Below, piece after piece: positions 1 to 64,000 of a DNA stretch of 64,000 bases. The DNA is from Dehalococcoidia bacterium (lineage in GTDB: Bacteria; Chloroflexota; Dehalococcoidia; Lucifugimonadales; UBA3495): positions 2,059,670 to 2,123,669 of the forward strand of contig OY761541.1 in the NCBI GenBank assembly GCA_963664625.1. Reading direction: 5' to 3'. The notes under the pieces were generated by a model, which searched no databases, was not told the DNA's origin, and saw only the letters and a list, made by a program, of their open reading frames with translations. Position numbers and translations under genes: made by a program. Within the stretch, counting starts at the first letter, position 1. Each line of letters opens with the position of its first letter.

Positions 1-177
1 GAATACCCGATAGGGGAGACCCGATTACGACTGGAAAACCAGGAGGGGACAGTACGGGTAATGTTCGCCCCGGACGATGAAATCCCCCTCATAGGCGCAA
101 CCACATTGGAGATATTGATGCTGGGAATAGACCCGGTTGCGGAAAAGCTGGTGCCGGTGATTGCTCTCCGGAAATGA
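1..177 (+). CDS. retropepsin-like (clan AA) aspartyl protease, C-terminal fragment; 5' end lies outside the window
   Basis: Frame 1 is open from the window edge to TGA 175-177. The translation ...RLRLENQEGTVRVMFAPDDEIPLIGATTLEILMLGIDPVAEKLVPVIALRK aligns collinearly with the C-terminus of ORF 205-561. Confidence 0.6.
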   Translation, partial: EYPIGETRLRLENQEGTVRVMFAPDDEIPLIGATTLEILMLGIDPVAEKLVPVIALRK

Positions 178-204
178 TGTATTGATTACCTGTGTAGAGG
201 GAGC

Positions 205-561
205 ATGAGCACATTCACAGTTAGCCTGGAAATCGCCGATCGCTTTCGAGAACAACACATTACCCTCGAAGCCTTGGTTGATACCGGGGCTACATATACT
301 TCCGTGCCAAGGGGCACCCTGACCGGATTGGGAATAGAGCAGATAGAAATCCGCAGATTCAGGTTAGCCGACAACCGTCTAGTAGAGTACCCAATGGGCG
401 AAGCGCGTTTACGTCTGGATGGCCGGGAGTTCACTGCTCCGGTGATTTTCGCGTCTGACGACGGCCCGGCACTGGTGGGAATGACCACCTTGGAGATTTT
501 TGGTCTGGGGGTGGACCCCATTGAAGAAAAGCTAGTGCCTGTGATTGCTTTGGGGCGGTGA
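205..561 (+). CDS. retropepsin-like aspartyl protease (single DTG lobe)
   Basis: 118 aa with LVDTGATYT, the D-T-G-A active-site signature. The size fits one retropepsin lobe. It is a tandem paralogue of 1-177 and overlaps the next gene by 4 nt. Confidence 0.7.
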   Translation: MSTFTVSLEIADRFREQHITLEALVDTGATYTSVPRGTLTGLGIEQIEIRRFRLADNRLVEYPMGEARLRLDGREFTAPVIFASDDGPALVGMTTLEIFGLGVDPIEEKLVPVIALGR

Positions 562-1484
562 CGGTATTTGAAGAGTTCCGTCGCATGACCGCTTGCTATC
601 CTGTACTTGAAGTACAACCGGAGTGGGTAATTGAGTCGGAAAATATGGGAAGCAAGGAGAAATCCTGGTACTTGGTTCCAGAACTCAATGAATCGAATTG
701 GTTGCTAAAATATCCTCGTCGGCCGGGCAGCGGTGAGCATTGGGCGGAAAAGATAACTTCCGAAGTGGCGAAAATCCTTGGAATTCCATGCGCTCGGGTA
801 GAGTTGGCCAGATTTAATAATCGAGTTGGCTCAGTAACTGAGAATATAGTACCCGATGATCAAGAGTTGGTTCATGGCAACGAAGTCCTCGAATATCATG
901 TCCCACAACCTGACGCTAGGGTTTTGAACTTTCGTCTTTCCGATCACACTCTGCAAAACATCTGGGCAGCCTTGGACAACGCTTTTGAATCCGACCGTGA
1001 TGCGGTTGAAGCCAAAGGTCAGTTTTCTCACTATCTGGTGCTCGACGCAGTAGTCGGCAACGTTGACCGGCACTCCGAGAATTGGGGCTTGTTGCAATTG
1101 CAAGGCGGTGATCAATTAGTGGAGTCGCTTTCTCCGTCATATGATCATGGCTCTTCCTTGGGGCGGGAGCTTTCCGACGAACGCAGGGAGCAACGCTTGG
1201 CAAATGGGAGCGTAGGCGAATATGCCGAGAGAGGGCGAGGGGGTGTTTACTGGTCGGATGCCGATAGATATGGCCCAAGCGCTTTGCAGTTGGTCCGCCT
1301 GGCGTCTGGTGAGTACCCAGCATTATTGCTTCCCGCCATCGAAAATCTAAGGCAATTAGACGACGTGACTCTGCACCACATTGTTAGCAAGGTGCCCAAC
1401 GATTGGATGTCAGAGTTGGCTAAGTCATTCGCATTGGAGTTGATGAGTTACAATCGCGAACAGTTACGAGGGGTTGTCCGGTGA
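558..1484 (+). CDS. HipA-like Ser/Thr kinase (kinase core only)
   Basis: VGNVDRHSENWGLL matches the HipA_C catalytic GN-DRH-N motif. It has 4-nt overlaps with both neighbouring genes. At 308 aa it lacks the N-terminal subdomain of full-length HipA. Confidence 0.75.
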   Translation: MTVFEEFRRMTACYPVLEVQPEWVIESENMGSKEKSWYLVPELNESNWLLKYPRRPGSGEHWAEKITSEVAKILGIPCARVELARFNNRVGSVTENIVPDDQELVHGNEVLEYHVPQPDARVLNFRLSDHTLQNIWAALDNAFESDRDAVEAKGQFSHYLVLDAVVGNVDRHSENWGLLQLQGGDQLVESLSPSYDHGSSLGRELSDERREQRLANGSVGEYAERGRGGVYWSDADRYGPSALQLVRLASGEYPALLLPAIENLRQLDDVTLHHIVSKVPNDWMSELAKSFALELMSYNREQLRGVVR

Positions 1485-2221
1485 GTACGAAGACGGTGTT
1501 TCTTGCTTGGCAGGACAAAGCAGAGAGCCGCCATTGGTTTCCCGTAGGTAGGCTGGATGCTGATTCGGATTGCTCCAATTACCGCTTCCGGTACACTGGT
1601 GGAATGTTGCGGGCACAGAAAGAGGCCGGGTTTCGGCCTATAATCAGTTTCCCTGATTTGCATAAAGACTATCGCTCGGCCAAACTCTTTGCCTTGTTCA
1701 GCAACCGCGTCATGTGGTCAAGCCGGCCGGACTTCCCTGCATACCTGCAATCTATGGACTTGCCCAAGGACGCCGATCCCATGGACATGCTGGCGGTAAG
1801 CGGAGGTTCCCGGATAACCGATTCTTATGAGGTATTCCCCAAGCTATTGAAGAACCCCAATGGTGCATTTGTGTGCCGGTTCTTTCTGCATGGAGGCCGC
1901 CACGTTAGCCCCTTTGCGCAAGAGAGGCTAAAAACCTTGAATCAAGGTGAAAAGTTGTACGCGGCAGTAGAACTAACCAATCCCCTCGGCGAATTGGCTT
2001 TTCAAATCCAGACGGACGACTATCAAATGATAGGATGGTCCCCACGTTATCTGGCGCCGGACTTGGTCAAAGTCGAAGCACCCGGTTCACTGACGCTGAA
2101 GGTAGTCCGCGTCAACCCGATGCCAACCCCGTCCGAGCAGCGCGTTCTGGTCGAACTAAGCGGTCGATGGGGAAAACACGAGCCGATGACTGGCCCGGAT
2201 TTCCAGCCACTCGTTGATTAG
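1481..2221 (+). CDS. HipS-like N-terminal domain fused to a HIRAN-like domain (putative partner of the kinase)
   Basis: It overlaps the kinase stop. The N-terminus (VFLAWQD...WFPVGRL...YRFRYTGG...LFALFSNR) resembles the HipA N-subdomain. The C-terminus (LHGGRHV...LNQGEKLYAAVELTNPLGELAFQIQTDDYQMIGWSPRYLA) has a HIRAN-like pattern. The domain call is from memory of these patterns. Confidence 0.45.
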   Translation: MSTKTVFLAWQDKAESRHWFPVGRLDADSDCSNYRFRYTGGMLRAQKEAGFRPIISFPDLHKDYRSAKLFALFSNRVMWSSRPDFPAYLQSMDLPKDADPMDMLAVSGGSRITDSYEVFPKLLKNPNGAFVCRFFLHGGRHVSPFAQERLKTLNQGEKLYAAVELTNPLGELAFQIQTDDYQMIGWSPRYLAPDLVKVEAPGSLTLKVVRVNPMPTPSEQRVLVELSGRWGKHEPMTGPDFQPLVD

Positions 2222-2250
2222 TTGCTCTTGACCGTGGAGCGGTTTGCCGA

Positions 2251-3222
2251 CTAACTTCGAGTTTGGTTGCCCACCTTGCGCACGACCCTCACCAGCGGCC
2301 TTAACTTGGCTTTCAAACTGAACCGCCTACGAACGTTGTTCGCCACCAGTGGGGCCAAGTGCCTGTTTCCAGCCACCAGTGGCGCTGTCATGGCGCGCAG
2401 TTCCTTCATGGTGGGTGTCTTTTGGTCCCATGACGGGACCAGGCTGTCCAAGGGGCGCCATCGCTTGTCGCCCCGGAAGCGTGTCATTACCGTGCCGCCG
2501 GCCTCGGCCACCGCCAAGGCTCCCCCGGCCATGTCCCACAGCTTTGGAGCGCCGAAGATCGCGTACTGCATCACGCCTCGGGCTGTCATGGCCAGTTCGT
2601 AGGCGATGCTGCCGGTGGTCCTGGGTTCGCCGGCCTTGTCGGCCAGTCGCTTGGAGAACCTGTTGGCGACGCCGAAGTAGCCCGGTACCCCTATGAGACG
2701 GTTGGGTACCGGCTCCTGGGTCTCGTAGACGGCTACCGGATCGTCGTCGGCGAAGCATCCGTTGCCCTTGGAGCAATGCAAGACGAACCCGCCGCCGCCC
2801 GTCGGCCAAGGCACGTACAGGGCGCCCGCGATTGGCCTGCCCCGGTACAGAACGCCGATGGACGAGGCGAAAACCGGCAGGCCGTTCAGGAAATTGGTTG
2901 TCCCGTCCAACGGGTCCAGCACCCACAGAATGTCGCGGGCAGGAGCTTCCGACTCGGCCTCTTCTTTAGAGGCCGTTTCTTCCCCGAGGATGCCGTGCGC
3001 TGGGAACCGCTTGGTTATCTCGGCGACCAAGTATTCTTGGCAGGCCTTGTCGGCTTGGGTCACCGGGTCGCGCTCCTTCTTGTCCTTGTACTCCACGGCA
3101 ATCTGCCGGCCGAAGTGTTCCACCAGAATCCGCCCGGCGCCGCGGGCCAGGTCCACCGCGTGGCGTTCGATTTCACGGGCTAAGGCATCGTCAAAAGGCT
3201 GTAAAGTTATCTCAATTGCCAT
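2251..3222 (-). CDS. inositol monophosphatase family protein
   Basis: WVLDPLDGTTNF motif. I moved the start to the internal ATG at 3222 (MAIEITLQPF...); the longer 369-aa ORF has an implausible leader. Confidence 0.8.
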   Translation of the reverse strand: MAIEITLQPFDDALAREIERHAVDLARGAGRILVEHFGRQIAVEYKDKKERDPVTQADKACQEYLVAEITKRFPAHGILGEETASKEEAESEAPARDILWVLDPLDGTTNFLNGLPVFASSIGVLYRGRPIAGALYVPWPTGGGGFVLHCSKGNGCFADDDPVAVYETQEPVPNRLIGVPGYFGVANRFSKRLADKAGEPRTTGSIAYELAMTARGVMQYAIFGAPKLWDMAGGALAVAEAGGTVMTRFRGDKRWRPLDSLVPSWDQKTPTMKELRAMTAPLVAGNRHLAPLVANNVRRRFSLKAKLRPLVRVVRKVGNQTRS

Positions 3223-3371
3223 GAATGCAAGGGTAGAACACCCCATACAAGCGGTCAAGCCGCCGCTGTCAGTGGTTTTGGAACGTTGGCCGGGGCAAGG
3301 CGGGCTGTTATAATCGGCGTGGTTCAACGCAGCCGCAGCCTCACATTCGAGGCGCGGCATGAGGGGTAGAT

Positions 3372-4163
3372 ATGGACCTGGAATTGAAAGGCAAGGTGGC
3401 TATAGTCGGCGGCGCTAGCAAGGGGCTGGGAAGGGCCTGCGCCGACGTTCTGGCCCAGGAAGGGGTGCAGGTCGCCGTATGCAGCCGCACCGAGGCCGAC
3501 CTGCATCAGGCAGCCGAGGAGATTCGCCAGAGCACCGGGGCGGATGTCATGGAGTACCCGGGCGATCTGGACAAGCATGAGACCATCCAGGCGCTGGTGG
3601 CCGCTACGGTGGAGCGGTTTGGCCGCTTGGACATAATGATCAACAATTCCGGCGGGCCGCCGTTGGGCCGGGCCGCCACTGCCGATGAAGACCAGTGGGA
3701 AACAGCAGTGCAGCGTTCCCTGATGTTCTTCGCCCGCATGTCCCGCGAGGCTCTTCCCCACCTGCGACGGCAGGGCGGGGGCCGCATCATCAACATCCTG
3801 GCCAGCACGGTATACCAGCCCATCCCCAACTTAGCGTTATCCGGCGCCACCCGGATGGGCGTGGTAGCCTACGCCAAGAGCTTGGCCGACGAGGTTGGCC
3901 GGGACAACATACTGGTGAACAACGTCTGCCCCGGCTCCATCCTCAGCGACCGGATGATGTCCAACGTGACCTCCCGCGCCAACGAGCTGGGCATCCCTGT
4001 TGAGGAGGCCCTTGCCCAAAGAGCGGCGGAGACTGCCTTGGGGCGGGTGGGCCAACCCGAAGAACTGGCCCATCTGGTGGCGTTCTTGGCGTCCAGCAAG
4101 TCCAGCTACATCACCGGAACCACCATCCTGGTGGACGGAGGCTTGGTCCGCTCGGTGATGTAA
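3372..4163 (+). CDS. SDR family oxidoreductase
   Basis: GGASKGLG Rossmann motif and NNSGG, 263 aa. Confidence 0.85.
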
Positions 4164-4227
4164 TCGTAACTGTACCTACAGTGTCGAAGTCCTGTTATCC
4201 AGCGGCTTGAATCAAAGGAGAAACCGT

Positions 4228-4875
4228 ATGTTGGCGTTCCTGGGAGGCACGGGACCCGAAGGCAAAGGCCTTGCGTTGCGGCTGGCCGCGGCGGGTGAGC
4301 ACGCGATTATCGGCTCCCGGGATGCCGGCAGGGCCTCCGCGGCCGCGGACGAACTGAAGGCGGCAGTGTCCAGTGCTCAAATTGAGGGCGCCGACAACGC
4401 CGGGGCGGCAGCGCAAGCCGACGTTGTGTTCCTGACCTTCCCTTATGAAGGCCAGAAGCCCACGTTGGAACCGTTGCGGGACGCGCTGGCCGGCAAGGTA
4501 GTGGTCGATTGCGTCGCTCCCATGAGCTTCCAGCGAGGCCGCGGCGCCAGCGCGGTGGAAGTGGAGGCCGGATCCGCCGCTCAGGAAGCCCAGGACATCC
4601 TTCCCGATGCCAAGGTGGTGGCCGCCTTCCAGAACGTCAGCGCCGAGGAGTTGCAGCAACTTGGCACTGCGATGGAAGGGGACGTGGTAGTATGCTCAGA
4701 CCACCAGGACGCCAAGGAACTGGTGATGGAATTGGTGAAGAAAATCCCCGAGTTGCGTCCGGTGGACGGCGGAGGACTGGCCAACGCCAAGTACGTCGAG
4801 CAGATTACGCCGATGCTGGTCAACATCAACCGCATCTACAGGATTCACGCCGGAATCAAGATTACGGGCCTTTAG
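4228..4875 (+). CDS. NADPH-dependent F420 reductase (F420:NADP oxidoreductase family)
   Basis: MLAFLGGTGPEGKGLALRLAAAGEHAIIGSRD is a typical NpdG/Fno N-terminus. About 215 aa. Confidence 0.75.
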   Translation: MLAFLGGTGPEGKGLALRLAAAGEHAIIGSRDAGRASAAADELKAAVSSAQIEGADNAGAAAQADVVFLTFPYEGQKPTLEPLRDALAGKVVVDCVAPMSFQRGRGASAVEVEAGSAAQEAQDILPDAKVVAAFQNVSAEELQQLGTAMEGDVVVCSDHQDAKELVMELVKKIPELRPVDGGGLANAKYVEQITPMLVNINRIYRIHAGIKITGL

Positions 4876-4877
4876 AG

Positions 4878-4992
4878 CCTATCCGAAAATACCCATCGTC
4901 ACTCCCGCGAAAGCAGGAGTCCAGTGTGCCAAGTAGCGGATTCCTGCCTGCGCGGGAATGACGGAAAGTGTCCAACTTGATTATCGGATAGG
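4878..4992. repeat. MITE-like composite repeat, copy 1 (115 bp, 9-bp terminal inverted repeats CCTATCCGA/TCGGATAGG)
   Basis: Nearly collinear with 47566-47681 (roughly 85-90% identity by eye). It carries two oppositely oriented REP-like hairpins and begins 3 nt after the stop of 4228-4875. Confidence 0.8.
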
Positions 4993-5043
4993 TGCTTAGC
5001 CTACTGAATATCCCAAGCTTCTGAAACCGTAAGGGAGGCAGTC

Positions 5044-5586
5044 ATGCCGAGGGTGACTATAGACCTGAACCATCCGGATGGCCAAGCGTTAGTCAACGCC
5101 CAGTGGAAGTCCGCCCAAGGTTACGTTCCCGGGGAACCCAATTTCGGCATGGTGCAGGGGGCTGTAGGCAGCCCGGCAAGGCTGCCGGACTACGACGACT
5201 CGTCATGGGAGGTATGCCCCGACGTTGGGGCTTGGGTGAAGACCGGCGCCGACTACCTGACCGGCTTCGCCTTTATGTGGTACCGCATCACAATTACCTT
5301 ACCCGAGACCGTTGCGGGGCGCGACGTCTCCCGCACCCGGGTCAACTTCGAGACGTGCGTCGACGACTACGGCGAAGTTTGGGTTGACGGAAGTTGCGAC
5401 CTGGAACGGGGCGCGGTGGAGGGTTTCAACAGGCCGCAGCGTGTGCCGGTGAGCGCTAATCCCCAGCCGGGAGACCGGCACACTATCGCCATCCTGGCGG
5501 CCAACGGGCCGCTTGGCGCGCCCGGCGGCGGGGTGTTCGTGCGTTTTACCGCCTTGAACTTCGAGTGGCGCGATGACGATCCGTAG
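5044..5586 (+). CDS. hypothetical protein (possible galactose-binding-like beta-sandwich)
   Basis: 180-aa ORF with coding-like composition and AGGGAGG upstream of the ATG. No firm motif. Confidence 0.55.
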   Translation: MPRVTIDLNHPDGQALVNAQWKSAQGYVPGEPNFGMVQGAVGSPARLPDYDDSSWEVCPDVGAWVKTGADYLTGFAFMWYRITITLPETVAGRDVSRTRVNFETCVDDYGEVWVDGSCDLERGAVEGFNRPQRVPVSANPQPGDRHTIAILAANGPLGAPGGGVFVRFTALNFEWRDDDP

Positions 5587-5594
5587 GTTGCGGT

Positions 5595-5867
5595 CTACCG
5601 GAGAAAGTCGTCATCCTCTTCTTCGTCATCCAACTCCTGTAGCTCGTATCCCATAGCTTCAAGCTCCGCTTGGAGGCGGGCGGTAAAGTCTTCCAGCAGC
5701 TCCGTCTCCGGCAGGGTGATTTCAACGGTGTTGTCCCCCGCGCGGCCTATGGAACCAGGGTCTTCCTTGGTCAACTCCACCCGCACAGACTCGCGGTGAA
5801 TGCCCATACGGTCGGTCACCGAAAAGACGGCGGCCATGTCGTCCATGTTGATGATCTGGTCCGGCAT
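5595..5867 (-). CDS. small acidic hypothetical protein
   Basis: Start chosen at MPDQIINMDD with GAGGTG about 8 nt upstream. C-terminus is DDEEEDDDFLR. Confidence 0.45.
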   Translation of the reverse strand: MPDQIINMDDMAAVFSVTDRMGIHRESVRVELTKEDPGSIGRAGDNTVEITLPETELLEDFTARLQAELEAMGYELQELDDEEEDDDFLR

Positions 5868-5988
5868 GTCAAACGCACCTCGTTCCTTGCTTGGCGGAAC
5901 TTTCATTGCATAGCGTGAAAAAGACCCGCCTGCCGGGTTGCATTCTCCGATAGACGGGTCTCGCGCTTCAGCCAATAGGGGAAACGGC

Positions 5989-6615
5989 TTACGGTTCAGG
6001 CGGCCATTTGGTGCCGCCCACCGCGGGACGTTGTTCCTGGGGCAGGTGCAGGCCTTCGGATACCGTGCGGTTGAAGGCCTCCAGGATCACGTCGCCCCAC
6101 TCCTGAGCGTGGGACACCCTGAACGCGGTCCTCTTGCCCCGACCCATGGTCCGGCGGTTCTCCTCGCTCTCGTTGGCTACTTCCTGGGCGATGGCTTCAT
6201 CCATAGCGTCGATGGAGGGCACCAACTCGTTGGCCGTTTCCACGAACCGGGCTACCTCGTTCATGGAGGAGTCCAGCACCACGAACACCGGTACCGTGCC
6301 GGCGCGATTCTCGGGCAGGAAGCTGTCGGTCAGTTCCAGTTCCTCGTCGCGGTTGAACACCTGCACGGTGAGGCCCGGCGTGCTCTCGGCCAAGCGCATG
6401 ATCACCGGCGAGGTGCTTACGGCGTCGCCGCACCAGTCGGCGGTAAAGACGGCCAGCCGCAGCGGCTCGTCCAGCCCGTCGAAAATGGATGTGGCCCCCT
6501 CCGGTATCTTGACGGTGTTGTAGATGTCCGTGATTGGCTGTTTGTTGACCTTGACTTGGTCCAAATACTCTTGGGGAGACATTCCTTGGTTGAATTTCTC
6601 TTCGCTCAGCGCCAT
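5989..6615 (-). CDS. thioredoxin-fold family protein
   Basis: FTADWCGDAV has a thioredoxin-like WCGD motif. Start moved to the ATG at 6615 (MALSEEKF...). Confidence 0.65.
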   Translation of the reverse strand: MALSEEKFNQGMSPQEYLDQVKVNKQPITDIYNTVKIPEGATSIFDGLDEPLRLAVFTADWCGDAVSTSPVIMRLAESTPGLTVQVFNRDEELELTDSFLPENRAGTVPVFVVLDSSMNEVARFVETANELVPSIDAMDEAIAQEVANESEENRRTMGRGKRTAFRVSHAQEWGDVILEAFNRTVSEGLHLPQEQRPAVGGTKWPPEP

Positions 6616-6885
6616 GACGGCCTGCCTCCTCGGATAGAATTGCTTCCACAGCTTCAGGTGTGGCGTATCACGGGCTAGTTTCTCAATTATGAGCGTGTTT
6701 GGCAATGCCGCAGCCCGACCGTTTAACGTTGAGGCCTTTTCATTCCCTCGTCTTTCCCGATCAGGCGGGAAACCATACAGGCTTGCCATGAGAAGGTTGC
6801 CATAGGCCTGTGTTGCGTCAATTCGACATAATGCTAGAATTAGATTCGCGGAGTTGAATGCCCCAGTACCACGCCCCGGAAAGGA

Positions 6886-7332
6886 GTGTCCCGTTTGTCC
6901 AGCGACCAGGATGACGCCTATCTGAAATACGCCCTTTTTTGCCGTGACACGGAGGAGCTACCGGACGGAAACATCGTCCTGAAGGAATTGGTCGACCTGA
7001 TCGACCTCCCTGTCCCCGAAAACACCGAAGAAAGAGAAAGTCCCGTCGTTGCGGAAGTCGACCTGCAACTGGCGTTCTGCATCGGAGGCGCCGCTCCAGG
7101 GACGCACCACCTTCTGGTGGCCATCAAAGCTCCCGGCGCGCCGTTAGACCCGCCGCCTCCCCAACGTATCGAATGGGAAGAGGGGATCCTGTTCCAACGC
7201 TGGATCAAGCTTTTCAGGATCCCCGTCCAGAGGGAAGGCCCCCACGTTGCCGCCATACTGCTTGACGGACTCCCGTTGGGCGAGGGCAGTTTCCTGGTGC
7301 GGTTCAAACCCGGGGGAGCCAGTAGCGGTTAA
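6886..7332 (+). CDS. hypothetical protein
   Basis: 148-aa ORF with AAGGAG upstream. The start could be GTG 6886 or TTG 6895. Confidence 0.5.
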   Translation: MSRLSSDQDDAYLKYALFCRDTEELPDGNIVLKELVDLIDLPVPENTEERESPVVAEVDLQLAFCIGGAAPGTHHLLVAIKAPGAPLDPPPPQRIEWEEGILFQRWIKLFRIPVQREGPHVAAILLDGLPLGEGSFLVRFKPGGASSG

Positions 7333-7358
7333 ACCTGAGGCGGACCCTGACTCAAATT

Positions 7359-7384
7359 GTCATTCCCGAGAAGGCGGGAATCCA
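7359..7384. repeat. REP-like hairpin repeat (GTCATTCCCGnGAAGGCGGGAATCCA family)
   Basis: gtcattcccgagaaggcgggaatcca. Confidence 0.85.
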
Positions 7385-7494
7385 CCTGACGGCTGCCACT
7401 GGGGATACCATCGCGTGCCGAGGCCAAGTTGAACGGCAAGCTGGGCGTCTTTATAATGTCGAAAAATTCAGGCTTGATAACGGGAGTTGATCAG

Positions 7495-7611
7495 GTGGCC
7501 AACCAGACAGGAAAACGGTATTTTTGCGCCCAATGCGGGTCGGAGTTCATAGTCACCAAGGGCGGCGAGGGTTCGGTGCATTGTTGCCGTCAGCCCATGC
7601 AGCAGAAGTAG
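7495..7611 (+). CDS. desulforedoxin-like Cys4 mini-protein, copy 1
   Basis: GTG start with GGGAG 8 nt upstream. VANQTGKRYFCAQCGSEFIVTKGGEGSVHCCRQPMQQK has C-x2-C-x15-CC spacing, as in desulforedoxin and the N-domain of desulfoferrodoxin. Confidence 0.55.
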   Translation: MANQTGKRYFCAQCGSEFIVTKGGEGSVHCCRQPMQQK

Positions 7612-7664
7612 CGGCGAGCCGACATCGGGGCAATGCCCGCCAATTCCAATTGAGGAGCTAGTCC

Positions 7665-7808
7665 ATGGCTAACGAACTGGGAAAGCGGTACACCTGTAGC
7701 AGTTGCGGCAGCAGCGTGCTGTGCACCAAGAGCGGCGAAGGAGTAATCAACTGCTGTGACGCCGAGATGGAGTTGCAGGAGCCGCGCAAGCTTCCGTCAT
7801 CGGACTGA
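7665..7808 (+). CDS. desulforedoxin-like Cys4 mini-protein, copy 2 (absent from the ORF track, 47 aa)
   Basis: ATG preceded by GAGGAG. MANELGKRYTCSSCGSSVLCTKSGEGVINCCDAEMELQEPRKLPSSD is a paralogue of 7495-7611 with the same Cys spacing. Confidence 0.55.
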   Translation: MANELGKRYTCSSCGSSVLCTKSGEGVINCCDAEMELQEPRKLPSSD

Positions 7809-7843
7809 GTAACGGTCTCAAGACTTTGCGCATTGTCCATCCC

Positions 7844-7869
7844 GTCATTGCCGCGAAGACGGGAATCCA
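7844..7869. repeat. REP-like hairpin repeat (degenerate)
   Basis: gtcattgccgcgaagacgggaatcca. Confidence 0.7.
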
Positions 7870-7957
7870 TATACTCCAGCAGAAACAGTTGATTTTTGAG
7901 ATAGTTTATAAATCGCCAGTCCAGTAAAGACGCCTGTTTCGGACAGCAGGCGGTGGC

Positions 7958-7996
7958 AGAAAAAAGCAACCCCCTCCCTTAGCAAGGAGGGGGTTG
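7958..7996 (-). terminator. Rho-independent terminator candidate downstream of the LLM pseudogene
   Basis: 11-bp perfect stem caaccccctcc/ggagggggttg (7967-7977 and 7986-7996). On the minus strand it is followed by CTTTTTTCT. Confidence 0.6.
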
Positions 7997-8024
7997 TTGA
8001 TTGCACCGGGTACAGGGCTGCGGC

Positions 8025-9096
8025 CTACTGGAAGTAGGGCAGAACGTGGCGGCCCATCAGCTTGATGGAGTCCATGATGCGGGTGTGTTCCAGCCTGCCG
8101 GGCTGTACGAAACAGAGGACCTGGTCAACGCCGGCCTCTTGATACTTCTTCATAACCTCGATGATCGTGTCCGGGTTGCCCATCGCGAAGGCCCCTGACG
8201 CCAAATGGTCTTCGGCGGTCTTGTCGGCCCGTTCCGTTTGGATGGCGTCCACGGCAAATCGGTATGAGTCGGGCACCTTCCTTCCGGCCCAGGGCGCGTA
8301 CAGGTTCTCCGCCTGTTGCACGAACCACGCCCCTTCCGGCGCTCCTACCCTGCGGGCCTCCTCGTCGTCCTCGGCACAGTGGACGATGCACAGCGCGGCC
8401 ACTTGGTTGTTGACGAACGAACCGACAGGGTTGGCGTTCTTTACCGCCTCCTTGTAAGCGGCGACTCGCTCCTCCATCTGGGCGTAGCCGCCGAGGTTGA
8501 AGCACAGGACCCCCAAGCCCAACTCGCCCGCTTGCCGGAAGGAGTCTGGCTGGCTACAGGCAACCCACATGGGCGGGTGGGGTTGCTGGACAGGCTTGGG
8601 GATTACAGAGCGCTCGGGGATGTTGAAGAATTCCCCTTGGTGGGAGAAGGGGTCCTCGGTCCACATTTTGGGAATCATGCCGATGGCTTCCCGCCACTGG
8701 GGCCCGGGTCTCTTCCGGGTCAACCTCGAAGCCGTCCATCTCGATCAGCGTGGTAGACCTTCCGGTTCCCAGGTCCATGCGCCCGTCGCTCAGGATGTCC
8801 AGCACCGCGGCCCGCTCCGCCACCCTCACCGGGTGGTTGTACTGGCCCGGCAGCAACGCCACGGCGTGGCCGATGCGGATGCGCTTGGTGCGCTGGGAAA
8901 TGGCGCCGTACAGCACTTCCGGCGCCGAGCAGTGAGAAAACTCTCTCAGGAAGTGGTGTTCCACCGTCCAGAAATAGTCGAAGCCCACCTCGTCGGCCAA
9001 GTCCACCTGAGCCAGCACCTGCTTGTACCGTTCCGCTTCCACGCCGGGATAGTGGGGTTCGGGAATCTGTATTTCGTACATCAGTCCGAATTTCAT
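8025..9096 (-). pseudogene. LLM-class (luciferase-like) flavin/F420-dependent oxidoreductase, frameshifted
   Basis: The N-terminal half (8554-9096, MKFGLMYEIQ...GFEVDPEETR) and C-terminal half (8025-8723, ...QWREAIGMIPKMWTEDPFSHQGEFF...) are collinear parts of one LLM protein in two frames. The switch lies in the run cccgggcccc near 8700-8712. Confidence 0.8.
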
Positions 9097-9320
9097 AGCG
9101 TTTCATCCTCTCTATGGGACGTTTGCGGGCATTCTAGCACAGGACGTATGGTACCATGTTATTTTAGCGTCCAACTCACCAGTCTTGTTATTCGTTTAGC
9201 GGACTCATAGCCGAAGTTAAACTACGAATACACTGACTATGGCTGAAGCGACTCCAGACCAGGAGCGGACTAATTAGGGCGGGGAGGGCACTGAGCTTGG
9301 GTAATGAGGTAGGACAAGCA

Positions 9321-9545
9321 ATGGCAGATCAGATAACTGTTTCGGTAGACTCCGATGTGGCCAAGTTCTACAGTTCGGCTTCGAATGAAGAGCGCCGTAA
9401 ACTGGACTTGCTCGTCAACCTCCGATTACGGAACGTCATAGAAGCCCGGAGACCGCTTCAGGAAATTATGGACGAAGTTAGCCGCAAGGCGCAGAAACAC
9501 GGCCTGACGCCGGAGATTTTGCAGTCTATATTAGATGGAGGATGA
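9321..9545 (+). CDS. antitoxin-like small protein upstream of the PIN toxin
   Basis: About 74 aa, overlaps the PIN gene by 4 nt. Start chosen at MADQITVSVD. Confidence 0.55.
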   Translation: MADQITVSVDSDVAKFYSSASNEERRKLDLLVNLRLRNVIEARRPLQEIMDEVSRKAQKHGLTPEILQSILDGG

Positions 9546-9949
9546 TCCGCGTTGTCTTCGACGTGAACGTTATTATCAGCGCGTTGCTCTTTGCCGGTTC
9601 TGTGCCGAGGATGGCGTTAGATAGAGCCTTGAGTCAAGGAACAATCCTGATCTCCGATGCACTATCAGAAGAGTTAAGACGTGTTTTAGCCAGGTCCAGG
9701 TTCGACAGGTATGCTTCCCTTGAAGACCGGGAAGACTTCTTTGATGGACTGATCCGTGTTTCAGAGCTTGTCGAAATTACCGAGTCAGTCCAAGTATGTC
9801 GCGACCCCCAAGATAATCATGTCTTGGAATTGGCGGTCAGCGGCGATGCAACATTCATCGTTACCGGCGATACCGACTTGCTAGTTTTGGACCCGTTTCG
9901 CGGCGTGGCGATTGCAACGCCCGCCGAGTTCCTGGATTTGGCCGTTTGA
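9542..9949 (+). CDS. PIN-domain toxin (PIN_3-type)
   Basis: MIRVVFDVNVIISALLF...VTGDTDLLVL, with acidic residues in PIN-typical positions. Confidence 0.75.
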   Translation: MIRVVFDVNVIISALLFAGSVPRMALDRALSQGTILISDALSEELRRVLARSRFDRYASLEDREDFFDGLIRVSELVEITESVQVCRDPQDNHVLELAVSGDATFIVTGDTDLLVLDPFRGVAIATPAEFLDLAV

Positions 9950-9971
9950 CTGTTATCCGCGGAATCGAAAC

Positions 9972-10286
9972 TCAAGTGTTGATTTGTTCCTTAGATACTC
10001 TCAAAAGATTCGGTACCGGTTTAACCTCTTTCAGGATTTTGGGGCCCACCTTCCGCTCCGCCACTTTCAGGTCATATGAAACCTGAAGGTTCATCCAGAT
10101 TCTGGCCGTACCGTCGAAGTAATGGGACAAGCGCAGGGCAAGCTCGGCATCCATATCACGGCGGCCTTCAATCAAGGCCAATATTGTTCCTTTCGGGACC
10201 GCCAGAATGGCGTCGAATTCCTGCGGGGTTACTTCCATCTCATTGAGGTCGTCCGCCAATATCTCTCCAGGATGCACTGGCGGCAT
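9972..10286 (-). CDS. higA: HigA-family antitoxin (XRE HTH)
   Basis: MPPVHPGEILADDL... then an HTH segment and IWMNLQVSYDL, the typical HigA pattern. Confidence 0.75.
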   Translation of the reverse strand: MPPVHPGEILADDLNEMEVTPQEFDAILAVPKGTILALIEGRRDMDAELALRLSHYFDGTARIWMNLQVSYDLKVAERKVGPKILKEVKPVPNLLRVSKEQINT

Positions 10287-10430
10287 ACCATTTTTGAAAG
10301 GCCGGTCGTCAATTCTCATCATCCAGATACTCAAGATGCCGTCTCGCTTGGGCAGCGAACTCCCGAAAGGCTGGAACGGCCCCCCATAGAAGAGACGTTC
10401 CGTATCCCGGTCCCGAAAGCTTCGTATCAT
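10287..10430 (-). pseudogene. higB (RelE/ParE-fold killer) remnant, internally deleted and fused in frame to higA
   Basis: MIRSFRDRDTERLFYG is a canonical HigB N-terminus. Only about 48 codons remain before the HigA start, where about 92 are expected. Confidence 0.55.
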
Positions 10431-10461
10431 GTTGTTAGCATGATAGCATCCCCACTCCCAC

Positions 10462-11562
10462 CTACGGCACCAGCATGGCCCGCGTGATGTCCGGCTGGCG
10501 CTGGTCCCATTCGGCTTGGGGGAAGGCCTCGTTTACGTCGGCCAGCGGGAACTTGTGGGACACTATCCGATCGAAGGGCAGCCTGTCCTTGTTGCGCACC
10601 AGGAAGTTCAGCAGCCGGGGCAGCAGTTCCGCCCGGTACATCAGTGACCCCACGATGTTCTTGCCCTGCAACAGCTTGGACGGGTCGATGGACACCTCGC
10701 GGCCTCGGACGATGTCTCCGATCTCCACGAAGGTCCCGCCGTTGCCCAGCATGTCTATGCCCTCGGCCAGCAACTCGGCCATGCCCACCAGTTCCATCAC
10801 TACATCGGCGCCCCGGCCGTCGGTCAACTCCCTCACCCGGCGGACACGGGTCTCCAGAGTGTTGAACTCTTGGATGTTTATGGTGTGGTCGGCGCCGAAA
10901 GCCTCGGCCAGTTCCAGCCGGTTCTCCAAGCGGTCCAGCACGATTACCCGGTCGGCGCCCATCTCCTTGGCCATGGCGGTGGCGTGGATTCCCAGGCCGC
11001 CCGCTCCCTGGATAACCACGTAGTCGCCCTCGCCGGCGCCGGCCCGCAGCAGTCCGGTGGTCACGGTGCCCATAGCGCAATTCACCGGCCCCAGCAGGTT
11101 GTCGTCCAACTCGTCCGGCACCAGGAAGAAGGGATGGCGTGGCGGCAGGTACAGGTAGTCGGCGTAGGTCGAAACGAAGTAGGGCCACACCCCGGCCGCT
11201 GGGTAGTTCCGGTTCATGCACCAGTTTGTGTTGCCTTTCAGGCACTGGTGGCAGTGGTAGCAGGGGAACACGGCGGCGTAGACCACCCGGTCTCCTTCTT
11301 CGACGGGCTTGCCGGCTGAGTCGGTGGTCACGCCCTCGCCCAGCGTATGCACCACGCCCGTCCCCTCGTGGCCCATGGCCCGCCCGCTGGGAGGCAGGGG
11401 TACGTTGACTTGATCGCCGCGCCAAGTGTGCAGGTCCGAGCCGCAGATGCCGGCTTGCGTCATGCGCAGCAACACCGCTCCCGGCGCGGGCTCGGGGACG
11501 TCGTATTCCTCAATTTCGAAGGGTTTGCCGTACTCTTTACAGATGACCACGCGGCCTTTCAT
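10462..11562 (-). CDS. zinc-binding alcohol dehydrogenase (MDR family)
   Basis: GICGSDLH and GHEGTGVV zinc-ligand motifs, GAGGLG Rossmann motif. Confidence 0.85.
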   Translation of the reverse strand: MKGRVVICKEYGKPFEIEEYDVPEPAPGAVLLRMTQAGICGSDLHTWRGDQVNVPLPPSGRAMGHEGTGVVHTLGEGVTTDSAGKPVEEGDRVVYAAVFPCYHCHQCLKGNTNWCMNRNYPAAGVWPYFVSTYADYLYLPPRHPFFLVPDELDDNLLGPVNCAMGTVTTGLLRAGAGEGDYVVIQGAGGLGIHATAMAKEMGADRVIVLDRLENRLELAEAFGADHTINIQEFNTLETRVRRVRELTDGRGADVVMELVGMAELLAEGIDMLGNGGTFVEIGDIVRGREVSIDPSKLLQGKNIVGSLMYRAELLPRLLNFLVRNKDRLPFDRIVSHKFPLADVNEAFPQAEWDQRQPDITRAMLVP

Positions 11563-11670
11563 GGCTTTCTCCTGCTGGATATTTTGCAGGGCATTCTAAC
11601 GCAGAGGCCGGAGAAATTGTAATATAGTAACCTGAAGTTCCGCCGCTCAGAATTGGCAACGAGATTTGCG

Positions 11671-12531
11671 ATGGCTGACGTTCGTAACCAGTCTTTCAAT
11701 TCCGGACATGACCCGAAGGCCGTCCGGGTAGCAGACTCCCTGCGTAAGGCGATAGACGCCGAGTGCGTCATCTTGTTCGGCTCCCGGGCCCGGGGGGGCT
11801 GGACAGACCGCTCCGACCTCGACCTGATGATTATCAACCCGTCGCTTCCCAACCAAGCTGCGGCAGTCAATGTTCAATCCATCGCCCGCCGCTTGATGGA
11901 GCAGAATTACTCCCGGTTCATGGACGCCGACTTCGTGTATATGACTCCCGATGAATATGCACGGAAAAGTCTCCACAGCATCAACAGCGTGGCCAGAATG
12001 GCCTTCCGTGAGGGAATCAAAATGCCGCGCGACCCGGAGAATTACAGCGAGCCTTATAACGAAGAGGAAGGCGACTATAGCGAGGAGTACGCCGAAAGAA
12101 ATCTGCGCATCTCTCACGCCAACACCCACTACGACGGTATGCAAGCGCTTATGGACATTGGCCGTCAAAATCTGAATACGGCCTACCATGCTCACCAGTC
12201 CCTGGAACACGGGATGAAGGCGCTCATATCTGCGCTGGGCCACGAATATCCGCACACTCACCGGCTTGACCTGCTGGCCGAAGAGATAAGCCGCAGAGAT
12301 CCGGAACGGGAGTGGCGGTTCGACAGCAACTTCGAGACGCTGAATAACTATGCGGGCGGGTCACGTTATGGGCCGTTGCTCACACCCATAGCAGACTACC
12401 GGCAGATGACCAACTCGGTCACTGAAGACTTGGACCGGGTCTACCGGCGCATTGAAGAACTTACCGGAGAGAACCCGTGGAACATTCCCCCGGAAGGCAG
12501 CGCCGATACGGTTTCTCCCAGGATGCGGTAG
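11671..12531 (+). CDS. fused nucleotidyltransferase (MNT-type) and HEPN domain protein
   Basis: GSRARGGWTDRSDLDLMI (GS-x-DxD NTase motif). The C-terminal helical domain has HGMKALISALGHEYPHTHRLDLL. The start is uncertain (TTG 11653 or ATG 11671). Confidence 0.7.
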   Translation: MADVRNQSFNSGHDPKAVRVADSLRKAIDAECVILFGSRARGGWTDRSDLDLMIINPSLPNQAAAVNVQSIARRLMEQNYSRFMDADFVYMTPDEYARKSLHSINSVARMAFREGIKMPRDPENYSEPYNEEEGDYSEEYAERNLRISHANTHYDGMQALMDIGRQNLNTAYHAHQSLEHGMKALISALGHEYPHTHRLDLLAEEISRRDPEREWRFDSNFETLNNYAGGSRYGPLLTPIADYRQMTNSVTEDLDRVYRRIEELTGENPWNIPPEGSADTVSPRMR

Positions 12532-12563
12532 CTGAACGATTGTTATTCCGCGATGACAAAGGG

Positions 12564-12935
12564 ATGCCTTGGGAAGTCCAATTTGACCCGACTTTTCGCA
12601 CGGAGTTCCGTGAGATGCCGGCCCAAGTACGGCGTGAGATTGCTGCGCTGGCGAACGTCTTGCAAGCTCTCGGTCCCATGATGGGCCGCCCGCGAGTGGA
12701 TACGCTGAACGGGTCGCGTCACGCTAATATGAAGGAACTTCGCTTTAATGCAGACGATGGTGTGTGGAGGGTTGCGTTTGCGTTCGACCCCAATCGCCGG
12801 GCCATTCTGCTCGTAGCCGGCGATAAGTCGGGCACCAGCGAAAGGCGGTTTTACCGAGAACTGATAAGGAAAGCGGACGAGAGGTTCGACAGGCATCTGG
12901 CCAGATTGCGAGATATAAGAAGGAGGCCGAAATGA
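12564..12935 (+). CDS. HigB/Gp49-type RelE-fold toxin
   Basis: WEVQFDPTFRTEFREMP...KELRFNADDGVWRVAFAFDPNRRAILLVAGDKSG matches the Gp49-like pattern. It overlaps the downstream XRE gene by 4 nt. Confidence 0.7.
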   Translation: MPWEVQFDPTFRTEFREMPAQVRREIAALANVLQALGPMMGRPRVDTLNGSRHANMKELRFNADDGVWRVAFAFDPNRRAILLVAGDKSGTSERRFYRELIRKADERFDRHLARLRDIRRRPK

Positions 12936-13252
12936 CGATACCGCTATCAGAGATTATGGCGGAGTTGCCCGAGGAGATGCGAAAAGAAGCGGAAGCCCGG
13001 GCAAAGGAAATTATCGCCGAGGAACTGACGCTGCGGGACCTCCGTAAAGCTCGGCAAAAGACCCAAGCCCACTTGGCCAAGCAACTGGGCATTAACCAGG
13101 AAAATGTATCTCGTATCGAAAACAGGTCCGATTTGTTGCTTTCTACCTTGAGCAACTACGTCGAGGCGATGGGTGGCAGCCTGCGTCTCGTAGCAGAATT
13201 TCCCGACCGCCCCCCGGTCATACTGACCGGCATCGGGGCATTGGACCCGTAG
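12932..13252 (+). CDS. XRE-family HTH antitoxin
   Basis: LRDLRKARQKTQAHLAKQLGINQENVSRIENR is an HTH segment. Confidence 0.75.
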   Translation: MTIPLSEIMAELPEEMRKEAEARAKEIIAEELTLRDLRKARQKTQAHLAKQLGINQENVSRIENRSDLLLSTLSNYVEAMGGSLRLVAEFPDRPPVILTGIGALDP

Positions 13253-13341
13253 AGCTGGCTTGCCAACAAACTCCGTTATTTAGAGTAACGGCGCATTGGC
13301 AGGGCCCAATGCCCGTAAACGCCAAGGAAAGGTGAATCGCC

Positions 13342-13494
13342 ATGCCAGCAAAAACGGGACAGCAACACATTGATGGGCTCAAGCAGAGGCCGGTTGAGGC
13401 GTGGATACGCGGCGAGCGGGTGAAAGACTTTACGACTCGCCTCGGCCTGAAGGGGAGAGTTCTACAACCTGATCTTTATACGGAGTCCGTCTGA
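13342..13494 (+). pseudogene. 5' remnant of an HpaB-family hydroxylase gene
   Basis: MPAKTGQQHIDGLKQRPVEAWIRGERVKDFTT... parallels the first ~40 residues of 15183-16643 (MPAKTGQQYIEGLKQRPAEVWIRGERVKDVTT). It then diverges and stops at 13492-13494. Confidence 0.7.
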
Positions 13495-13550
13495 TGAAGG
13501 TACGCGTAGAGTTCCACGTATTATAAGGTGCGGAACCTGGAAACCAGTTG

Positions 13551-14258
13551 CTAGTCGTTCACTCCGTCCCGGTTCAATACTGTTCTGAAAGTCATGGATA
13601 AGCGCCGCTTACGGTCCCGGCGGCCATTCTCTATAGGCTCACTTTTACGAGGCGCAATGCCGTGTTGCCAGACGGAACGCGCCGGGCCAGTCAGCAGGAC
13701 GCAGGAACCTTTCTGCAACAGGGCCGGCTTCTTATCCTTCCAGTTCTCCGAGAAATCCATCTCCCAATCGTCCAACAACGATATGGTGCAGACTGTCGGC
13801 CCAAATCCGGGGTGGTCAATGTGGGTCGCTATTCCCTGACCCGGCAGGTATTCATTGACGATGACCTGTTCCGGCACCCGTTCAAAGAGTCCGGTGTCGT
13901 CATACAATTTCTGAGCCACCTGAGCCATCCAGTCCGGCAATGCGCCCAAGTGCATATCAGGCGTGATGGCGCGCGCTTTGTAATCGTAGCGCCAGCCGTA
14001 GTGCTGGACCCGGCGGCTTAGGTCGTTGCGCCACTCGTCTATGGCAGCATCTATTCGCTGGACGCAGTAAGCTTGCTCTTCAGGGGTCAGGAATTCCTCT
14101 ACGAACCTGAGACCCGGAACAAGTGTTGCTTCCTGTACACCCCTTTTCCCGGTAGTGTCGTAGTTGAGGTGTCTCGGCGTTACTAAGTCTGTGCATTTAT
14201 CAGACGATTCTGATGCAATCAAAGACAATTGGTACGACATTTCCAAGCCCCCAGTCAT
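13551..14258 (-). CDS. AlkB-like Fe(II)/2-oxoglutarate dioxygenase
   Basis: VIVNEYLPGQGIATHIDHP (HxD) ... VWQHGIAPRK ... RRLSMTFR follows the 2OG-Fe(II) AlkB pattern. G+C is visibly lower than in the flanks. Confidence 0.7.
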   Translation of the reverse strand: MTGGLEMSYQLSLIASESSDKCTDLVTPRHLNYDTTGKRGVQEATLVPGLRFVEEFLTPEEQAYCVQRIDAAIDEWRNDLSRRVQHYGWRYDYKARAITPDMHLGALPDWMAQVAQKLYDDTGLFERVPEQVIVNEYLPGQGIATHIDHPGFGPTVCTISLLDDWEMDFSENWKDKKPALLQKGSCVLLTGPARSVWQHGIAPRKSEPIENGRRDRKRRLSMTFRTVLNRDGVND

Positions 14259-15046
14259 GTCGCTCGAATGATAACAGCAAACTTAGCATCGTTGCTGTTG
14301 TTTATTTCCGAGATGGGCACATCTTGGACTTCATAGAGTATGCCTGTCGGTCTCAGATTATTCAGTAATGATTCCCAGTTCGCGGTAAATGTATTGCTTT
14401 GTCCACGGGCGTCAGCAGCCCACAGCACACAGTTCGACTCGTTATCCATCAGATTGATAATATGAGTTATGATTTGCGTGAAATTTCGTAAATCATCTGG
14501 ACTTCCAGCTTGCACTAATACATGCCCAAACGTAATAGTGTAATCCGTAATACCCTGATGATTTTTCGTTATTTGTTGCAAGAATCCATCTAAATCGATA
14601 CTGTAATGCAAATGCGGATAATCATGTATGTTTTCTAAAAGCTTAGTTCTTGTCATTTCTGCCAGATCGATCATCGTTTGGCAATGATCCCAACCATAGA
14701 GGTCAACTCGGTCATATCCGATGTTTTGGATTCTCGCCCAATCCAGGAATGCCCACGAGAATAAGCCAGCACCACAGCCAACATCTACATGAGCCTCTCG
14801 TCTCCCGGCAGTGCCTACGTGATTCAGTATTTCGTAATAACGCCTGAACCGATAATGCGGCCTGCTGTCACCCCTATCGACATACCAGTGGGTGTGCTGT
14901 ACCACTTCCCTGAAGCTGGCATTGGCCGAAACAATGTGGCTGGGTCCCGTTAATGGTTCAATATCATTCTCTGCCATAATCTCACGTATGGCTTCCCGGT
15001 AAAGGTCTCTGATTCGATATGTTGGTCGGCTGACCATATCCAGCAT
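14255..15046 (-). CDS. class I SAM-dependent methyltransferase
   Basis: VDVGCGAGLFSWAF is SAM motif I. It overlaps the dioxygenase gene by 4 nt and has low G+C. Confidence 0.7.
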   Translation of the reverse strand: MLDMVSRPTYRIRDLYREAIREIMAENDIEPLTGPSHIVSANASFREVVQHTHWYVDRGDSRPHYRFRRYYEILNHVGTAGRREAHVDVGCGAGLFSWAFLDWARIQNIGYDRVDLYGWDHCQTMIDLAEMTRTKLLENIHDYPHLHYSIDLDGFLQQITKNHQGITDYTITFGHVLVQAGSPDDLRNFTQIITHIINLMDNESNCVLWAADARGQSNTFTANWESLLNNLRPTGILYEVQDVPISEINNSNDAKFAVIIRAT

Positions 15047-15182
15047 CTAACGCACAATTGTTCTATTTTCTTACCTTATTCTGTACACTTTAAACTGTCA
15101 ATAGATTTGGAACGGAATGACCAACGTGATTTCCGGTATGAAATAGATCATCTAGCCGTAGAGGCTAAGCAACGGAGGTGTC

Positions 15183-16643
15183 ATGCCAGCCAAAACAGGG
15201 CAGCAATACATCGAAGGTCTCAAACAGAGGCCGGCCGAGGTGTGGATACGCGGAGAGCGCGTTAAAGACGTTACGACTCACCCCGGACTGATGGGCGGAG
15301 TGCGATCGGTGGCCGCGCTGTACGACTTGCAGCACGCCCCCGGGATGAAAGACGAAATGACCTTCCCGTCGCCGTCGTCCGGGGAGCCGGTGGGGCTGTC
15401 GTTCATTATTCCCAAGACCCAGGAAGAACTGGAGCGGCGGCGTAACATGATGACCCATTGGGCTTGGGAGGGTTGCGGGATGATGGCCCGCACGCCCGAC
15501 TTCCTCAACGTCGCCGTCAGCGGCTGGGCCGGGGCCGCCGCCTACTTCGCCGGGAACCGGGAAGGTTTCGACAAGAACGTCCTCAACTACCACGAGTACA
15601 TCCGGGAGAACGACGTTACGCTCACCCACACCTTGGTGAACCTGCAACGCCGCCGTAGCGCCGACATAGTGGACAACATCGACGATCAGGTCGCTCTCAC
15701 GGTGGTCAAGGAGACCGACGCCGGCATCATCGTCAGAGGCAGCCGCATCCTGGCGACGCTGGGGCCCATCTCCGATGAGATAGCCGTATACCCGACGCGC
15801 ACCCATCTGATTGGCAAGGACGCTTGGCGTCAAGCCTTCTCCTTCGCCATTCCCAACGACACTCCGGGAGTCAAGTACATCTGCCGGGAAAGCTACGACA
15901 TTGGCCGGTCGACCTTTGACCATCCCCTTGGCTCCCGGTTCGAAGAGATGGACGCCGTGGTCTTTTTCGACGACGTGCTGGTCCCTTGGGAGCGGGTCTT
16001 TCTGCTGGGCGACGTGGAAATGTGCAACAACTACTCGGCGGCCACCCAGTCCACCACCCATTCGGGCTACCAGGTAGCCAACCGTTGCGCGGTCAAAACC
16101 GAGTTCATCCTGGGCTTAGCGACCCTGATGGTCGACACCTTGGGGTCGGGAAGCATCCCCCACGTGCAGGAGAGGGTAGCGGAGATCATCGTCTACTTGG
16201 AAACCCTGAAAGCCTGCCTTCGGGCCTCGGAAGCCGACGCCCAGCCCAACCAGTGGGGCGTCATGTGTCCCGCGGCCGGGCCCATCAGCGCCGCCCGCGC
16301 CCTGTATCCCACTACCATCTACCCACGGCTGGCGGAAATCGTGCAACTGCTGGGGTCCAGCAGCCTTATGGCTCTCCCGGCCGAGGGAGACTTCAAGGCG
16401 GCCATCGGCCCCGACGTGGAAAAATACCTTGCCACCGACAGCTCTACCGGTTGGCAGCGGGCGCGCATTTTTCACTTGGCTTGGGACTTGGCTTGTAGCA
16501 GCTTCGGAGGCCGGCAAGTGCTGTACGAACGTTTCTTTGGGGGCGACCCTGTTCGCAACGCGATGATGGCTTACCAGTCCTACAACAAGGACGCGGCGGT
16601 GCAACGGGTGCTGGATTTTCTGGACAGGGAGGAAAAACAATGA
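15183..16643 (+). CDS. 4-hydroxyphenylacetate 3-hydroxylase (HpaB) family flavin-dependent monooxygenase
   Basis: 486 aa, with N-terminus MPAKTGQQYIEGLKQRPAEVWIRGERV and overall HpaB-like architecture. Confidence 0.8.
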   Translation: MPAKTGQQYIEGLKQRPAEVWIRGERVKDVTTHPGLMGGVRSVAALYDLQHAPGMKDEMTFPSPSSGEPVGLSFIIPKTQEELERRRNMMTHWAWEGCGMMARTPDFLNVAVSGWAGAAAYFAGNREGFDKNVLNYHEYIRENDVTLTHTLVNLQRRRSADIVDNIDDQVALTVVKETDAGIIVRGSRILATLGPISDEIAVYPTRTHLIGKDAWRQAFSFAIPNDTPGVKYICRESYDIGRSTFDHPLGSRFEEMDAVVFFDDVLVPWERVFLLGDVEMCNNYSAATQSTTHSGYQVANRCAVKTEFILGLATLMVDTLGSGSIPHVQERVAEIIVYLETLKACLRASEADAQPNQWGVMCPAAGPISAARALYPTTIYPRLAEIVQLLGSSSLMALPAEGDFKAAIGPDVEKYLATDSSTGWQRARIFHLAWDLACSSFGGRQVLYERFFGGDPVRNAMMAYQSYNKDAAVQRVLDFLDREEKQ

Positions 16644-17077
16644 CAATGGCGGTCACAATAAGGGAGACTTTTGATGACGCCCGGCGGCTGTACGACTCCG
16701 CGATGGAGCGGTTGGATGCGGGCGACATTCGGGACGCGGCGGAAAAGGCTTGGTGCGCCGCCAGAAGGGCAACCGAAGCGTTGGTGCTCGCCCACCCCCT
16801 TCCCCCGTCATTCCCGCGAAGGCGGGAATCCGGGCCGGGGGCAGGCAACAGCGGAGCGACGGTTAATAATACTATTCAGGTGTCAGCCGGGCTGAGACAG
16901 TTGGCGCTTCAGGATGAAGCGTTCAATACGCTTCCTCCAAAACTGGCGGAGCGTGCCCGTTACCTGCATAACGATTGCTTCTACAATGGTCATTGTGAGC
17001 CGCTGGAGTCAACGGCAAGGCTAATCCGGGAGACTATCCATTACATCCAAGACGCAGAGGCTTTGGCGGGTCCGTAA
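16640..17077 (+). CDS. helical PaREP1/HEPN-like hypothetical protein carrying an in-frame REP
   Basis: ATGA overlap with the hpaB-family stop. DIRDAAEKAWCAARRATEAL ... YLHNDCFYNG. The REP at 16807-16831 is translated as SFPRRRESG. Confidence 0.5.
   Translation: MTMAVTIRETFDDARRLYDSAMERLDAGDIRDAAEKAWCAARRATEALVLAHPLPPSFPRRRESGPGAGNSGATVNNTIQVSAGLRQLALQDEAFNTLPPKLAERARYLHNDCFYNGHCEPLESTARLIRETIHYIQDAEALAGP
16807..16831. repeat. REP-like hairpin repeat inside a CDS
   Basis: gtcattcccgcgaaggcgggaatcc. Confidence 0.85.
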
Positions 17078-17219
17078 CTGAAACACTTTGCAGGTTGCTT
17101 TTCATGTCGGGCGGAAATCCGGAAAACCAGTCACGGGTTTTATGCGTATAGCGATATCATCTATTATGTCATCCTGCTGCACGGCAGGTAGACTCGACTA
17201 TGAAGGGGAGTGAGGAGCT

Positions 17220-18455
17220 ATGAAAGGAGTGGGTAAATCATTTGCCATAGCGGTTACCGCTCTCTCGGTTGCGGTGATTTTCGTGATCGCCTTCGCATGG
17301 GCGGGCCCCGGATTCGACGGGGCCTCGAAGCCGGCTTCCGCCGCGTTATTTGATGAACAACTGGTGCAGACCATTTATGAAGAGGCCAGCCCGGCGGTGG
17401 TGGACATCAATGTCGACCGCCAGATGGATGAATCTTTCGGCCGCTTGGGCTTCGGCTCCGGGTTCCTCGTCGATAGTGAGGGCCATATAGCCACCAACTT
17501 TCACGTCGTCCAGGACGCGGACCGGATAAGGATCTCTTTCCAAGACGGTTCCAGCGCCCAAGCGGAGATGTTGGGCACCAATCCTGCCAACGACCTCGCT
17601 CTGTTGAAGGTGGACAGTGAGGCGGTAAAGGACATTACCCCGTTGACGTTGGGCGACTCCGGCGCGGCCCGCCCCGGCCAGTTGGCTATCGCCATAGGGA
17701 GCCCGTTCGGACTGGGCGGTTCGATCACCGTGGGAGTGGTCAGTGGGCTGGACCGTACCCTGACCAGCGACCTTTCCCGGCCTATCTCCGGCGTCATCCA
17801 GACCGACGCGCTGATTAATCCGGGCAACTCCGGCGGGCCTTTGCTCAACAGGGATGGGGAAGTCATTGGAATCAATACCGCCATCCAATCGCATTTCGGC
17901 CGAATGGCCCTTCGGACCCCCGGCCAAGGAAGCATCGGGTTCGCGGTGCCGGCCAATACGCTGGGCAACCTGCTGACCAGGCTTAAGGAGAAGCAGGAAG
18001 TCAGGCCTCCCTGGCTGGGGATAAGCGCGGCTACGTTGAGGCCCTTGATGGTGGAAGCCTTGGAGCTTCCTCAAGATAAAGGGGTCTATGTAACCCAGGT
18101 AATGACCGGCAGCCCGGCCGCCGGAGCGGGCTTGGTCCCTTCGGGGATGGACCAATACGGCCTTCCCACCCGAGGTGGCGACATCATCACCGGCATTGAC
18201 GGCGTGCCGGTTGCGACGGTGGCGGACCTTATAACCCAGTTGAACAAGCATCTTCCCGGGGACGATGTGACGTTGCAGGTGTTCCGGGACGGCGAAGGTA
18301 TGGACGTAACCTTGGCCTTGGGAGAATGGCCGGAAGAAACTGAATTGACCACACCGAGGACGGTCCCCGGACCCGACGAATGGAACTTGCCCAGAGAGCT
18401 GCCCCCGCCGGGTTTCCCCTCCCCGGAAGGTAATTCGGAAGAGGACAAGCGGTAA
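17220..18455 (+). CDS. HtrA/DegP-family trypsin-like serine protease with PDZ domain
   Basis: N-terminal TM segment, ATNFHVV (His), GNSGGPLLN (Ser), C-terminal PDZ-like region. Confidence 0.85.
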   Translation: MKGVGKSFAIAVTALSVAVIFVIAFAWAGPGFDGASKPASAALFDEQLVQTIYEEASPAVVDINVDRQMDESFGRLGFGSGFLVDSEGHIATNFHVVQDADRIRISFQDGSSAQAEMLGTNPANDLALLKVDSEAVKDITPLTLGDSGAARPGQLAIAIGSPFGLGGSITVGVVSGLDRTLTSDLSRPISGVIQTDALINPGNSGGPLLNRDGEVIGINTAIQSHFGRMALRTPGQGSIGFAVPANTLGNLLTRLKEKQEVRPPWLGISAATLRPLMVEALELPQDKGVYVTQVMTGSPAAGAGLVPSGMDQYGLPTRGGDIITGIDGVPVATVADLITQLNKHLPGDDVTLQVFRDGEGMDVTLALGEWPEETELTTPRTVPGPDEWNLPRELPPPGFPSPEGNSEEDKR

Positions 18456-18473
18456 CTCTACGGTAAACTGGAA

Positions 18474-18500
18474 GGCTCCAGTCCATACAGGGCTGGAGCC
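18474..18500 (+). terminator. weak hairpin terminator candidate after the protease gene
   Basis: ggctccag/ctggagcc 8-bp stem. The downstream T-tract is poor. Confidence 0.25.
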
Positions 18501-18554
18501 CGCCCTGTTTACAGAGGCGTGAGTGAATAACTAAACTTCCGGCCCTACATGTCT

Positions 18555-18580
18555 GGACTCCCGCCTTCGCGGGAAAGACG
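18555..18580. repeat. REP-like hairpin repeat (inverted loop, degenerate)
   Basis: ggactcccgccttcgcgggaaagacg. Confidence 0.6.
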
Positions 18581-18664
18581 ATGGAGCAGCGGTCCGTTTA
18601 CTGAATCATTCACGTATCAGCAATTACGATTGACTCCAGCCCACCGGGGCAGGCCCCTTACCCC

Positions 18665-18689
18665 GTCTCTCCCGCGAAGGCGGGAGGCC
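18665..18689. repeat. REP-like hairpin repeat (degenerate flanks)
   Basis: gtctctcccgcgaaggcgggaggcc. Confidence 0.6.
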
Positions 18690-18704
18690 GGGCCAAAGTC
18701 AGGC

Positions 18705-19742
18705 CTACAGGGGCAGGGAAATAGCCTGTCCCGTTTGTGCGCTTCGGGTGACCGCCTCGGTCCACTCCATGTAATGGACTCCGACGTCGAAAGGAGTGCG
18801 GGTTATTTGTTCCTGTCCCCGGATGGCGTTGGCGAACTCTTCCTCCACCCTCCAGTAGGCTTGACCCTCCTGCGGGTTGGCCACCTCCGACAGCGCGGCG
18901 TCTCCCCGGCGTCCCGCGTAGACGTTCAACCGGTGGTCCAGCCGGATTGTGCCCTCGCTGCCGTACAGCCAGACCTCGTTGCCGGTGGAAAGCCCGGTAA
19001 CCGCGCTGAACCGCATGTGGGCTTGGGCGCCGTTAGCCAGTTCACAAAGAATATCCACGTGGTCCGGGATGCTGATGGTGTTCACGTTTCCGTCGTCGTC
19101 CCGCCGCGACGACACGTTGACCTTGGTCATGGCCATTACGCGGGTGGCCCGGCCCACCCACCGGATCATCGCTTCGTACCAGATGCCCATGTTCAGTATG
19201 TTGTACCCGCTCAGGTCCCGGTTATGGCGCCAGTGCATGGGGCCGGAAGCGTCGATGAAGTTGGGGCCCAACGACTGCAACTCCACCGCCAGCAACTCCC
19301 CCAAGTAGCCGTCGGCGATCATACGTTGCAGCAGGTTGTCCACCCTGAAAGTCAATGGCGAGGGGACTATCTGGGCCACAAGGTCGGGACGGAGCCGTGA
19401 CGCCGCCAGCATCTCGCGGGCTTCCTGGGCGTTGGTTGCCATCCGCGCTTCGCAAAGCACGTGCTTGCCCTTTTCCAACGCCGCCACGGTCATGGCGCTG
19501 TGCGTGTAGGGCCAGGTGCCTATGCAGACCGCGTTTATGCTTTCGTCCTCCAGTAGCGCACGCCAATCGTCGTAGACTTGCGGAATGTTGAACTGGTCCG
19601 CCACCCGCCTGCCGGATTCCCGGCTCCGGTTTGCCACGGCTACTATTTCCAAGCCTTCTACGCCCTGGAAACCGGGGATGTGTCGGTCGCGGGTGTTCAG
19701 GCCCGCTCCAATAAGGCCTACTCGAATCTCTTCATCAGGCAT
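18705..19742 (-). CDS. Gfo/Idh/MocA family oxidoreductase
   Basis: IRVGLIGAGLNTRDRHIPGF N-terminal Rossmann motif, 345 aa. Confidence 0.8.
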   Translation of the reverse strand: MPDEEIRVGLIGAGLNTRDRHIPGFQGVEGLEIVAVANRSRESGRRVADQFNIPQVYDDWRALLEDESINAVCIGTWPYTHSAMTVAALEKGKHVLCEARMATNAQEAREMLAASRLRPDLVAQIVPSPLTFRVDNLLQRMIADGYLGELLAVELQSLGPNFIDASGPMHWRHNRDLSGYNILNMGIWYEAMIRWVGRATRVMAMTKVNVSSRRDDDGNVNTISIPDHVDILCELANGAQAHMRFSAVTGLSTGNEVWLYGSEGTIRLDHRLNVYAGRRGDAALSEVANPQEGQAYWRVEEEFANAIRGQEQITRTPFDVGVHYMEWTEAVTRSAQTGQAISLPL

Positions 19743-20255
19743 GGTGTTGCTCCTAAAGTGGTATGGCCTAAATTGATATGAGGCTGGGTCACGCCATTAT
19801 AGGTTCACGGCCCAACTACCGTCCAGCAACCCCGACGCCAGGTCAATTCGTACTGCTCAACCGGCGTGGCCATGCCAAAGAATGTCAGTTTACTCATCCT
19901 GCATCCAAAGATTATCTAAGCATTCATCAATGTGTAGTTATTATGCATTATTGACAAATAACTATGCACGAATTATTATGCGTGCGAACGAATATACATA
20001 CACTTATTCTACAGATAACTGTATACAGTGCCATATATTTTTACTTGGATTTTGCAGCAGGAGCCATGATTCTCCCCATCTGGAAAATGTGGGCCACGAA
20101 TCTAAACAACTATAGTGTTACTGACTGGACAACTGCCGTGACGCAGCATCACCGTTTTTTCCATGTCAGGTCTCCACCTTGGTTGAAATCCGGCTCTCAA
20201 AGCAGGTCACAGCCATTAGTTTAGTGGTTGCTTCCTAAAGCATCGGAGGAGTTTG

Positions 20256-21566
20256 ATGTTAAAAACAAGATTTAATGTACCCATAACATTTCTTTTTATA
20301 GTCGCTGTGTTTACAATAGTTTTCATGTTTCCAGCGTGCGGGACCTCATCAGCTCCTCAAGTCCAACCCACTCCAACGCCGATGGACTTGGAAAGCATCC
20401 GCTCGGTAGTCCGGGAAGCAGTGGCCGACGCCAACAAGTCCGCCGCAACCTCCGAAGAAATCAACGCTGCGGTGGAAAAGGCAGTGGAGGATGCTATACC
20501 CGCTAGTATTCGCGCCGAAGACCTCTCTCCAATCGTGGAAACGGCTGTTGCAGATGCTATGTCCACACGCCCTACCAAGGAAGAAATCGGCCCGATGATG
20601 GAGAAAGCCGTAGCGGATGCCGTGGAAAAAGCATTGGAGCCGGGAAAGTTGGTGGTCTACTCCGGGCGCAGCCAGTCCTTGGTTGACCCCGTTATTCAAC
20701 AATTCGCCGAAGTCACTGGCATCGACGTGCAGGTGAAGTACGCCAAGACCTCCCAATTGGCGGCGACGCTCTTGGAGGAGGGCCGCAACAGCCCGGCGGA
20801 CGTTTTCTTTGCCCAGGACCCTGGCGGGCTTGGCGCCGTGGCAGAGATGTTGACCCCTCTTCCCGAAACCATCCTGGATCAGGTGCCAGCTTGGGCGCGC
20901 TCTCCCCAAGGACGATGGGTAGGCATTTCGGGCCGCGCCCGCACGGTGGTCTACAACACTGAACGGCTTACTGAAGCGGACTTGCCGTATGACATGTTCG
21001 GCTTCACCGGTCCCGAATGGAAGGACCGCATCGGTTGGGCCCCAACCAATGCGTCCTTCCAGACCATGGTCACGGCCATGCGGGCTGCATGGGGCGAGGA
21101 CAAGACGCGGACCTGGCTGCAAGGGGTCCAGGCCAATAACCCAACGATATACCCCAAGAATACTCCGCAGGTCGCCGCTGTTGCCGCAGGGGAAATCGAC
21201 GTCGGTTTCGTGAACCACTACTACCTGTTCCGCTTCCTTGCGGAGGAGGGTGAAGATTTCCCTGCCCGAAACTACCACCCCAGGGCCGGGGGGCCCGGCT
21301 CGATGATAATGGTGGCCGGCGCCGGGATTCTTGACACCGCGGAAAACCGAACTAACGCGGAGAGGCTTTTGGAGTTTTTGTTGTCCTCGCCGGGCCAGCA
21401 GTATTTCGCGTCCCAGACCTTCGAATATCCACTTGTGGATGATGTGAAGACCCAGAGGGTGCTGGTCCCCATCTCTGAAATCAACGCTCCGCAAATTCCC
21501 TTGTCCGACTTGGCAGACCTGTCCGGGACCCAACGATTGCTCCGGGAGACCGGCGTACTGCCCTAG
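20256..21566 (+). CDS. ABC transporter substrate-binding lipoprotein, Fe(III)-type (family 1 SBP)
   Basis: Lipobox FPAC. LVVYSGRSQSLVDPVIQQFAEVTGIDVQVKY...ADVFFAQDPGGLG resembles FbpA/AfuA. A repetitive AV-DA linker lies between the lipobox and the SBP fold. Confidence 0.7.
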   Translation: MLKTRFNVPITFLFIVAVFTIVFMFPACGTSSAPQVQPTPTPMDLESIRSVVREAVADANKSAATSEEINAAVEKAVEDAIPASIRAEDLSPIVETAVADAMSTRPTKEEIGPMMEKAVADAVEKALEPGKLVVYSGRSQSLVDPVIQQFAEVTGIDVQVKYAKTSQLAATLLEEGRNSPADVFFAQDPGGLGAVAEMLTPLPETILDQVPAWARSPQGRWVGISGRARTVVYNTERLTEADLPYDMFGFTGPEWKDRIGWAPTNASFQTMVTAMRAAWGEDKTRTWLQGVQANNPTIYPKNTPQVAAVAAGEIDVGFVNHYYLFRFLAEEGEDFPARNYHPRAGGPGSMIMVAGAGILDTAENRTNAERLLEFLLSSPGQQYFASQTFEYPLVDDVKTQRVLVPISEINAPQIPLSDLADLSGTQRLLRETGVLP

Positions 21567-21834
21567 TCGCTTTACCCCGCCCACTGTCTCAAGCTCCATG
21601 ACAAGGGATAGCGAATGTCATGGGGCTATTTGTTCGTCTTGCCTCTCAGGGCTGTTGCAGAAGCTGGAGAACGGCATTCCCAGCCACGATATCATCAGCA
21701 TCCTTGCCCAATTCACCAAAATCCATGTGCGATACCCTCGTCCGTTCCCGGACCGTCCGGCGCCGGCATTGCAGAATGTCCACTGCCCAAGGCAAAATGG
21801 TCATGGGACGTTCGACACTCCAAGGAGATATATC

Positions 21835-23238
21835 GTGATAACACGCACTGTCGCCTATCCGCCCAAGCCCGTGGTTGACCGCGCCGCGCTGCCACCAGGG
21901 CCGTCCGAATGGCCCGTAGTCGGTCAGTCCTTTCGGTACCTGTTCAACCTCCTCCCGTTCCTACGGGGGGCGGCGGCTTACGGCGATCTGGTCACGTTGT
22001 CGGTGAAACCGGCCTTGGTATACCTGGTCAACCACCCGGACCTGGTACAGGAGCTTTTCGTTACCAATCACCGGAGCGTGGGGCGCGGTTGGGTTACCGA
22101 TGCCCTTCGATACCTGATGGGTTATGGCTTGGTCACTGCCGATGGCCCGCTGCACCTGCGCCAACGCCGCTTGATGCAGCCCCAGTTTCACCACCGCCGT
22201 ATCGCCGGTTACGCCGAGATAATGACCGATTTTGCCCAGCGGCACCAAGACAACTGGCAGGACGGCGAACGGGTTGACTTGGCTTGGGAAATGGGCGAAC
22301 TGACCCTTCATATCGTCGTCAAGACTCTGTTCGACCTGGAACTGTCCGACACGGTGCGGCGCATAGGCGCCGCCTTTGAAATCAGCAATGATTACATCAA
22401 GGCCCGGGACAACCAGCCCCCGGCCCTGCGCCACTTGTTCCATCGCCTGCCTCTGCCTTTCACCCGCCGGTTCAAGCGGGAGTTGGCCTTCTTGGATGAA
22501 ACGGTCTATGGTCTCATTGAGCAGCGCCGCCGGTCGGGGCTGGAGGGAAACGACCTGTTGTCCCTGCTGTTGAATGTCCGGGATGAAGAAGCCGACAACC
22601 CGGACGATGCGGTGATGACCGACCTGCAAGTGCGGGATGAGGTCATCACCCTTTTCGCGGCCGGCCACGAGACCACCGCCGTGGCCTTGACCTGGACCTG
22701 GTACCTGCTGGCCACGCACCCCGACGTCCAAGCCCGTTTCCACGCCGAACTGGACGAGGCCCTCGGTGGACGGCCTCCGACCCTCGATGACTTGTCCAAG
22801 TTGACTTTCACTGGACGGGTCCTTACGGAGTCGATGCGGTTGTACCCGCCCATCTGGTCTACGGGCCGTATGACCTTCGAACCCATCACGCTGGGAGGCT
22901 ATCAAATTCCCGCCGGCGCAGCTTTGATTGCCCCGCAACTGATCATTCACCGTGACCCCCGCTGGTTTGACGACCCTCTGGAGTTCCGTCCTGATCGTTG
23001 GACGGAGGAATTCAAGGAGAAGCTGCCCCGGTTCGCTTACTATCCCTTCGGCGGAGGCCCCAGATTGTGCATCGGGGAGGGTTTCGCGTGGATGGAAGCA
23101 ATGCTGGTCCTGGCCACGATGGGACAGCGTTGGTCGATGCGCAGCGACCCAAGCCACAAGATTGTGCTGCATCCCCTGGTGTCCCTGCGGCCCAAGGGAG
23201 GTATGCCCATGTTCTTGGAACGACGCAACCATGCATAG
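21835..23238 (+). CDS. cytochrome P450
   Basis: FGGGPRLCIGEGFA heme-thiolate loop and AGHETT I-helix. Start moved to GTG 21835, 6 nt after AAGGAG; the 546-aa track ORF has a non-P450 leader. Confidence 0.85.
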   Translation: MITRTVAYPPKPVVDRAALPPGPSEWPVVGQSFRYLFNLLPFLRGAAAYGDLVTLSVKPALVYLVNHPDLVQELFVTNHRSVGRGWVTDALRYLMGYGLVTADGPLHLRQRRLMQPQFHHRRIAGYAEIMTDFAQRHQDNWQDGERVDLAWEMGELTLHIVVKTLFDLELSDTVRRIGAAFEISNDYIKARDNQPPALRHLFHRLPLPFTRRFKRELAFLDETVYGLIEQRRRSGLEGNDLLSLLLNVRDEEADNPDDAVMTDLQVRDEVITLFAAGHETTAVALTWTWYLLATHPDVQARFHAELDEALGGRPPTLDDLSKLTFTGRVLTESMRLYPPIWSTGRMTFEPITLGGYQIPAGAALIAPQLIIHRDPRWFDDPLEFRPDRWTEEFKEKLPRFAYYPFGGGPRLCIGEGFAWMEAMLVLATMGQRWSMRSDPSHKIVLHPLVSLRPKGGMPMFLERRNHA

Positions 23239-23293
23239 TCCGTTGCCCGGCTTGCTTCCATGCTCACCGGACAGGTGAAGGCGTCAGGCCGGG

Positions 23294-23773
23294 ATGATGC
23301 CGTTTCCTGGACTATTGAAATCCATTGCCCGTTCCCGTCCGTATCGAGTGGAAGAGGACAGTATGTTGCCGGCGTTGGCCGACGGTCAGTATGTGCTGAT
23401 GGTCCCCAAGGAACACCTTGGACGCCAACTGGGCCGGGGAGACATCGTTCTGCTCCGCCATCCCAGGGAGGCCGGCGATGTGTACGTCAAGCGCATCGTC
23501 GGGCTGCCGAACGAGACCATCCGGATGAAGGAAGGGCGGCTTCTGCTGAATGGGAGGCCGTTGCAGGAGGACTACCGCACCCTTGCCGCCGCGGAAAAGC
23601 CGATGGGACCGCAAGAATGGTCAACCGGTCACGACGAATATTTCGTGATTGGAGACAACCGCAAGCGAAGCCGCGACAGCAGATTTTTTGGGCCGGTGAA
23701 TAATCGGCTGATTATAGGTCGTGTCTGGTTCAGGTATTGGCCCCCAGCAGCATGGAAATTGTTGGGGTTATAG
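23294..23773 (+). CDS. signal peptidase I (S26) family protein, short form
   Basis: DSMLPAL (Ser), KRIVGLPNE (Lys), GDNRKRSRDSR box. Confidence 0.75.
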   Translation: MMPFPGLLKSIARSRPYRVEEDSMLPALADGQYVLMVPKEHLGRQLGRGDIVLLRHPREAGDVYVKRIVGLPNETIRMKEGRLLLNGRPLQEDYRTLAAAEKPMGPQEWSTGHDEYFVIGDNRKRSRDSRFFGPVNNRLIIGRVWFRYWPPAAWKLLGL

Positions 23774-23782
23774 AATGCAAAC

Positions 23783-24742
23783 ATGGTGATTAAGTGGGTC
23801 TCGGCAGGCAAGTCCGGCACCGCCTGCGTTAAAAACGCTATCAGTCGCAGCCCTGTGGTGCGGAACTGGGTGCTGGTGCTGACGTGGAGAGTCGCCCGGG
23901 GGATGTTCCGTGTCGAGGCCACCCACCTTGCCGCCGGGGTAGCCTACTATACCCTTTTGTCCTTGTTTCCGTTGGTCCTGGGGCTGCTGGCGATACTGGG
24001 TATTATTCTCGCTCCGGAAGAGACCCAGCAGAGGTTCCTGGATTTCGTAACGGTCAACCTGCCGGGTTCCCGTCTGTTCGTGGAAGAGAATGTAGAGACG
24101 CTGGTGCAGCTTCGGGAAGCGCTGGGGGCGGGGGCTATTCTGGGCATACTGTGGACCGCCATCATCGGTTTCGGAGCGGTCGCCCGGGCCGTTAATCGGG
24201 CGTGGGAAATAAACGAAAATCCGCCCTTTTATATGGCCAGGCCTTTCCACGCCGTGATGGCTTTGTTTGTCGGGAGCTTGTTCCTGGTTTCCACATCGAT
24301 CAGCTCTGCCATCGAGTTCCTGACCGGCACTACCCGCGAGCTTGGCATCCCGTTACAGGAACTCTTCCAAATCTCGGGGGCAGGGCACATGGCGTTGCAC
24401 TTGGTCCCCACGTCCTTGAATTTCCTGATTTTTTTGATGATTTACCGGTTCTCTCCCAACTGCAAGACCTTCTGGCGTTACGTTTGGCTGGGAGCCGTGG
24501 TGGCCGCGCTGTTGCTCGAAACCGCCAAAATCCTGTTTCTGTGGTACTTGGACAACGTCTACGACTATACCCAGGTCTATGGCTCCGTCGCTTCGGTGAT
24601 AGTGCTCATGATATGGATTTTCGTGTCGTCGATGATACTGCTGCTGGGAGCGCAGATCAGCTTCGAGTATAGCCGCCTAAAACTTGGGTTGCAGATTGGA
24701 GACCCAATGCCGCCCAAGCCCAACGGTTACTGGAGCAACTGA
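23783..24742 (+). CDS. YihY/BrkB family membrane protein
   Basis: AAGVAYYTLLSLFPLVLGLLAILG plus multiple TM segments. Confidence 0.75.
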   Translation: MVIKWVSAGKSGTACVKNAISRSPVVRNWVLVLTWRVARGMFRVEATHLAAGVAYYTLLSLFPLVLGLLAILGIILAPEETQQRFLDFVTVNLPGSRLFVEENVETLVQLREALGAGAILGILWTAIIGFGAVARAVNRAWEINENPPFYMARPFHAVMALFVGSLFLVSTSISSAIEFLTGTTRELGIPLQELFQISGAGHMALHLVPTSLNFLIFLMIYRFSPNCKTFWRYVWLGAVVAALLLETAKILFLWYLDNVYDYTQVYGSVASVIVLMIWIFVSSMILLLGAQISFEYSRLKLGLQIGDPMPPKPNGYWSN

Positions 24743-25012
24743 CTACAGCTTCCAGAAATTTCCTACCTGGCAGATCATGTCCACTTTGTGGATCGACTCC
24801 GCCGGCCACCCGACCATGTTGATCCAGTCCTCGAAGTGGGACTGCTCCACCGCTTCGCACTCGGTGACCAGTTTGCCGGTCTCCATGTCGCCGTAGACCT
24901 TGAGGATGGTGGTGCGCCGGTCGGGTCTCCACTTGCTGACGCCGTTTAGTTTCTCGCGGAAGGCTTCCTCGGAAATGCCGGGCACACTGTGAATTGCGAT
25001 GAATCGGGCCAT
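24743..25012 (-). CDS. DUF4242-like small protein
   Basis: MARFIAIHSVPGISEEAFREKL..., 89 aa. The family call is from pattern memory. Confidence 0.5.
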   Translation of the reverse strand: MARFIAIHSVPGISEEAFREKLNGVSKWRPDRRTTILKVYGDMETGKLVTECEAVEQSHFEDWINMVGWPAESIHKVDMICQVGNFWKL

Positions 25013-25065
25013 GTCGTTTGTTCACCCCTCAGAAACCATCTTGAAACTTGACGCAGTACCGAACT

Positions 25066-25149
25066 CGTCATTGCCATGAAAATAGGCCATTTTCATATTC
25101 ATACGTGGCCCCTGGGGCCATCTGTCATTCCCGCGAAGGCGGGAATCCA
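25066..25149. repeat. 84-bp composite repeat, copy 1 (three hairpins ending in a REP)
   Basis: Collinear with 57991-58075. Stems are atgaaaat/attttcat, tggcccc/ggggcca, and the REP gtcattcccgcgaaggcgggaatcca. Confidence 0.8.
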
Positions 25150-25208
25150 CATCCCTCGACTGGCGATGATCGGGCACCGGTAAAATCAGCCGGTTTTGAG
25201 ATAGCTCC

Positions 25209-25769
25209 TCAGTCAGCCGGGGGTACGAACGGGTACGGTATCTCCAGGCCGTCCTTAAGGGGTAGCACCACGGTCGCCGAGCCGGGCATGCTTTCGATGC
25301 TGTCCTGGGTCTTCATGCCAATGTCCAGCTCAACGAAGCCCATGCCGCCCTTTTCATACTTGCCGGTTACTATGCCCCACATAATCAGGACGTCCCCGGG
25401 GACCAGCATCGCCCGGTGCTCGAAACGGGCCTTCCAAGGCCAACCCTTGGGCAGGGTCCAGTCTTTCAGGTATTGCGGCACCACGCTCTGTTTCCACGAC
25501 CCGTGCACCAGTATGCTGGGGTTCTTGTCGTGGTTCAGACCGAAGTCCAGGTCGTAATGAATGCGGTGGAAGTTCTCTATGGCCGCGCTCCACCGGAAAA
25601 GGTGCGTGGGCGTGGGGCGGTAGATGTACTTGGGCAGTTCCATGCCTTCGTACACGTCTTCGTAGTAGGTCTGCTCCTTGTTGCGCAGTCCCTCCGCGGA
25701 GGGACGCTCGTTATGCGCCCAGATTTCGTCGGGTGACATGTTGAGCAGGTCTTCCAGTGGGACGGTCAT
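25209..25769 (-). CDS. MaoC-like (R)-hydratase hotdog protein
   Basis: FRWSAAIENFHRIHYDLDF...VHGSW is a MaoC dehydratase pattern. Confidence 0.7.
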   Translation of the reverse strand: MTVPLEDLLNMSPDEIWAHNERPSAEGLRNKEQTYYEDVYEGMELPKYIYRPTPTHLFRWSAAIENFHRIHYDLDFGLNHDKNPSILVHGSWKQSVVPQYLKDWTLPKGWPWKARFEHRAMLVPGDVLIMWGIVTGKYEKGGMGFVELDIGMKTQDSIESMPGSATVVLPLKDGLEIPYPFVPPAD

Positions 25770-25832
25770 ATTGACTACTCCTCGCCGGGAATACTGATGG
25801 CCTTCACCTTGATTCCCCCATACGGGGCAGGG

Positions 25833-26384
25833 CTACCGGCGGATGGTGGACGCCCGGGTGATGCACAGCAGGTCGTCCTTCTGGTTCTTATAGGTGGTCT
25901 CGGTGGTAATGATCAGGAACGGCCTGCCGTCGCGTCCGACCCGCTCCCGGATGTCCGAGTACCTGTTCTGGAAAAAGACCTTGTCGCCGATGGACGGGTA
26001 CTGGTAAATCTCCAGTTCGTTGCCGGCGTTCAGCACCCGCACCAAGTCTGTCGGCACGCTGGGCAGCGCCCCCGGACGCTCCACCCGGCCAATGCCGTCG
26101 GACATTGGGTCATCTTCGAAAGCCCTGGTTATCGGGTCTTCCTGGTCGGGCCGTATCCGGCTGGCCATATAGCTGACCATGATGGGCGGGGTAATAATCC
26201 CGCCGTACTGGGTGTTCCCGGCGAATTCGTGGTCCCAGTACCTGGGGTCGGGGTCCATCACCGCTTGGGTGAACCTTCTCAGGTATTCCTCGTCCACGAC
26301 CCCCCAAGCCTCCACCACCTCGCCCTCCACTCCTATCATCGCCTTGACCTCGGGAGTAAGCGCGGATTGGGTCTGCTGCGTCAT
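25833..26384 (-). CDS. FAS1-like/MaoC N-terminal hotdog dehydratase protein
   Basis: EEYLRRFTQAVMDPDPRYWD...GGIITPP. It is paired with 25209-25769. Confidence 0.65.
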   Translation of the reverse strand: MTQQTQSALTPEVKAMIGVEGEVVEAWGVVDEEYLRRFTQAVMDPDPRYWDHEFAGNTQYGGIITPPIMVSYMASRIRPDQEDPITRAFEDDPMSDGIGRVERPGALPSVPTDLVRVLNAGNELEIYQYPSIGDKVFFQNRYSDIRERVGRDGRPFLIITTETTYKNQKDDLLCITRASTIRR

Positions 26385-26634
26385 ATTCCTATCCTCAGGA
26401 GGGAAGTTGCCCCAAGCCTACCTTACGGTATTTGCCCTAGTCAACACGCACGGGTGTATGTACCGGGCCTGTGTCCAGTCGCCCCATCTGGTGCGGGCTG
26501 GACGCCCGCGCTCCTTCGTGGCGGGGTTTCGGGAGAGATTTGGGGATGAGCAACGGGTGAGTGGAAAACGCCGCGCATCACAACCGCCCTGCCGCCTTTG
26601 AGAAATGATACAATCGGAAATCGAGCAGGGATAG

Positions 26635-27468
26635 ATGACCACCATCAACGACATATCGGACCTGATCAGGATACTGCGCGACGACCCGGCATGGGCCGAC
26701 GCCGTCCGAAGCGTCCTGCTGTCCCAAGAACTGCTGAGGCTGCCTGAGGAAGTCGCCGCCCTCACCAAGGCCTTCCGGGAGCACGCAGAAACCACCAACC
26801 GGAGACTCGAAAGCTTGGAGCAGGGACAAGCCCAGCTCCAGACTGCCTTCAATGGCCTACAGACCACCGTCAGCGGCCTGGAGACCAAGGTCAACGGCCT
26901 GGAGACCACCGTCAGCGGCTTGCAGACCACCGTCAGCGGTCTACAGACCACCGTCAGCGGTCTACAGACCACCGTCAACAGCATGAGAGGAGAGTTGGGC
27001 AACCTGTCCGGGTCCTTCTTCCAGAGACGCGCGGCAAACTTCGCAGAGCGCGTCGCCAGGAGAGACTTTCACCTCCGGCAAACCAGATTTGTGCACCATG
27101 CCGATCAAATCGGAGACAACGCCCTCAAGCAGATGATCAACGACGCTGCCGAAGACGCTTCCCGAGACTTCACCGAGGACGCCGCCGCTCTGGTGGAACA
27201 GGCAGACGCCGTCGTTGCGGGCAAAGCCCCGGACGGGACCGAAGTCTACCTGCTGGTCGAGGCGTCCATCACTGTAGTCAAAGACGATGTCGACCGGGCA
27301 AAAGACAGAGCGGAACTGCTGGAGCGCGCCATCGGCGCGACAACCCACGCCGTTGTCATAGGCGAAACTATCACCGACGATGCCGCGACACAAGCAAAAA
27401 ACAGGGCCGTCACATTCGCCGCCTTCACCCCGAGAAGGTCCCCGGCCCAGGACCTCACAGAAGGATAA
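26635..27468 (+). CDS. coiled-coil protein with heptad tandem repeats and a C-terminal PD-(D/E)xK-like domain (inference)
   Basis: Six GLQTTVS/GLETKVN heptads. The C-terminus ...DAVVAGKAPDGTEVYLLVEASITVVKDDVDRAKDRAELLERA... resembles coiled-coil/nuclease-fold families. Confidence 0.6.
   Translation: MTTINDISDLIRILRDDPAWADAVRSVLLSQELLRLPEEVAALTKAFREHAETTNRRLESLEQGQAQLQTAFNGLQTTVSGLETKVNGLETTVSGLQTTVSGLQTTVSGLQTTVNSMRGELGNLSGSFFQRRAANFAERVARRDFHLRQTRFVHHADQIGDNALKQMINDAAEDASRDFTEDAAALVEQADAVVAGKAPDGTEVYLLVEASITVVKDDVDRAKDRAELLERAIGATTHAVVIGETITDDAATQAKNRAVTFAAFTPRRSPAQDLTEG
26854..26979 (+). repeat. 21-bp tandem repeat x6 within a CDS
   Basis: ggc-ctn-cag/gag-acc-acc/aag-gtc-agc/aac units; the last three units are nearly identical. 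Confidence 0.9.
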
Positions 27469-27609
27469 TTTTCCTGCTCAACAAACGAGGAAAAACCCCG
27501 GAGAAACCCGATGGGAACGGTGATCGTTCCTTTCCTTGTGATTTGGTTGGGGCTGGGTTAATATTGGCCCGGATTTCACCGGGCGATTTTTCTCGAGCGG
27601 AGGGACGAT

Positions 27610-28401
27610 ATGCGCCAGAATCGGGTCAAGAGGGTAATGCGGGAAGGCCAGTTGGCCATTGGCACTTACGTGGCCTTGGGAGACCCCCAAGTGGTAGAGA
27701 TAATCGGGTTGGCCGGGTTCGACGCCGCCTTCATCGACATGGAGCATACCACCTTCGACCTGACCCTGGTGGAAGAGATGATTCGCGCCGCCGACTTGGC
27801 GGGCGTCACCTCCATTGTCCGTATACCTGGCAATGACTCCAGCCTCATCCTGCGTTTGCTTGATGCCGGCGCAGAGGGCATCATCGTCCCCCACGTGGAA
27901 GGACTGGAGGGGGCCAAGCGGGCCGTGGACGCCGTTCGCTACCCGCCCTTGGGGCAACGTGGCGCGGCGGGCGGCACCCGTGCGGCCCGTTTCGGCACCA
28001 TCTCTTGGACTGAGCACACCCAACAATCGAACGACGAGATACTGCTTTCCGTGATGGTTGAGGACGCCAAGGGCATCGACGACGTGGAGAAAATAGCCGC
28101 CCTCGACGGAATAGACTTGGTGGCGGTGGGCCCCAACGACTTTTCAGAATACTTGGGCATCCGCGACCCCAGCGACCCGCGGCTCAGGATCAGGCTCAAG
28201 GAGGTTGCCGACAAAGTCCGCGAGATAGGCAAAGCTAAACTGGCTGTGTCTATGAACCACCCGTCCCTGCCCCTGAACGCCCAGGAACTGGTCGAGCTTG
28301 GCGTCGGCTATTCCCACGTTGCGCCCCCACCGCCAACCATCCTTTACCAAGCAATGAAGCAAACGGTAGAGGGCATTCACCGGTCCTTGGGCCGCGCGTA
28401 A
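27610..28401 (+). CDS. HpcH/HpaI family aldolase
   Basis: GFDAAFIDMEHT, IVRIPGND, GAEGIIVPHVE. Confidence 0.8.
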   Translation: MRQNRVKRVMREGQLAIGTYVALGDPQVVEIIGLAGFDAAFIDMEHTTFDLTLVEEMIRAADLAGVTSIVRIPGNDSSLILRLLDAGAEGIIVPHVEGLEGAKRAVDAVRYPPLGQRGAAGGTRAARFGTISWTEHTQQSNDEILLSVMVEDAKGIDDVEKIAALDGIDLVAVGPNDFSEYLGIRDPSDPRLRIRLKEVADKVREIGKAKLAVSMNHPSLPLNAQELVELGVGYSHVAPPPPTILYQAMKQTVEGIHRSLGRA

Positions 28402-28405
28402 ACCG

Positions 28406-29182
28406 TTGCCGCGTCTCGTCCTCTCCCTGGTCATGCTGTTGTCCGTAACCGCGCTGGCAGCCTGCAACGAGGGTGCGGCAGTTACCGCCCCGGACCAGGT
28501 AGCGACCGCTGCCAGGGAGACTCCCGAAACAATTCGTTATCCGGCAACGGCGACTCTCGTAGCCTCTACTTTTACGCCCACTCCCGCCGGATCTACGGCA
28601 ATGGTCCAACCCGCCAGTGTGTCTCCGACGGCGACGGCTCAACCAGCCAAAGTACCCGCCACGTCAACCGCTCAACCCACCAACATGCTCCCAACAGCAA
28701 CAGTCTCCAATACACCCACCGCTCTTCCACCAACCCCTGCCATAGTGGAGACGCCAACGGAGCAACCAACTCCCGTCATCGACGCCCCGGTTGTAACCGT
28801 AGGAGACACGTCCTTCGTGGTGGAATTGGCTGTTACTCCCGCGGAACGCAATCAGGGACTCTCTGGCCACCCGCCGCTCGCCGACAATGAGGGGATGTTG
28901 TTCGTCTTTGAGAACGAGGCCAAGTGGACCTTCTGGATGAAGGAGATGCTGTTTCCGTTGGACATGCTCTGGATTGATGCCCGGTGCACGGTGGTAGACA
29001 TAACCGAAAACGCGCCCAAGCCCGAGTCTGGACAGGCGTTGGGAGACCTGCCGCGTTTCTTTCCGAAAACACTGGCGCAATACGTGCTGGAGGTCAACGC
29101 GGGCACAGCCCAACGGACCGGCATCGCCATCGGTGACCAAGTGTCTTTCGGCGGCAGTCTGGACGGGCGATTTGGTTGCTGA
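28406..29182 (+). CDS. DUF192 domain lipoprotein with Thr/Pro/Ala-rich linker
   Basis: Lipobox LAAC, then a T/P/A-rich spacer. ERNQGLSGHPPLADNEGMLFVFENEAKWTFWMKEMLFPLDMLWID is the DUF192 pattern. TTG start. Confidence 0.65.
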   Translation: MPRLVLSLVMLLSVTALAACNEGAAVTAPDQVATAARETPETIRYPATATLVASTFTPTPAGSTAMVQPASVSPTATAQPAKVPATSTAQPTNMLPTATVSNTPTALPPTPAIVETPTEQPTPVIDAPVVTVGDTSFVVELAVTPAERNQGLSGHPPLADNEGMLFVFENEAKWTFWMKEMLFPLDMLWIDARCTVVDITENAPKPESGQALGDLPRFFPKTLAQYVLEVNAGTAQRTGIAIGDQVSFGGSLDGRFGC

Positions 29183-29251
29183 TAACCTGTGTCTGGCATA
29201 ATGCCTGCAACACTTGGAGACTATCCCCGAATGCGCCGTACTACTAGCCCT

Positions 29252-29316
29252 GCCATTCCCGCCTTCGCGGGAATCTATACCGCTAGCCTTGTCATTCCCG
29301 CGAAGGCGGGAATCCA
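29252..29316. repeat. pair of REP-like hairpins with opposite loop orientation
   Basis: gccattcccgccttcgcgggaatc ... gtcattcccgcgaaggcgggaatcca. Confidence 0.85.
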
Positions 29317-29382
29317 TTCGAGGTAGTTTCATATAAGCCAATGTCATCGTCATCCCATATCTCTGAGAACGGAACGGTATTC

Positions 29383-30312
29383 ATGGACATTCTGGTATCC
29401 GGGTCCTTAGCCTACGACCGAATCATGGAGTATCACGGCAAGTTCGCCGATCACTTGGTGGCTGACAGGCTGGACGAGGTCAACATCAGCTTCACCGTGG
29501 CGGGACTCACCGAGAACCTGGGCGGCACGGCCGGCAACATCGCCTACTCCCTGTCTCTCTTGGGGGAGAAGCCGACCATCCTGGGTACGGTGGGGCTGGA
29601 CTATCACCGTTACTTCGAGTGGCTGGAGCAGTGCGGCATCTCCTCCGCTGCCATCCGCGTCATCCCGGAGGTGTTCACCGCGTCCGCCTTCATCACCACC
29701 GACGAAACCAACAACCAGATAACGGCCTTCAACCCCGGCGCCATGATGTTCCCTTCCGAGGGAGACTTCAGCGCCGTAGACTCTTCCCAGAGCATTGCCA
29801 TCATTGCCCCGGGCAACCTGCAGGACATGTCCGAATACGCCCAACGCTACCGGGATATGGGCATATTCTCCATATTCGACCCTGGGCAGTCGCTGCCCGT
29901 TTGGAACGGCGCGGACTTGGCCCAAGCCATCGGACATTGCGACGTGCTGGTGTCCAACGATTATGAGCTGGCCATGATTGCCCAGTCCACCGGATTGACG
30001 GCCAGTGACCTGTTGGAGAAAGTGGACACCGTCATAACCACCAAGGGCGATCAAGGGTGCGAAATCGTGACCCGGACCGGCTCGGTTACGGTGCCTCCGG
30101 TCCCCACCGGCAACGTTTTAGACCCGACCGGTGCCGGGGACGCTTTCCGGGGAGGACTGATCAAGGGCCTGATTAATGGCGAGTCCATGCAACGCTGCGT
30201 GGAAATGGGCACGGTATGCGCCCACTACGCCATACAACAGTTTGGCACACAGACCTACACTTATACGATGGACGAGTTCACCGGCGTCCTGGACCGTCAT
30301 TTTGGAGGTTGA
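29383..30312 (+). CDS. PfkB-family carbohydrate/nucleoside kinase
   Basis: DPTGAGDAFRGG motif. The start is ATG 29383 (MDILVSGS) or 29341. Confidence 0.8.
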   Translation: MDILVSGSLAYDRIMEYHGKFADHLVADRLDEVNISFTVAGLTENLGGTAGNIAYSLSLLGEKPTILGTVGLDYHRYFEWLEQCGISSAAIRVIPEVFTASAFITTDETNNQITAFNPGAMMFPSEGDFSAVDSSQSIAIIAPGNLQDMSEYAQRYRDMGIFSIFDPGQSLPVWNGADLAQAIGHCDVLVSNDYELAMIAQSTGLTASDLLEKVDTVITTKGDQGCEIVTRTGSVTVPPVPTGNVLDPTGAGDAFRGGLIKGLINGESMQRCVEMGTVCAHYAIQQFGTQTYTYTMDEFTGVLDRHFGG

Positions 30313-30330
30313 CCCGGCCGGGCCGTCGCA

Positions 30331-31125
30331 CTAATTCTGCAAACGCCTTATCTCAGCTTCCAGTTCTCTCACCCGCTCCTCGGCAGCCAAGCGGGCTCTG
30401 CGCTCCGTTTCTCGCTCAATCAGGGCGGCATCCCGCTCCATTTGGGCGGCGATGCGCTCTTCATCCGTTTCGTCAAAGGTCAACAGGTAACGCTGGGCCA
30501 CCGGGTCATACCACCGAAGCCGTTGGTTCTCCCAGCAGATGTCCAGTCCCAGGACCGCACTGCGTCCCCAATAGTGAGTCCCGTCCACTTTGACGATGCT
30601 GATGGGCTGATATACTTCACCCACCAACCGGTCTCCAGCTAGGTGTGTTCCATAATATCGGCCTCCCGACGGGTCAAAGCGCCAGTATTCGGGTATGCCA
30701 AAAGCGGCATAGTCGTTCCTCTTATCCCCGATGTCATTCTGCGCGGTACTGTGGGAGGCTATTTCCAGCACGAAATCGGGGGGCTTGTCCCACTCCGCTA
30801 TTGAGTAGCCCCGGTCCGCTATGATCTTGTTCGGGTCTACGTCGAAGGCAACGAGCAGATCAGGGGTCCGCAGGCCTTGCCGCTGTCGTATATCCCGGCC
30901 GACAGGAACTTCACCCAGCACGATAGTTGTATCCGGTGCGTCAAAGTGCAAGCTCAAGGCGGCCAGATGACCCGGGCGGTGAAGATAGATAGGGTTCTGC
31001 ATATCGCCCCTTGGAGGAAACACCGGGAATAAGCCGTCTCCCGGATCGAAAGGTTTTTCCGAAGGCTGCGTGAATTCGCCGCCGGGTCCGACAACCGGCT
31101 TTCGTGGCATTGATCTGCTGGTCAT
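30331..31125 (-). CDS. Uma2 (DUF820) family endonuclease with C-terminal coiled coil
   Basis: PDLLVAFDVDP...PDFVLEIASHST...YAAFGIPEYWRFDP, with C-terminal ...RVRELEAEIRRLQN. Confidence 0.75.
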   Translation of the reverse strand: MTSRSMPRKPVVGPGGEFTQPSEKPFDPGDGLFPVFPPRGDMQNPIYLHRPGHLAALSLHFDAPDTTIVLGEVPVGRDIRQRQGLRTPDLLVAFDVDPNKIIADRGYSIAEWDKPPDFVLEIASHSTAQNDIGDKRNDYAAFGIPEYWRFDPSGGRYYGTHLAGDRLVGEVYQPISIVKVDGTHYWGRSAVLGLDICWENQRLRWYDPVAQRYLLTFDETDEERIAAQMERDAALIERETERRARLAAEERVRELEAEIRRLQN

Positions 31126-31313
31126 GGCGATACTCCTGCGGCCGGGTGCGACGGAGATATGGCGCGGTCGCTAACGGGTATTATACGTCAGGCAAGCCCG
31201 TTCATACCTGTACAGAATCGGACGGTGTTCTATACACGTAAAATTGTTCGTAATTCACTTTGCCAGTGCAAGGTAATGACGCCCGATGGACATAGGATGC
31301 GTTTCCCTCAAGG

Positions 31314-31342
31314 TTGACGGTACATAACACAGCAACTATCAT
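31314..31342 (+). promoter_or_regulatory. sigma70-like promoter candidate (TTGACG-17-TATCAT)
   Basis: About 60 nt upstream of ATG 31406. It has the same -10 hexamer as the candidate at 61990. Confidence 0.3.
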
Positions 31343-31405
31343 CGGGCAGCGTGGCGCGTCCGGCGCTTCACAGAGTCTCGGTAACAAACGGAGAGAAGAA
31401 TCAAT

Positions 31406-33046
31406 ATGAACGTAAACGAAGCGGTAGCCCGCATTCTGAAGATAGAGGGCGTGGACTGGGTATCCTGTTTCCCTTCCAACCTGCTCATTGAAGCGGTGGC
31501 GAAGGAGGGCATCCGCACCGTGATGTTCCGGCAGGAACGCGGCGCGTTGATGGCCGCCGACGGCTACAGCCGGATGCACGACCGGCAGCGGTTCGGCGTG
31601 ACCATTACCCAGGGCGGCCCCGGATCGGAGAATTCCATGGGGGGCATAGCTCAAGCGTTCAGCGACAACGTTCCGATACTTTATCTACCCGGTGGCCCGG
31701 CCTTGAACCAGTACGCCGTGCGGCCGAATTTCTCCCCGGCCCGCACCTACCAGACGGTGTCCAAGTCTGCTGAAGTCATCACCCAGCCGTCCCAGGTCGC
31801 CAGCGTCATGCGTCGGGCCTTCCACAACCTTCGCAATGGGCGGCCCGGCCCGGTAATCGTGGAAATTCCCGCCGATGTGGGGGGCCAGGAAATCCCAGAC
31901 GACGCTCTCAACTACCAGCCCCCCAAGAGGTTCGTCCAAGCCCCCTCTTCCGGCGACGTGAAAGAAGGGGTCAAAGTGCTGCTGGGGGCGCAGAAGCCGG
32001 TTATCTGGTCCGGAATGGGAGTGCTGTTCGCCGGCGCCACCGAGGAACTGAGGGAACTGGCCGAACTGACCGAGATACCGGTGTACTGCACCATGCCCGG
32101 CAAGTCTTCCTTCGACGAGCGGCATCCCTTGGCCTTGGGGGCGGGGAGCAGTTCCACTACGTTGCCCGCCCGCCGGTGGCTGCAGGAGTCGGACGTGCTG
32201 TTCGCCGTGGGTTCCAGCATGACCAGGACCAGCTACGGGCAGCCTATACCGAATGGCAAGATCATTATCCACAATGCCGAGAGCATAGAGGACCTGAATA
32301 AGGACTTCTCTGTTGACGTAGGTCTGCCCGGAGACGCCAAGCTGGCCCTTCAAGCGATGATCGAAGAGGTGAAGGCCCAGACGGGAGACAACGGCCGCAA
32401 GGGTCAGACCAACGTCGCCAAGGAAATCGCCGAGCTTCGGGAGCAGTGGATGTCCGAATGGAATGCCATCCTGAACTCGGAAGAGGTGCCTATCAATACC
32501 TATCGGGTCATTGGGGAGTTGAAGGCCAACCTGGACTTGGAGAACAGCATCGTCACCCATGATGCCGGCGCGCCCCGTGACACCATCATGCCCTTCTACC
32601 CCGGCACCGTACCCCACAGCTACATTGGCTGGGGCAAGACCACCCACTTGGGCTACGGCATACCCTTGATGATCGGGGCCAAGCTGGCCAAGCCGGACAA
32701 GTTCTGCCTTAACTTCATGGGAGACGGCGCGTTTGGCATGTCGGGTCTGGATATCGAGACATCGGTGCGTGCGGGAGCGCCCATCACCACCATCGTCCTG
32801 AACAACGGGGGCATGGCCACCTATCCGGGAGGCTACCCTACGGCGGCCGACCTGTTTGGGGCCACCCACATGACCGGGGACTACTCCAAGATAGCCGAGG
32901 GAATGGGCGCCGTGGGCATAACCGTGACCCAGCCGTCGGAAGTGGGACCCGCCCTCAAAAGGGCACAGCAATTGAACGCCGACGGCAGGACGGTGCTGCT
33001 GGATATTCATACCAACCTGGAGGCCCGCCGGTCCAACTTTTCCTAG
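31406..33046 (+). CDS. thiamine diphosphate-dependent enzyme (acetolactate synthase-like family)
   Basis: 546 aa with the three-domain ThDP layout. FMGDGAFGMSG...NNGG is the ThDP-binding motif. Confidence 0.8.
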   Translation: MNVNEAVARILKIEGVDWVSCFPSNLLIEAVAKEGIRTVMFRQERGALMAADGYSRMHDRQRFGVTITQGGPGSENSMGGIAQAFSDNVPILYLPGGPALNQYAVRPNFSPARTYQTVSKSAEVITQPSQVASVMRRAFHNLRNGRPGPVIVEIPADVGGQEIPDDALNYQPPKRFVQAPSSGDVKEGVKVLLGAQKPVIWSGMGVLFAGATEELRELAELTEIPVYCTMPGKSSFDERHPLALGAGSSSTTLPARRWLQESDVLFAVGSSMTRTSYGQPIPNGKIIIHNAESIEDLNKDFSVDVGLPGDAKLALQAMIEEVKAQTGDNGRKGQTNVAKEIAELREQWMSEWNAILNSEEVPINTYRVIGELKANLDLENSIVTHDAGAPRDTIMPFYPGTVPHSYIGWGKTTHLGYGIPLMIGAKLAKPDKFCLNFMGDGAFGMSGLDIETSVRAGAPITTIVLNNGGMATYPGGYPTAADLFGATHMTGDYSKIAEGMGAVGITVTQPSEVGPALKRAQQLNADGRTVLLDIHTNLEARRSNFS

Positions 33047-33206
33047 ACGACGCGAATTTTATGCCCCGCCTTACCACGACCTGGGAGGGGTTGGTATACG
33101 GTTCCAATCGAGGACTGACGACTGTATTATTTGCTGACGTAGCTGGTTACCGAGCAACTCATTCAGGTTGTGTTGCCAGCGTCCAGCATCTTAAGGACTG
33201 CGAACT

Positions 33207-33953
33207 ATGACAACCAGTGAATCAGGGGGGGCTGTTGACACGAACGCCCTTTTGCTCGCTATTGGCCGGATGCAATCCGACTTCGCCACGCTTATCGAGG
33301 GTCAGCGGACACTGCGGTCTGACTTTCAAGAGGGATTTACGCTGCTAAGGACCGAAATCGGGGAAGTGCGGACGGAATTAAAGGCCGACATTGCCGAGGT
33401 ACGGACGGAGTTAAAGGCCGACATTGCCGAGGTGCGGACGGAGTTAAAGGCCGACATTGCCGAGGTGCGGACGGAACTAAAGGCCGATATTGCCGAGGTG
33501 CGGACGGAACTAAAGGCCGATATTGCCGAGGTGCGGACGGAACTAAAGGCCGAAATAGACGAGGTACGCACCGAGTTAAAGGCTGAAATAGATGAGGTGC
33601 GGACGGAGTTAAAGGCTGAAATAGGTGAAGTTCGCACGGAAATAGGCGAGGTGCGCACCGAGTTAAAGGCTGACATTGCCGGAGTGCGAAAGGAACTAAA
33701 GGCCGACATTACCGACGTTAGAAGAGAGACTGTGGCGACGCGGATGGAACTAAAGGCCGACATTGCTGACGTTAGAAGAGAGACTGTGGCGACGCGGATG
33801 GAACTAGGAGGCGAAGTGGCGGACGTGAGGATGGAGTCAATAAACCAAACGGATAGGACCACCCGGAGAATTGACCGTCTGTACTATGGTTTTCTGGCTA
33901 TGAGTGGAGCGTTGGCGGTTGCCATTATCGTTGGTAGCTTCATTCAAGGATAG
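33207..33953 (+). CDS. tail-anchored coiled-coil protein with 11-residue tandem repeats (DUF1640-like, inference)
   Basis: EVRTELKADIA repeated about 11 times, with a C-terminal TM segment LYYGFLAMSGALAVAIIVGSF. Confidence 0.7.
   Translation: MTTSESGGAVDTNALLLAIGRMQSDFATLIEGQRTLRSDFQEGFTLLRTEIGEVRTELKADIAEVRTELKADIAEVRTELKADIAEVRTELKADIAEVRTELKADIAEVRTELKAEIDEVRTELKAEIDEVRTELKAEIGEVRTEIGEVRTELKADIAGVRKELKADITDVRRETVATRMELKADIADVRRETVATRMELGGEVADVRMESINQTDRTTRRIDRLYYGFLAMSGALAVAIIVGSFIQG
33363..33821 (+). repeat. 33-bp tandem repeat array (8 full units, one 21-bp unit, two more 33-bp units, two 54-bp units) within a CDS
   Basis: gag-gtg-cgg-acg-gaa-cta-aag-gcc-gat-att-gcc units. Some neighbouring units are near-identical at DNA level. 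Confidence 0.9.
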
Positions 33954-34026
33954 GAATGACCGATGTTTCACTCTCCGCACAGGCTTTAGGCTCTGATGCG
34001 GTGGGCACAGGCTTGGGTAAGTAACA

Positions 34027-35064
34027 GTGAGTCTCAACAACGTCGTCGACGCCATAGAGCTGATGTACGAGTCGGGCTGGACCGACGGGCTTCCCGTCGT
34101 GCCGCCGACGCAAGAGCGGGTGAAACAGTTTACCGACTATATGCACCCGCGCCAGCCCGATGACCTGATCGCCGAAGTGCCTCCCTTGGGAGGGCGGGCT
34201 ACCTTGGAACGGGTGGCGGTCAACGCGGTCATGGCCGGCTGCCTGCCGGAGCACATGCCCGTGATCATCACGGCGATCGAGGCGCTGCTGGACGACAGGT
34301 TCAACCTGCGGGGTGTCCAGTGCTCTACGGGGATTCATACGCCATTGGTCATCGTCAACGGGCCTGTTGCCAAGCAGTTGAACATCAACTCCGGGTACAA
34401 CTGTTTCGGACAGGGTTGGCGGGCCAACGCCACCATTGGCCGCGCCGTCAAGCTGGTTTTGGTCAACCTGGGCGGCGCGGTCCCGGGCCAGACCAATAAG
34501 GCGACCTTCGGCCACCCTGGTGCATACACCTACTGCGTGGCCGAGGCGGAAGACTCCAATCCTTGGGAGCCGTTGCACGTAGAACTGGGATTCGACGCAT
34601 CCGACAGCACGGTGGCAGTGTTCCCCGGTGAAGCACCCCACAACGTTATGTACCACGCCGCGGACCCCCGAGACTTTCTTACCGTGCTTGCCGATACCAT
34701 GTGTACTCTTGGCAACGTTCAGATGTACGTCATGGGCGGCACGTTGGTGGTGATTGGGCCGGAACACGCTCGTTTCCTGTCCGCCGGAGGTTGGAGCAAA
34801 CGAGACGTTCGCGCCTTTTTGTATGAACACGCCCGGAGGCCGGTTGGTCTGCTGCGCCGGGGCGGTCCTCCGCAGGGCGACTCTCAGAGAGCATTCCTGT
34901 GGCCCAAGTTCGTCGATCCCTCGGACGACTCCCAACCGGTCCCGGTGGTCCGACGCCCGGAGGACATCCACATCATGGTGGCCGGCGGGCAGGGAGGCCC
35001 TCACTCCACCTACATTCCCGGATGGGGCTCAAGGCTGGTTATCAGGAAGATTCAGGACACTTAA
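34027..35064 (+). CDS. conserved hypothetical protein (GWTDGLPVVPPT motif) immediately upstream of the selenoprotein candidate
   Basis: 345 aa with coding-like composition. The GTG start is uncertain. Only 11 nt separate it from the next gene. Confidence 0.6.
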   Translation: MSLNNVVDAIELMYESGWTDGLPVVPPTQERVKQFTDYMHPRQPDDLIAEVPPLGGRATLERVAVNAVMAGCLPEHMPVIITAIEALLDDRFNLRGVQCSTGIHTPLVIVNGPVAKQLNINSGYNCFGQGWRANATIGRAVKLVLVNLGGAVPGQTNKATFGHPGAYTYCVAEAEDSNPWEPLHVELGFDASDSTVAVFPGEAPHNVMYHAADPRDFLTVLADTMCTLGNVQMYVMGGTLVVIGPEHARFLSAGGWSKRDVRAFLYEHARRPVGLLRRGGPPQGDSQRAFLWPKFVDPSDDSQPVPVVRRPEDIHIMVAGGQGGPHSTYIPGWGSRLVIRKIQDT

Positions 35065-35075
35065 AGGAGGCATCT

Positions 35076-35645
35076 ATGACCATGATGCCCGCGTCCGGCG
35101 TACAGGACCGGCTGCAACAAATGGGTATTCTAGTCCCGGTGGATGAGGAGGCGTTTCATAGGTGGAACCCCGCCGACCGCCTTTCGGGTCTTCACGGCAA
35201 GGTCGGCGGCTTTCTGGGGAACCGGAAGGCGAACGCCAACACATTGCTGCTTGGCATTAAAGAGGCCCTTGAAAAGCAATTCGAACTCAGCGACGCGCTG
35301 GTCATGGACAAGTTCATCTATTCCAGACCCGCCGCCGACGGTGTAATCGACGCCCTGGCTGACAGGTGCGACTTCGTGGTTACCGCCATTGCCGATTGAG
35401 GGTCCTGCACGTCGTGCAGTGTGCACGACGCCATGACCCTGGAGAACCGGGGCATCCCCACCGTGGTGGTATGCACCGGCCCCTTCATCGACTCGGCCCA
35501 CGTTCACGCGCGGATGCTTGGCCGCACCGGGTTTCAGCCGGTGTCCATCCCCCACCCTCTCGGAGGTCTCAACTCCGAAGGGGTCAGGCAACGAGTGGCC
35601 GTCGCCGAGGAACAGATTATCTCGGCGCTGACTACGCCGGCATAA
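35076..35645 (+). CDS. UGSC-motif (seleno)protein candidate; TGA 35397-35399 read as selenocysteine
   Basis: AAGGAGG lies 6 nt upstream of the ATG. Track ORFs 34899-35399 and 35421-35645 are in the same frame, separated only by the TGA. The readthrough gives ...VTAIAD-U-GSCTSCSVHDAMTLENRGIPTVVVCTGPF... A hairpin follows the TGA. Confidence 0.6.
35400..35439 (+). promoter_or_regulatory. SECIS-like hairpin candidate
   Basis: Lower stem gggtc/gaccc (35400-35404 and 35435-35439). Upper 9-bp perfect stem cgtcgtgca/tgcacgacg (35410-35418 and 35422-35430). The G-containing apical loop lies about 20 nt after the UGA. Confidence 0.5.
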
Positions 35646-35665
35646 GCATGGCGTAGTGGCTGCCC
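35559..35665 (+). repeat. 107-bp direct repeat, copy A (3' end of the UGSC gene)
   Basis: Matches 36355-36461 with 2 mismatches. Confidence 0.9.
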
Positions 35666-35688
35666 GATAACGGACCAGTGCCGTCGCG

Positions 35689-36021
35689 CTACATTATCAA
35701 CGTATCGATATTCGTACCCAGCTCTTCAGCGATCCGTGAGAGAGTCGGCATAGAGCCCGGTTTGAGACCGCGTTCTATCTCGGAAAGATAGCTTCGGCTG
35801 ATTCCGGTCTTTTGGGAAAGGTCGCGCAACGAGACGCCCAAGTGTTTCCTGAACGCGGCTAGCGGGCTCATTCCATCCATGACCAAGAGGGCCACTTCGT
35901 GAGGAATTCGGCTGCCGTCTTCCGCTTCCATAGCCGATAACTTGTCCTCAAGTTCCTCATTGCGTGAGACCAGAGCATCATATTCAGCGCGCGTCAGCGT
36001 GATTGTATCGGCATTAGTCAT
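35689..36021 (-). CDS. XRE-family HTH antitoxin
   Basis: LRDLSQKTGISRSYLSEIERGLKPGSMPTLSRIAEELG. Confidence 0.75.
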   Translation of the reverse strand: MTNADTITLTRAEYDALVSRNEELEDKLSAMEAEDGSRIPHEVALLVMDGMSPLAAFRKHLGVSLRDLSQKTGISRSYLSEIERGLKPGSMPTLSRIAEELGTNIDTLIM

Positions 36022-36292
36022 AGGACTCTCTCCGGTGCAACACTCTTCTTATTGCCATGATGACCGGCGTCTCATGTTCCAGCCTGAAGATTACCCGGTG
36101 GACGCCGAGCCTCATCCGCAGGCACTCGCTTCCGGAGACCGTCGTCAATTGGTTGGCCGGCGACGTGGGGTCGTCGGCATATTGTTCAATCTTGGCCACT
36201 ATGCGTTCGCGGTTCTGTGGTTCCAACCGGCACATGTCTTTTACTGCCCTGATTGACCATTCGATTCTTAGTTGACGACACACAAAGCACAT
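36014..36292 (-). CDS. RelE/ParE-family toxin
   Basis: IEWSIRAVKDMCRLEPQNRERIVAKIEQYADDP...LRMRLGVHRVIFRLEHETPVIMAIRRVLHRRESY. It overlaps the antitoxin by 8 nt. The start is uncertain (ATG 36292 or GTG 36283). Confidence 0.7.
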   Translation of the reverse strand: MCFVCRQLRIEWSIRAVKDMCRLEPQNRERIVAKIEQYADDPTSPANQLTTVSGSECLRMRLGVHRVIFRLEHETPVIMAIRRVLHRRESYD

Positions 36293-36354
36293 GTTCGCAA
36301 TTGGCGAACACCGTGTCAAGAAGGATATATTGGAGAGGGTGTAACCCTGACCCC

Positions 36355-36461
36355 CTCGGAGGTCTCAACTCCGAAGGGGTCAGGCAACGGGTGGCCGTCG
36401 CCGAGGAACAGATTATCTCGGCGTTGACTACGCCGGCATAAGCATGGCGTAGTGGCTGCCC
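36355..36461 (+). repeat. 107-bp direct repeat, copy B (3' end of the BNR-repeat gene)
   Basis: Matches 35559-35665 with 2 mismatches. Confidence 0.9.
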
Positions 36462-37495
36462 TTGGATATGGGCGGCAGGTTGTCGACGATTTGCGACCAA
36501 CTGTCGCCGCCGTCTTCGCTGCACCAGACCTCGCCGGAAGCGGTTGCGGCAAAGATTGAGAACGACTCGCCCCAGTCTTCCAGGCTCATGGCCTCTACGG
36601 CCGATTGCATCCGGTCCGGCAGCCCGTTTTGCAGGTGCTCCCACGTCCTGCCGCCGTCGGTGCTGCGAGATATGCGGCTTCCCGCGAAGTGGGTCTGGGG
36701 CCATGACCCGGGACCATATTGGGCGGCGGCCACGAATACCAGGTCGGGTTGACGCGGGTGCAGCACCAGCAGGTCCGGGTAGGCGCCAAGCTCGTGGTCG
36801 GTGGTTGCCCAGTGCTCCCAGGAATCGCCCCCGTCCGACGTAACGTACAACCCGTCGCCCCCGGTGATGTACATCCGGTCGGCATTCAACGGGTTTATCA
36901 CCGTGCGGTGAACGTCGTCGTCCATGCCCGGAATAGTCGTGAAGGTCTTGCCGCCGTCGACGCTCTTTTGTAGCCCGCCGACCTCGATGCCGATGAACAA
37001 CGTGTCCGGGTCGCCGGGATGGAAGTTAATGTGCTTGGTGTGGGCGATGTGGGGAGGGCCGGGGAAGTGCCACTTGGAAGTATCCACCGACCGCAACGCC
37101 GGAAGCTCGGCCCAATGTCTGCCAAGATCGTCGCTGTAGAACAGGTGGGCCGGTTGGGTGCCGGCGAATATTCTCACCTTGCCGTTGACGCGTTTGGCCG
37201 CAAGGCTGTAAACGTCGTGCTGGGTAATCCCATCGTCTCTCCGCTCCCAAGTCTGTCCTCCGTCCTCGCTAACGTACACGGTATCATGGGTAGCCCCCAC
37301 TACAATCGCGCCGCTCTCCGGTTCGACGATGACGGCGTGTATGTGCTTGTCGGGCAATGCCCGGTGGGTCTCAGTCCATCCGTCGCCATTCCGTTTCAGA
37401 AACGCCAAGCCGTCCTTGGTGCCTACCAGGACTTCGTCGGACCTGGACTTCGATGAAAAGATAGTGTCGCCGCCGTGGGATAGCGTTATAGCCAT
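36428..37495 (-). CDS. BNR/Asp-box repeat beta-propeller protein (sialidase-like fold)
   Basis: Six S-x-D-x-G-x-T/S-W boxes (SEDGGQTW, SDDLGRHW, SVDGGKTF, SDGGDSW, STDGGRTW, SEDGGDSW). Start moved to ATG 37495, preceded by AAGGAGG. Confidence 0.8.
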   Translation of the reverse strand: MAITLSHGGDTIFSSKSRSDEVLVGTKDGLAFLKRNGDGWTETHRALPDKHIHAVIVEPESGAIVVGATHDTVYVSEDGGQTWERRDDGITQHDVYSLAAKRVNGKVRIFAGTQPAHLFYSDDLGRHWAELPALRSVDTSKWHFPGPPHIAHTKHINFHPGDPDTLFIGIEVGGLQKSVDGGKTFTTIPGMDDDVHRTVINPLNADRMYITGGDGLYVTSDGGDSWEHWATTDHELGAYPDLLVLHPRQPDLVFVAAAQYGPGSWPQTHFAGSRISRSTDGGRTWEHLQNGLPDRMQSAVEAMSLEDWGESFSIFAATASGEVWCSEDGGDSWSQIVDNLPPISKGSHYAMLMPA

Positions 37496-37683
37496 CGAAT
37501 CCTCCTTGCTAAGACGGGCGATGCCCGCCACTGTATGCTTGTTGATGCAAGCATAGGTTGGTGAACTATGGGCGTCAATCCCGATAGTTCTTGGCGCCAC
37601 TGGCTCACCAGGGGGCTTGGCCGTGTTAAAATTGTGCAGTATAGCTTTGAACGCAGCTTTAGGGAGCGGCTTGGAGGTCATAC

Positions 37684-38766
37684 ATGCACTTTGGCATGAT
37701 AATGGAATGCGATTACCGGTACGGGTCCACCCAGGAGGAGGCTTTTGACGAGGCCTTCCACTTGGCGGATGCGGCGGAATCTGGGGGCATGGACGGGGTA
37801 TGGCTGGCGGAAAGGCACTTCGCCGCGCCGCTTAATCCCTTGGACGACCAGGGCGCCGGCATACCCTCGATAGTGTCGGCCCCGCTCATCATGGCCAGCG
37901 CCATCGCCGCCCGCACCGAACGGCTGAGGATCGGCATAGCGGTCAACGTGCTGCCTTTGAACCACCCCATTCGCATGGCCGAAGAGATTGCCACCGTCGA
38001 CCAGGTCAGCCGGGGCCGGTTCGACTTCGGCGCGGGACGCAGCGGGTTCGCCCGTTCCTACGAGGGCTATGGCATCCCATACGAGGAGAGCCGGGAACGG
38101 TTCCAGGAGTGCTTGGACGTCATCCTGGCCGCTTGGACCAACGAACGGTTTTCCCACCAAGGGAAGCACTACACTTTCGACAACGTTTGCGTCCTGCCCA
38201 AGCCTTACCAGAAGCCCTACCCGCCGGTGAGGATCGCCGCCACAACCATCGATACGTTCCCCATGGTGGGTAAGCAGGGACACAACATCTTCGTGGGTCT
38301 TCGCGGCATGGACAGGCCCGACCTGGTGCGCAATCTGGAGGTGTACCGGCAGGCGTGGCGGGACGCGGGCCACGCCGGTGAAGGCGACGTTCTGCTGCGC
38401 ATCCCGGTCTACGTGGCGGAGACCGACGAGATAGCCCTCGAAGAAGCCCAAGCCAGCACCATGCGCTCCTACCGGCGGATGGCCCAAAACTACGCCGCTT
38501 CGTCCACCGACGCAGGGGCAACGGCTTCCGAGGAACGGGTAGAGCGCGGGCAGCGGCTGTCCCAAGTGACTTACGAAGACCTGCTGCGGGACCGGTTGGC
38601 ATACGGCAGCCCGGAATCGGTGGCGCGGCAATTGGCGGAGATACAGTCGGAACTGCAACTGTCCGGCGTCATCACCGAGATGAACGTTGGCGGGCTGATA
38701 CCCCAGGACCGGGTGCTCAACTCCCTCAAGCTGTTCACCCAGGAAGTGATACCGGCCCTTTCTTAA
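37684..38766 (+). CDS. LLM-class flavin/F420-dependent oxidoreductase
   Basis: MHFGMIMEC...GMDGVWLAERHF...LRIGIAVNVLPLNHPIRMAEE. Confidence 0.8.
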   Translation: MHFGMIMECDYRYGSTQEEAFDEAFHLADAAESGGMDGVWLAERHFAAPLNPLDDQGAGIPSIVSAPLIMASAIAARTERLRIGIAVNVLPLNHPIRMAEEIATVDQVSRGRFDFGAGRSGFARSYEGYGIPYEESRERFQECLDVILAAWTNERFSHQGKHYTFDNVCVLPKPYQKPYPPVRIAATTIDTFPMVGKQGHNIFVGLRGMDRPDLVRNLEVYRQAWRDAGHAGEGDVLLRIPVYVAETDEIALEEAQASTMRSYRRMAQNYAASSTDAGATASEERVERGQRLSQVTYEDLLRDRLAYGSPESVARQLAEIQSELQLSGVITEMNVGGLIPQDRVLNSLKLFTQEVIPALS

Positions 38767-38801
38767 AAACTATCTCAAACCTTGATGGTGGATCGATGCT
38801 A

Positions 38802-38827
38802 TGGATTCCCGCCTTCGCGGGAATGAC
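38802..38827. repeat. REP-like hairpin repeat (reverse orientation)
   Basis: tggattcccgccttcgcgggaatgac. Confidence 0.85.
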
Positions 38828-38861
38828 GGGTTGGGCAGTTCACCAAGTTTTGAGATGGCCT

Positions 38862-39650
38862 TTAACCCGCGTCGATTGCTGCCTCGGCTTCCAACCGGGG
38901 CAGAATGAACTCTTCGATGGCCTGTGCCAAGCCGTCCTCTTCGGCGGACGGGGCGATATAATCGGCCAACGCCTTCAGCTCTTCCGGGGCGTCGCCCATG
39001 ACGATGCGCGAGCCGCAGACCTTCAGCAGGGGCAGGTCGTTGTAGCTGTCGCCAGCGGCAACCGCGTCTTCTACTCCGGCTCCCAGCATAGACATCAGTT
39101 GCGTTGCGGCTGTGCCCTTGTCCACGCCTAAACAGGTGAAGTCCACCGCCCACAGGTCATTGTAGGGCAGGTAAACCTTGATAACCTGCATATCGCCGTC
39201 GCCGCTCAACTCGGCGGCTACAGCGTTGGCCGTTGATTCCGTCATATCCAGTGCAGACACCCTCACCACGTCCCAGCCGTTGATTTGATCAAAGCTCCTG
39301 ACCGAGTCCGCAGGATAGGTTGCTATGAATTCTACGCCGTGCCTGTGGAGATAACTCACAACCCTTTCCGCATTGGCCGGGTCCAACGGGCTGAACCACA
39401 GGATTTGGCCGTTGGAAGGGTCTACGATTCTGGCTCCCCCGTCGCAAATCTGGGGAGACGTGAGACCAACATGGTTGGCGTACTCCACGGTCTGACGGCT
39501 TTCCCGCCCGGTGGCAATTGACACGGGAATCCGCCGGGCCAACCGCTCCACCGCCTCTTTGACCCTGGCCGACACCTCTTCGCTGGGGTCGATGAGGGTG
39601 CCGTCCAGATCGACAATGAGTGCTCGGATCAAAGGATGGCGTTCGCTCAT
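38862..39650 (-). CDS. HAD-superfamily (Cof-type) phosphatase
   Basis: LIVDLDGTLID motif I and GDSYNDLPLL motif IV. Confidence 0.8.
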   Translation of the reverse strand: MSERHPLIRALIVDLDGTLIDPSEEVSARVKEAVERLARRIPVSIATGRESRQTVEYANHVGLTSPQICDGGARIVDPSNGQILWFSPLDPANAERVVSYLHRHGVEFIATYPADSVRSFDQINGWDVVRVSALDMTESTANAVAAELSGDGDMQVIKVYLPYNDLWAVDFTCLGVDKGTAATQLMSMLGAGVEDAVAAGDSYNDLPLLKVCGSRIVMGDAPEELKALADYIAPSAEEDGLAQAIEEFILPRLEAEAAIDAG

Positions 39651-40720
39651 TGAGTCAGGGCCGGGATAACTTCTTCGCCGAACAGTCTCAGGGATTTCAT
39701 GGACTGTTCCTGGGGCATGTCCCCGAACCGGTGGTTGGCGCAGAAGATATTGTACCCCACGAGTTCATGCTGCTCTTTCAGCTTGCGGGCCACCGTCTCC
39801 GGGCTGCCCACCAAGGCCAGGCCGTTGTCAATCCAGAAGTCGTAGGAGGATCCCATTCCTTGGAACACCCGGGCAAGCTCCTGATTGGTGGGCGTGTCCT
39901 GGTTGCCCAGGAAGCCAATGCGGGTCCTGGCGATGCCGTCCCTGCCCAACGCACGGGAGGTCAACAGCGGCTGTTCCGCCTGTTGACGCGCCAACTCGTC
40001 GGTCTCGGCGACGTGTACGGCCCGCATCAGGAAGGTGCGGGGCATGGGGCCGGGGTGTTCGCTCTCCTTCCACACCTTTCGGAAGTACTCGAACTTTTCG
40101 GCAACCACGGGGTCGACGTCCAGGTTTTGCGAGACGTTGTAGTTGTTCTTGGCGGCATACTCCAGGGATGCCGGGCTATGCGCGCCCACCCAGACCGGCG
40201 GATGGGGCTGCTGGAAAGGCTTGGGCACCGGAAGAGCCTCGTCATACTGCCAGTATTGTCCGTTATAGGTGACTTCGTCCTGGGTCCATGCCTTGATGAT
40301 GATGTCGAGGGCCTCGCTGGCCATCCTCTGCCGCTCGAAGAAGTTCATGTTCCACCGGATGAACTCGTGCTCGGCCACCCCGATGCCGGTGCCGAACTCC
40401 AGCCGCCCATGGGACAACTGGTCCAGCATGGCCGCTTCCTGGGCCAGCCGCATGGGGTTGTAAAAGGGCAGTTGGTAGATCATCACGCCGATGCGCAGCT
40501 TGCTGGTGCGCTGGGCCACCGCCGACAGGTACACGCTGGGGGCGGTGTTCTGGCCTACGTGGGAGTTCTGGTGCTCAATGATGTAGTAGGAGTGGTAGCC
40601 CAACTCCTCGGCCAGCACGGCCTCCCGCAGGTGCTGGTCATAGACCTCGGCGACCGTGGGCGCTTGTGCCATGTCCTGAACACCGAAGCCGTCCCACAGT
40701 GCAAACTCCAACTTTCCCAT
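39647..40720 (-). CDS. LLM-class flavin/F420-dependent oxidoreductase
   Basis: MGKLEFALW...GYHSYYIIEHQ...LRIGVMIYQLPFYNPMRLAQE. Start moved to ATG 40720. Confidence 0.8.
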   Translation of the reverse strand: MGKLEFALWDGFGVQDMAQAPTVAEVYDQHLREAVLAEELGYHSYYIIEHQNSHVGQNTAPSVYLSAVAQRTSKLRIGVMIYQLPFYNPMRLAQEAAMLDQLSHGRLEFGTGIGVAEHEFIRWNMNFFERQRMASEALDIIIKAWTQDEVTYNGQYWQYDEALPVPKPFQQPHPPVWVGAHSPASLEYAAKNNYNVSQNLDVDPVVAEKFEYFRKVWKESEHPGPMPRTFLMRAVHVAETDELARQQAEQPLLTSRALGRDGIARTRIGFLGNQDTPTNQELARVFQGMGSSYDFWIDNGLALVGSPETVARKLKEQHELVGYNIFCANHRFGDMPQEQSMKSLRLFGEEVIPALTQ

Positions 40721-40851
40721 GCGACACCTCTCGTAAGCCGTCTGAAAGGCGGTCTGGTTTCTCCAACTCCAAGTGGTCCCGGATTGGTCTCCACAATAAA
40801 TTAGAGAGGGGAGGGATCCCCTCTCTAACACACTGGTTACAGGTGATGGCG

Positions 40852-41091
40852 TTAGCTGCCTATGAAACGACTGGCGAAGGTCGCCACAACCACAGCCCCA
40901 CCCACAGCGATGATAGTGTAGAACAGGCGGTCAATCCGCCGGTTCACTTCAAGCAGAGCAGTGTTTGTCTGGCGCTGGTTTTCCAGCACGGTAGCCTCCA
41001 GGCTGCTCAGCCGTTCTTCCAGACGGCGCAACCCTTCCTCCAACCGGCCAAGGGTGTACCATATATTGTCGCTGTCAGCTTGGGCGACCAC
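40852..41091 (-). CDS. small tail-anchored coiled-coil protein (paralogous tail to 33207-33953)
   Basis: NRRIDRLFYTIIAVGGAVVVATFASRFIG parallels TRRIDRLYYGFLAMSGALAVAIIVGSFIQG. Confidence 0.6.
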   Translation of the reverse strand: MVAQADSDNIWYTLGRLEEGLRRLEERLSSLEATVLENQRQTNTALLEVNRRIDRLFYTIIAVGGAVVVATFASRFIGS

Positions 41092-41118
41092 TACGCTACT
41101 CCATCCGAAGAGTAAAGC

Positions 41119-41568
41119 TTAACTGAACACCAACTCCGTGTTTTTCCGGCCAGGGCGGCGCATTTCCTCCAACCCTTCTTCCGCGGTGTCGAAGGTGTTG
41201 CAGAACAACTCGATGCCGTTGCCGTCGGGGTCCTTGATGTAGATGCTCTTGGTCATGCTGTGGTCGGTGGTGCGCATCTCCATCCCGTGGTCTTGGAGCT
41301 TGTGGTAATAGGCGGTCAGCGTTTCGAAGTCTTCAACCTGGATGGCCATGTGGTTCAGTCCCAGCGCGCCTTCCTTGACCGGCTCGGCGTCGGGAGCGGC
41401 TTGGAAGAGGGCCAGGTCGTGGTGAATCCTGCCACAGGTCAAAAAGGTGCCGAAGCCCGGCCGCTCGACCGCGATCTCAAACCCCAAGACGTCGGTGTAG
41501 AACTTGGTGGAAGCTTCCTGGTCCTTGACGTTGATTACAAGATGGCCGACTCTCTTTGGTGATGGCAT
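41119..41568 (-). CDS. VOC (glyoxalase/extradiol dioxygenase) family protein
   Basis: VGHLVINVKDQEASTKFYTDVLGFEI ... LNHMAIQVED. Confidence 0.8.
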   Translation of the reverse strand: MPSPKRVGHLVINVKDQEASTKFYTDVLGFEIAVERPGFGTFLTCGRIHHDLALFQAAPDAEPVKEGALGLNHMAIQVEDFETLTAYYHKLQDHGMEMRTTDHSMTKSIYIKDPDGNGIELFCNTFDTAEEGLEEMRRPGRKNTELVFS

Positions 41569-41671
41569 ACTTCTTCTCCTTTTGACAACTCAATGCGCGC
41601 ACGCATTTGTTGAAGGTTACTATAACCCTGCGGTGATTGTTTGCCAAGAGTAGAGAGGTGCACCCTGTAGG

Positions 41672-42643
41672 TCAGGGCGCACTGTTGCGGGGCACGTCGT
41701 CAGGCGTGGTCCCGCTTCTCCGGTGTACATGGTCCACGATGGCGTTGATAGCCTCGTTCAGTTTCTCCTGGAGGTCCTGTTTTTCCTCCGGGGTCATGAT
41801 GTGGTTCGTCCCGCCGTACCGGTATGTCACCGCGTAGAGTTCCAACCAGTTCTGGGTGCGGGCTGGATTCCGGCTGTCGGCGTAGCTGGTTGCGTCCAAG
41901 AGGAAGTCTACTTTTTCCTGCACCTGTCCGAAGTGGGGATCGGTGTGGGTCTCCTCATTCTGGATGTCGGTCCAGAGGGGTCCGAAGTCGTGCCCCCAGT
42001 CCCGTTGTTGGTTGTAGGTGGATAGCAGTGTTTTCAGAGCGTTCTCGAAGGCTTGTTGTCCGGCGAATCCCAGTATCCGCTGCCTGGGACTGTTGTTTTC
42101 CACTCTTTCGTTGAATTCGTCGAGCCAGTCAAGGGCGTTTTCTATCCTGACCCTGGTCTCGGGCCAGTGGGATGGATAGTTAACCGTCCGGCCATTTACC
42201 GCCGAGAGCACAGAGCTCGCCGAGAATAACAAAAAAATCTCTGCGCTCTTTGCGTTTTCTGCGGTGAGAACGTCGTAACCCTCGATGTATTCTTCGTCCT
42301 CTTCATCGTAGTGCCGGTAGTCCGGTCGTTCCCGGCTCATCTCTACCCCGTAGGCGGCGGCCCGTCCCGCGATATGCCGGGCTGCCAGTCGGTTTGTCTC
42401 GAATTCGGTCTTGGTCATGACGCTGACGTCGCACCCGGTTTGTGTCGCCAGTCTTTCTCTTTCCCGGGCGGCCTTCCACCGTGCTTGAGTCTGCCAGTCT
42501 ACCCGGTTGGTGTCGTCGGGAATGATGATGAGCAGGTCGGTATCCGAGTTGGGCCTGTGGTCTCCCCGGGCCCTGGAACCGAAGAGGATCACTCTTGCCC
42601 CGGGCATTTCGTCTTGGACGGCCTGGGCGATGGCCAAGGCCAT
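41672..42643 (-). CDS. fused nucleotidyltransferase and HEPN-like protein with an in-frame 96-bp repeat in the linker
   Basis: GSRARGDHRPNSDTDLLI NTase motif. It is a paralogue of 11671-12531. The segment LTAENAKSAEIFLLFSASSVLSAVNGRTVN is encoded by repeat 42180-42275. Confidence 0.65.
   Translation of the reverse strand: MALAIAQAVQDEMPGARVILFGSRARGDHRPNSDTDLLIIIPDDTNRVDWQTQARWKAARERERLATQTGCDVSVMTKTEFETNRLAARHIAGRAAAYGVEMSRERPDYRHYDEEDEEYIEGYDVLTAENAKSAEIFLLFSASSVLSAVNGRTVNYPSHWPETRVRIENALDWLDEFNERVENNSPRQRILGFAGQQAFENALKTLLSTYNQQRDWGHDFGPLWTDIQNEETHTDPHFGQVQEKVDFLLDATSYADSRNPARTQNWLELYAVTYRYGGTNHIMTPEEKQDLQEKLNEAINAIVDHVHRRSGTTPDDVPRNSAP
42180..42275. repeat. 96-bp hairpin repeat, copy 1 (inside a CDS)
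   Basis: Collinear with 44252-44347 with about 6 mismatches. Imperfect inverted arms flank AATAACAAAAAAA. Confidence 0.85.
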
Positions 42644-42706
42644 CCGGTCCGGTCCCTTCGGTTTTTTGTCTCCGGCATTTGTCTATCCTTCTTTTGCCGG
42701 CAGCCT

Positions 42707-43132
42707 TCAGCCAAGAGCAGCGAGGCTGAAGGGGTTGATGACCCGGAGTCCATCGTAGTCTTGCTGGTCGTCCATGTCCTCGGAGTAAACCGCCTCACAG
42801 CCTATGGCTTCCGCTGCCGCCAGTATCGCCGCATCCCAGTAGGAGATGCCGAAACGGTCGCTGAGTTCCGTAGCCCTCCGGAAGACCTGCTCCGTCACCG
42901 GCTGCACGGGTATTCTCCTAAGGGTTTCAATAAACCTGATAGCCTCCTGATGGGTCAGCCTGTTGGCCCGGGACTTTCTGGTAGCCTGGTAGTAGAACTC
43001 GGCCAGCACTTGGACTGATAGGGCAAGGTTGTCCCTGTCGGCTAGAATCTCAATGGCCAGGGCGCGCTTGTCGGCCTCTGAGGGGTCTGCGCTGACGGCA
43101 TAGAGGAGGATGTTCGAGTCAGCGAGCCGCAT
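42707..43132 (-). CDS. vapC: VapC-type PIN-domain toxin
   Basis: MRLADSNILLYAV... is a PIN N-terminus with the conserved Asp. It overlaps the upstream antitoxin gene. Confidence 0.75.
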   Translation of the reverse strand: MRLADSNILLYAVSADPSEADKRALAIEILADRDNLALSVQVLAEFYYQATRKSRANRLTHQEAIRFIETLRRIPVQPVTEQVFRRATELSDRFGISYWDAAILAAAEAIGCEAVYSEDMDDQQDYDGLRVINPFSLAALG

Positions 43133-43394
43133 TGCGCCGGTACATCTGCTCCCTGGTCAGGTTGTCAGCCATGGAGACCCCGATCCCCTTCTGCTGGAAC
43201 TCCTCCGTTATCTCCCTCAGCTCTCGCTGGTGCTTTTCGCTCTCGGTTTTGCCCGAGGCTGCTTGGCCAGCCAGGTCCAGGAGCCTTATCATTTGGTCCC
43301 TGATCATTGCCGAGACGGAGGTCCCCTGTTCCGCGGCCATGATCCTCAGTCTTCGGTGGGTTTCGTCGTCCACGCTGACGCTGACGTTCTTCAT
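43119..43394 (-). CDS. vapB: VapB-type antitoxin (ribbon-helix-helix-like)
   Basis: MKNVSVSVDDETHRRLRIMAAEQGTSVSAMIRD. Confidence 0.7.
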   Translation of the reverse strand: MKNVSVSVDDETHRRLRIMAAEQGTSVSAMIRDQMIRLLDLAGQAASGKTESEKHQRELREITEEFQQKGIGVSMADNLTREQMYRRNAAR

Positions 43395-43634
43395 GTCTTT
43401 CGCTGCTGCTATTTCACTGAATCACTAATATCCTTGCAGGAGTTTATCTGCTTCACATTCCCGCTGGCAACTTGGCAGGGTTCCTTGGATGTCCGTCGGT
43501 ATCATCCCGTTTGCCCGCAAATTGGGATTTTGCTACACTAGCCACGCCTGCCGCGCCACCGTTTATTCGCCGGGGCGCCCCAGCTAGCCGCATGGCAGGG
43601 CGTAGCAGGCAGACCTATAGCAAGAGGAGCGGCC

Positions 43635-44255
43635 ATGATTTACGAAGTAAGGACCTATACCTTGAAACCGGGGTCGGTCGCCCAGTTTGAGGAAAACTTC
43701 GCCAAGGCGTTGCCGGCCAGGGAAAAGTATTCCAAGCTGGGCGCTTTCTGGCACACCGACATTGGCCCGTTGAACCAAGTGATCCACGTTTGGCCCTACG
43801 AGAGCGTCGACGAGCGCAACAGGATCCGGGCGGAGGCCGCCCAGGACCCGGAGTGGCCCCCCGCCAACCCGCCGGAAATGTACGTGAACATGGAGTCGGA
43901 AATATGGACCCCGGCCCCGTTCATGCGGCCTCTGGGCGGTGACCAGGCCCTGGGCAACATTTACGAGATGCGGACCTACACCTACGTGAACGGCGCAATG
44001 GGCGAGGTTATCAAGCGGTGGTCGGAAGCTATACCTCACCGGGAAGAGTATTCGCCGTTGGCCGCGGCCATGTCCACCGAGCTTGGCAATCTCAACAAGT
44101 GGCTGCATATATGGCCCTACAAGGACCTGGAGCATCGTAACCAAGTGCGTGAGGAAGCCGGCAAGAACCCCCACTGGCCCGCCCCGACCCGCGAGTTCCT
44201 GGTGAAGCAGGAGAACAAGATCGTAGTCCCCTCGTCGTTCTCCCCGATGCATTAA
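43635..44255 (+). CDS. NIPSNAP family protein (two domains)
   Basis: MIYEVRTYTLKPGSVAQFEENF..., with a second copy IYEMRTYTYVNGAMGEVIKRW. Confidence 0.8.
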   Translation: MIYEVRTYTLKPGSVAQFEENFAKALPAREKYSKLGAFWHTDIGPLNQVIHVWPYESVDERNRIRAEAAQDPEWPPANPPEMYVNMESEIWTPAPFMRPLGGDQALGNIYEMRTYTYVNGAMGEVIKRWSEAIPHREEYSPLAAAMSTELGNLNKWLHIWPYKDLEHRNQVREEAGKNPHWPAPTREFLVKQENKIVVPSSFSPMH

Positions 44256-44347
44256 CCCTCCGGCCATTTACCGCCGAGAGCGCAGAGCGCGCCGAGAATA
44301 ACAAAAAAATCTCTGCGCTCTTTGCGTTCTCTGCGGTGAGAACGTCG
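44252..44347. repeat. 96-bp hairpin repeat, copy 2 (starts within the NIPSNAP stop codon)
   Basis: See 42180-42275. Confidence 0.85.
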
Positions 44348-44442
44348 GACAGGCCGTACCGCAACCACCGGTGATTCCCCCATCCTTCTGTCAAAGAGAT
44401 GGGGGAATTTTATAATTGGCAAAGTCCGGGGCGAGGAGAGAT

Positions 44443-44841
44443 ATGATGGACCCGCACGCGACAGATATGGAAGACATAAAGGCGGCCAACCAGCGCTTTT
44501 ACGACGCCTTCGGCGCCCTGGACATTCAGATGATGGATGACCTGTGGGACACAACCGCATCGGCTATGTGCGTGCATCCCGGATGGGAACCGATAGTGGG
44601 GTGGGAAACGATTCGCGCCAGTTGGGCCGGGATATTCGACAACACCACGCTGATGCACTTCAACATCCGCTACGTCAACGTGGCCGTGCATGGCGACGTT
44701 GGCTGGGTGACTTGTGTCGAGAATATCTCCAGTGTGCTGCGGGGCCGCGCCAGCAATTTCGGCGTGCTGGCGACCAACATCTTCATCCGCACCGGGGACG
44801 GCTGGCGGATGACGGCACACCACGCTTCGCCGGCCATGTGA
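44443..44841 (+). CDS. SnoaL/NTF2-like (DUF4440-type) protein
   Basis: AANQRFYDAFGALDIQMMDDLWD... GAGGAG upstream of ATG 44443. Confidence 0.7.
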   Translation: MMDPHATDMEDIKAANQRFYDAFGALDIQMMDDLWDTTASAMCVHPGWEPIVGWETIRASWAGIFDNTTLMHFNIRYVNVAVHGDVGWVTCVENISSVLRGRASNFGVLATNIFIRTGDGWRMTAHHASPAM

Positions 44842-44932
44842 CGGGGGAAACCGGTCAGAGGCGGGATGCAACTGTCTGAATCAAGATTCTCAGGATTGCA
44901 AGGATTAACAGGAAAAAGAAAGGGTAATTGGC

Positions 44933-46177
44933 ATGGCTACCGAACCTGCGGGGTTGACCAGGACCGACAAGAACTTGTGGAACGCCGTCGTCAGCGAAGC
45001 GATGGCTTACCTGAAGTACAGCGCCTACGCTCACCGCGCCCTGGAGGAGGGACACCCGGAGGTGGCCCAGGTATTCCAGGAAGTCGCCGGAGCGGAGAAC
45101 ATCCACGGCATGAACCATCTCCGCGTCGCCGGTGAGATTGGCAGCACCATAGAAAATCTGAAAGCGGTGACGGTAGGAGAGGCCAAAGAGTTCAGCACCA
45201 TGTATCCCCGGATGATTTACGACGCGCGTGCGGAGGGCCGGGGCGACGTGGCCGACTCCTTTGCCTTGGCAATGGAGCGAGAGAGCCATCACTTGGCGGC
45301 CTTCACCAGGGCGCTGGCCGATCTGGAGGCCAAGCAAGCCGCCGCGGCTGCCGCCCATGAAAATGCCGATACTCACCCTCAAACTCGCACGGATGCCCAA
45401 GCCTCCTCTGGACTGCCGCCCGTTGTACCGGTCCCTGCTCAGCGGCCCGATCTGGACACCTTCGTGAGGGCCGCCATAGAGGTTGACCGCGAGAAGTGGC
45501 GGGTAGCGTCGCTGGGGAGGCTGCGGGAGGTGGTGTTCGGTGCCCAGGACGGCCTCCTGAGCACGGTGGCTCTGGTCGTGTCGCTGGCGGTGGCGTTGCA
45601 AAACCCGACGGCGGTGATAGTGGCGGGGCTGGCCGCTGCCGCCGCCGGCATGATTTCCATGGCCACCGGCGCTTTCCTGGGGTCGCGGGCCGAGCAGGAC
45701 GTAAGACGGGCGGAAATAGCCCGCGAGGCACGGGAAATCGAGGAAAAACCCGGAGAAGAACTGGCCGAACTTGTGGTTATATTCCAGCGGGAGGGCCGGA
45801 CTTACGAGGAAGCCCAAGCGATGGCCGACGAAGTGGCCCAAGACAAGGAATTGTGGCTGAATACGCTGCTGGAAAAGGAGCTGGGCATAACACCCGAAGA
45901 TACGGCCAGTCCCATCAAGGACGCCGTCACCATGGGGCTGTCTTTCGTTGCGGCGGCTATCGTGCCCATTATCCCCTTCATGCTGTTCGAGGGCAGGGTC
46001 GCCATTTCGGTATCAGTAACAGCGGCGTTGCTGGGGTTGTTCATCCTCGGCTGTTGGAAAGGGCGGTTGGTGCAAAAGACTCCCATCCTGCAGGGGTTGG
46101 AAATACTGGGAATCGGCGCTGTATCAGCCGGTATCGGCTTTGCCTTGGGTGAGATGATTCCCAGGTTGATAGCCTGA
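44933..46177 (+). CDS. ferritin-like (erythrin) domain fused to a VIT1/CCC1 iron transporter (MbfA-like)
   Basis: The N-terminus has rubrerythrin-like helices (EAMAYLKYSAYA...GAENIHGMNHL). The C-terminus has VFGAQDGLLSTVALV and TM helices. Confidence 0.75.
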   Translation: MATEPAGLTRTDKNLWNAVVSEAMAYLKYSAYAHRALEEGHPEVAQVFQEVAGAENIHGMNHLRVAGEIGSTIENLKAVTVGEAKEFSTMYPRMIYDARAEGRGDVADSFALAMERESHHLAAFTRALADLEAKQAAAAAAHENADTHPQTRTDAQASSGLPPVVPVPAQRPDLDTFVRAAIEVDREKWRVASLGRLREVVFGAQDGLLSTVALVVSLAVALQNPTAVIVAGLAAAAAGMISMATGAFLGSRAEQDVRRAEIAREAREIEEKPGEELAELVVIFQREGRTYEEAQAMADEVAQDKELWLNTLLEKELGITPEDTASPIKDAVTMGLSFVAAAIVPIIPFMLFEGRVAISVSVTAALLGLFILGCWKGRLVQKTPILQGLEILGIGAVSAGIGFALGEMIPRLIA

Positions 46178-46261
46178 GGAGACGCCAGCGGTCAGTGAAT
46201 AGTGGACAGGGTATAGTGGTCAGTCACTGCTCACCGGCCACCAGCCACTAATCACTAGCCA

Positions 46262-47170
46262 CTATGTTCGAAGGACCCGCTCCAGGAAGGCTTCCACCTC
46301 GGCGATGAAGCGGGCCGGGTTATCTCCCTGCACCAAGTGGCCGGCGTTGGGTATGGTTGCCGCGGAGCAGTCTGGAATCACGTCCCGCATCCGCAGCATC
46401 GTCTCTTCACTGAAGAGATCGCTTCTGTCTCCCCGCAGCACCAGCGTGGGGCAGTCTATCCGGGCGACACAGTCCCACAACTGCTCCGGAGTCCAGCCGG
46501 GCGGTTGGACGCCCCGGGTCCGCATGGCCTTGTCGTACTTCCAGGTCCACTTGCCGTCGGCGCGCTGACGGATGCTGTACTTCAACGCGCCAAGCGTCTG
46601 CTCCTCGCTGCGACCGGTATATTCCCGCACCCGCAGGACAAATTCCTCGAAGGTGTCCAGTTCATCCGGCAATTCCCGGAAGCGCCGCATCCGGTCCTGG
46701 CCCCTGCGCTGCGTCTCCGGCCCGGTGTCCACGATTACCAGCGACTTTAGCTTGTTGGGGTGGCGGGACGCCCACACGTAGGCGTTGCGCCCTCCCATGG
46801 AGTGTCCGATGAGGTTGAAGTTGTCCAAGCCCAACGCTTCCACGAAGGCGTCCAAGTCTTTCTGTTGCGCTTCGACCGAATAGTCCCCGTCGGGCGCCCA
46901 ATCACTGTCGCCGTGGCCGCGCTGGTCCAGCACGATGGAGTGGTAACGGTTGGAAAGGGCAAGGCTGACGAAGTCCCAGCTATGGGCCTGCTGGGAGTTG
47001 CCGTGAAGCATCAATATCGTAGGGTCCGCCGGGTCGCCCCACTCCAGGTAATGGAAGTTCATACCACCCAGTTGGATTGCCCGGTCGGCGGCCTCGTTCT
47101 CCTGGGCAAACGACACTCCCATCTGCCGCGCCGCATCGTAAAGAGTGAGACCCAGAGAATGAGACGCCAT
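46262..47170 (-). CDS. alpha/beta hydrolase
   Basis: MLHGNSQQAHSWDF and the GHSMGG nucleophile elbow. Confidence 0.8.
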   Translation of the reverse strand: MASHSLGLTLYDAARQMGVSFAQENEAADRAIQLGGMNFHYLEWGDPADPTILMLHGNSQQAHSWDFVSLALSNRYHSIVLDQRGHGDSDWAPDGDYSVEAQQKDLDAFVEALGLDNFNLIGHSMGGRNAYVWASRHPNKLKSLVIVDTGPETQRRGQDRMRRFRELPDELDTFEEFVLRVREYTGRSEEQTLGALKYSIRQRADGKWTWKYDKAMRTRGVQPPGWTPEQLWDCVARIDCPTLVLRGDRSDLFSEETMLRMRDVIPDCSAATIPNAGHLVQGDNPARFIAEVEAFLERVLRT

Positions 47171-47237
47171 AGGTGGACCCCCTAGCCGGTATAACCCTCA
47201 TAATACCCTCAGTGTCAAGGAACCCCCGGCGACCTGC

Positions 47238-47285
47238 CAGGGCCTTTTATTTAGCGAATAATTCACGCATCAATAAAAGGCCCTG
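47238..47285. repeat. 14-bp perfect inverted repeat with a 20-nt spacer
   Basis: cagggccttttatt (47238-47251) and aataaaaggccctg (47272-47285). Confidence 0.8.
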
Positions 47286-47301
47286 CCCCCCCGGTTGATT
47301 G

Positions 47302-47330
47302 TTGACAGTGGATGGCCCTACAATTACATT
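47302..47330 (+). promoter_or_regulatory. sigma70-like promoter candidate (TTGACA-17-TACATT) upstream of tRNA-Thr
   Basis: Consensus -35 with 17-nt spacing, about 90 nt upstream of the tRNA. Confidence 0.35.
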
Positions 47331-47420
47331 CTGAATAGGCTTAAAGCGGATGGGTTGACGTTCATCCCGATGCCTTCCCCAGTAGCCAGTCACCAGTCAC
47401 TGGTGTCCGGTCACTGGCGA

Positions 47421-47495
47421 GCCGGTGTAGCTCAGTGGTAGAGCAGCGGTTTCGTAAACCGCAGGTCAAGGGTTCGAATCCCCTCACCGGCTCCA
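47421..47495 (+). tRNA. tRNA-Thr (anticodon CGT), CCA encoded
   Basis: Manual cloverleaf: acceptor GCCGGTG/CACCGGC, D arm GCTC/GAGC, anticodon stem GCGGT/ACCGC with loop TTCGTAA, T arm AAGGG-TTCGAAT-CCCCT, discriminator T, then CCA. Confidence 0.9.
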
Positions 47496-47565
47496 CAAAT
47501 TCCCCCTTCACCCTTCGGTTGGTCTATTGCATCCGCAGGCAATTCATGGAACCATTCACTTAGGG

Positions 47566-47681
47566 CCTATCCGAAAACTACCCAACGTCACTCCCGCGAA
47601 AGCGAGAGTCCAATTTGCCAAGTAGTGGATTCCCGCCTGCGCGGGAATGACGTAAATTGTCCAACCTGATTATCGGATAGG
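47566..47681. repeat. MITE-like composite repeat, copy 2 (116 bp)
   Basis: Same 9-bp TIRs as 4878-4992. It lies 70 nt downstream of the tRNA. Confidence 0.8.
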
Positions 47682-47754
47682 CGTGTAGTCCGAATCTGTG
47701 TTAAGGTGTGCGGCCCGCGCATTTGGGCCTACGCATTTGGGAAGGAGAGGCCAA

Positions 47755-49515
47755 ATGCGAGATGAAGTGAAGACGAACGCTGAACTCTTGGCCGAACTCG
47801 AAGCCATGCGCCAACGCTTGGCCGAGTTGGAACTGGCCGCCCCCTTTCCCGTCATTCCCGCGCAGGCGGGAATCATGCCAGGGGCAGGTGCGGGCGGCCA
47901 CAAGAGTCGCCTCTACAATCGTAGAGGCGGGGTTGGTCCCCGCCCTTCGGAACAGGAAGAGCACTACCGCGCGGCGGTCGACAACGTAACCGACGCCATC
48001 GTCATCAACGTAGGCACCACCCGCGTCTTCGTCAACAACGCCTTCCTGTCCCTCCACGGTCTTGCGGACATGTCCCAAGCCGACGGCCTGGCCCTCGACC
48101 ACTTCATCGTCCCCGAGGACAAGCCCCAGGTGCGGGAGCGCACCCTGGCAAGGCAACGGGGCGAACCTGTGCCGGGCCTCCACCGTTATCGGATTTGCCG
48201 GACCGACGGCGAAGTCCGCACCGTCGAGTCCTCCGCCGTGGCCATCACCTTCGACGGTCAACCGGCAACCCTGGCGGTCCTCCGCGACATCACGGAGCGT
48301 AACCAAGCCGAGGACCGGGTCCGCCGTTTGGCGGAGATCGGCCGCATCATCAACTCCACCCTGAACATCGAAGAGGTATACGAACCCTTCGCCCAGCGGG
48401 TGCGCGACCTGATACCCTTCGAGCGCATCGTCATCACTATAGCCGACCCCTCGCAAGGTGTGTTCACCACCGCCTACGTGAGCGGCGGCGACGTGGCCCA
48501 CCGGCGCGCCGGGGATGTTGCCAACCTGTCAAACTCCCTCACCCAGGAGGTTATCCGCACCCGGTCCGGCCTGATCATCCAGCCAAAGAACATCGAAGAC
48601 CTGAAGCAGAGTTTTATCGCCCCTCTTCCGGCATACCAAGCCGGTTTCCGGTCGTTTCTTTCGGTGCCACTGATATCCCACGATGAAGTAATAGGCGTGC
48701 TGCACCTGGAATCAACCAAGCCCGAAGCTTACACCGAGAGGGACCTCAACCTTGCCGAAAGCGTCGGCGCCCACATATCCGGCGCCATCGCCAACGCCCG
48801 CCTCTTCGAGCAACTGGAGCTGGGGCGCGAACGGCTTCGGTGGCTGACGATGCAGGTCGTCTCCCAAGAAGAGGAGGAACGCCACCGCGTATCCAGGGAG
48901 TTGCACGACGAGGCCGGACAGGCGTTGACCGCCCTCAAGATAGGCTTGGGACTGATATACTCGGACATACCGGAAGAGCTGGGCCCGGTCAAAAACCGGC
49001 TGGCCGAGGCCCTGGACCTGACCGACGTTACCATGGAGAACATCCGGCTGCTGGCGCGGGGGCTGCGGCCGCCCGAACTGGACGCCGTTGGGCTGAACGG
49101 TACCCTGGAAGGATACTGCCGCGAGTTCGCCGGGCTTACCAATCTCTCGATTGACTATTCCGGGGTCGAAGCGTCGGCGTTCACCGACGCCGTCAACATC
49201 TCCTTCTACCGTTTTCTGCAGGAGGCGTTGACCAACGTCGTCAGACACGCTGGGGCGAAACACGTGAAAGTCCGGTTGGACCGCAGTCCGACCGCCATCA
49301 GCTTGGCGGTGACTGACGACGGCCGTGGGTTCTCTCCCCAAGCCCTGAATTCCGACTCGGCCAGAACGAAAGGCATTGGGTTGCTGGGTATGCAGGAACG
49401 TTTCGAGTTGCTGGGCGGCCAACTGGAAGTTGCGTCCACGCCCGGCAAGGGCGCCCGCTTGGTGGCGAAGGCGCCCCCTCAACCGTCTCCACGGGGGCAG
49501 GCTCCACAGGCATGA
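47755..49515 (+). CDS. PAS-GAF sensor histidine kinase (NarL-partner HisKA_3 type)
   Basis: GGAGAGG RBS, an N-terminal coiled coil, PAS (AAVDNVTDAIV), a GAF-like region, H-box ELHDEAGQALTALK and an HATPase domain. A REP plus a second repeat is translated as PFPVIPAQAGIMPGAGAGGHKSRLYNRRGGVGPRPS. An alternative start is ATG 47875, inside the REP. Confidence 0.75.
   Translation: MRDEVKTNAELLAELEAMRQRLAELELAAPFPVIPAQAGIMPGAGAGGHKSRLYNRRGGVGPRPSEQEEHYRAAVDNVTDAIVINVGTTRVFVNNAFLSLHGLADMSQADGLALDHFIVPEDKPQVRERTLARQRGEPVPGLHRYRICRTDGEVRTVESSAVAITFDGQPATLAVLRDITERNQAEDRVRRLAEIGRIINSTLNIEEVYEPFAQRVRDLIPFERIVITIADPSQGVFTTAYVSGGDVAHRRAGDVANLSNSLTQEVIRTRSGLIIQPKNIEDLKQSFIAPLPAYQAGFRSFLSVPLISHDEVIGVLHLESTKPEAYTERDLNLAESVGAHISGAIANARLFEQLELGRERLRWLTMQVVSQEEEERHRVSRELHDEAGQALTALKIGLGLIYSDIPEELGPVKNRLAEALDLTDVTMENIRLLARGLRPPELDAVGLNGTLEGYCREFAGLTNLSIDYSGVEASAFTDAVNISFYRFLQEALTNVVRHAGAKHVKVRLDRSPTAISLAVTDDGRGFSPQALNSDSARTKGIGLLGMQERFELLGGQLEVASTPGKGARLVAKAPPQPSPRGQAPQA
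47851..47875. repeat. REP-like hairpin repeat inside the kinase ORF
   Basis: gtcattcccgcgcaggcgggaatca. Confidence 0.8.
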
Positions 49516-49525
49516 AGGAGGGCTG

Positions 49526-50176
49526 ATGGTCCGCGTGATTGTTGCAGACGACCACCACTTGGTCCGCCAAGGCATCCGGATGCTGTTGGAGACCGCCGAA
49601 GACATCGAGGTCATCGGCGAGGCCCAGGACGGCCTGGAGGCGGTGGAGTTGGCCGAAAAGCTCGTGCCAGACATCCTGGTGATGGATATTTCCATGCCCC
49701 GGCTGAACGGCGCCCAGGCCACCGAACTCGTCCGCTCCCGGGTGCCTTCCATCCAAGTTGTCGTGCTGTCCATGCACGCTGACGAGGCCATAGTGCGCCA
49801 AGCCTTTCGTCGGGGCGCCAAGGCTTACGTGTTGAAGCGCGGCGTCAGCGAGGAGTTGCTGCTGGCGGTGCGCTCGGCCAGCAGGGGCGAGACCTACCTC
49901 AGCCCGCCCATCGCCAGTTCCATACTGGGCGAATTTCTCACCCTCTCCGATACCTTGGAGGAGTCGACCGCCTTCGAACGATTGACCCCCAGGGAGCGCC
50001 AGGTGTTGCAGCTTCTGGCGGAGGGCTACACCAATAACTCCATCGCGTCCGAGTTGGTCGTCGCCGTGAAGACCGTGGAAAAGCACCGGGCCAGCCTGAT
50101 GTCCAAGCTCGACATCCACGACATCACCGGCCTCGTCCGCTACGCCATCAAGCAGGGACTGGTGGCCGTAGACTAG
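49526..50176 (+). CDS. NarL/LuxR-family response regulator
   Basis: MVRVIVADDHHLVRQG...ILVMDISMP receiver domain and a C-terminal LuxR HTH (LTPRERQVLQLLAEGYTNNSIA). GAAGGAGGG RBS. Confidence 0.85.
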   Translation: MVRVIVADDHHLVRQGIRMLLETAEDIEVIGEAQDGLEAVELAEKLVPDILVMDISMPRLNGAQATELVRSRVPSIQVVVLSMHADEAIVRQAFRRGAKAYVLKRGVSEELLLAVRSASRGETYLSPPIASSILGEFLTLSDTLEESTAFERLTPRERQVLQLLAEGYTNNSIASELVVAVKTVEKHRASLMSKLDIHDITGLVRYAIKQGLVAVD

Positions 50177-50190
50177 CAACGGCGCCGGCC

Positions 50191-50316
50191 CGTCATTCCC
50201 TCAGCACCTGGTCCGCTATTCCCTCAGCCCCAACCCGTCCTTCCCGCTTGTGGCAGCACCCGGCCTGTCATTCCCGCCGCGCCCAACCCGTCATTCCCGC
50301 GAAGGCGGGAATCCAC
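50191..50316. repeat. cluster of REP half-sites ending in one full REP
   Basis: cgtcattccc recurs, and there is a full copy gtcattcccgcgaaggcgggaatcca at 50290-50315. Confidence 0.7.
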
Positions 50317-50458
50317 CGGCTCCGTTCAATCACCATAATGGGGTGTTTTTCTACCCGATGGTAGGGTGTTCCCCCATTACTTGCCGCCTGCTTTTGCCCC
50401 ATCATAGACACACGGAGGGTGAACCTCTCTTGTGGAGAACAAGAAGGAGGAGTCCACG

Positions 50459-50527
50459 ATGGTACGAAACTTCGAGTGGCTTCACAACTGGAAATTCCCT
50501 ACTTGGGCCCCCATCGGTCCGGCCTGA
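50459..50527 (+). CDS. candidate 22-aa Trp-rich mini-ORF
   Basis: AAGGAGGAG lies 8 nt upstream of the ATG. The peptide is MVRNFEWLHNWKFPTWAPIGPA. There is no homology evidence. Confidence 0.25.
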   Translation: MVRNFEWLHNWKFPTWAPIGPA

Positions 50528-50861
50528 GTAGCTGAACAAGCCAGGTGCGGGGACCGGTGGGGGCGCCATCAGTTTTGACGCTCTGTATTCCAAGAAAGCT
50601 GGGAAAGGAGCAGGTTGATGGTGAGGGATTTTAGACGTAACGAAAATTGCTCAGGCCTCCACTGACGGGGCAACGGGGTGAGTGAGCCGGCGGGGCTCAA
50701 GTCGGTGGAGGCCAGCACAGCAGCGGTGCCGCTGTGGGAGGCGGTCAAGTAATTGAGGCTCCCAGGGTCTACCGGGGAAGCTGCGAGGGCAGGCAACCGC
50801 CGAAGGGCGGAAACGATAGCTGAGGCAGGATAACCGGGCAGGCGGCGCCGTTGGAATATAG

Positions 50862-50899
50862 CCGGGCACAGCCGCAAGGGTGTGCCCGGTTTCTTTATT
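50862..50899 (+). terminator. Rho-independent terminator
   Basis: 9-bp stem ccgggcaca/tgtgcccgg followed by TTTCTTTATT. Confidence 0.7.
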
Positions 50900-51077
50900 C
50901 TCTGGTAGGGGCAACCACGAGGGTTGCCCTAACTCTTGTGGTTGCCCTGGCGCTCCACCATCCTCTCCTCTCCTTATGGGGCATTTATTCCCCCTAAAGT
51001 AGGGAAAGCCCCCATAGTTTTATCGTTATGTAGACCGCATATTATGTTACACAAAACATGGGTGGGAAGGTAACGCC

Positions 51078-51581
51078 ATGACGCTGCACAACGTCGCCGC
51101 CAACGGTCAAGCCCCCTTCCCCCGTCTTTCCCACGAAGGTGGGACGCCGGGCCGGGGGCAAGCGTTACGGGTATTGCTGATAGACGAGAACCCCGTGTTC
51201 ATGCAGGCCGCAACGGCGTTCCTCCAACGCCAGACCGACTTCGTCACCCTTCGCACCGCCGCCACACTGGAGGCGGCCTTGGTGGGCGCGCGGGACTTTC
51301 GTCCGTCGGTGATCGTCATCGACCCCAACAACTCCAGGCTGGACGGGCTCGCCGTCATTCCGCGTATACGCACCGTGTTGCCCCAGGTCGGGATCGTGGT
51401 CTTGGCGCTCATAGACTCGCCCACCTACAGGGACGCTTCTCTCGCCACCGGCGCCGACTGCTTCGTGTCCAAGTCCAGCATGGCCGTGGACCTGCTTCCG
51501 GCGATACGCCGCGCTGTCCGCAAGGGTGGAACGCCGTCGCCCGTGGCTGCGGCTCAAAGGGTCAGGGCAATGGCTGCGTAG
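51078..51581 (+). CDS. stand-alone response-regulator receiver protein
   Basis: RVLLIDENPVF...SVIVIDPN...VVLAL...FVSKS is a receiver pattern. The N-terminal ~25 codons include a degenerate REP, so the start is uncertain. Confidence 0.65.
   Translation: MTLHNVAANGQAPFPRLSHEGGTPGRGQALRVLLIDENPVFMQAATAFLQRQTDFVTLRTAATLEAALVGARDFRPSVIVIDPNNSRLDGLAVIPRIRTVLPQVGIVVLALIDSPTYRDASLATGADCFVSKSSMAVDLLPAIRRAVRKGGTPSPVAAAQRVRAMAA
51124..51148. repeat. REP-like hairpin variant with a compensatory stem change
   Basis: gtctttcccacgaaggtgggacgcc. The stem is tcccac/gtggga instead of tcccgc/gcggga. Confidence 0.55.
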
Positions 51582-51742
51582 GGCCCGCCCTATCGCAGGT
51601 AGGGTGAAAACACCGGTAACACTGTCCTTGGTCAACAACCAGCATGGGAGGAGGGGCAGCAATGTTCAGAGACGTCTACAACGAGTTCAACCTTATCGAT
51701 TATTCCATTGGGGAATGGTCCCATTGGACGGAGCAGGGTGAT

Positions 51743-52210
51743 ATGTCGACCAGACGCTGTCGCAAGATACTGGTGCCGTTGGACCGCTCTTTCGAGGCTA
51801 CCGAGCGGGTGTTGAGCGTGGCCCAGGAGGTCCTGGTCCCCGGCGGTGAGGGGATTCTCCTGCACGTCATTCCCCCGCAGAACGGCAGGATGTCCGGGCT
51901 CAGGTACATGTCGGCGGAGGAAATGGAGAATATTGAGAGGTCTCGCGCTCTGGGATACTTGGGATACTTTGCTAACCGCCTGAATCGTGGGGAGTGCCAT
52001 TGGCGCCCGGAAGTAGTGGTCGCCAGCCCGGTGGCGGACGGAATCCGGGAGGTTGCGATGCGGGAGGACGTGGACCTCATCGCCATGTATACCCACGACC
52101 GCCGAGGGCTGGCCAAGCTCATCAAGGGGAGCGTCTGCGAGAAAGTGAAGGAATTGGTCCCCCACCAGGTCAGAGTGGTAAGACCCCTCGGGGAGTTGGC
52201 GGTCCGGTAG
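51743..52210 (+). CDS. universal stress protein (UspA) family
   Basis: RKILVPLDRS ... VDLIAMYTHDRRGLAKLIKGSVCEKV. The start is uncertain (51644, 51662 or 51743). Confidence 0.7.
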   Translation: MSTRRCRKILVPLDRSFEATERVLSVAQEVLVPGGEGILLHVIPPQNGRMSGLRYMSAEEMENIERSRALGYLGYFANRLNRGECHWRPEVVVASPVADGIREVAMREDVDLIAMYTHDRRGLAKLIKGSVCEKVKELVPHQVRVVRPLGELAVR

Positions 52211-52297
52211 TCCCTCCGATTTGGGATTGCATTTCCGACCCACAGGTGTTGACAGGCGATTTTCGAGACTCCTAGCCAGCAGACAGTGAGGTGTGAA

Positions 52298-52504
52298 ATG
52301 GTACTGTTGGAATCGCCGCCCATCGGACTCGATTTTCTGGAAGAGATCATAACCGAGGCTGAAGATGCCGCCCCGGTCGCCGTACAGGTGGAGATGGACA
52401 CCGAGGACGCCGCGCCCGTAGCCGTGGAGGTTGCTCACTGGTTCTACGGGGTTCCCTGTGCGGGGGTCAAATACTACTCCTTCCACCGGCGCCCGGTGAC
52501 GTAG
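52298..52504 (+). CDS. hypothetical small acidic protein (weak)
   Basis: 68 aa with GTGAGGTG upstream and an internal duplicated EDAAPVAV(Q/E)VE segment. No family signal. Confidence 0.3.
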   Translation: MVLLESPPIGLDFLEEIITEAEDAAPVAVQVEMDTEDAAPVAVEVAHWFYGVPCAGVKYYSFHRRPVT

Positions 52505-52698
52505 GCAAACCGCAACCCTCCGGCCATCCAACTCCCCTATTCCGGCCCCAAAATGTCGATGAACCCTGCGGCTCAGGGTGATACCATGCAAAGGTGGACA
52601 CCAACCGGACTCCCTGAGCCGCATCCCCTTGATTGGCAGCCTTGCCCAATCCATGACGCGGCTTGTTGAGCCAACCTTACTCGTATTTGGGAGGTATC

Positions 52699-53001
52699 AT
52701 GGGCCTGTATGTCATGTTGAGCAAGTTGACCGACGAGGGGCGCAGGACAGTCAAGGAACATCCGGCAAGGATAAAAGAGGTTAACCGAGAAGTGCAGGCC
52801 ATGGGGGTACAAGTGCTGGCCCAGTATGCCACCCTCGGTCCCTACGACTTCGTCAACATCGTCGAAGCTCCCGACACTGCCACCATAATGAGAGTTTCGG
52901 TGGAGTTAGGGTCCCGCGGCACGGTGCAGGTAACCTCTTTGGCTGCAATGGGTGTGGACGACTATATTGCGATGGTCGCTTCGCCTTCTTCCTTCCTGTA
53001 A
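52699..53001 (+). CDS. GYD domain protein
   Basis: MGLYVMLSKLTDEGRRTVKEHP...LGPYDFVNIVEAPD. GGGAGG RBS. Confidence 0.75.
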   Translation: MGLYVMLSKLTDEGRRTVKEHPARIKEVNREVQAMGVQVLAQYATLGPYDFVNIVEAPDTATIMRVSVELGSRGTVQVTSLAAMGVDDYIAMVASPSSFL

Positions 53002-53083
53002 CGCTAACACCGCCGTAGTAACACAACCCTTGGTTCTTTCTGAGGTAGCGTTGCAATCCAGGTGGTTATCCCCGAAGCCAAAC

Positions 53084-53109
53084 GTCATTCCCGCCTTCGC
53101 GGGAATCCA
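53084..53109. repeat. REP-like hairpin repeat (inverted loop)
   Basis: gtcattcccgccttcgcgggaatcca. Confidence 0.85.
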
Positions 53110-53207
53110 CCGTACTGTCACCTACGTACAGACCACCTGAGAATGGAACGCTACCCTTTCCGGCAGTTGTTCCGCTTGGTCCTCGACCAGCGATGCAATC
53201 CGCTCCG

Positions 53208-54635
53208 CTAAATCGGCGGCAGCCGGTTATGCCAGGGAGTGGCTTGTTCGTAGGCATGTCCCACGCGCAGCACCGTTGCCTCATCGAAGGGCCGTCCCGC
53301 TATTTGCATCGCCAGTGGAAGGCCGCCATCCCCTTCCGAACTGAACCCGCACAGGATTGACATGGCGGTTGTGCCCGTCAGGCTGTATGGACCGGTGTAG
53401 CCGCCCCTGTGCAGCGCTTGCTTCGCCTGCTCCTTGCTGGCTACGGTGCCGTCCATCGACATAACCCCCGCCGGCGCGGCTGATGTTGGCTGTACCAGCA
53501 CGTCCACCTCCTCCAGCGCACCCAATACCTCCTGGCGCACCATGGCCCGCATCTTCTGGGCCTTGTAATATACCGGGGCCGGTATCAGGTTTGCCGTCGA
53601 GAAAGAAACCCGAGTGTTGTGATGGTAGTCCTGCGGTCTCTCCCGGAGCCATTCCGGGTGCAGACTCACCCGTTCCACGTGGGTAATGGTCCGGATGGCG
53701 ACTCCGCAGTTGACGCTCAAAGGCAGCGAAACCTCCCGCACCTCGGCCCCCAGTTCGCTCAACACCCCTGCCGCCGCGATGATCGCGTCCCGCACTCGCG
53801 GGTCCACCCCGGACTTTTCCGAGTCCAGGTACTCTTGCACCAACCCGACCTTCAACCCCGTAATGTCACCCGTCAGGGCTTGCCGGTAGTCCGGCACCGG
53901 GACTTGCCGCGTGTAAGGGTCTTTGGGATCGTAACCCGCGATGGCCCCGATGGTGGCCGCGCAGTCTTCCACGGTGCGGGATATGGGGCCTATGGTGTCG
54001 ATTGACCAGCAGGCCCCGTCTGCCCCGTACCGGCTCACCCGCCCCCAAGTCGGACGCAGCCCTACCAGCCCGCACAGGGACGCCGGTCCGCGGATCGAGC
54101 CGCCGGTGTCCTCTCCCAACGACGTAGCGCACAACCGGGCCGCGGTGGCCGCCCCCGATCCGGTGCTGGACGTCCCCGGGTCCCGTGACAGGTCCCACGG
54201 ATTGCGGGCCGGGCCTTTGAAGGAGCTGAACGAGTCCCCAATGGCGAACTCGCTCATGTTGGTCTTTCCGATTATGACCGCGCCGGCCTCCTTCAACTTG
54301 GCTACGACGGTCGCGTCCTCCGTCGGAATGAAGTCGGCCCTTATCTTCGAGGCGTCGGTGGTCAGAATCCCTGTAGTGTGGACTTGGTCCTTTACGCCCA
54401 CCGGAATCCCATGCAGCGGGCCGCGGTACCGACCCTGCTGTATTTCCTGGCCGGCTTGTCGGGCCTGTTCCATCGCCTCATCGGCGCATACGGTGATGTA
54501 GGCGTTGACCTTGGGATTGACCTGCTCGATGCGGTCCAGGTAGGCGTTCAGGGCCTCCTCCGGCGACACCTGCCGCGCCTCGATCAAAGAGGCCAGTTGC
54601 GTGGCGGAAAGGAAGGGTATGTCCGACTGTTCCAT
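53208..54635 (-). CDS. amidase-signature enzyme (GatA-like)
   Basis: GGSIRGPASLCGLVGLRPTWGRVSRYG amidase signature. Start at ATG 54635. Confidence 0.85.
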   Translation of the reverse strand: MEQSDIPFLSATQLASLIEARQVSPEEALNAYLDRIEQVNPKVNAYITVCADEAMEQARQAGQEIQQGRYRGPLHGIPVGVKDQVHTTGILTTDASKIRADFIPTEDATVVAKLKEAGAVIIGKTNMSEFAIGDSFSSFKGPARNPWDLSRDPGTSSTGSGAATAARLCATSLGEDTGGSIRGPASLCGLVGLRPTWGRVSRYGADGACWSIDTIGPISRTVEDCAATIGAIAGYDPKDPYTRQVPVPDYRQALTGDITGLKVGLVQEYLDSEKSGVDPRVRDAIIAAAGVLSELGAEVREVSLPLSVNCGVAIRTITHVERVSLHPEWLRERPQDYHHNTRVSFSTANLIPAPVYYKAQKMRAMVRQEVLGALEEVDVLVQPTSAAPAGVMSMDGTVASKEQAKQALHRGGYTGPYSLTGTTAMSILCGFSSEGDGGLPLAMQIAGRPFDEATVLRVGHAYEQATPWHNRLPPI

Positions 54636-54636
54636 C

Positions 54637-54825
54637 TCATGCCTCCGTATCGGGCAGAATAAGGGGAACGGGTTCCACGGCGTTGAGGCCGGGAACCTCC
54701 AGCGCATCCATCATCTCCAGGATTGCGTTCAGGCTGTGGGCCACCTCGGTCAACTCCGTTCCATCCAGTTCCAAGCCAACGGCGTATCCCATGGCCTGTA
54801 CTTCCGCGTCGGTCAGGTCCCTCAC
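54637..54825 (-). CDS. GatC-like small subunit candidate coupled to the amidase
   Basis: 62 aa with a GTG start. Its stop lies 1 nt before the amidase ATG. The acidic helical sequence (LTDAEVQAMGYAVGLELDGTELTEVAHSLNAILEMMDAL) resembles GatC. Confidence 0.5.
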   Translation of the reverse strand: MRDLTDAEVQAMGYAVGLELDGTELTEVAHSLNAILEMMDALEVPGLNAVEPVPLILPDTEA

Positions 54826-55532
54826 TACGAACTCCTTCGGAGGTGATTCAGTTCCGCTTCCAGTTCTCGGACGCGGGCCTCGGCGGCGTCAGCCCGGGCA
54901 CGCTCGTCCGAAAACCTAACGATATGTCGCCCTGTGCCAGGATTGTACCAGCCGAGCCTGCCACCTTCCCATCTCAGGATCAGGTCCAGTACGGCGCTGT
55001 ACCCCTAGAAGGTCTGGTCGTCAATCCGTTCGATGGGAATGGGTTGGTAGACTCCGGCGACCAGACGGTCCCCGGCGAGGGCTGCCCCGTGGTGTTCCCC
55101 GCCCAAGGGGTCGAAGCGCCAGTATTCGGGAATGCCCAGGGCGACGTAGCCGTCCCGCTTGACCGTGACGTCCCGGTGGCCGGTGCTGGGCGAGGCGATT
55201 TCAAGGACGAAGTCCGGTGGCTTGCCTTGCTCCGAGATCACGTAGCCGTTGTGTGGAGTGACGGCATTGGGGTCGACGTTGAAGGCGATGAGCAGGTCCG
55301 GCGCCATCAGGCCCAGCCGTTCGCTGGTGGGTTCCCGGCTGATGTAGGCTTCGCCGGTGATGATGGTTGTGTCATGGTTGCCGAAGTGCGCCGCCAAGTG
55401 GTGAGTGTTGCCCGGAAGGTGAAGGTGCGTGTAGTTATTCATGTCCTCCGGCTCAGGCGGGTCCGGGAGCCGGACAAAGTCGCGGGGATGGCCTGTAGCG
55501 GCGGTCGGTCTGGTGGTCATGTCGGACCTCAA
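54825..55532 (-). pseudogene. Uma2 family endonuclease with an in-frame amber codon
   Basis: Paralogue of 30331-31125. TAG at 55005-55007 replaces the Trp of ...HYWGRSAVLGLD... (here ...DQTF*GYSAVLDLILRWEGG...). The same frame continues to TAG 54825-54827. Confidence 0.7.
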
Positions 55533-55587
55533 TAGCAGAAAAGCCGCCTGTTCGGCGGCTCTTCCTTAGGGTCGTTACTGGGTGAGA

Positions 55588-55878
55588 CTACCGGCGCATC
55601 GCGCTGAAGCAATCGCTGCAGTAGACGGGCCTGTCGCCCCGCGGCACGAAGGGAACGGTGGTGTCGATGCCGCACTGCGCGCATACGACCGGGTGCATCT
55701 CCCGGGGCCCGCCCCCGTAACCGCCGCGCTGTGCGTTCTTGCGGGCCGCCCGGCAGTCCGGGCACCGCTTGGGCTCGTTGGTGTACCCGCGGGACGCGAA
55801 GAACTCCTGCTCCCCAATTGTGAACACAAAGGGAGCCCCGCACTCCACACAGGTCAGGTTCCTGTCAGAAATGGCCAT
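55588..55878 (-). CDS. zinc-ribbon protein (two CxxC...CxxC units, zf-trcl-like)
   Basis: LTCVECGAPFVFTIGEQEFFASRGYTNEPKRCPDCR and VCAQCGIDTTVPFVPRGDRPVYCSDCF. Confidence 0.7.
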   Translation of the reverse strand: MAISDRNLTCVECGAPFVFTIGEQEFFASRGYTNEPKRCPDCRAARKNAQRGGYGGGPREMHPVVCAQCGIDTTVPFVPRGDRPVYCSDCFSAMRR

Positions 55879-55880
55879 CT

Positions 55881-55920
55881 GGATGACCTCCTATAAATAT
55901 TGGCTCAGTCCAGGTCATCC
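55881..55920 (-). promoter_or_regulatory. 5' UTR hairpin occluding the Shine-Dalgarno of the zinc-ribbon gene
   Basis: On the minus-strand mRNA, GGAUGACCU pairs with AGGUCAUCC (9 bp, 22-nt loop). The 3' arm overlaps GGAGG and ends 2 nt before the AUG. Confidence 0.4.
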
Positions 55921-56069
55921 GATGCTAGGGGCAACAAAACTTAGGTACCACCAACGGTACACCCGACCTTACACCTTAGCGGATTATACCAGACTTGAAT
56001 ATCTAATAGTCAAGAAATCACGCGCCGCCGTAGCGTCCCAATATAGCTGGCTTGACTCTCAGCCCAACC

Positions 56070-56095
56070 GTCATTCCCGCGAAGGCGGGAATCCA
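56070..56095. repeat. REP-like hairpin repeat
   Basis: gtcattcccgcgaaggcgggaatcca. Confidence 0.85.
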
Positions 56096-56251
56096 CCGCA
56101 CCGTCACGGCTGGCTTCATCATCCAAAACTGGACGCTACACGCCCCCTCGGCGCAATACGGCTTTGGTACTCATAGACAATCATCCCCGCGGTTGACCGC
56201 GCAGGCCCAGAGCAATAACATCCAACCAAGCCTACGAACCGGAGCACTGAC

Positions 56252-56914
56252 GTGAACACCAGAATGGAGAAGGTGGCGGAAAACATCGCCTTGGCGGCCC
56301 TGCGGAAGGTCGGCTCTGCGGCGCAGCCGCCTCTCCAACCAGAGATACTCAAAGAGACCTTCCAAGCAATATGGCCCACTCCTGACAGCACGACGCCCAT
56401 GAACGACGCCATGAGCGCCGCCGCCCAAGCAACCGGCAGTTGTACCGGCCAGGATGCGGACAGTTGGAAGACCGGCGTTGCCCAAGCTTGGCAATCGGCA
56501 GTGGATGAAGTCGTAGAGGAATACTTCAAAGCCGCCAAACAGAGTTTCCTGAAAGGACAACACCTAGAAGGAGTGGAAACCCTCACCGACGCCGTCAGAG
56601 CAACCCTGGGCCACATCGCCGCAACCCGCAACTGGCCCCACAGCACCCACGACAACTTGTACAGGATAGCCGCCGCCTTGGGTAGCGGCACCGAATGGCC
56701 CGACACTACCGAGGAGTTTGAGTGGGCTCTTAAGAATGCTTCCGAGGAGGGCGAAAACATGGGCGCTGCCATGTCAGCCAGCATGGGGCGGCCGGACATG
56801 CTGAAGTTCGGCGTATACGCGGAAAACCCGAACGAGGCAGAGGAGGACGGCTTCCTCTTCGCCACGACGACCATAGAACTGGCCAACCGGCTGGCCGGAC
56901 ATGCGGTGCCATGA
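56252..56914 (+). CDS. hypothetical helical protein (PaREP1/HEPN-like C-terminal half, inference)
   Basis: 220 aa with a GTG start. EYFKAAKQSFLKGQHLEGVETLTDAVRATLGHIAATRNWPHSTHDNLYRIAAAL. Confidence 0.5.
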   Translation: MNTRMEKVAENIALAALRKVGSAAQPPLQPEILKETFQAIWPTPDSTTPMNDAMSAAAQATGSCTGQDADSWKTGVAQAWQSAVDEVVEEYFKAAKQSFLKGQHLEGVETLTDAVRATLGHIAATRNWPHSTHDNLYRIAAALGSGTEWPDTTEEFEWALKNASEEGENMGAAMSASMGRPDMLKFGVYAENPNEAEEDGFLFATTTIELANRLAGHAVP

Positions 56915-57264
56915 ACCAGGAAGAACACCTTGCCATGGCCCGGGAACTCATGGGACGGGCCAACTAGGAATCAAGCGTCGGCGGCAACGAGATGATTGCC
57001 GCCGAACTCTTGTGGGGAGCATTCGCCCACTGCCTGATCGCAGCCGCCCAGGACTGGGGGTTGCCTCACGACAGTCACGGAGCATTCAAGAGAATCGCCC
57101 AGCGCTTGGACGCCGCGCAAGGCGGCAACAAGTGGACCTCCCGCTTCGGTTCAGCCGAACGACTCCATACTCACTTCTACCACGGATCTCTGTCAGACGA
57201 CGAACTGCGAACTCACCGGAATCACGCCCTGAACGGTGCCTTGGAATTCCTTAACGCGGCGTGA
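56911..57264 (+). pseudogene. small helical protein (family of 16640-17077) with an in-frame amber codon
   Basis: ATGA overlap with the upstream stop. MNQEEHLAMARELMGRAN-TAG(56965-56967)-ESSVGGNEMIAAELLWGAFAHCL... The track ORF 56992-57264 is in the same frame. Confidence 0.5.
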
Positions 57265-57545
57265 ACAAACACCCCAGGGCAAAAGCATCCAGACTCCAAC
57301 CCAACCATCGTTCCCGCCAAGAGCCTGCCCCCGCGGACGCGAGGGAATGTCACCCTCCCCCGTTCCGCTGTAGGCGGTCGCATTTTAGACCCTGAAAAGG
57401 TTTCAAAAGCTCAAATGCGATAGCCCCACCCTGACACTTCCCGCTTGCCACTTCGTAAAACACCTCTCTACCATATTTCTTGTCCCCATCAACGTCCCGT
57501 CGGACGTGGACAAATCCCAACAAAGCCACCCAGGCAGTGCGGTGA

Positions 57546-58004
57546 TTGATGACCAGAAAGACCTCTATCGACAACCAAATCCTACCCGACCGGGACCTCG
57601 AAGCCCCTTCCGACTCTGCTGACCAACCCCAATGTCCTGAAATGTCCGCAAATGTCCGCGATTCTGAAATTTCCGGTCTCACCCTCCGCCAGCAGGCCGT
57701 TCTGCCCGTCATGGTGAACTCGCCGTCTCTGGCCGAGGGCGCCCGCCTCTCCGGCGTCAGCGAGAGGACCCTTCGCCGCTGGCTCGAGGACGACGCCTTC
57801 CGCGATGAACTGGCCCGCCGCCGGCAAGAGTCCGCCGACCTCGCCTGCCAGGCCCTCCAGGGCGTGTTGCTTCGCAGCGTCTCCGTCCTGGCCGAGTCAT
57901 TGGAGGACCCCGACAAGTCCATTCGTCTCCGCGCCGCCCGCTACGCCATGTCCTTCGCCGCCACGATTCGCCAGTTACTTCTCAACCATCCGTCATTGCC
58001 ATGA
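57546..58004 (+). CDS. hypothetical HTH-containing protein
   Basis: SLAEGARLSGVSERTLRRWLEDDAFRDEL is an HTH-like segment. The C-terminal codons run into repeat 57991-58075. Confidence 0.45.
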   Translation: MMTRKTSIDNQILPDRDLEAPSDSADQPQCPEMSANVRDSEISGLTLRQQAVLPVMVNSPSLAEGARLSGVSERTLRRWLEDDAFRDELARRRQESADLACQALQGVLLRSVSVLAESLEDPDKSIRLRAARYAMSFAATIRQLLLNHPSLP

Positions 58005-58075
58005 AAACAGGCCATTTTTATGTTCATACGTGGCCCCAAGGGGCCATCCGTCATTCCCGCGAAGGCGGGAATCCA
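57991..58075. repeat. 85-bp composite repeat, copy 2
   Basis: Collinear with 25066-25149 (about 90% identity by eye). Confidence 0.8.
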
Positions 58076-58204
58076 AAGAGCCGGGCTGGGTGGCTCGACC
58101 ACCTGATTCAAAATGCTAACCGTGCTCAATACGGCTTTGACGTCGCCAGGACTCTTACCTAAAATGCCTGCCAAGCCCAAGAATGAAAATACGGAGATAG
58201 CGCC

Positions 58205-59020
58205 ATGCCCTCGCCCCAAACTACTTCCATCGGCATTGTAGGCTGCGGCGCCATAGGCCGTGCCCTGCTCAGGGCGGCGGACTCTGGCAACATGAACGTC
58301 AAAGTTGCCGGTGTGACCAGCCGGACGGAAGACACGGCCCGCTCGTTCCTCTCCACGTTGGACGCTCCTCCTCCGTACCTGGATCGGGACGAACTGATTG
58401 CTTGCTCCGACCTGGTTGTTGAGACGGCCGGCGGCCATGTGTTTCCCGACTTGGCCTTGGAAGTGTTCGAGGCCGGGAAGGACCTGATGGTAATCAGCAC
58501 TGGCGCTCTTGTGGAACATCCCGAGATTGTTCAGAAGTCCCGGGCCAGCGGTTGCCGCCTTCTGGCCCCCTCCGGCGCCATCGCCGGCCTCGACGGTATC
58601 AAGTCCGCCTGCGCCGGGCGGGTGGACCGGGTGACCATGATATCGAGAAAGCCCCCCGAAGCCTTGGAGGGCGCGCCCTACCTCGTGGAGAGAGGCATCT
58701 CGTTGAAAGGGCTGGACTGCGAGACCGAACTGTTTTGCGGCCCGGCCCGCGAGGCCTGCCGCGGTTTTCCCGCCAACCTCAACGTCTCTGCCGCCGTCAG
58801 CCTGGCCGGAATCGGCCCTGACCTTACCCAGCTCCGCGTGGTCGCCGTTCCCGGCCTCCGCCGCAACTGCCACGATATCGAGGTCGAAGGGGAGTTCGGG
58901 TTCCTGTCCGTTCACATCGAAAACATCCCCAGCGAAAACCCCCGCACCGGTAAGCTCACCGCCCTGTCCATCATCCGGTCGGTGCAAGATGCCGTCGACC
59001 CCGTCCGCATAGGCACGTAG
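58205..59020 (+). CDS. nadX: L-aspartate dehydrogenase (NadX) family
   Basis: IGIVGCGAIGRAL...APSGAIAGLDGIKSA...NVSAAVSLAG...HDIEVEGEFG. Confidence 0.75.
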   Translation: MPSPQTTSIGIVGCGAIGRALLRAADSGNMNVKVAGVTSRTEDTARSFLSTLDAPPPYLDRDELIACSDLVVETAGGHVFPDLALEVFEAGKDLMVISTGALVEHPEIVQKSRASGCRLLAPSGAIAGLDGIKSACAGRVDRVTMISRKPPEALEGAPYLVERGISLKGLDCETELFCGPAREACRGFPANLNVSAAVSLAGIGPDLTQLRVVAVPGLRRNCHDIEVEGEFGFLSVHIENIPSENPRTGKLTALSIIRSVQDAVDPVRIGT

Positions 59021-59024
59021 GTTC

Positions 59025-59924
59025 TCAGTAAGCCAATGCTCCCCAAATGACCACTATCACGCCCGTAACGCTCAAAATCGTCCCCAACACCAAGCGAAGG
59101 GTTATCGCCTCGACCCGCTGCAGGAATACGTGCGCCAGCAGCAGGGTAACCAGTGGGCCGATGGCGTTGATTGGCGTCACCACCGTGACCGGGGCCAGGC
59201 TCAACGCTTGGAACAGCAATACGACCGCCAAGGCTTGGCTGATTCCCGACAGACCGCAGATAGCCACGTGCTTGGCCGACATCCGCCGGACGTTGGTCAC
59301 AACGTCCGGCGCGGTAAGTATGAACAGCATGACGCAGCCCAGCAGCAGGGCCATCGACGCCGTCACCAGCGGGTCGACGAGGTTCTCCACCACGTGACGG
59401 CTTACTACGTCCCGGCTGGCAAAGCAGAGGGTTGCCCCCGCAGCCAGAACGTAGCCTGCTCTTCTCACCGCGGACCTTTCCTCTCCGGGGCTGGAACCTT
59501 CTTCCGCCAGCACGACCAGTATCAACCCGAACACAATAATCGGCGTTCCAAGGCCCACCAGCAGGTTGGGCCTCTCGCCCAGCAGCGCTATTCCCAGCGC
59601 CAGCGCGAACAGGGGCCGGAGCGACGCCCAGGGAGCGGCCCGGGAGGCTCCCACGAAGGTTATGGCCGTGTTGCGCAGGACCCGCGCCATCGGGTAGGCC
59701 AATGCGGCCAGCACGGCCAACCAGATAAAGTTGGTCGGCAGCAGGGACCTGACCTCGGCCATGTTGAATGCCAATGCAATCCCGGTGACGACAACGGCTC
59801 CGGCGACCACGCTGAAGAAGGTCGCCGTCGGCGCCGCGACCCTTTGCATACCGACACGAATGAGAATATTGCCGGCGGAGAGGCCGACGGCCGCCAAGAA
59901 AGCCAGGATGATCGCTAAGACCAC
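59025..59924 (-). CDS. DMT/EamA-family transporter, tandem copy 1
   Basis: 299 aa with 10 predicted TM helices. Paralogue of the next two genes. Confidence 0.8.
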   Translation of the reverse strand: MVLAIILAFLAAVGLSAGNILIRVGMQRVAAPTATFFSVVAGAVVVTGIALAFNMAEVRSLLPTNFIWLAVLAALAYPMARVLRNTAITFVGASRAAPWASLRPLFALALGIALLGERPNLLVGLGTPIIVFGLILVVLAEEGSSPGEERSAVRRAGYVLAAGATLCFASRDVVSRHVVENLVDPLVTASMALLLGCVMLFILTAPDVVTNVRRMSAKHVAICGLSGISQALAVVLLFQALSLAPVTVVTPINAIGPLVTLLLAHVFLQRVEAITLRLVLGTILSVTGVIVVIWGALAY

Positions 59925-59942
59925 GGAACGATGTCTCCCCGA

Positions 59943-60842
59943 TCAATACGCAACCGCGCCCAGGATGACGGTTATGACCCCGGCAACGCTCAAAATCGTC
60001 CCCAGCACCAGCCGGGGCGTTATCGACTCCACCCGTTGCAGGAATATGTGCACCAGCAGCAGCGTTATCAACGGTCCGCTGGCGTTGATGGGGCTCACCA
60101 CGGTGACCGGCGCCAGGCTCAATGCTTTGAACAGGGACGCTACTCCCAACCCTTGGCCTATTCCCGCCAGTCCGCAAACGGCAATGTACTTGGACGGCAA
60201 ACGGCGAACGGTGTTTACTGCGTCGGGAGCCGTGATCATGAATAACATCACGCAGCCAAGGCACAAGGCTATGCCCGCGGTCACCAGCGGATCGGTCAAG
60301 TTACCCACTACGTGCCTGCTGATAACGTCCCGGCTGGCATGGCACAGGGCGCCGCCGACGGCCGCCAAGTATCCCAGCCTCCTTATCGTGCCCATGCCTC
60401 CCCGGGGATTATTGACCCCTCCTGCTAGGACAACCAGCACCAAGCCGCACACTATCATGGGAGTCCCCAAGCCTACCAACAGGTTTGGCCTCTCCCCCAG
60501 GAAGGTCATGCCCAGGGCCAGCGCGAACAGCGGCTGCAACGAAGCCCAGGGGGCGGCGCGGGAGGCCCCCACCCAGCTTGTGGCCGTGTTGATCAGGACT
60601 AGCGCCCCCGGGTACCCCAACACGCCCATGACGGTGAACCAGATGAAATCGCTTGGCTCCAGTGAGAACACGTCCCCGAAGTTGAACAGCAGGGCCAGCC
60701 CGGTAACCAATACGGCCCCGGTCAATACTGAAAAGAAAGTCGCCGTCAGCGGCGAGACCTGTTGCGTCCCTATGCGAATAAATATGTAGCTGCAAGAGAA
60801 GCCGAAGGCCGCCAGAAAGGTGAAGACAACCGCTAAGGCCAA
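59943..60842 (-). CDS. DMT/EamA-family transporter, tandem copy 2
   Basis: 299 aa, collinear with copies 1 and 3 (IRIGTQQVSPLTATFF...GASRAAPWASLQPLFALALG). Confidence 0.8.
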   Translation of the reverse strand: MALAVVFTFLAAFGFSCSYIFIRIGTQQVSPLTATFFSVLTGAVLVTGLALLFNFGDVFSLEPSDFIWFTVMGVLGYPGALVLINTATSWVGASRAAPWASLQPLFALALGMTFLGERPNLLVGLGTPMIVCGLVLVVLAGGVNNPRGGMGTIRRLGYLAAVGGALCHASRDVISRHVVGNLTDPLVTAGIALCLGCVMLFMITAPDAVNTVRRLPSKYIAVCGLAGIGQGLGVASLFKALSLAPVTVVSPINASGPLITLLLVHIFLQRVESITPRLVLGTILSVAGVITVILGAVAY

Positions 60843-60936
60843 GGGAAGTCACCTCCCGTGCAAGACATGGGCACAACGTGGAGGCCGTCGGAGCTTGTTG
60901 GCTGGGGTTTCATCTCCGGTCACAACCCTTCCCGCA

Positions 60937-61836
60937 TCAGTACGCCACCGCGCCCAGGACAACGATGATGACTCCCGCTACGCTGAGCACGGTGCCTATG
61001 ATCAACCTGGGCGTCACCAACTCCAGCCGTTGCAGGAAAAGGTGCACCAATAACAGCGTGACCAGCGGGCTGCTGGCGTTGATGGGGCTGACCACGGTTA
61101 CGGGAGCCAGGCTCAAGGCTTGGAACAACGAAGCCACTGCAATGCCTTGGCTGATACCCGCCAGTCCGCAGATTGCCAGATGCTTGTTGTGGCCGTTCCT
61201 AAGGTTGGCCACTATGTCACGCCCGGCGAGAACGAAGAGCATGATGCAACCCAGGCACAGGGCGCACGCCGCGGTTACCAAGGGGTCGGTGATGTTGCCG
61301 ACTACGTGCCTGCTGATTACGTCCCGACTGGCGAAACACATGGCCCCGCCAGCCGCCAGCAGGAAGCCGAGTTTTCTGACCGTTCCTTCTTCAAGGGCCC
61401 GCCCTCCGGTGCTCCCCGCCACCACCACCAGTATCAACCCGAACACAATCAGGGGCGTTCCCAAGCCCACCAGCAGGTTGGGACGCTCCCCCAAGAAAGC
61501 CATGCCCAGCGCCAGCGCGAACAGCGGTTGCAACGACGCCCAGGGGGCCGCCCTCGACGCGCCCACCCAAGTGATGGCCGTGTTCATCAGGAACCGCGCT
61601 CCGGGATAAGCAATCGCCCCCATAACGGCAAACCAAGCGAAGTGGATGGGCTGGAGTGCCATGATGTCCTGCGGTTTCATCAGGACGGCGAGGCCCATGA
61701 TCAGGATGGCCCCGGTGAACACTGTCAGAAAGGTTGCCGTTGGCGGTGACACCCGCCGCGTCCCTATCCTTATAAGGACGATCCCACTGCCGAAACCACA
61801 CGCCGCCACGAATGAGAAAGCCACCGCTAACGCCAA
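60937..61836 (-). CDS. DMT/EamA-family transporter, tandem copy 3
   Basis: 299 aa, collinear with copies 1 and 2. Confidence 0.8.
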   Translation of the reverse strand: MALAVAFSFVAACGFGSGIVLIRIGTRRVSPPTATFLTVFTGAILIMGLAVLMKPQDIMALQPIHFAWFAVMGAIAYPGARFLMNTAITWVGASRAAPWASLQPLFALALGMAFLGERPNLLVGLGTPLIVFGLILVVVAGSTGGRALEEGTVRKLGFLLAAGGAMCFASRDVISRHVVGNITDPLVTAACALCLGCIMLFVLAGRDIVANLRNGHNKHLAICGLAGISQGIAVASLFQALSLAPVTVVSPINASSPLVTLLLVHLFLQRLELVTPRLIIGTVLSVAGVIIVVLGAVAY

Positions 61837-61989
61837 GTAATGTCATCTCCCCTATGAAAGGCCGTAGTAGGCAAGAGCTAACGGGGCAACGGCATGAAGC
61901 CCCAACTGCTGCCCGGCCAATCTTACACCCTGGGTTGTCTGTGCGCATGGGCATTCGTCCCGGATCAGGCCAGCCGGACAGGGTGCGTG

Positions 61990-62018
61990 TTGACCTTGGA
62001 ATCCGGCGCCTATATCAT
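61990..62018 (+). promoter_or_regulatory. sigma70-like promoter candidate (TTGACC-17-TATCAT)
   Basis: About 48 nt upstream of ATG 62066. Confidence 0.3.
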
Positions 62019-62065
62019 CGGATTCACACAATGGCAACGGCCAATCCTGACGGGAGAGTTGTCCC

Positions 62066-63613
62066 ATGAAGTACGATTACATCGTCCTCGGCGCCGGTTC
62101 GGCGGGTTCTATCGTGGCAACCAGACTGAGCGAGGACCCCAACAACTCGGTGCTGCTTATCGAGGCAGGCCCCGACTACCCGGATTTCGAACACCTGCCC
62201 GACGAGGTCAAGTACGGATACGCCACCGCCACCGACATCATGGTCAGCGATCACAACTGGCAGTTTGAAGGGAAGGCGACCGAAACCGCCGAACCTATGC
62301 TTGTCCCAAGGGGCAAGGTCACCGGCGGGTCCAGCGCCATCAACGGTCAAGTCTTCCTGCGCGGCGTGCCCGAGGACTACGACGCCTGGGCCGCACTGGG
62401 CAACGACGAGTGGAAGTTCCAGAACTGTATCCAGTACTTCCGGGCGATTGAAGCCGACCCGGATTTCGGCGGCGACTTCCACAACTCCGATGGCCCAATC
62501 GTCATGCACAGGTTCAAGCCCGGCGACATGCTGGTGGAGCAGCAGGCCTTTTATGACGCCTGCCGAGCCGTGGGCTTTCCCGACAGCCCCGACCACAACG
62601 CCCCCGACGCGTCGGGCGTGGGGCCGTGCCCGGTGAACAATCCCAACGGCATTCGCTGGAGCACTGCCCTTGGATACCTTGACATGGGCCGGCACCGGTT
62701 GAACCTGACCATCCGGGCCAACTGCACCGTGCAACGCATCATATTCGACGGCAAGCGCGCCGTCGGAGTCGAGGTGGAAAGCGGCGGCGAGAAGTTTATC
62801 GCCGAGGGCGAGCAGATTATCCTCAGCTCCGGCGCCATCGGCTCTCCCCATATCCTGATGCTCTCCGGAGTAGGCCCCGCCGACCAGTTACGCAGCCAAG
62901 GGATCCCCGTGGTGCACGAACTACCGGGAGTCGGCCAGAACCTCCGCGACCACCCCATGGTCTACATCACTTGGAAAACCAAGCCGGAAGTGCCGCTGGA
63001 CGGCTACGCCCCAAGGGTGCAGATGGCGCTGCGCACCACCTCCGAGGGATCGCACCTGCGGAACGACCTGCAATTCCTGATGCAGTCCTTCGCCACCGAG
63101 CGGGTAAACCGCGGCGGGGCAAGAATGGAGCCTCTGGGGATTCGCGTCCTCGCCATCCTGAACCTGGCCGTAGGGTCCGGTGAAATGCGACTGGTGTCCC
63201 CATACCCCAACGTTCAGCCCTTCCTTGACTACAACTACCTCCAGGATGAGTTCGACCGGCGGAGACTCCGGGAAGCAGTAAGGTTGTGCGTGCGGTTGGG
63301 CCAGCACGAAAGCTTCAAGGACATCATCGAGGAGCGGATCGAACCCACCGACGCAGAGTTGGAGTCCGATGAGGCATTGAACGAGTTCCTCTTCAGGGAA
63401 GTAACCACCGGGCAGCACATCTCCTGCACCTGCAAGATGGGTCCCGCGTCGGACCCCATGGCAGTCGTTGACCAGTACGGCAAGGTCCACGGGCTGGAAA
63501 ACCTCCGCATCGCCGACGCCTCGGTCATGCCCGACTGCGTTCGCGCCAACACCAACGTCACCACCATGATGATCGGCGAACGTATGGCCGACTTCGTCCG
63601 GCAGGGGCACTGA
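62066..63613 (+). CDS. GMC-family FAD oxidoreductase (choline dehydrogenase-like)
   Basis: YDYIVLGAGSAGSIVATRLSEDPNNSVLLIEAG ... GGSSAINGQVF. Confidence 0.85.
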   Translation: MKYDYIVLGAGSAGSIVATRLSEDPNNSVLLIEAGPDYPDFEHLPDEVKYGYATATDIMVSDHNWQFEGKATETAEPMLVPRGKVTGGSSAINGQVFLRGVPEDYDAWAALGNDEWKFQNCIQYFRAIEADPDFGGDFHNSDGPIVMHRFKPGDMLVEQQAFYDACRAVGFPDSPDHNAPDASGVGPCPVNNPNGIRWSTALGYLDMGRHRLNLTIRANCTVQRIIFDGKRAVGVEVESGGEKFIAEGEQIILSSGAIGSPHILMLSGVGPADQLRSQGIPVVHELPGVGQNLRDHPMVYITWKTKPEVPLDGYAPRVQMALRTTSEGSHLRNDLQFLMQSFATERVNRGGARMEPLGIRVLAILNLAVGSGEMRLVSPYPNVQPFLDYNYLQDEFDRRRLREAVRLCVRLGQHESFKDIIEERIEPTDAELESDEALNEFLFREVTTGQHISCTCKMGPASDPMAVVDQYGKVHGLENLRIADASVMPDCVRANTNVTTMMIGERMADFVRQGH

Positions 63614-64000
63614 TGACTCGCACCGGCTCCGACTATATCAAGGCGGCCAACGACGGGCGGTCCATTTACTTGGACGGCAAGCTGGTCGAGAATGCCGTGG
63701 ACCACCTGGCTTTTCGAAACGCCCTGCGCACCGTCGCCGGGCTTTACGACTACCAAGCCGCGCAGGAAAACCGCGACCTGATGACATTCGAGTCCCCCAC
63801 TGGCGGCGGGTACGTAAACCGCTCCTGGCAACTGCCGTCGTCATACCAAGAACTGGTGAAGCGGCGGGAAGCCATCACCGCTTGGGCTGAGCTGACCTTC
63901 GGTTTCATGGGACGCTCTCCCGACCACGTCGCCTCGTGTCTCAACGGCATGGTCATGGGCATAGACATCTTCGAGCGTCACGGCAGGGAGCGGGCGCAGG
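63613..64000 (+). CDS. HpaB-family hydroxylase, N-terminal part (runs off the window)
   Basis: ATGA overlap with the GMC stop. MTRTGSDYIKAANDGRSIYLDGKLVENAVDH...AGLYDYQ... The ORF is open to the window end. Confidence 0.7.
   Translation, partial: MTRTGSDYIKAANDGRSIYLDGKLVENAVDHLAFRNALRTVAGLYDYQAAQENRDLMTFESPTGGGYVNRSWQLPSSYQELVKRREAITAWAELTFGFMGRSPDHVASCLNGMVMGIDIFERHGRERAQ

Follow-up and report, generated by a model that had tools for sequence, protein, structure and literature searches.

At positions 1–2221 of the DNA analyzed here, two retropepsin-like genes precede a gene for a HipA-like kinase and the gene for its partner, which raises the question of whether the proteases are a working part of a kinase-based system or only its neighbors. 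The sequence, below called the window, is a 64,000-nt stretch of contig OY761541.1 (GCA_963664625.1, positions 2,059,670–2,123,669, forward strand) from a Dehalococcoidia bacterium. A first-pass annotation had proposed a coupled four-gene operon with a protease arm. We arrive at another reading, to which we assign a probability of roughly 0.78: the locus carries a two-gene hipIN module in which a HipS-HIRAN partner supplies the missing kinase subdomain in trans, and the retropepsin genes are bystanders, not components.

Gene Structure of the Locus

Four genuine ORFs, all on the + strand, were found at 1–177 (open at the 5′ end), 205–561, 558–1484 and 1481–2221. With the most likely start of the kinase gene, the features are as follows:

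1–177, + strand: retropepsin-like paralog 1, 3′ part (58 codons and stop; PF13650 8e-8, PF13975 1.7e-7, TIGR03698 5e-12, the last below cut-off)
205–561, + strand: retropepsin-like paralog 2, 118 aa, DTGA (PF13650 1.2e-5, above gathering threshold)
585–1484, + strand: hipI, short HipA-like Ser/Thr kinase, putative toxin, 299 aa (HipA_C 4e-9; PDC-M03A 6e-79; CtkA 1.3e-4; invariant residues)
1481–2221, + strand: hipN, putative antitoxin or sensor, 246 aa (PDC-M03B 5e-77; adjacent to hipI in 79/80 loci; model pLDDT 85)
1481–1852, + strand: predicted HipS-like N-domain of HipN, residues 1–124 (fold matches to HipS chains; Couple_hipA in 9/38 relatives)
1862–2170, + strand: predicted HIRAN domain of HipN, residues approx. 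128–230 (fold matches to 3k2y and HLTF HIRAN; Pfam HIRAN in 35/38 relatives)

Paralog 1 had been described as truncated but is merely cut by the edge of the window; the whole gene (2059490–2059846) encodes 118 aa with a DTGS motif and starts 180 nt before the window and 12 nt past an amidohydrolase gene. The 27-nt gap between the two protease ORFs, noted before, agrees with the ORF coordinates. The other flank of the four-gene block is an inositol monophosphatase gene.

The 4-nt start/stop overlaps by which the last three ORFs were said to be chained hold at one junction out of two. The GTG start of hipN does overlap the hipI stop codon (GTGA, 1481–1484), and abutment or overlap of kinase and HipN genes is recurrent in the family. 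The other overlap (558–561) is probably a start-codon artifact. It arises from the longest kinase ORF, which begins at GTG 558 and encodes 308 aa, whereas a start at ATG 585 yields 299 aa (MTACYPVLEV…). The position of ATG 585 is the equivalent start in 24/24 aligned relatives, and the nine extra residues occur in the ORF of this locus alone, pointing to ATG 585 as the most likely true start. Since the conserved start lies there, protease and kinase genes are most likely separated by 23 nt rather than overlapping, in agreement with a gap of 21 nt in three syntenic loci of close relatives (L024, L097, L098). When six genes of the region were scanned for promoters and terminators, no signal rose above shuffled expectation anywhere, and none divided the genes.

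HipI and HipN Form a hipIN Pair

The hipIN family, a short HipA-like kinase with a HipS-HIRAN partner, was defined by Gerdes et al. (2021; PMC8262856), who gave a size of 279–321 aa for HipI and subclades from Actinobacteria, Firmicutes, Proteobacteria and Cyanobacteria. It is the family behind the first-pass annotation's correct remark that surveys of HipA homologs had noted HIRAN-bearing partners. Judged by architecture, on which membership of the present pair rests, positions 585–2221 encode an ordinary two-gene member of this family. HipI has 299 aa, consists of the HipA core domain, and is devoid of N-subdomain 1; its glycine-rich loop lies close to the N-terminus with an adjacent serine, and D-x-H-x-x-N and a Mg-binding aspartate are present. 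The downstream gene combines a HipS-like N-domain with a C-terminal HIRAN domain, and the bicistronic unit is without HipB. Unlike the described subclades, the pair comes from Dehalococcoidia (Chloroflexota), and its close relatives are spread over many phyla in marine and sponge metagenome-assembled genomes.

The kinase had been read as a HipA catalytic core lacking the N-subdomain, and Pfam supports this: HipA_C matches residues 34–191 of the 299-aa form (4e-9). We located the glycine-rich loop MGSKEK (residues 21–26 of the same form), the catalytic DRHSEN within the previously noticed loop GNVDRHSEN, and the Mg-binding SYDHG. Seven positions are invariant among 25 family members (G31, K33, K35, D170, H172, N175 and D196), and all are present here. 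A match to CtkA was also obtained (1.3e-4).

Both proteins match the PADLOC candidate system PDC-M03 end to end: HipI covers positions 2–301 of the 302 in the PDC-M03A HMM (6.2e-79), HipN positions 1–242 of the 245 in PDC-M03B (4.8e-77), and the two genes are adjacent, in the expected order, with a 4-nt overlap. However, no function can be transferred from PDC-M03, since the PDC-x systems are unpublished, candidate-only phage-defense models (PMC11811056). The searchable literature on HipN, hipIN and PDC-M03, and on HIRAN in connection with kinases and phage defense, yielded no experimental study.

The pair also resembles HipBST of E. coli O127 and HipST of Legionella pneumophila (PDB 7ab3, 7vkb, 8ezr), where HipA is likewise split into a kinase core and a small domain similar to N-subdomain 1, and where the kinase target of HipT is TrpS. 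In contrast to HipBST, with its HTH protein HipB and the order hipB-hipS-hipT, none of the four products (0/4) contains an HTH domain, the kinase gene precedes the HipS-like one, and a HIRAN domain is fused onto the HipS-like domain.

Domain Structure of HipN

The partner had been interpreted as a HipS-like segment followed by a HIRAN-like module. The profile searches suggested for these proteins succeeded with PF13650 and HipA_C, but HipN of this locus alone had no match in Pfam or NCBIfam. PDB sequence searches with HipN, and likewise with a profile of its N-domain, returned nothing, and the HipN family profile found 3k2y only, at E = 1. Because sequence searches with HipN itself gave no match, its domains were identified by fold. 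In an AlphaFold model (pLDDT 85 for the full protein, 87 for residues 1–124), the N-domain has as its top three PDB matches 7vkb_B, 8ezr_A and 7ab3_E, all of them HipS chains (probability 1.00, TM 0.74–0.77). The C-terminal half matches 3k2y (E 1e-4, TM 0.74) and the HLTF HIRAN entries 4s0n, 6kcs, 4xzg and 5bnh (probability 0.99–1.00). Pfam searches of 38 HipN relatives agree, with HIRAN in 35 (best 1.5e-8) and Couple_hipA in 9. The predicted structure thus adds to the family description, and by this model HipN is composed of a HipS-like N-terminal and a HIRAN C-terminal half.

Distribution and Evolution of hipIN

Among the best 80 of at least 574 kinase loci, hipN lies directly downstream of the kinase gene in 79, across more than 10 phyla. 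The identities of kinase and HipN track each other (50/57, 74/76, 81/87 and 78/82%, respectively), and both genes are under purifying selection, with dN/dS of 0.16–0.17 for the kinase and 0.11–0.12 for HipN; these ratios do not extend to the present locus against L024, as dS is saturated between the two kinase clades. Among marine and sponge-associated bacteria, exchange of the pair between phyla appears to be widespread. Members are found on plasmids and prophage-like elements, and in one such element, from Vibrio, the pair adjoins the integrase gene.

At the syntenic Dehalococcoidia locus, hipIN is hypervariable between flanks of 94–98% identity, and two kinase clades segregate at this one site. 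Broken genes among 83 loci are exclusively kinases (L023, by an in-frame stop; L098, by an IS insertion), while HipN is never broken. Kinase-only decay fits toxin logic, and the pair behaves as a hypervariable cassette, as one would expect if it were a conflict or toxin module. Phages may also exert balancing selection that keeps two ancient classes of hipIN alleles at one chromosomal site, a less exotic idea than the protease recruitment considered further below. Both hipIN and the two proteases are unusually low in G+C (51–54%, genome 59.6%). The hipIN family has been cataloged since 2021 and has a candidate entry in PADLOC. None of the results on this locus should greatly surprise a specialist.

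A Large Family of Retropepsin Genes

The small proteins were expected to be retropepsin-like, each with a single lobe, and profile searches bear this out. PF13650 scores 33.3 bits for paralog 1 and 26.4 bits for paralog 2 (cut-off 24.3). TIGR03698 aligns over the full length with 46 and 49 bits, under its cut-off of 57.35 and hence too low to assign the two proteins to this subfamily. The active-site motif occupies residues 26–29 in both, and the reported DTGA of the second, complete protease is indeed there, beside DTGS in the first; the paralogs are 59% identical. In length (approx. 118 aa), the single lobe and the position of D-T-G-A/S they resemble the stand-alone clan AA retropepsins of bacteria and archaea (PF13650/PF13975; TIGR03698), but they differ from these in scoring below the TIGR03698 cut-off and in the unusual expansion of the family to 26 copies in 3.76 Mb.

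These 26 copies are packed against unrelated housekeeping genes, among them those for glycerate kinase, acyl-CoA dehydrogenase, an aminotransferase, a GatA-type amidase, a class II tRNA synthetase, UbiX and UbiE. Elsewhere in the genome the packing is as tight as at hipIN, with, for example, ubiX overlapped by 1 nt and ubiE only 5 nt away. When the neighbors of all copies were clustered, no recurrent partner emerged, only large metabolic paralog families. A close relative has 18 copies, with turnover. Hence, in these Dehalococcoidia, the retropepsin genes are a large, fluid, stand-alone family inserting at the ends of gene blocks, numerous and able to neighbor anything. In G+C, both copies next to hipIN rank near the bottom of the 26, with paralog 1 in last place. 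Small ORFs beside some of the copies look mostly spurious.

Proposed Mode of Action and Alternative Readings

Domain identities, active-site conservation, strict pairing, co-variation across phyla and purifying selection were observed here; toxicity, neutralization, DNA-end sensing and defense are ascribed to hipIN on the model of HipBST and of what Gerdes et al. (2021) proposed. HipI is a short HipA-family Ser/Thr kinase without N-subdomain 1, and HipN probably supplies the missing piece in trans as its HipS-like N-domain. The HIRAN domain could sense free DNA 3′ ends, for instance of phage DNA or replication intermediates. Once freed, the kinase might stop growth by phosphorylating a component essential to translation, probably one of the aminoacyl-tRNA synthetases; the module would then act by a toxin-antitoxin or abortive-infection mechanism.

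The same pair could instead be nothing more than a toxin-antitoxin or addiction module of the chromosome, or else a persistence-type growth-control kinase, with no role in phage defense and with HIRAN replacing HipB in DNA-binding autoregulation. With neither an HTH nor a HipB-like gene at the locus, it is plausible that some DNA-binding function controls the operon; moreover, the locus keeps a fixed place among housekeeping genes rather than in an obvious defense island, and the loss of kinases only would suit any toxin-antitoxin system. However, deep allelic diversity between nearly identical flanks, with two kinase clades at one site, is what conflict genes typically show, the family travels on prophage-like elements and plasmids, and a PADLOC candidate model exists for it. 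None of these three points is decisive, and we regard the plain module as unlikely.

The proposal of a protease arm concerns the retropepsins themselves. According to it, the four genes are one module, and a homo- or heterodimer of the retropepsins triggers a kinase-based toxin-antitoxin or defense system by degrading or processing HipN or by activating HipI. The four genes do share a strand, short gaps and low G+C, and in the eight syntenic loci with a protease it is always immediately upstream of hipI, on the same strand and at short distance. These eight are, however, the only ones among 83 loci where a profile HMM detected a retropepsin gene no farther than 6 kb from the kinase gene; it found none at the 62 non-syntenic loci, nine syntenic loci are without one, and the copy number at the syntenic site is 0, 1 or 2. 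The linkage expected in other genomes was therefore seen only in relatives with the same inherited locus, which partly contradicts the proposal. In L097 and L098 the protease gene overlaps the amidohydrolase stop codon by 4 nt and stands apart from the kinase gene, and the probable artifact at 558–561 would remove the apparent overlap in the present locus; 26 scattered copies equally close to unrelated genes likewise speak against a dedicated partner. Further, the protease does not co-vary with hipIN, because proteases of 97–99% identity in L024, L097 and L098 adjoin kinases of 49–76% identity. In the comparison with L097, dS of the protease, kinase and HipN genes alike exceeds that of the flanks, and with this dS and 75% identity the protease might pass for part of the variable cassette. 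We did not take this as coupling, since syntenic protease orthologs elsewhere in the same two genomes are also 70–91% identical, and since a single protease allele occurs in L024, L097 and L098 next to very different kinases. The protease arm was thus a tempting but false lead, and a four-gene module is in our view very improbable.

Under the preferred reading, the two upstream retropepsins are bystanders, neighbors of hipIN at one inherited chromosomal site. A narrower role, to which we give just as little credence, would be secondary recruitment of one or both in a single Dehalococcoidia lineage as accessory proteins that, for example, trim or degrade HipN, possibly as a DTGS/DTGA heterodimer. 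A retropepsin recruited in this way would give the kinase/HipS-HIRAN module a proteolytic trigger.

Gene structure and start codons

The window spans 2059670-2123669 of one 3.76-Mb contig (G000:C1). Four plus-strand frames, with the DTGA copy in second position, were described in the first-pass annotation and agree with the ORF list and the sequence:

1-177, plus strand: retropepsin paralogue 1, window part; frame open at the window edge
205-561, plus strand: retropepsin paralogue 2, 118 aa, DTGA; from ORF list and sequence
558-1484, plus strand: kinase (hipI), 308 aa if started at GTG; from ORF list and sequence
1481-2221, plus strand: hipN, 246 aa, GTG start; from ORF list and sequence

Paralogue 1, 59% identical to paralogue 2, is not truncated as had been assumed; the window boundary cuts a gene that is complete in the genome (118 aa, DTGS) and starts 12 nt past a same-strand amidohydrolase gene. 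The proposed chain of 4-nt overlaps holds in part. The GTGA overlap of hipI and hipN is real, and abutting or overlapping pairs recur across the family. The protease-kinase overlap is probably an artefact of choosing the longest ORF, and the kinase start at GTG 558 is doubtful, since the start of all 24 aligned relatives falls at the position of ATG 585 in the window and the protease-kinase gap measures 21 nt in close relatives (23 nt in the window if ATG 585 is used). From ATG 585, the window kinase reads M-T-A-C-Y-P-V-L-E-V (family consensus M-x-D-x-Y-P-I-x-E-V); the nine residues gained by starting at GTG 558 are found in the window alone in the alignment with the 24 relatives.

The kinase and its partner form a hipIN pair

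The kinase matches HipA_C (4e-9), and among solved structures the HipA-like kinase CtkA is closest to it. Residues that do not vary among 25 family members are kept in the window kinase: G31/K33/K35 of the Gly-rich loop, with the adjacent Ser, the catalytic D170/H172/N175, and D196. The kinase is a HipA-like core lacking the N-subdomain, as first described.

HipN of the window has no Pfam match by itself, but 35 of 38 HipN relatives reach Pfam HIRAN (best 1.5e-8) and nine of the 38 reach Couple_hipA. In an AlphaFold model (38-sequence alignment, pLDDT 85), the C-terminal half matches the HIRAN structure 3k2y (E 1e-4, TM 0.74) and HLTF HIRAN (probability 0.99-1.00). Residues 1-124, modelled separately (pLDDT 87), have as their top three PDB matches HipS antitoxin chains of HipBST/HipST (7vkb_B, 8ezr_A, 7ab3_E; TM 0.74-0.77), which the predicted fold resembles. 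The predicted folds and the Pfam matches of relatives therefore uphold a HipS-like N-terminal segment followed by a HIRAN-like C-terminal end.

This is the hipIN organisation already defined bioinformatically by Gerdes et al. (2021; PMC8262856), in which the gene of a short HipI kinase that lacks N-subdomain 1 precedes the gene of HipN, a protein made of a HipS-like part and HIRAN. PADLOC recognizes the kinase as PDC-M03A (6e-79) and the partner as PDC-M03B (5e-77), PDC-x entries being unpublished candidates without experimental testing (PMC11811056); the pair also matches PHROGs 8728 and 8026. No experimental work on hipIN was found in the literature searched.

hipI and hipN are one unit. In 79 of the best 80 of at least 574 kinase loci, hipN lies directly 3′ of the kinase gene, and the remaining locus runs off its contig. 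Kinase and HipN identities rise and fall together among relatives. The best 80 loci belong to Chloroflexota, Latescibacterota, Binatota, Gemmatimonadota, Acidobacteriota, Pseudomonadota, Spirochaetota, Verrucomicrobiota, Rhodothermota, Nitrospirota and Tectimicrobiota. Since these nearest kinase relatives (L016-L095) span at least 10 phyla and many are sponge- or marine-associated MAGs by record titles (Entotheonella, Poriferihabitaceae, Palauibacter poriticola, Latescibacterota, Binatia), passage of the kinase between phyla inside one habitat is suggested. Plasmid-borne HipN relatives carry annotations as HIRAN proteins. A distant HipA_C and HIRAN pair with a 4-nt overlap was seen in Vibrio phage 10N.222.46.E12_PE001 (Vinavirales; L118:2471-4185). 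It occupies the end of a 14.6-kb temperate prophage-like element, beside the integrase, a position typical of an accessory or defence gene.

Variation, selection and decay

At this site hipIN is a hypervariable cassette: among the window and comparison loci L024, L096, L097 and L098, flanking proteins are 94-98% identical, kinases 49-81% and HipN 55-87%. Two well-supported deep kinase clades share the chromosomal site, and the window and L024 carry different clades despite near-identical flanks. Between the window and L096, cassette dS equals flank dS (about 0.45-0.6), with dN/dS of 0.17 for the kinase and 0.11 for HipN versus 0.03-0.07 in the flanks; compared with L097, cassette dS is 1.0-1.8 and flank dS about 0.5. 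Based on these comparisons, both genes are under purifying selection. Old hipIN alleles are swapped by recombination, and such exchange is common in conflict genes.

Among 83 loci, only kinases are broken. In L023:6001-6900 the kinase has one in-frame stop (ORF end 6711), and in L098:5001-6776 (contig_3 of a close relative) an insertion sequence with DUF4096 and DDE_Tnp_1 ORFs lies between hipI and hipN and cuts the kinase to 258 aa; HipN is intact in both. Decay in kinases but never in HipN fits a toxin role for the kinase and an antitoxin role for HipN.

To the architecture, conserved catalytic residues, obligate pairing and selection described here, a mechanism may be added from HipBST and the proposal in PMC8262856. 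The HIRAN domain of HipN would bind free 3′ DNA ends arising in phage infection or DNA damage; HipI, once released, would arrest growth by phosphorylating a factor essential for translation, and this target would probably be an aminoacyl-tRNA synthetase.

The retropepsin genes are probably not part of hipIN

Both small proteins exceed the Asp_protease_2 gathering score, in line with their earlier assignment as retropepsin-like, and their alignments with NCBIfam TIGR03698 run full length, at scores under its cut-off. A four-gene operon with a protease arm had been proposed as well. However, the genome holds 26 retropepsin copies versus one kinase. They are stand-alone genes of about 118 aa, most with intact DTG[AS], at 26 sites in 3.76 Mb (e.g., G000:C1:1729009-1729811, 2962325-2962681 and 3672602-3672955), squeezed in among housekeeping genes at distances of 0-100 nt. 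The copies away from hipIN crowd no less closely upon genes unrelated to them (glycerate kinase, acyl-CoA dehydrogenase, aminotransferase, GatA-type amidase, class II tRNA synthetase, SDR, UbiX, UbiE, DNA methylase and CoA transferase); comparison of the neighbours of the 26 copies revealed no recurrent partner gene. Tandem pairs also occur away from hipIN, e.g., at 1729009 and 1729446.

Retropepsins within 6 kb of the kinase were searched in 83 loci using tblastn and a profile HMM built on the 26 copies. Linkage was indeed detected in eight of the 83, but all eight represent one syntenic Dehalococcoidia locus, ordered prs, amidohydrolase, zero to two proteases, hipI, hipN, inositol monophosphatase (opposite strand) and short-chain dehydrogenase. 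In nine more syntenic loci there is no protease and the kinase abuts the amidohydrolase. Protease presence requires several gains or losses on the kinase tree and clusters no more than with shuffled labels. In L024, L097 and L098, proteases, like the flanks, are 97-99% identical beside kinases of only 49-76% identity, so protease and hipIN alleles reassort independently. Copy number is 26 here versus 18 in a close relative, with gain and loss between both genomes; syntenic orthologues elsewhere are 70-91% identical in this comparison, and the 75% at the hipIN locus is therefore within the family range. On the other hand, the protease position is constant, immediately upstream of hipI on the same strand, and protease dS is raised, too, between the window and L097, which counts toward a local link. 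The low G+C that proteases and hipIN have in common counts in the same direction: 51% and 54% for the proteases, 50.5% for hipI and 54% for hipN (genome 59.6%, protease family median 56.6%). Overall, the evidence speaks against coupling of hipIN to aspartyl proteases, and recruitment of the protease as a hipIN accessory in this lineage is very improbable.

At G000:C1:2406081-2406880 lies a further retropepsin-like ORF, which is more divergent (137 aa, VDTGAD) and shares a 4-nt overlap with an upstream 129-aa ORF; the two may form a two-gene unit. Some 5 kb upstream of the window, a DPPY-containing ORF (L002:4093-4878, minus strand; G000:C1:2053762-2054547) lies beside a small ORF (L002 3594-4034) and, read by eye only, looks like a DNA N6/N4 methyltransferase.

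Follow-up and report, generated by a model that had tools for sequence, protein, structure and literature searches.

How does a pair of toxin-antitoxin genes come to stand between two convergent genes and leave both of them complete? The question is raised by a locus in the window (the whole 64,000-nt stretch of DNA that was analysed), for which the original prediction described a RelE/ParE-XRE cassette flanked by a long direct duplication and called the mode of its arrival unclear. We found that most of the insertion reading stands: the cassette looks foreign, the duplicated target keeps both 3' ends, and an empty site exists in a relative. The idea of an arrival without precedent does not stand, since restriction-modification systems are known to show "insertion with long target duplication" (PMC2853133), which the arrangement fits. 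We consider it probable, from comparison of the sequences, that an ancient insertion with long target duplication was followed by gene conversion between the copies and then, in one species, by precise loss.

Architecture of the repeat pair and the cassette

The features of the locus, in window coordinates, are as follows.

35076-35645, plus strand: UGSC-family selenoprotein gene, 189 aa with TGA read as U
35549-35665: repeat copy A, with the working UGSC 3' end on the left and a relic BNR 3' end on the right
35666-35688: spacer of 23 nt between copy A and the antitoxin stop
35689-36021, minus strand: antitoxin gene, XRE/HTH_3 family, 110 aa; Pfam HTH_3 1e-12
36014-36319, minus strand: toxin gene, RelE/ParE superfamily, listed ORF of 101 aa; Pfam ParE_toxin 3.8e-7
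36291-36319, minus strand: candidate promoter and operator; TTGACA at 36314-36319, inverted repeat GTGTTCGC..GCGAACAT at 36291-36311
36320-36344: rightmost part of the insert, which lies upstream of the promoter; terminates ...GGGTGTAAC in all occupied genomes (four-genome alignment)
36345-36461: repeat copy B, with a relic UGSC 3' end on the left and the working BNR 3' end (stop 36428-36430) on the right
36346-36384: GC-rich hairpin whose 16-nt arms are 94% complementary, on the left edge of the duplicated segment
36428-37681, minus strand: BNR/Sortilin-type beta-propeller gene; Pfam Sortilin-Vps10 7.9e-23 and BNR

The two direct copies found by the repeat search (35549-35665 and 36345-36461) are 117 nt long, 96% identical and spaced by 796 nt from start to start. 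In pairwise alignment the 107-nt core (35559-35665 and 36355-36461) differed at two positions, 35594 (a/g) and 35628 (c/t), so that the predicted 107-bp direct duplication with two mismatches was reproduced as part of a longer repeat. Neither a genome search nor a whole-genome self-BLAST detected the repeat segment anywhere else in the 3.76-Mb single-contig genome; the whole repeat-cassette unit occupies one place, and the repeat has two copies. Being unique to one place, the repeat is explained neither by chance nor by a dispersed element.

Copy A supplies the last 28-31 codons of the UGSC gene (about 28 had been predicted) together with its stop, TAA at 35643-35645. Copy B supplies the last ~10 codons of the BNR gene (about 11 predicted) and the stop at 36428-36430, which reads CTA on the plus strand. 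Since copy A completes one gene and copy B the other, both genes are undamaged. The relic BNR stop CTA of copy A is at 35632-35634, and with only one copy present the two ORFs share 14 nt (35632-35645, numbered as in copy A). The tail-to-tail overlap foreseen for a single-copy ancestor was therefore recovered, with one correction: ccggcataagcatggcgtag, which was said to contain both stops, has the UGSC stop only, while the BNR stop is located 8 nt upstream, in gaCTAcgcc.

The UGSC gene is read through an in-frame TGA (35397-35399) as selenocysteine and matched Pfam UGSC (6.3e-45) and NCBIfam UGSC_fam (6.7e-39, above cut-off). The BNR gene has orthologues in relatives; its ORF is listed from 37681, and the orthologue alignments begin at about residue 59-63, which gives a protein of about 355 aa.

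As predicted, the insert between the copies contains no transposase or integrase gene. Its 679 bp hold only two ORFs, the RelE/ParE toxin gene (ParE_toxin) and the XRE antitoxin gene (HTH_3), which lie on the same strand and overlap by 8 nt. The G+C content is 0.535 in the insert, compared to 0.605 in the flanks and 0.596 in the genome. By these features the cassette is a compact foreign toxin-antitoxin operon of about 680 bp with a candidate promoter of its own, and its activity is predicted.

The ParE_toxin match scored 31 bits against a cut-off of 23 and started at residue 19 of the listed ORF; the real start of the toxin is therefore probably downstream of the promoter, not at the listed ORF start. 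The best relevant solved relatives of the toxin were E. coli RelE chains, matched weakly (E 0.025), and an NCBIfam search of the toxin gave no match. A contig search for the exact antitoxin sequence returned no record; the amino acid identity of the antitoxin was 98% in G001 and 85% in G003, two related species described below. A strict promoter scan of the cassette produced no full sigma-70 match, and the promoter and operator at 36291-36319 are for that reason features that we infer. Both genes are intact in three species and under purifying selection there, with dN/dS for the cassette of 0.02-0.32 (antitoxin 0.02-0.22, toxin 0.18-0.32).

The hairpin at 36346-36384 was present in all species of the alignment. 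In RNA folding of the BNR-sense strand it had z = -5.2 in copy B and z = -2.8 in copy A, where the weaker form lies within the UGSC coding sequence. It may terminate or stabilise the BNR transcript. Across the insert no inverted repeats were found other than the hairpin sequence itself.

The same site in related species

The cassette was found at the identical site in four of the five species of the genus, namely the source genome (G000), G001, G003 and L074. G001 matched the locus at 88% and G003 at 83% nucleotide identity, and the two repeat copies were 95% identical over 84 nt in G001 and 87% identical over 151 nt in G003. The fifth species, G002, has a single repeat copy with contiguous flanks, where the intact UGSC and BNR genes overlap by 14 nt; a relative with such a single-copy site and no cassette was what the original prediction had proposed to look for. 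Both genes were intact in every arrangement seen among relatives. Outside the genus, 35 loci with BNR orthologues had neither an adjoining UGSC gene nor a toxin-antitoxin pair, and among the loci compared the UGSC/BNR junction was confined to this Dehalococcoidia genus.

The rpoB tree had the form ((G000,G001),(G002,G003)), with rpoB of G002 and G003 97.9% identical. Between G000 and G001 the dS of the cassette was 0.32-0.35, compared to 0.345 for the host BNR gene and 0.321 for rpoB. Between the clades the dS of the cassette (0.26-0.46) was lower than that of host genes (0.53-0.56), which could reflect later horizontal movement of the cassette within the genus. We see that the occupation of the same site in four of five species, as well as the agreement of cassette and host dS between G000 and G001, mark the entry of the cassette as old, not recent.

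The same arrangement with diverged repeats in all relatives had been named in advance as a sign of ancient gene-end duplication rather than insertion. We observed about half of this. Most relatives do carry diverged repeats, which makes the event an ancient one; the way in which the two copies are laid out, however, still requires an insertion into a single-copy overlapping gene pair.

The history of the copies can be followed in the alignment columns. G001-specific bases at columns 32, 47 and 56 were present in both G001 copies, and a G000-specific base at column 47 was present in both G000 copies; the copies appear to have kept swapping sequence by gene conversion. The 98% identity of the copies in G000 would therefore be due to conversion, not to recency. 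Copy-specific bases common to both clades (G at column 63 in copy A of G001 and of G003, T at column 72 in copy B of G000 and of G003) point to a single old duplication.

The single copy of G002 is chimeric at the diagnostic sites. At column 68 it has the A-type derived base, as in G003 copy A, with the old base retained in G003 copy B. At columns 84 and 104 it has the B-type derived bases, as in G003 copy B, with the old bases retained in G003 copy A. This pattern makes the duplication older than the split of G002 and G003 and places a crossover between columns 68 and 84. By this argument, which comprises three diagnostic sites only, the empty site of G002 most likely arose by reversion, through recombination between the copies, rather than being ancestral. 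Homologous recombination would have taken out the cassette along with one copy and restored the overlapping gene pair exactly.

The useless repeat halves would have been partly deleted in G000 and G001. In G003 copy A covers at least about 151 nt, against 117 nt in G000 and 90 nt in G001, yet in all three species it ends near the same point beside the insert; differing extents with a common end would be unlike the prediction of simple random deletion. The 23-nt spacer (35666-35688) is possibly a decayed extension of the duplicated BNR tail. In G003 a gapped alignment carries copy A on to within about 3 nt of the antitoxin stop (score of 28 in local alignment, shuffle p ~0.02), and the G000 segment taken alone gave no significant result (p 0.2).

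Entry of the cassette and competing explanations

We propose that the cassette entered the chromosome of the genus ancestor, in which UGSC and BNR would have overlapped tail to tail by 14 nt. The entry would have copied a target stretch of at least 117 nt (151 nt in G003, originally possibly up to ~180 nt), and no recombinase would have arrived with the cassette. The duplication would most likely stem from one illegitimate, host-driven event. The target may have been opened with ends staggered by 100-200 nt, through two offset nicks or through a stalled fork with template switch, possibly at the hairpin; incoming DNA would have been joined in, and both single-stranded target stretches would then have been filled in. 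We infer the duplication step, and we regard the sub-mechanism of staggered opening and fill-in as a working possibility, somewhat short of probable. No Ku gene was found in the four genomes, which makes it unlikely that a staggered break was closed by classical end joining, and another joining route must be assumed.

The original prediction also called for a search of the genome for other TA cassettes bounded by long duplications. Three more clean cases were found in G000, each with one repeat copy at a contiguous site in relatives. The first is a pair of N6_N4_Mtase (9.5e-51) and RE_ApaLI (7.8e-90) genes; its duplication measures 68 nt, and the site is empty in G001 and G002. The second is a NucS_C-like nuclease gene with a duplication of 158-163 nt, and the third an unknown two-gene cassette whose duplication spans 152 nt. 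The G+C content is low in all three inserts (0.45-0.50). The toxin-antitoxin cassette is present in G000, G001 and G003 and absent from G002, while two of the other cassettes are present in G000 and G003 and absent from G001 and G002. Among the four clean events no junction microhomology or common end motif was readable, the boundaries being blurred by decay.

Other candidates did not count as clean cases. In G015 a homologue of the toxin-antitoxin cassette lies between direct repeats of 126 nt; these come from a dispersed element present at least 44 times, and so are not a target duplication. G028 has two toxin-antitoxin copies within a segmental duplication of at least 2 kb. No long flanking repeats were present at homologous cassettes elsewhere (G023, G028 and five metagenome loci), a point against the proposed mode of entry. 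The 96-nt pair at window positions 42180 and 44252, which flanks a PIN/RHH pair, represents miniature-element insertions missing in relatives. Repeats of the dispersed miniature-element kind were thus seen at the G015 homologue and at two other G000 pairs, and not at the toxin-antitoxin cassette. For the pair at 107415/108678 relatives lack both copies, so the repeats are part of the insert and not a target duplication. Further two-copy pairs of G000 surround TA-like or nuclease genes, at 654557 (HigA-like), 2225495 (DUF4258-like), 3434807 (DUF433/DUF5615-like), 772021 (a Uma2 gene) and 2879474; the flanks of all these pairs are not collinear in relatives. E. coli ccdO157, a possible parallel with a duplicated 77-bp target on its flanks, was set aside, as strain Sakai has no long direct repeat there.

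The best surviving alternative is a Campbell-type spread. A small circle or linear piece with one UGSC/BNR junction would integrate by a single homologous crossover, which leaves a copy on each side; G002 would then be a never-occupied ancestral site, and the occupied species would have acquired the cassette horizontally. Such a circle is the exact product of recombination between the copies, and ComEC, present in all four genomes, agrees with this route. So do the between-clade dS of the cassette, lower than that of the host genes, the species-specific bases in both copies, and the other-clade bases at columns 84 and 104 in the right part of G003 copy A. The first entry, on the other hand, stays unexplained, the cassette being G+C-poor foreign DNA and the UGSC/BNR junction being confined to the genus. 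Moreover, the left part of G003 copy B should be donor-type but has bases of the G002/G003 lineage at columns 14, 29-30 and 47, and between G000 and G001 the dS of the cassette equals that of the host. We regard this route as unlikely.

The cassette could also be viewed as the relic of a larger integrase-borne island that carried a copy of the gene ends, with the repeat as attL/attR and with all but the addictive toxin-antitoxin pair deleted since. Elements that integrate site-specifically frequently rebuild the 3' end of the gene they enter and leave direct repeats behind, and islands commonly carry toxin-antitoxin pairs, which resist loss (PMC7167474); both points would suit this view. It would have to be reconciled with four occupied species that have no integrase in or beside the insert, although dS between them reaches 0.55, and that share the same minimal insert ends. 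The repeat, of 117-180 nt, is not a tRNA gene, and the three other clean G000 cassettes, with unrelated repeats of 68-163 nt, are likewise without an integrase. An island relic is very unlikely.

Separate insertions of the same cassette, made anew in each species at one and the same hairpin and each with its own duplication length, would account for the variable extent of copy A, for the constant junction at the hairpin base and for the species-specific bases in both copies. They would not produce the copy-specific bases at columns 63 and 72 common to both clades, nor identical insert ends in all species. The divergence of the cassette between G000 and G001 equals that of the host, and no genome has a second cassette copy as a source of re-insertion. 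Such repeated events are highly improbable.

An assembly artefact (a collapsed or expanded repeat), which could be suspected as the genome is a MAG, is ruled out for practical purposes by the structure conserved in three other independently assembled species, where the same architecture has species-specific differences, as well as by the clean single-copy site in a fourth assembly and by both genes being intact in every arrangement.

Implications and relation to known systems

Under the preferred reading of an ancient insertion that duplicated a long stretch of the target, a toxin-antitoxin pair bears the type of scar described by the Kobayashi laboratory for restriction-modification units. 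The same scar accompanies restriction-modification genes, toxin-antitoxin genes and two other cargo types, which argues for an insertion route of the host or of the incoming DNA, not for restriction-enzyme cutting. The five-species series also appears to show the aftermath: the copies stay alike through conversion, the halves without use are cut back, and recombination removes the cassette exactly. Such cassettes could therefore come and go without damage even to overlapping genes, and the locus would be a dated example of gene entry and exit without a recombinase of its own. A caution follows for similar comparisons, namely that "empty sites" may be revertants.

A broader idea, which we consider speculative and rather doubtful, is that the small addiction or defence cassettes of this lineage (toxin-antitoxin, restriction-modification, lone nucleases) form a class of recombinase-free mobile units, for which the long target duplication would act as a host-RecA-dependent site of excision and re-integration. 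If this is true, a cassette leaves scar-free and re-enters relatives via a single crossover, and the reversible life cycle explains patchy presence at fixed sites.

As a toxin-antitoxin module the cassette resembles type II RelE/ParE-XRE modules with the toxin gene first (HigBA-like order): the RelE/ParE toxin gene is 5' of the HTH_3 antitoxin gene and overlaps it, and an inverted repeat lies in the putative promoter. It differs in that the antitoxin has an N-terminal extension of about 50 residues ahead of the HTH domain and the toxin is without a close named family.

With classical transposons and insertion sequences the locus shares a flanking direct target duplication, but it has neither terminal inverted repeats nor a transposase. 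Their target duplications are typically <10 bp, and 19-26 bp in the Mycoplasma element IS1630 (PMC2853133); at 117 nt or more the present one far exceeds this size, in agreement with the original prediction. With integrase-mediated islands (attL/attR) it shares flanking direct repeats that keep target gene ends and from which excision would restore the site. Conversely, there is no tRNA target here, none of the four occupied genomes has a tyrosine or serine recombinase gene in the insert, the repeats vary in extent and are far longer, and excision would rely on host homologous recombination.

The closest match comes from work on restriction-modification gene complexes, where insertion with long target duplication was described (Nobusato et al. 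2000, Gene 259:99; Furuta, Abe and Kobayashi 2010, PMC2853133). Furuta et al. 2010 defined it by direct repeats >30 bp, a single copy at a collinear empty site in a related genome, an insert <20 kb without a mobility gene, a repeat that is not an IS, MITE or REP, and the presence of both R and M genes in the insert. The toxin-antitoxin cassette has the repeat length, the empty site (in G002), no mobility gene and a non-dispersed repeat; R and M genes are found instead in the separate N6_N4_Mtase and RE_ApaLI cassette of the same genome. The likeness thus extends to a small addiction-type unit without a mobility gene and to a long, genome-unique direct repeat (117-180 nt here, compared to target duplications of 46-423 bp for restriction-modification systems; PMC2853133) that has one copy at a collinear empty site and often overlaps a gene 3' end. 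The cargo is different, R and M genes there and a type II toxin-antitoxin pair here. The authors of PMC2853133 proposed breakage of DNA by the restriction enzyme as a possible driver of the insertion, whereas a RelE-like toxin would not cut DNA. Finally, the target here is the overlap of two convergent genes, and the event is old, with gene conversion, trimming and precise reversion all apparently traceable.

The repeat, its cassette and the flanking genes

A repeat search of the window found a direct repeat of 117 nt at 96% identity and a spacing of 796 nt (copy A, 35549-35665; copy B, 36345-36461), with a core of 107 nt containing two mismatches. The original prediction had described such a 107-nt duplication around a toxin-antitoxin cassette; the repeat search and the alignment bore this out, and whole-genome self-BLAST showed the repeat to be strictly two-copy. 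The whole unit of repeats and cassette occurs once in the genome (a single 3.76-Mb contig).

Features of the locus (window coordinates)
35076-35645, plus strand: UGSC gene, 3' end in copy A, in-frame TGA at 35397 (Pfam 6e-45, NCBIfam 7e-39)
First gene of the insert, minus strand: RelE/ParE-superfamily toxin gene (Pfam ParE_toxin 3.8e-7; best relevant solved relative E. coli RelE, E 0.025)
Second gene of the insert, minus strand: HTH_3/XRE antitoxin gene (HTH_3 1e-12)
Preceding the toxin and antitoxin genes, minus strand: TTGACA box and inverted repeat, read from the sequence
Stop at 36428-36430, minus strand: BNR/Sortilin-type propeller gene, 3' end in copy B

The insert between the copies is 679 bp long and consists of two overlapping minus-strand genes, with no recombinase gene found in it. 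Its G+C content is 53.5% compared to 60.5% in the flanks, and purifying selection acts on the two cassette genes (dN/dS 0.02-0.32).

The gene at 35076-35645 reads as a UGSC-family selenoprotein. In copy A the BNR stop corresponds to the CTA at 35632-35634 (context gaCTAcgcc), and a single-copy arrangement would give a 14-nt overlap of the UGSC and BNR ORFs. The tail-to-tail overlap expected in a single-copy ancestor was correct; the string quoted as containing both stops leaves the BNR CTA outside. Overall, the original observation was confirmed and its interpretation supported in part.

Immediately upstream of the UGSC gene is a 345-aa gene (34027-35064) with no Pfam or NCBIfam match. It starts with the motif GWTDGLPVVP, as does a gene near a UGSC paralogue (G000:C1:2225192-2229315, on the contig of the window's genome), and may be a conserved partner of UGSC proteins. 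Directly upstream of the UGSC operon, at 33207-33953, we also observed a coiled-coil protein gene made of near-identical 33-nt in-frame repeats (EVRTELKADIA units).

The same site in related genomes

The whole unit was found in two related genomes of the same genus, at 88% nucleotide identity in G001 and 83% in G003, and the site was also occupied in a fifth genus member (L074, a short contig). A third relative, G002, matched a single repeat copy only. In a four-way alignment its UGSC and BNR genes run together through one copy of the segment with both stops present; this is the empty site with one copy and no cassette that had been proposed as a check. An assembly artefact is ruled out by the like structure in several independent assemblies. 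Outside the genus, neither the UGSC gene nor the cassette was found beside BNR orthologues (0/35 loci).

In G001 the repeat has 84 nt at 95% identity; in G003 it measures 151 nt, at 87%. With gaps allowed, copy A of G003 extends nearly to the antitoxin stop (shuffle p ~0.02), so the original duplication was perhaps 165-180 nt long. Parts of the useless BNR relic are gone in G000 (the window's genome) and in G001, where the deletion re-forms a TAA stop for the UGSC gene.

Two local changes were seen in the relatives. In L074 (~4050-4110) a replaced stop lengthens the BNR ORF by five codons (..ALTKPA), due to a short inverted copy of the adjoining sequence (GCTTATGCCGG..CCGGCATAAGC) within copy B, apparently a hairpin-templated change. 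At the G003 locus (L023), a 15-nt sequence (GGTAGGCGTTGTTGT) occurs twice in tandem in the stretch that separates the cassette promoter from copy B.

The rpoB tree was ((G000,G001),(G002,G003)), with 97.9% rpoB identity between G002 and G003; the BNR tree recovered (G000,G001) and left the placement of G002 and G003 unresolved. Between G000 and G001, dS was 0.32-0.35 for the cassette, 0.345 for BNR and 0.321 for rpoB, and such equality fits vertical descent of the cassette. Between the clades, the cassette dS of 0.26-0.46 (window 35689-36319 versus loci L005 and L003; 193 codons) was lower than the 0.53-0.56 of BNR and rpoB. The lower value fits the overall history less neatly and would allow for some horizontal movement in the genus; codon constraint, or noise from so few codons, is also possible.

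Variable sites were tabulated for seven repeat copies. Species-specific bases present in both copies of a genome (alignment columns 32, 47 and 56 in G001, column 47 in G000) indicate gene conversion after the G000/G001 split, which accounts for the 98% likeness of the copies in G000. Copy-specific bases cross the clades (column 63 in copy A of G001 and G003; column 72 in copy B of G000 and G003), which means that the duplication was a single, old one. The single copy in G002 has at column 68 a derived A-type base, present in copy A of G003 and absent from its copy B, and at columns 84 and 104 derived B-type bases, present in copy B of G003 and absent from its copy A. Sharing both types with G003 makes the duplication older than the G002/G003 split, and the order of the types makes the G002 copy an A-left/B-right recombinant. 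We infer that the G002 site is a precise reversion via recombination between the copies, with a crossover between columns 68 and 84; confidence is moderate, since only three sites support it.

Repeat-flanked cassettes elsewhere in the genome

Self-BLAST of G000 gave 37 pairs of direct repeats with exactly two copies, 46-559 nt long and spaced 150-6000 nt, many of them enclosing small selfish or defence-type genes. Eleven pairs, besides the main locus, were compared with G001-G003, and three were clean cases, where relatives had contiguous flanks and one repeat copy.

Clean cases
G000:C1:2046321-2048338, ~13 kb upstream of the window start: N6_N4_Mtase and ApaLI-like endonuclease (type II restriction-modification pair); 68-nt duplication of the neighbouring gene's 3' end
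G000:C1:3398829-3400258: NucS_C-like gene, 358 aa, between convergent genes; 158-163 nt repeat
G000:C1:1160527-1161845: two-gene cassette, 233-aa membrane protein gene and 68-aa ORF; 152-nt repeat of an amidase-like gene's 3' end

At the restriction-modification site, G000 and G003 carry the insert, and G001 and G002 have an empty site with one copy; G003-specific bases are common to both G003 copies. The NucS_C-like site has the same occupancy (empty in G001 and G002), with the useless part of one copy trimmed in G003. The third site is empty in G001 and G002. The G+C content of these three additional inserts is 45-50%, and all clean events (4/4) are located at gene 3' ends. Insertion with long target duplication is a recurrent process in G000.

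Among the remaining compared pairs, some were miniature dispersed elements and others lay in variable regions. Other direct repeats with two copies and lengths of 55-212 nt (G000:C1: 654557-655370, 2225495-2226361, 3434807-3435734, 772021-773193 and 665525-666259) surround a HigA-like gene, a DUF4258/DUF2283-like pair, a DUF433/DUF5615-like pair and Uma2 endonuclease genes, named by eye from translations; the first four were compared with relatives, where their flanks were non-collinear.

A 96-nt hairpin element lies at window 42180-42275 and 44252-44347, around a PIN/RHH pair (found in G000 and G001 only) and a NIPSNAP gene. Since G001-G003 have no element at the downstream position, it looks like a miniature inserted element and not a target duplication; the upstream position is unmatched in relatives. 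In G015, another genome with a homologous toxin-antitoxin cassette, that cassette is flanked by a 126-nt dispersed element (L027 1180-1305 and 2091-2216; at least 44 copies at ~90%), whose core of ~30 nt (cccgcgaaggcgggaatcc) recurs at dispersed positions in genomes of the window's genus as well, one of them near window 38800.

Mode of insertion and comparison with known systems

The locus shows that the cassette entered an overlapping gene pair present in single copy and that the target was duplicated; gene conversion and trimming of the copies came later, as did the precise loss. We favour a one-step event in which the opened target would have a stagger of 100-200 nt between its ends, with illegitimate joining and then fill-in. 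An equivalent product would come from a template switch at a stalled fork. A Campbell-type crossover, with incoming DNA already bearing the UGSC/BNR junction, is possible for later spread; it cannot explain the first entry, because the cassette is G+C-poor foreign DNA and the junction is confined to this genus, and for this reason the one-step illegitimate event is favoured. A strong hairpin (z = -5.2) falls at the left edge of the duplicated segment. This hairpin and the placement at gene 3' ends are compatible with staggered ends and could just as well be due to selection favouring insertions that do no harm. A Ku gene search of G000-G003 found none, so the staggered-end model would need a joining route other than classical end joining.

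The signature of insertion with long target duplication comes from work on restriction-modification units, in which genomes were compared (PMC2853133; also PMC3874152); it consists of repeats of 46-423 bp, no mobility gene, a one-copy empty site and frequent gene 3'-end overlap. In that work DNA breakage by the restriction enzyme was suggested to be linked to the event, and an insertion-amplification-release cycle was proposed without experimental proof. According to a 2020 review, it has not been elucidated how toxin-antitoxin modules integrate (PMC7167474). Full-text literature searches found no paper describing the signature for a toxin-antitoxin pair. E. coli ccdO157 was considered as a possible case of a duplicated target, but strain Sakai shows no long direct repeat at that place. 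The signature here matches that of the restriction-modification insertions, and the cargo is a toxin-antitoxin pair; we regard the locus as an old case of insertion with long target duplication by a toxin-antitoxin cassette, in which gene conversion and a scar-free reversion can be traced.
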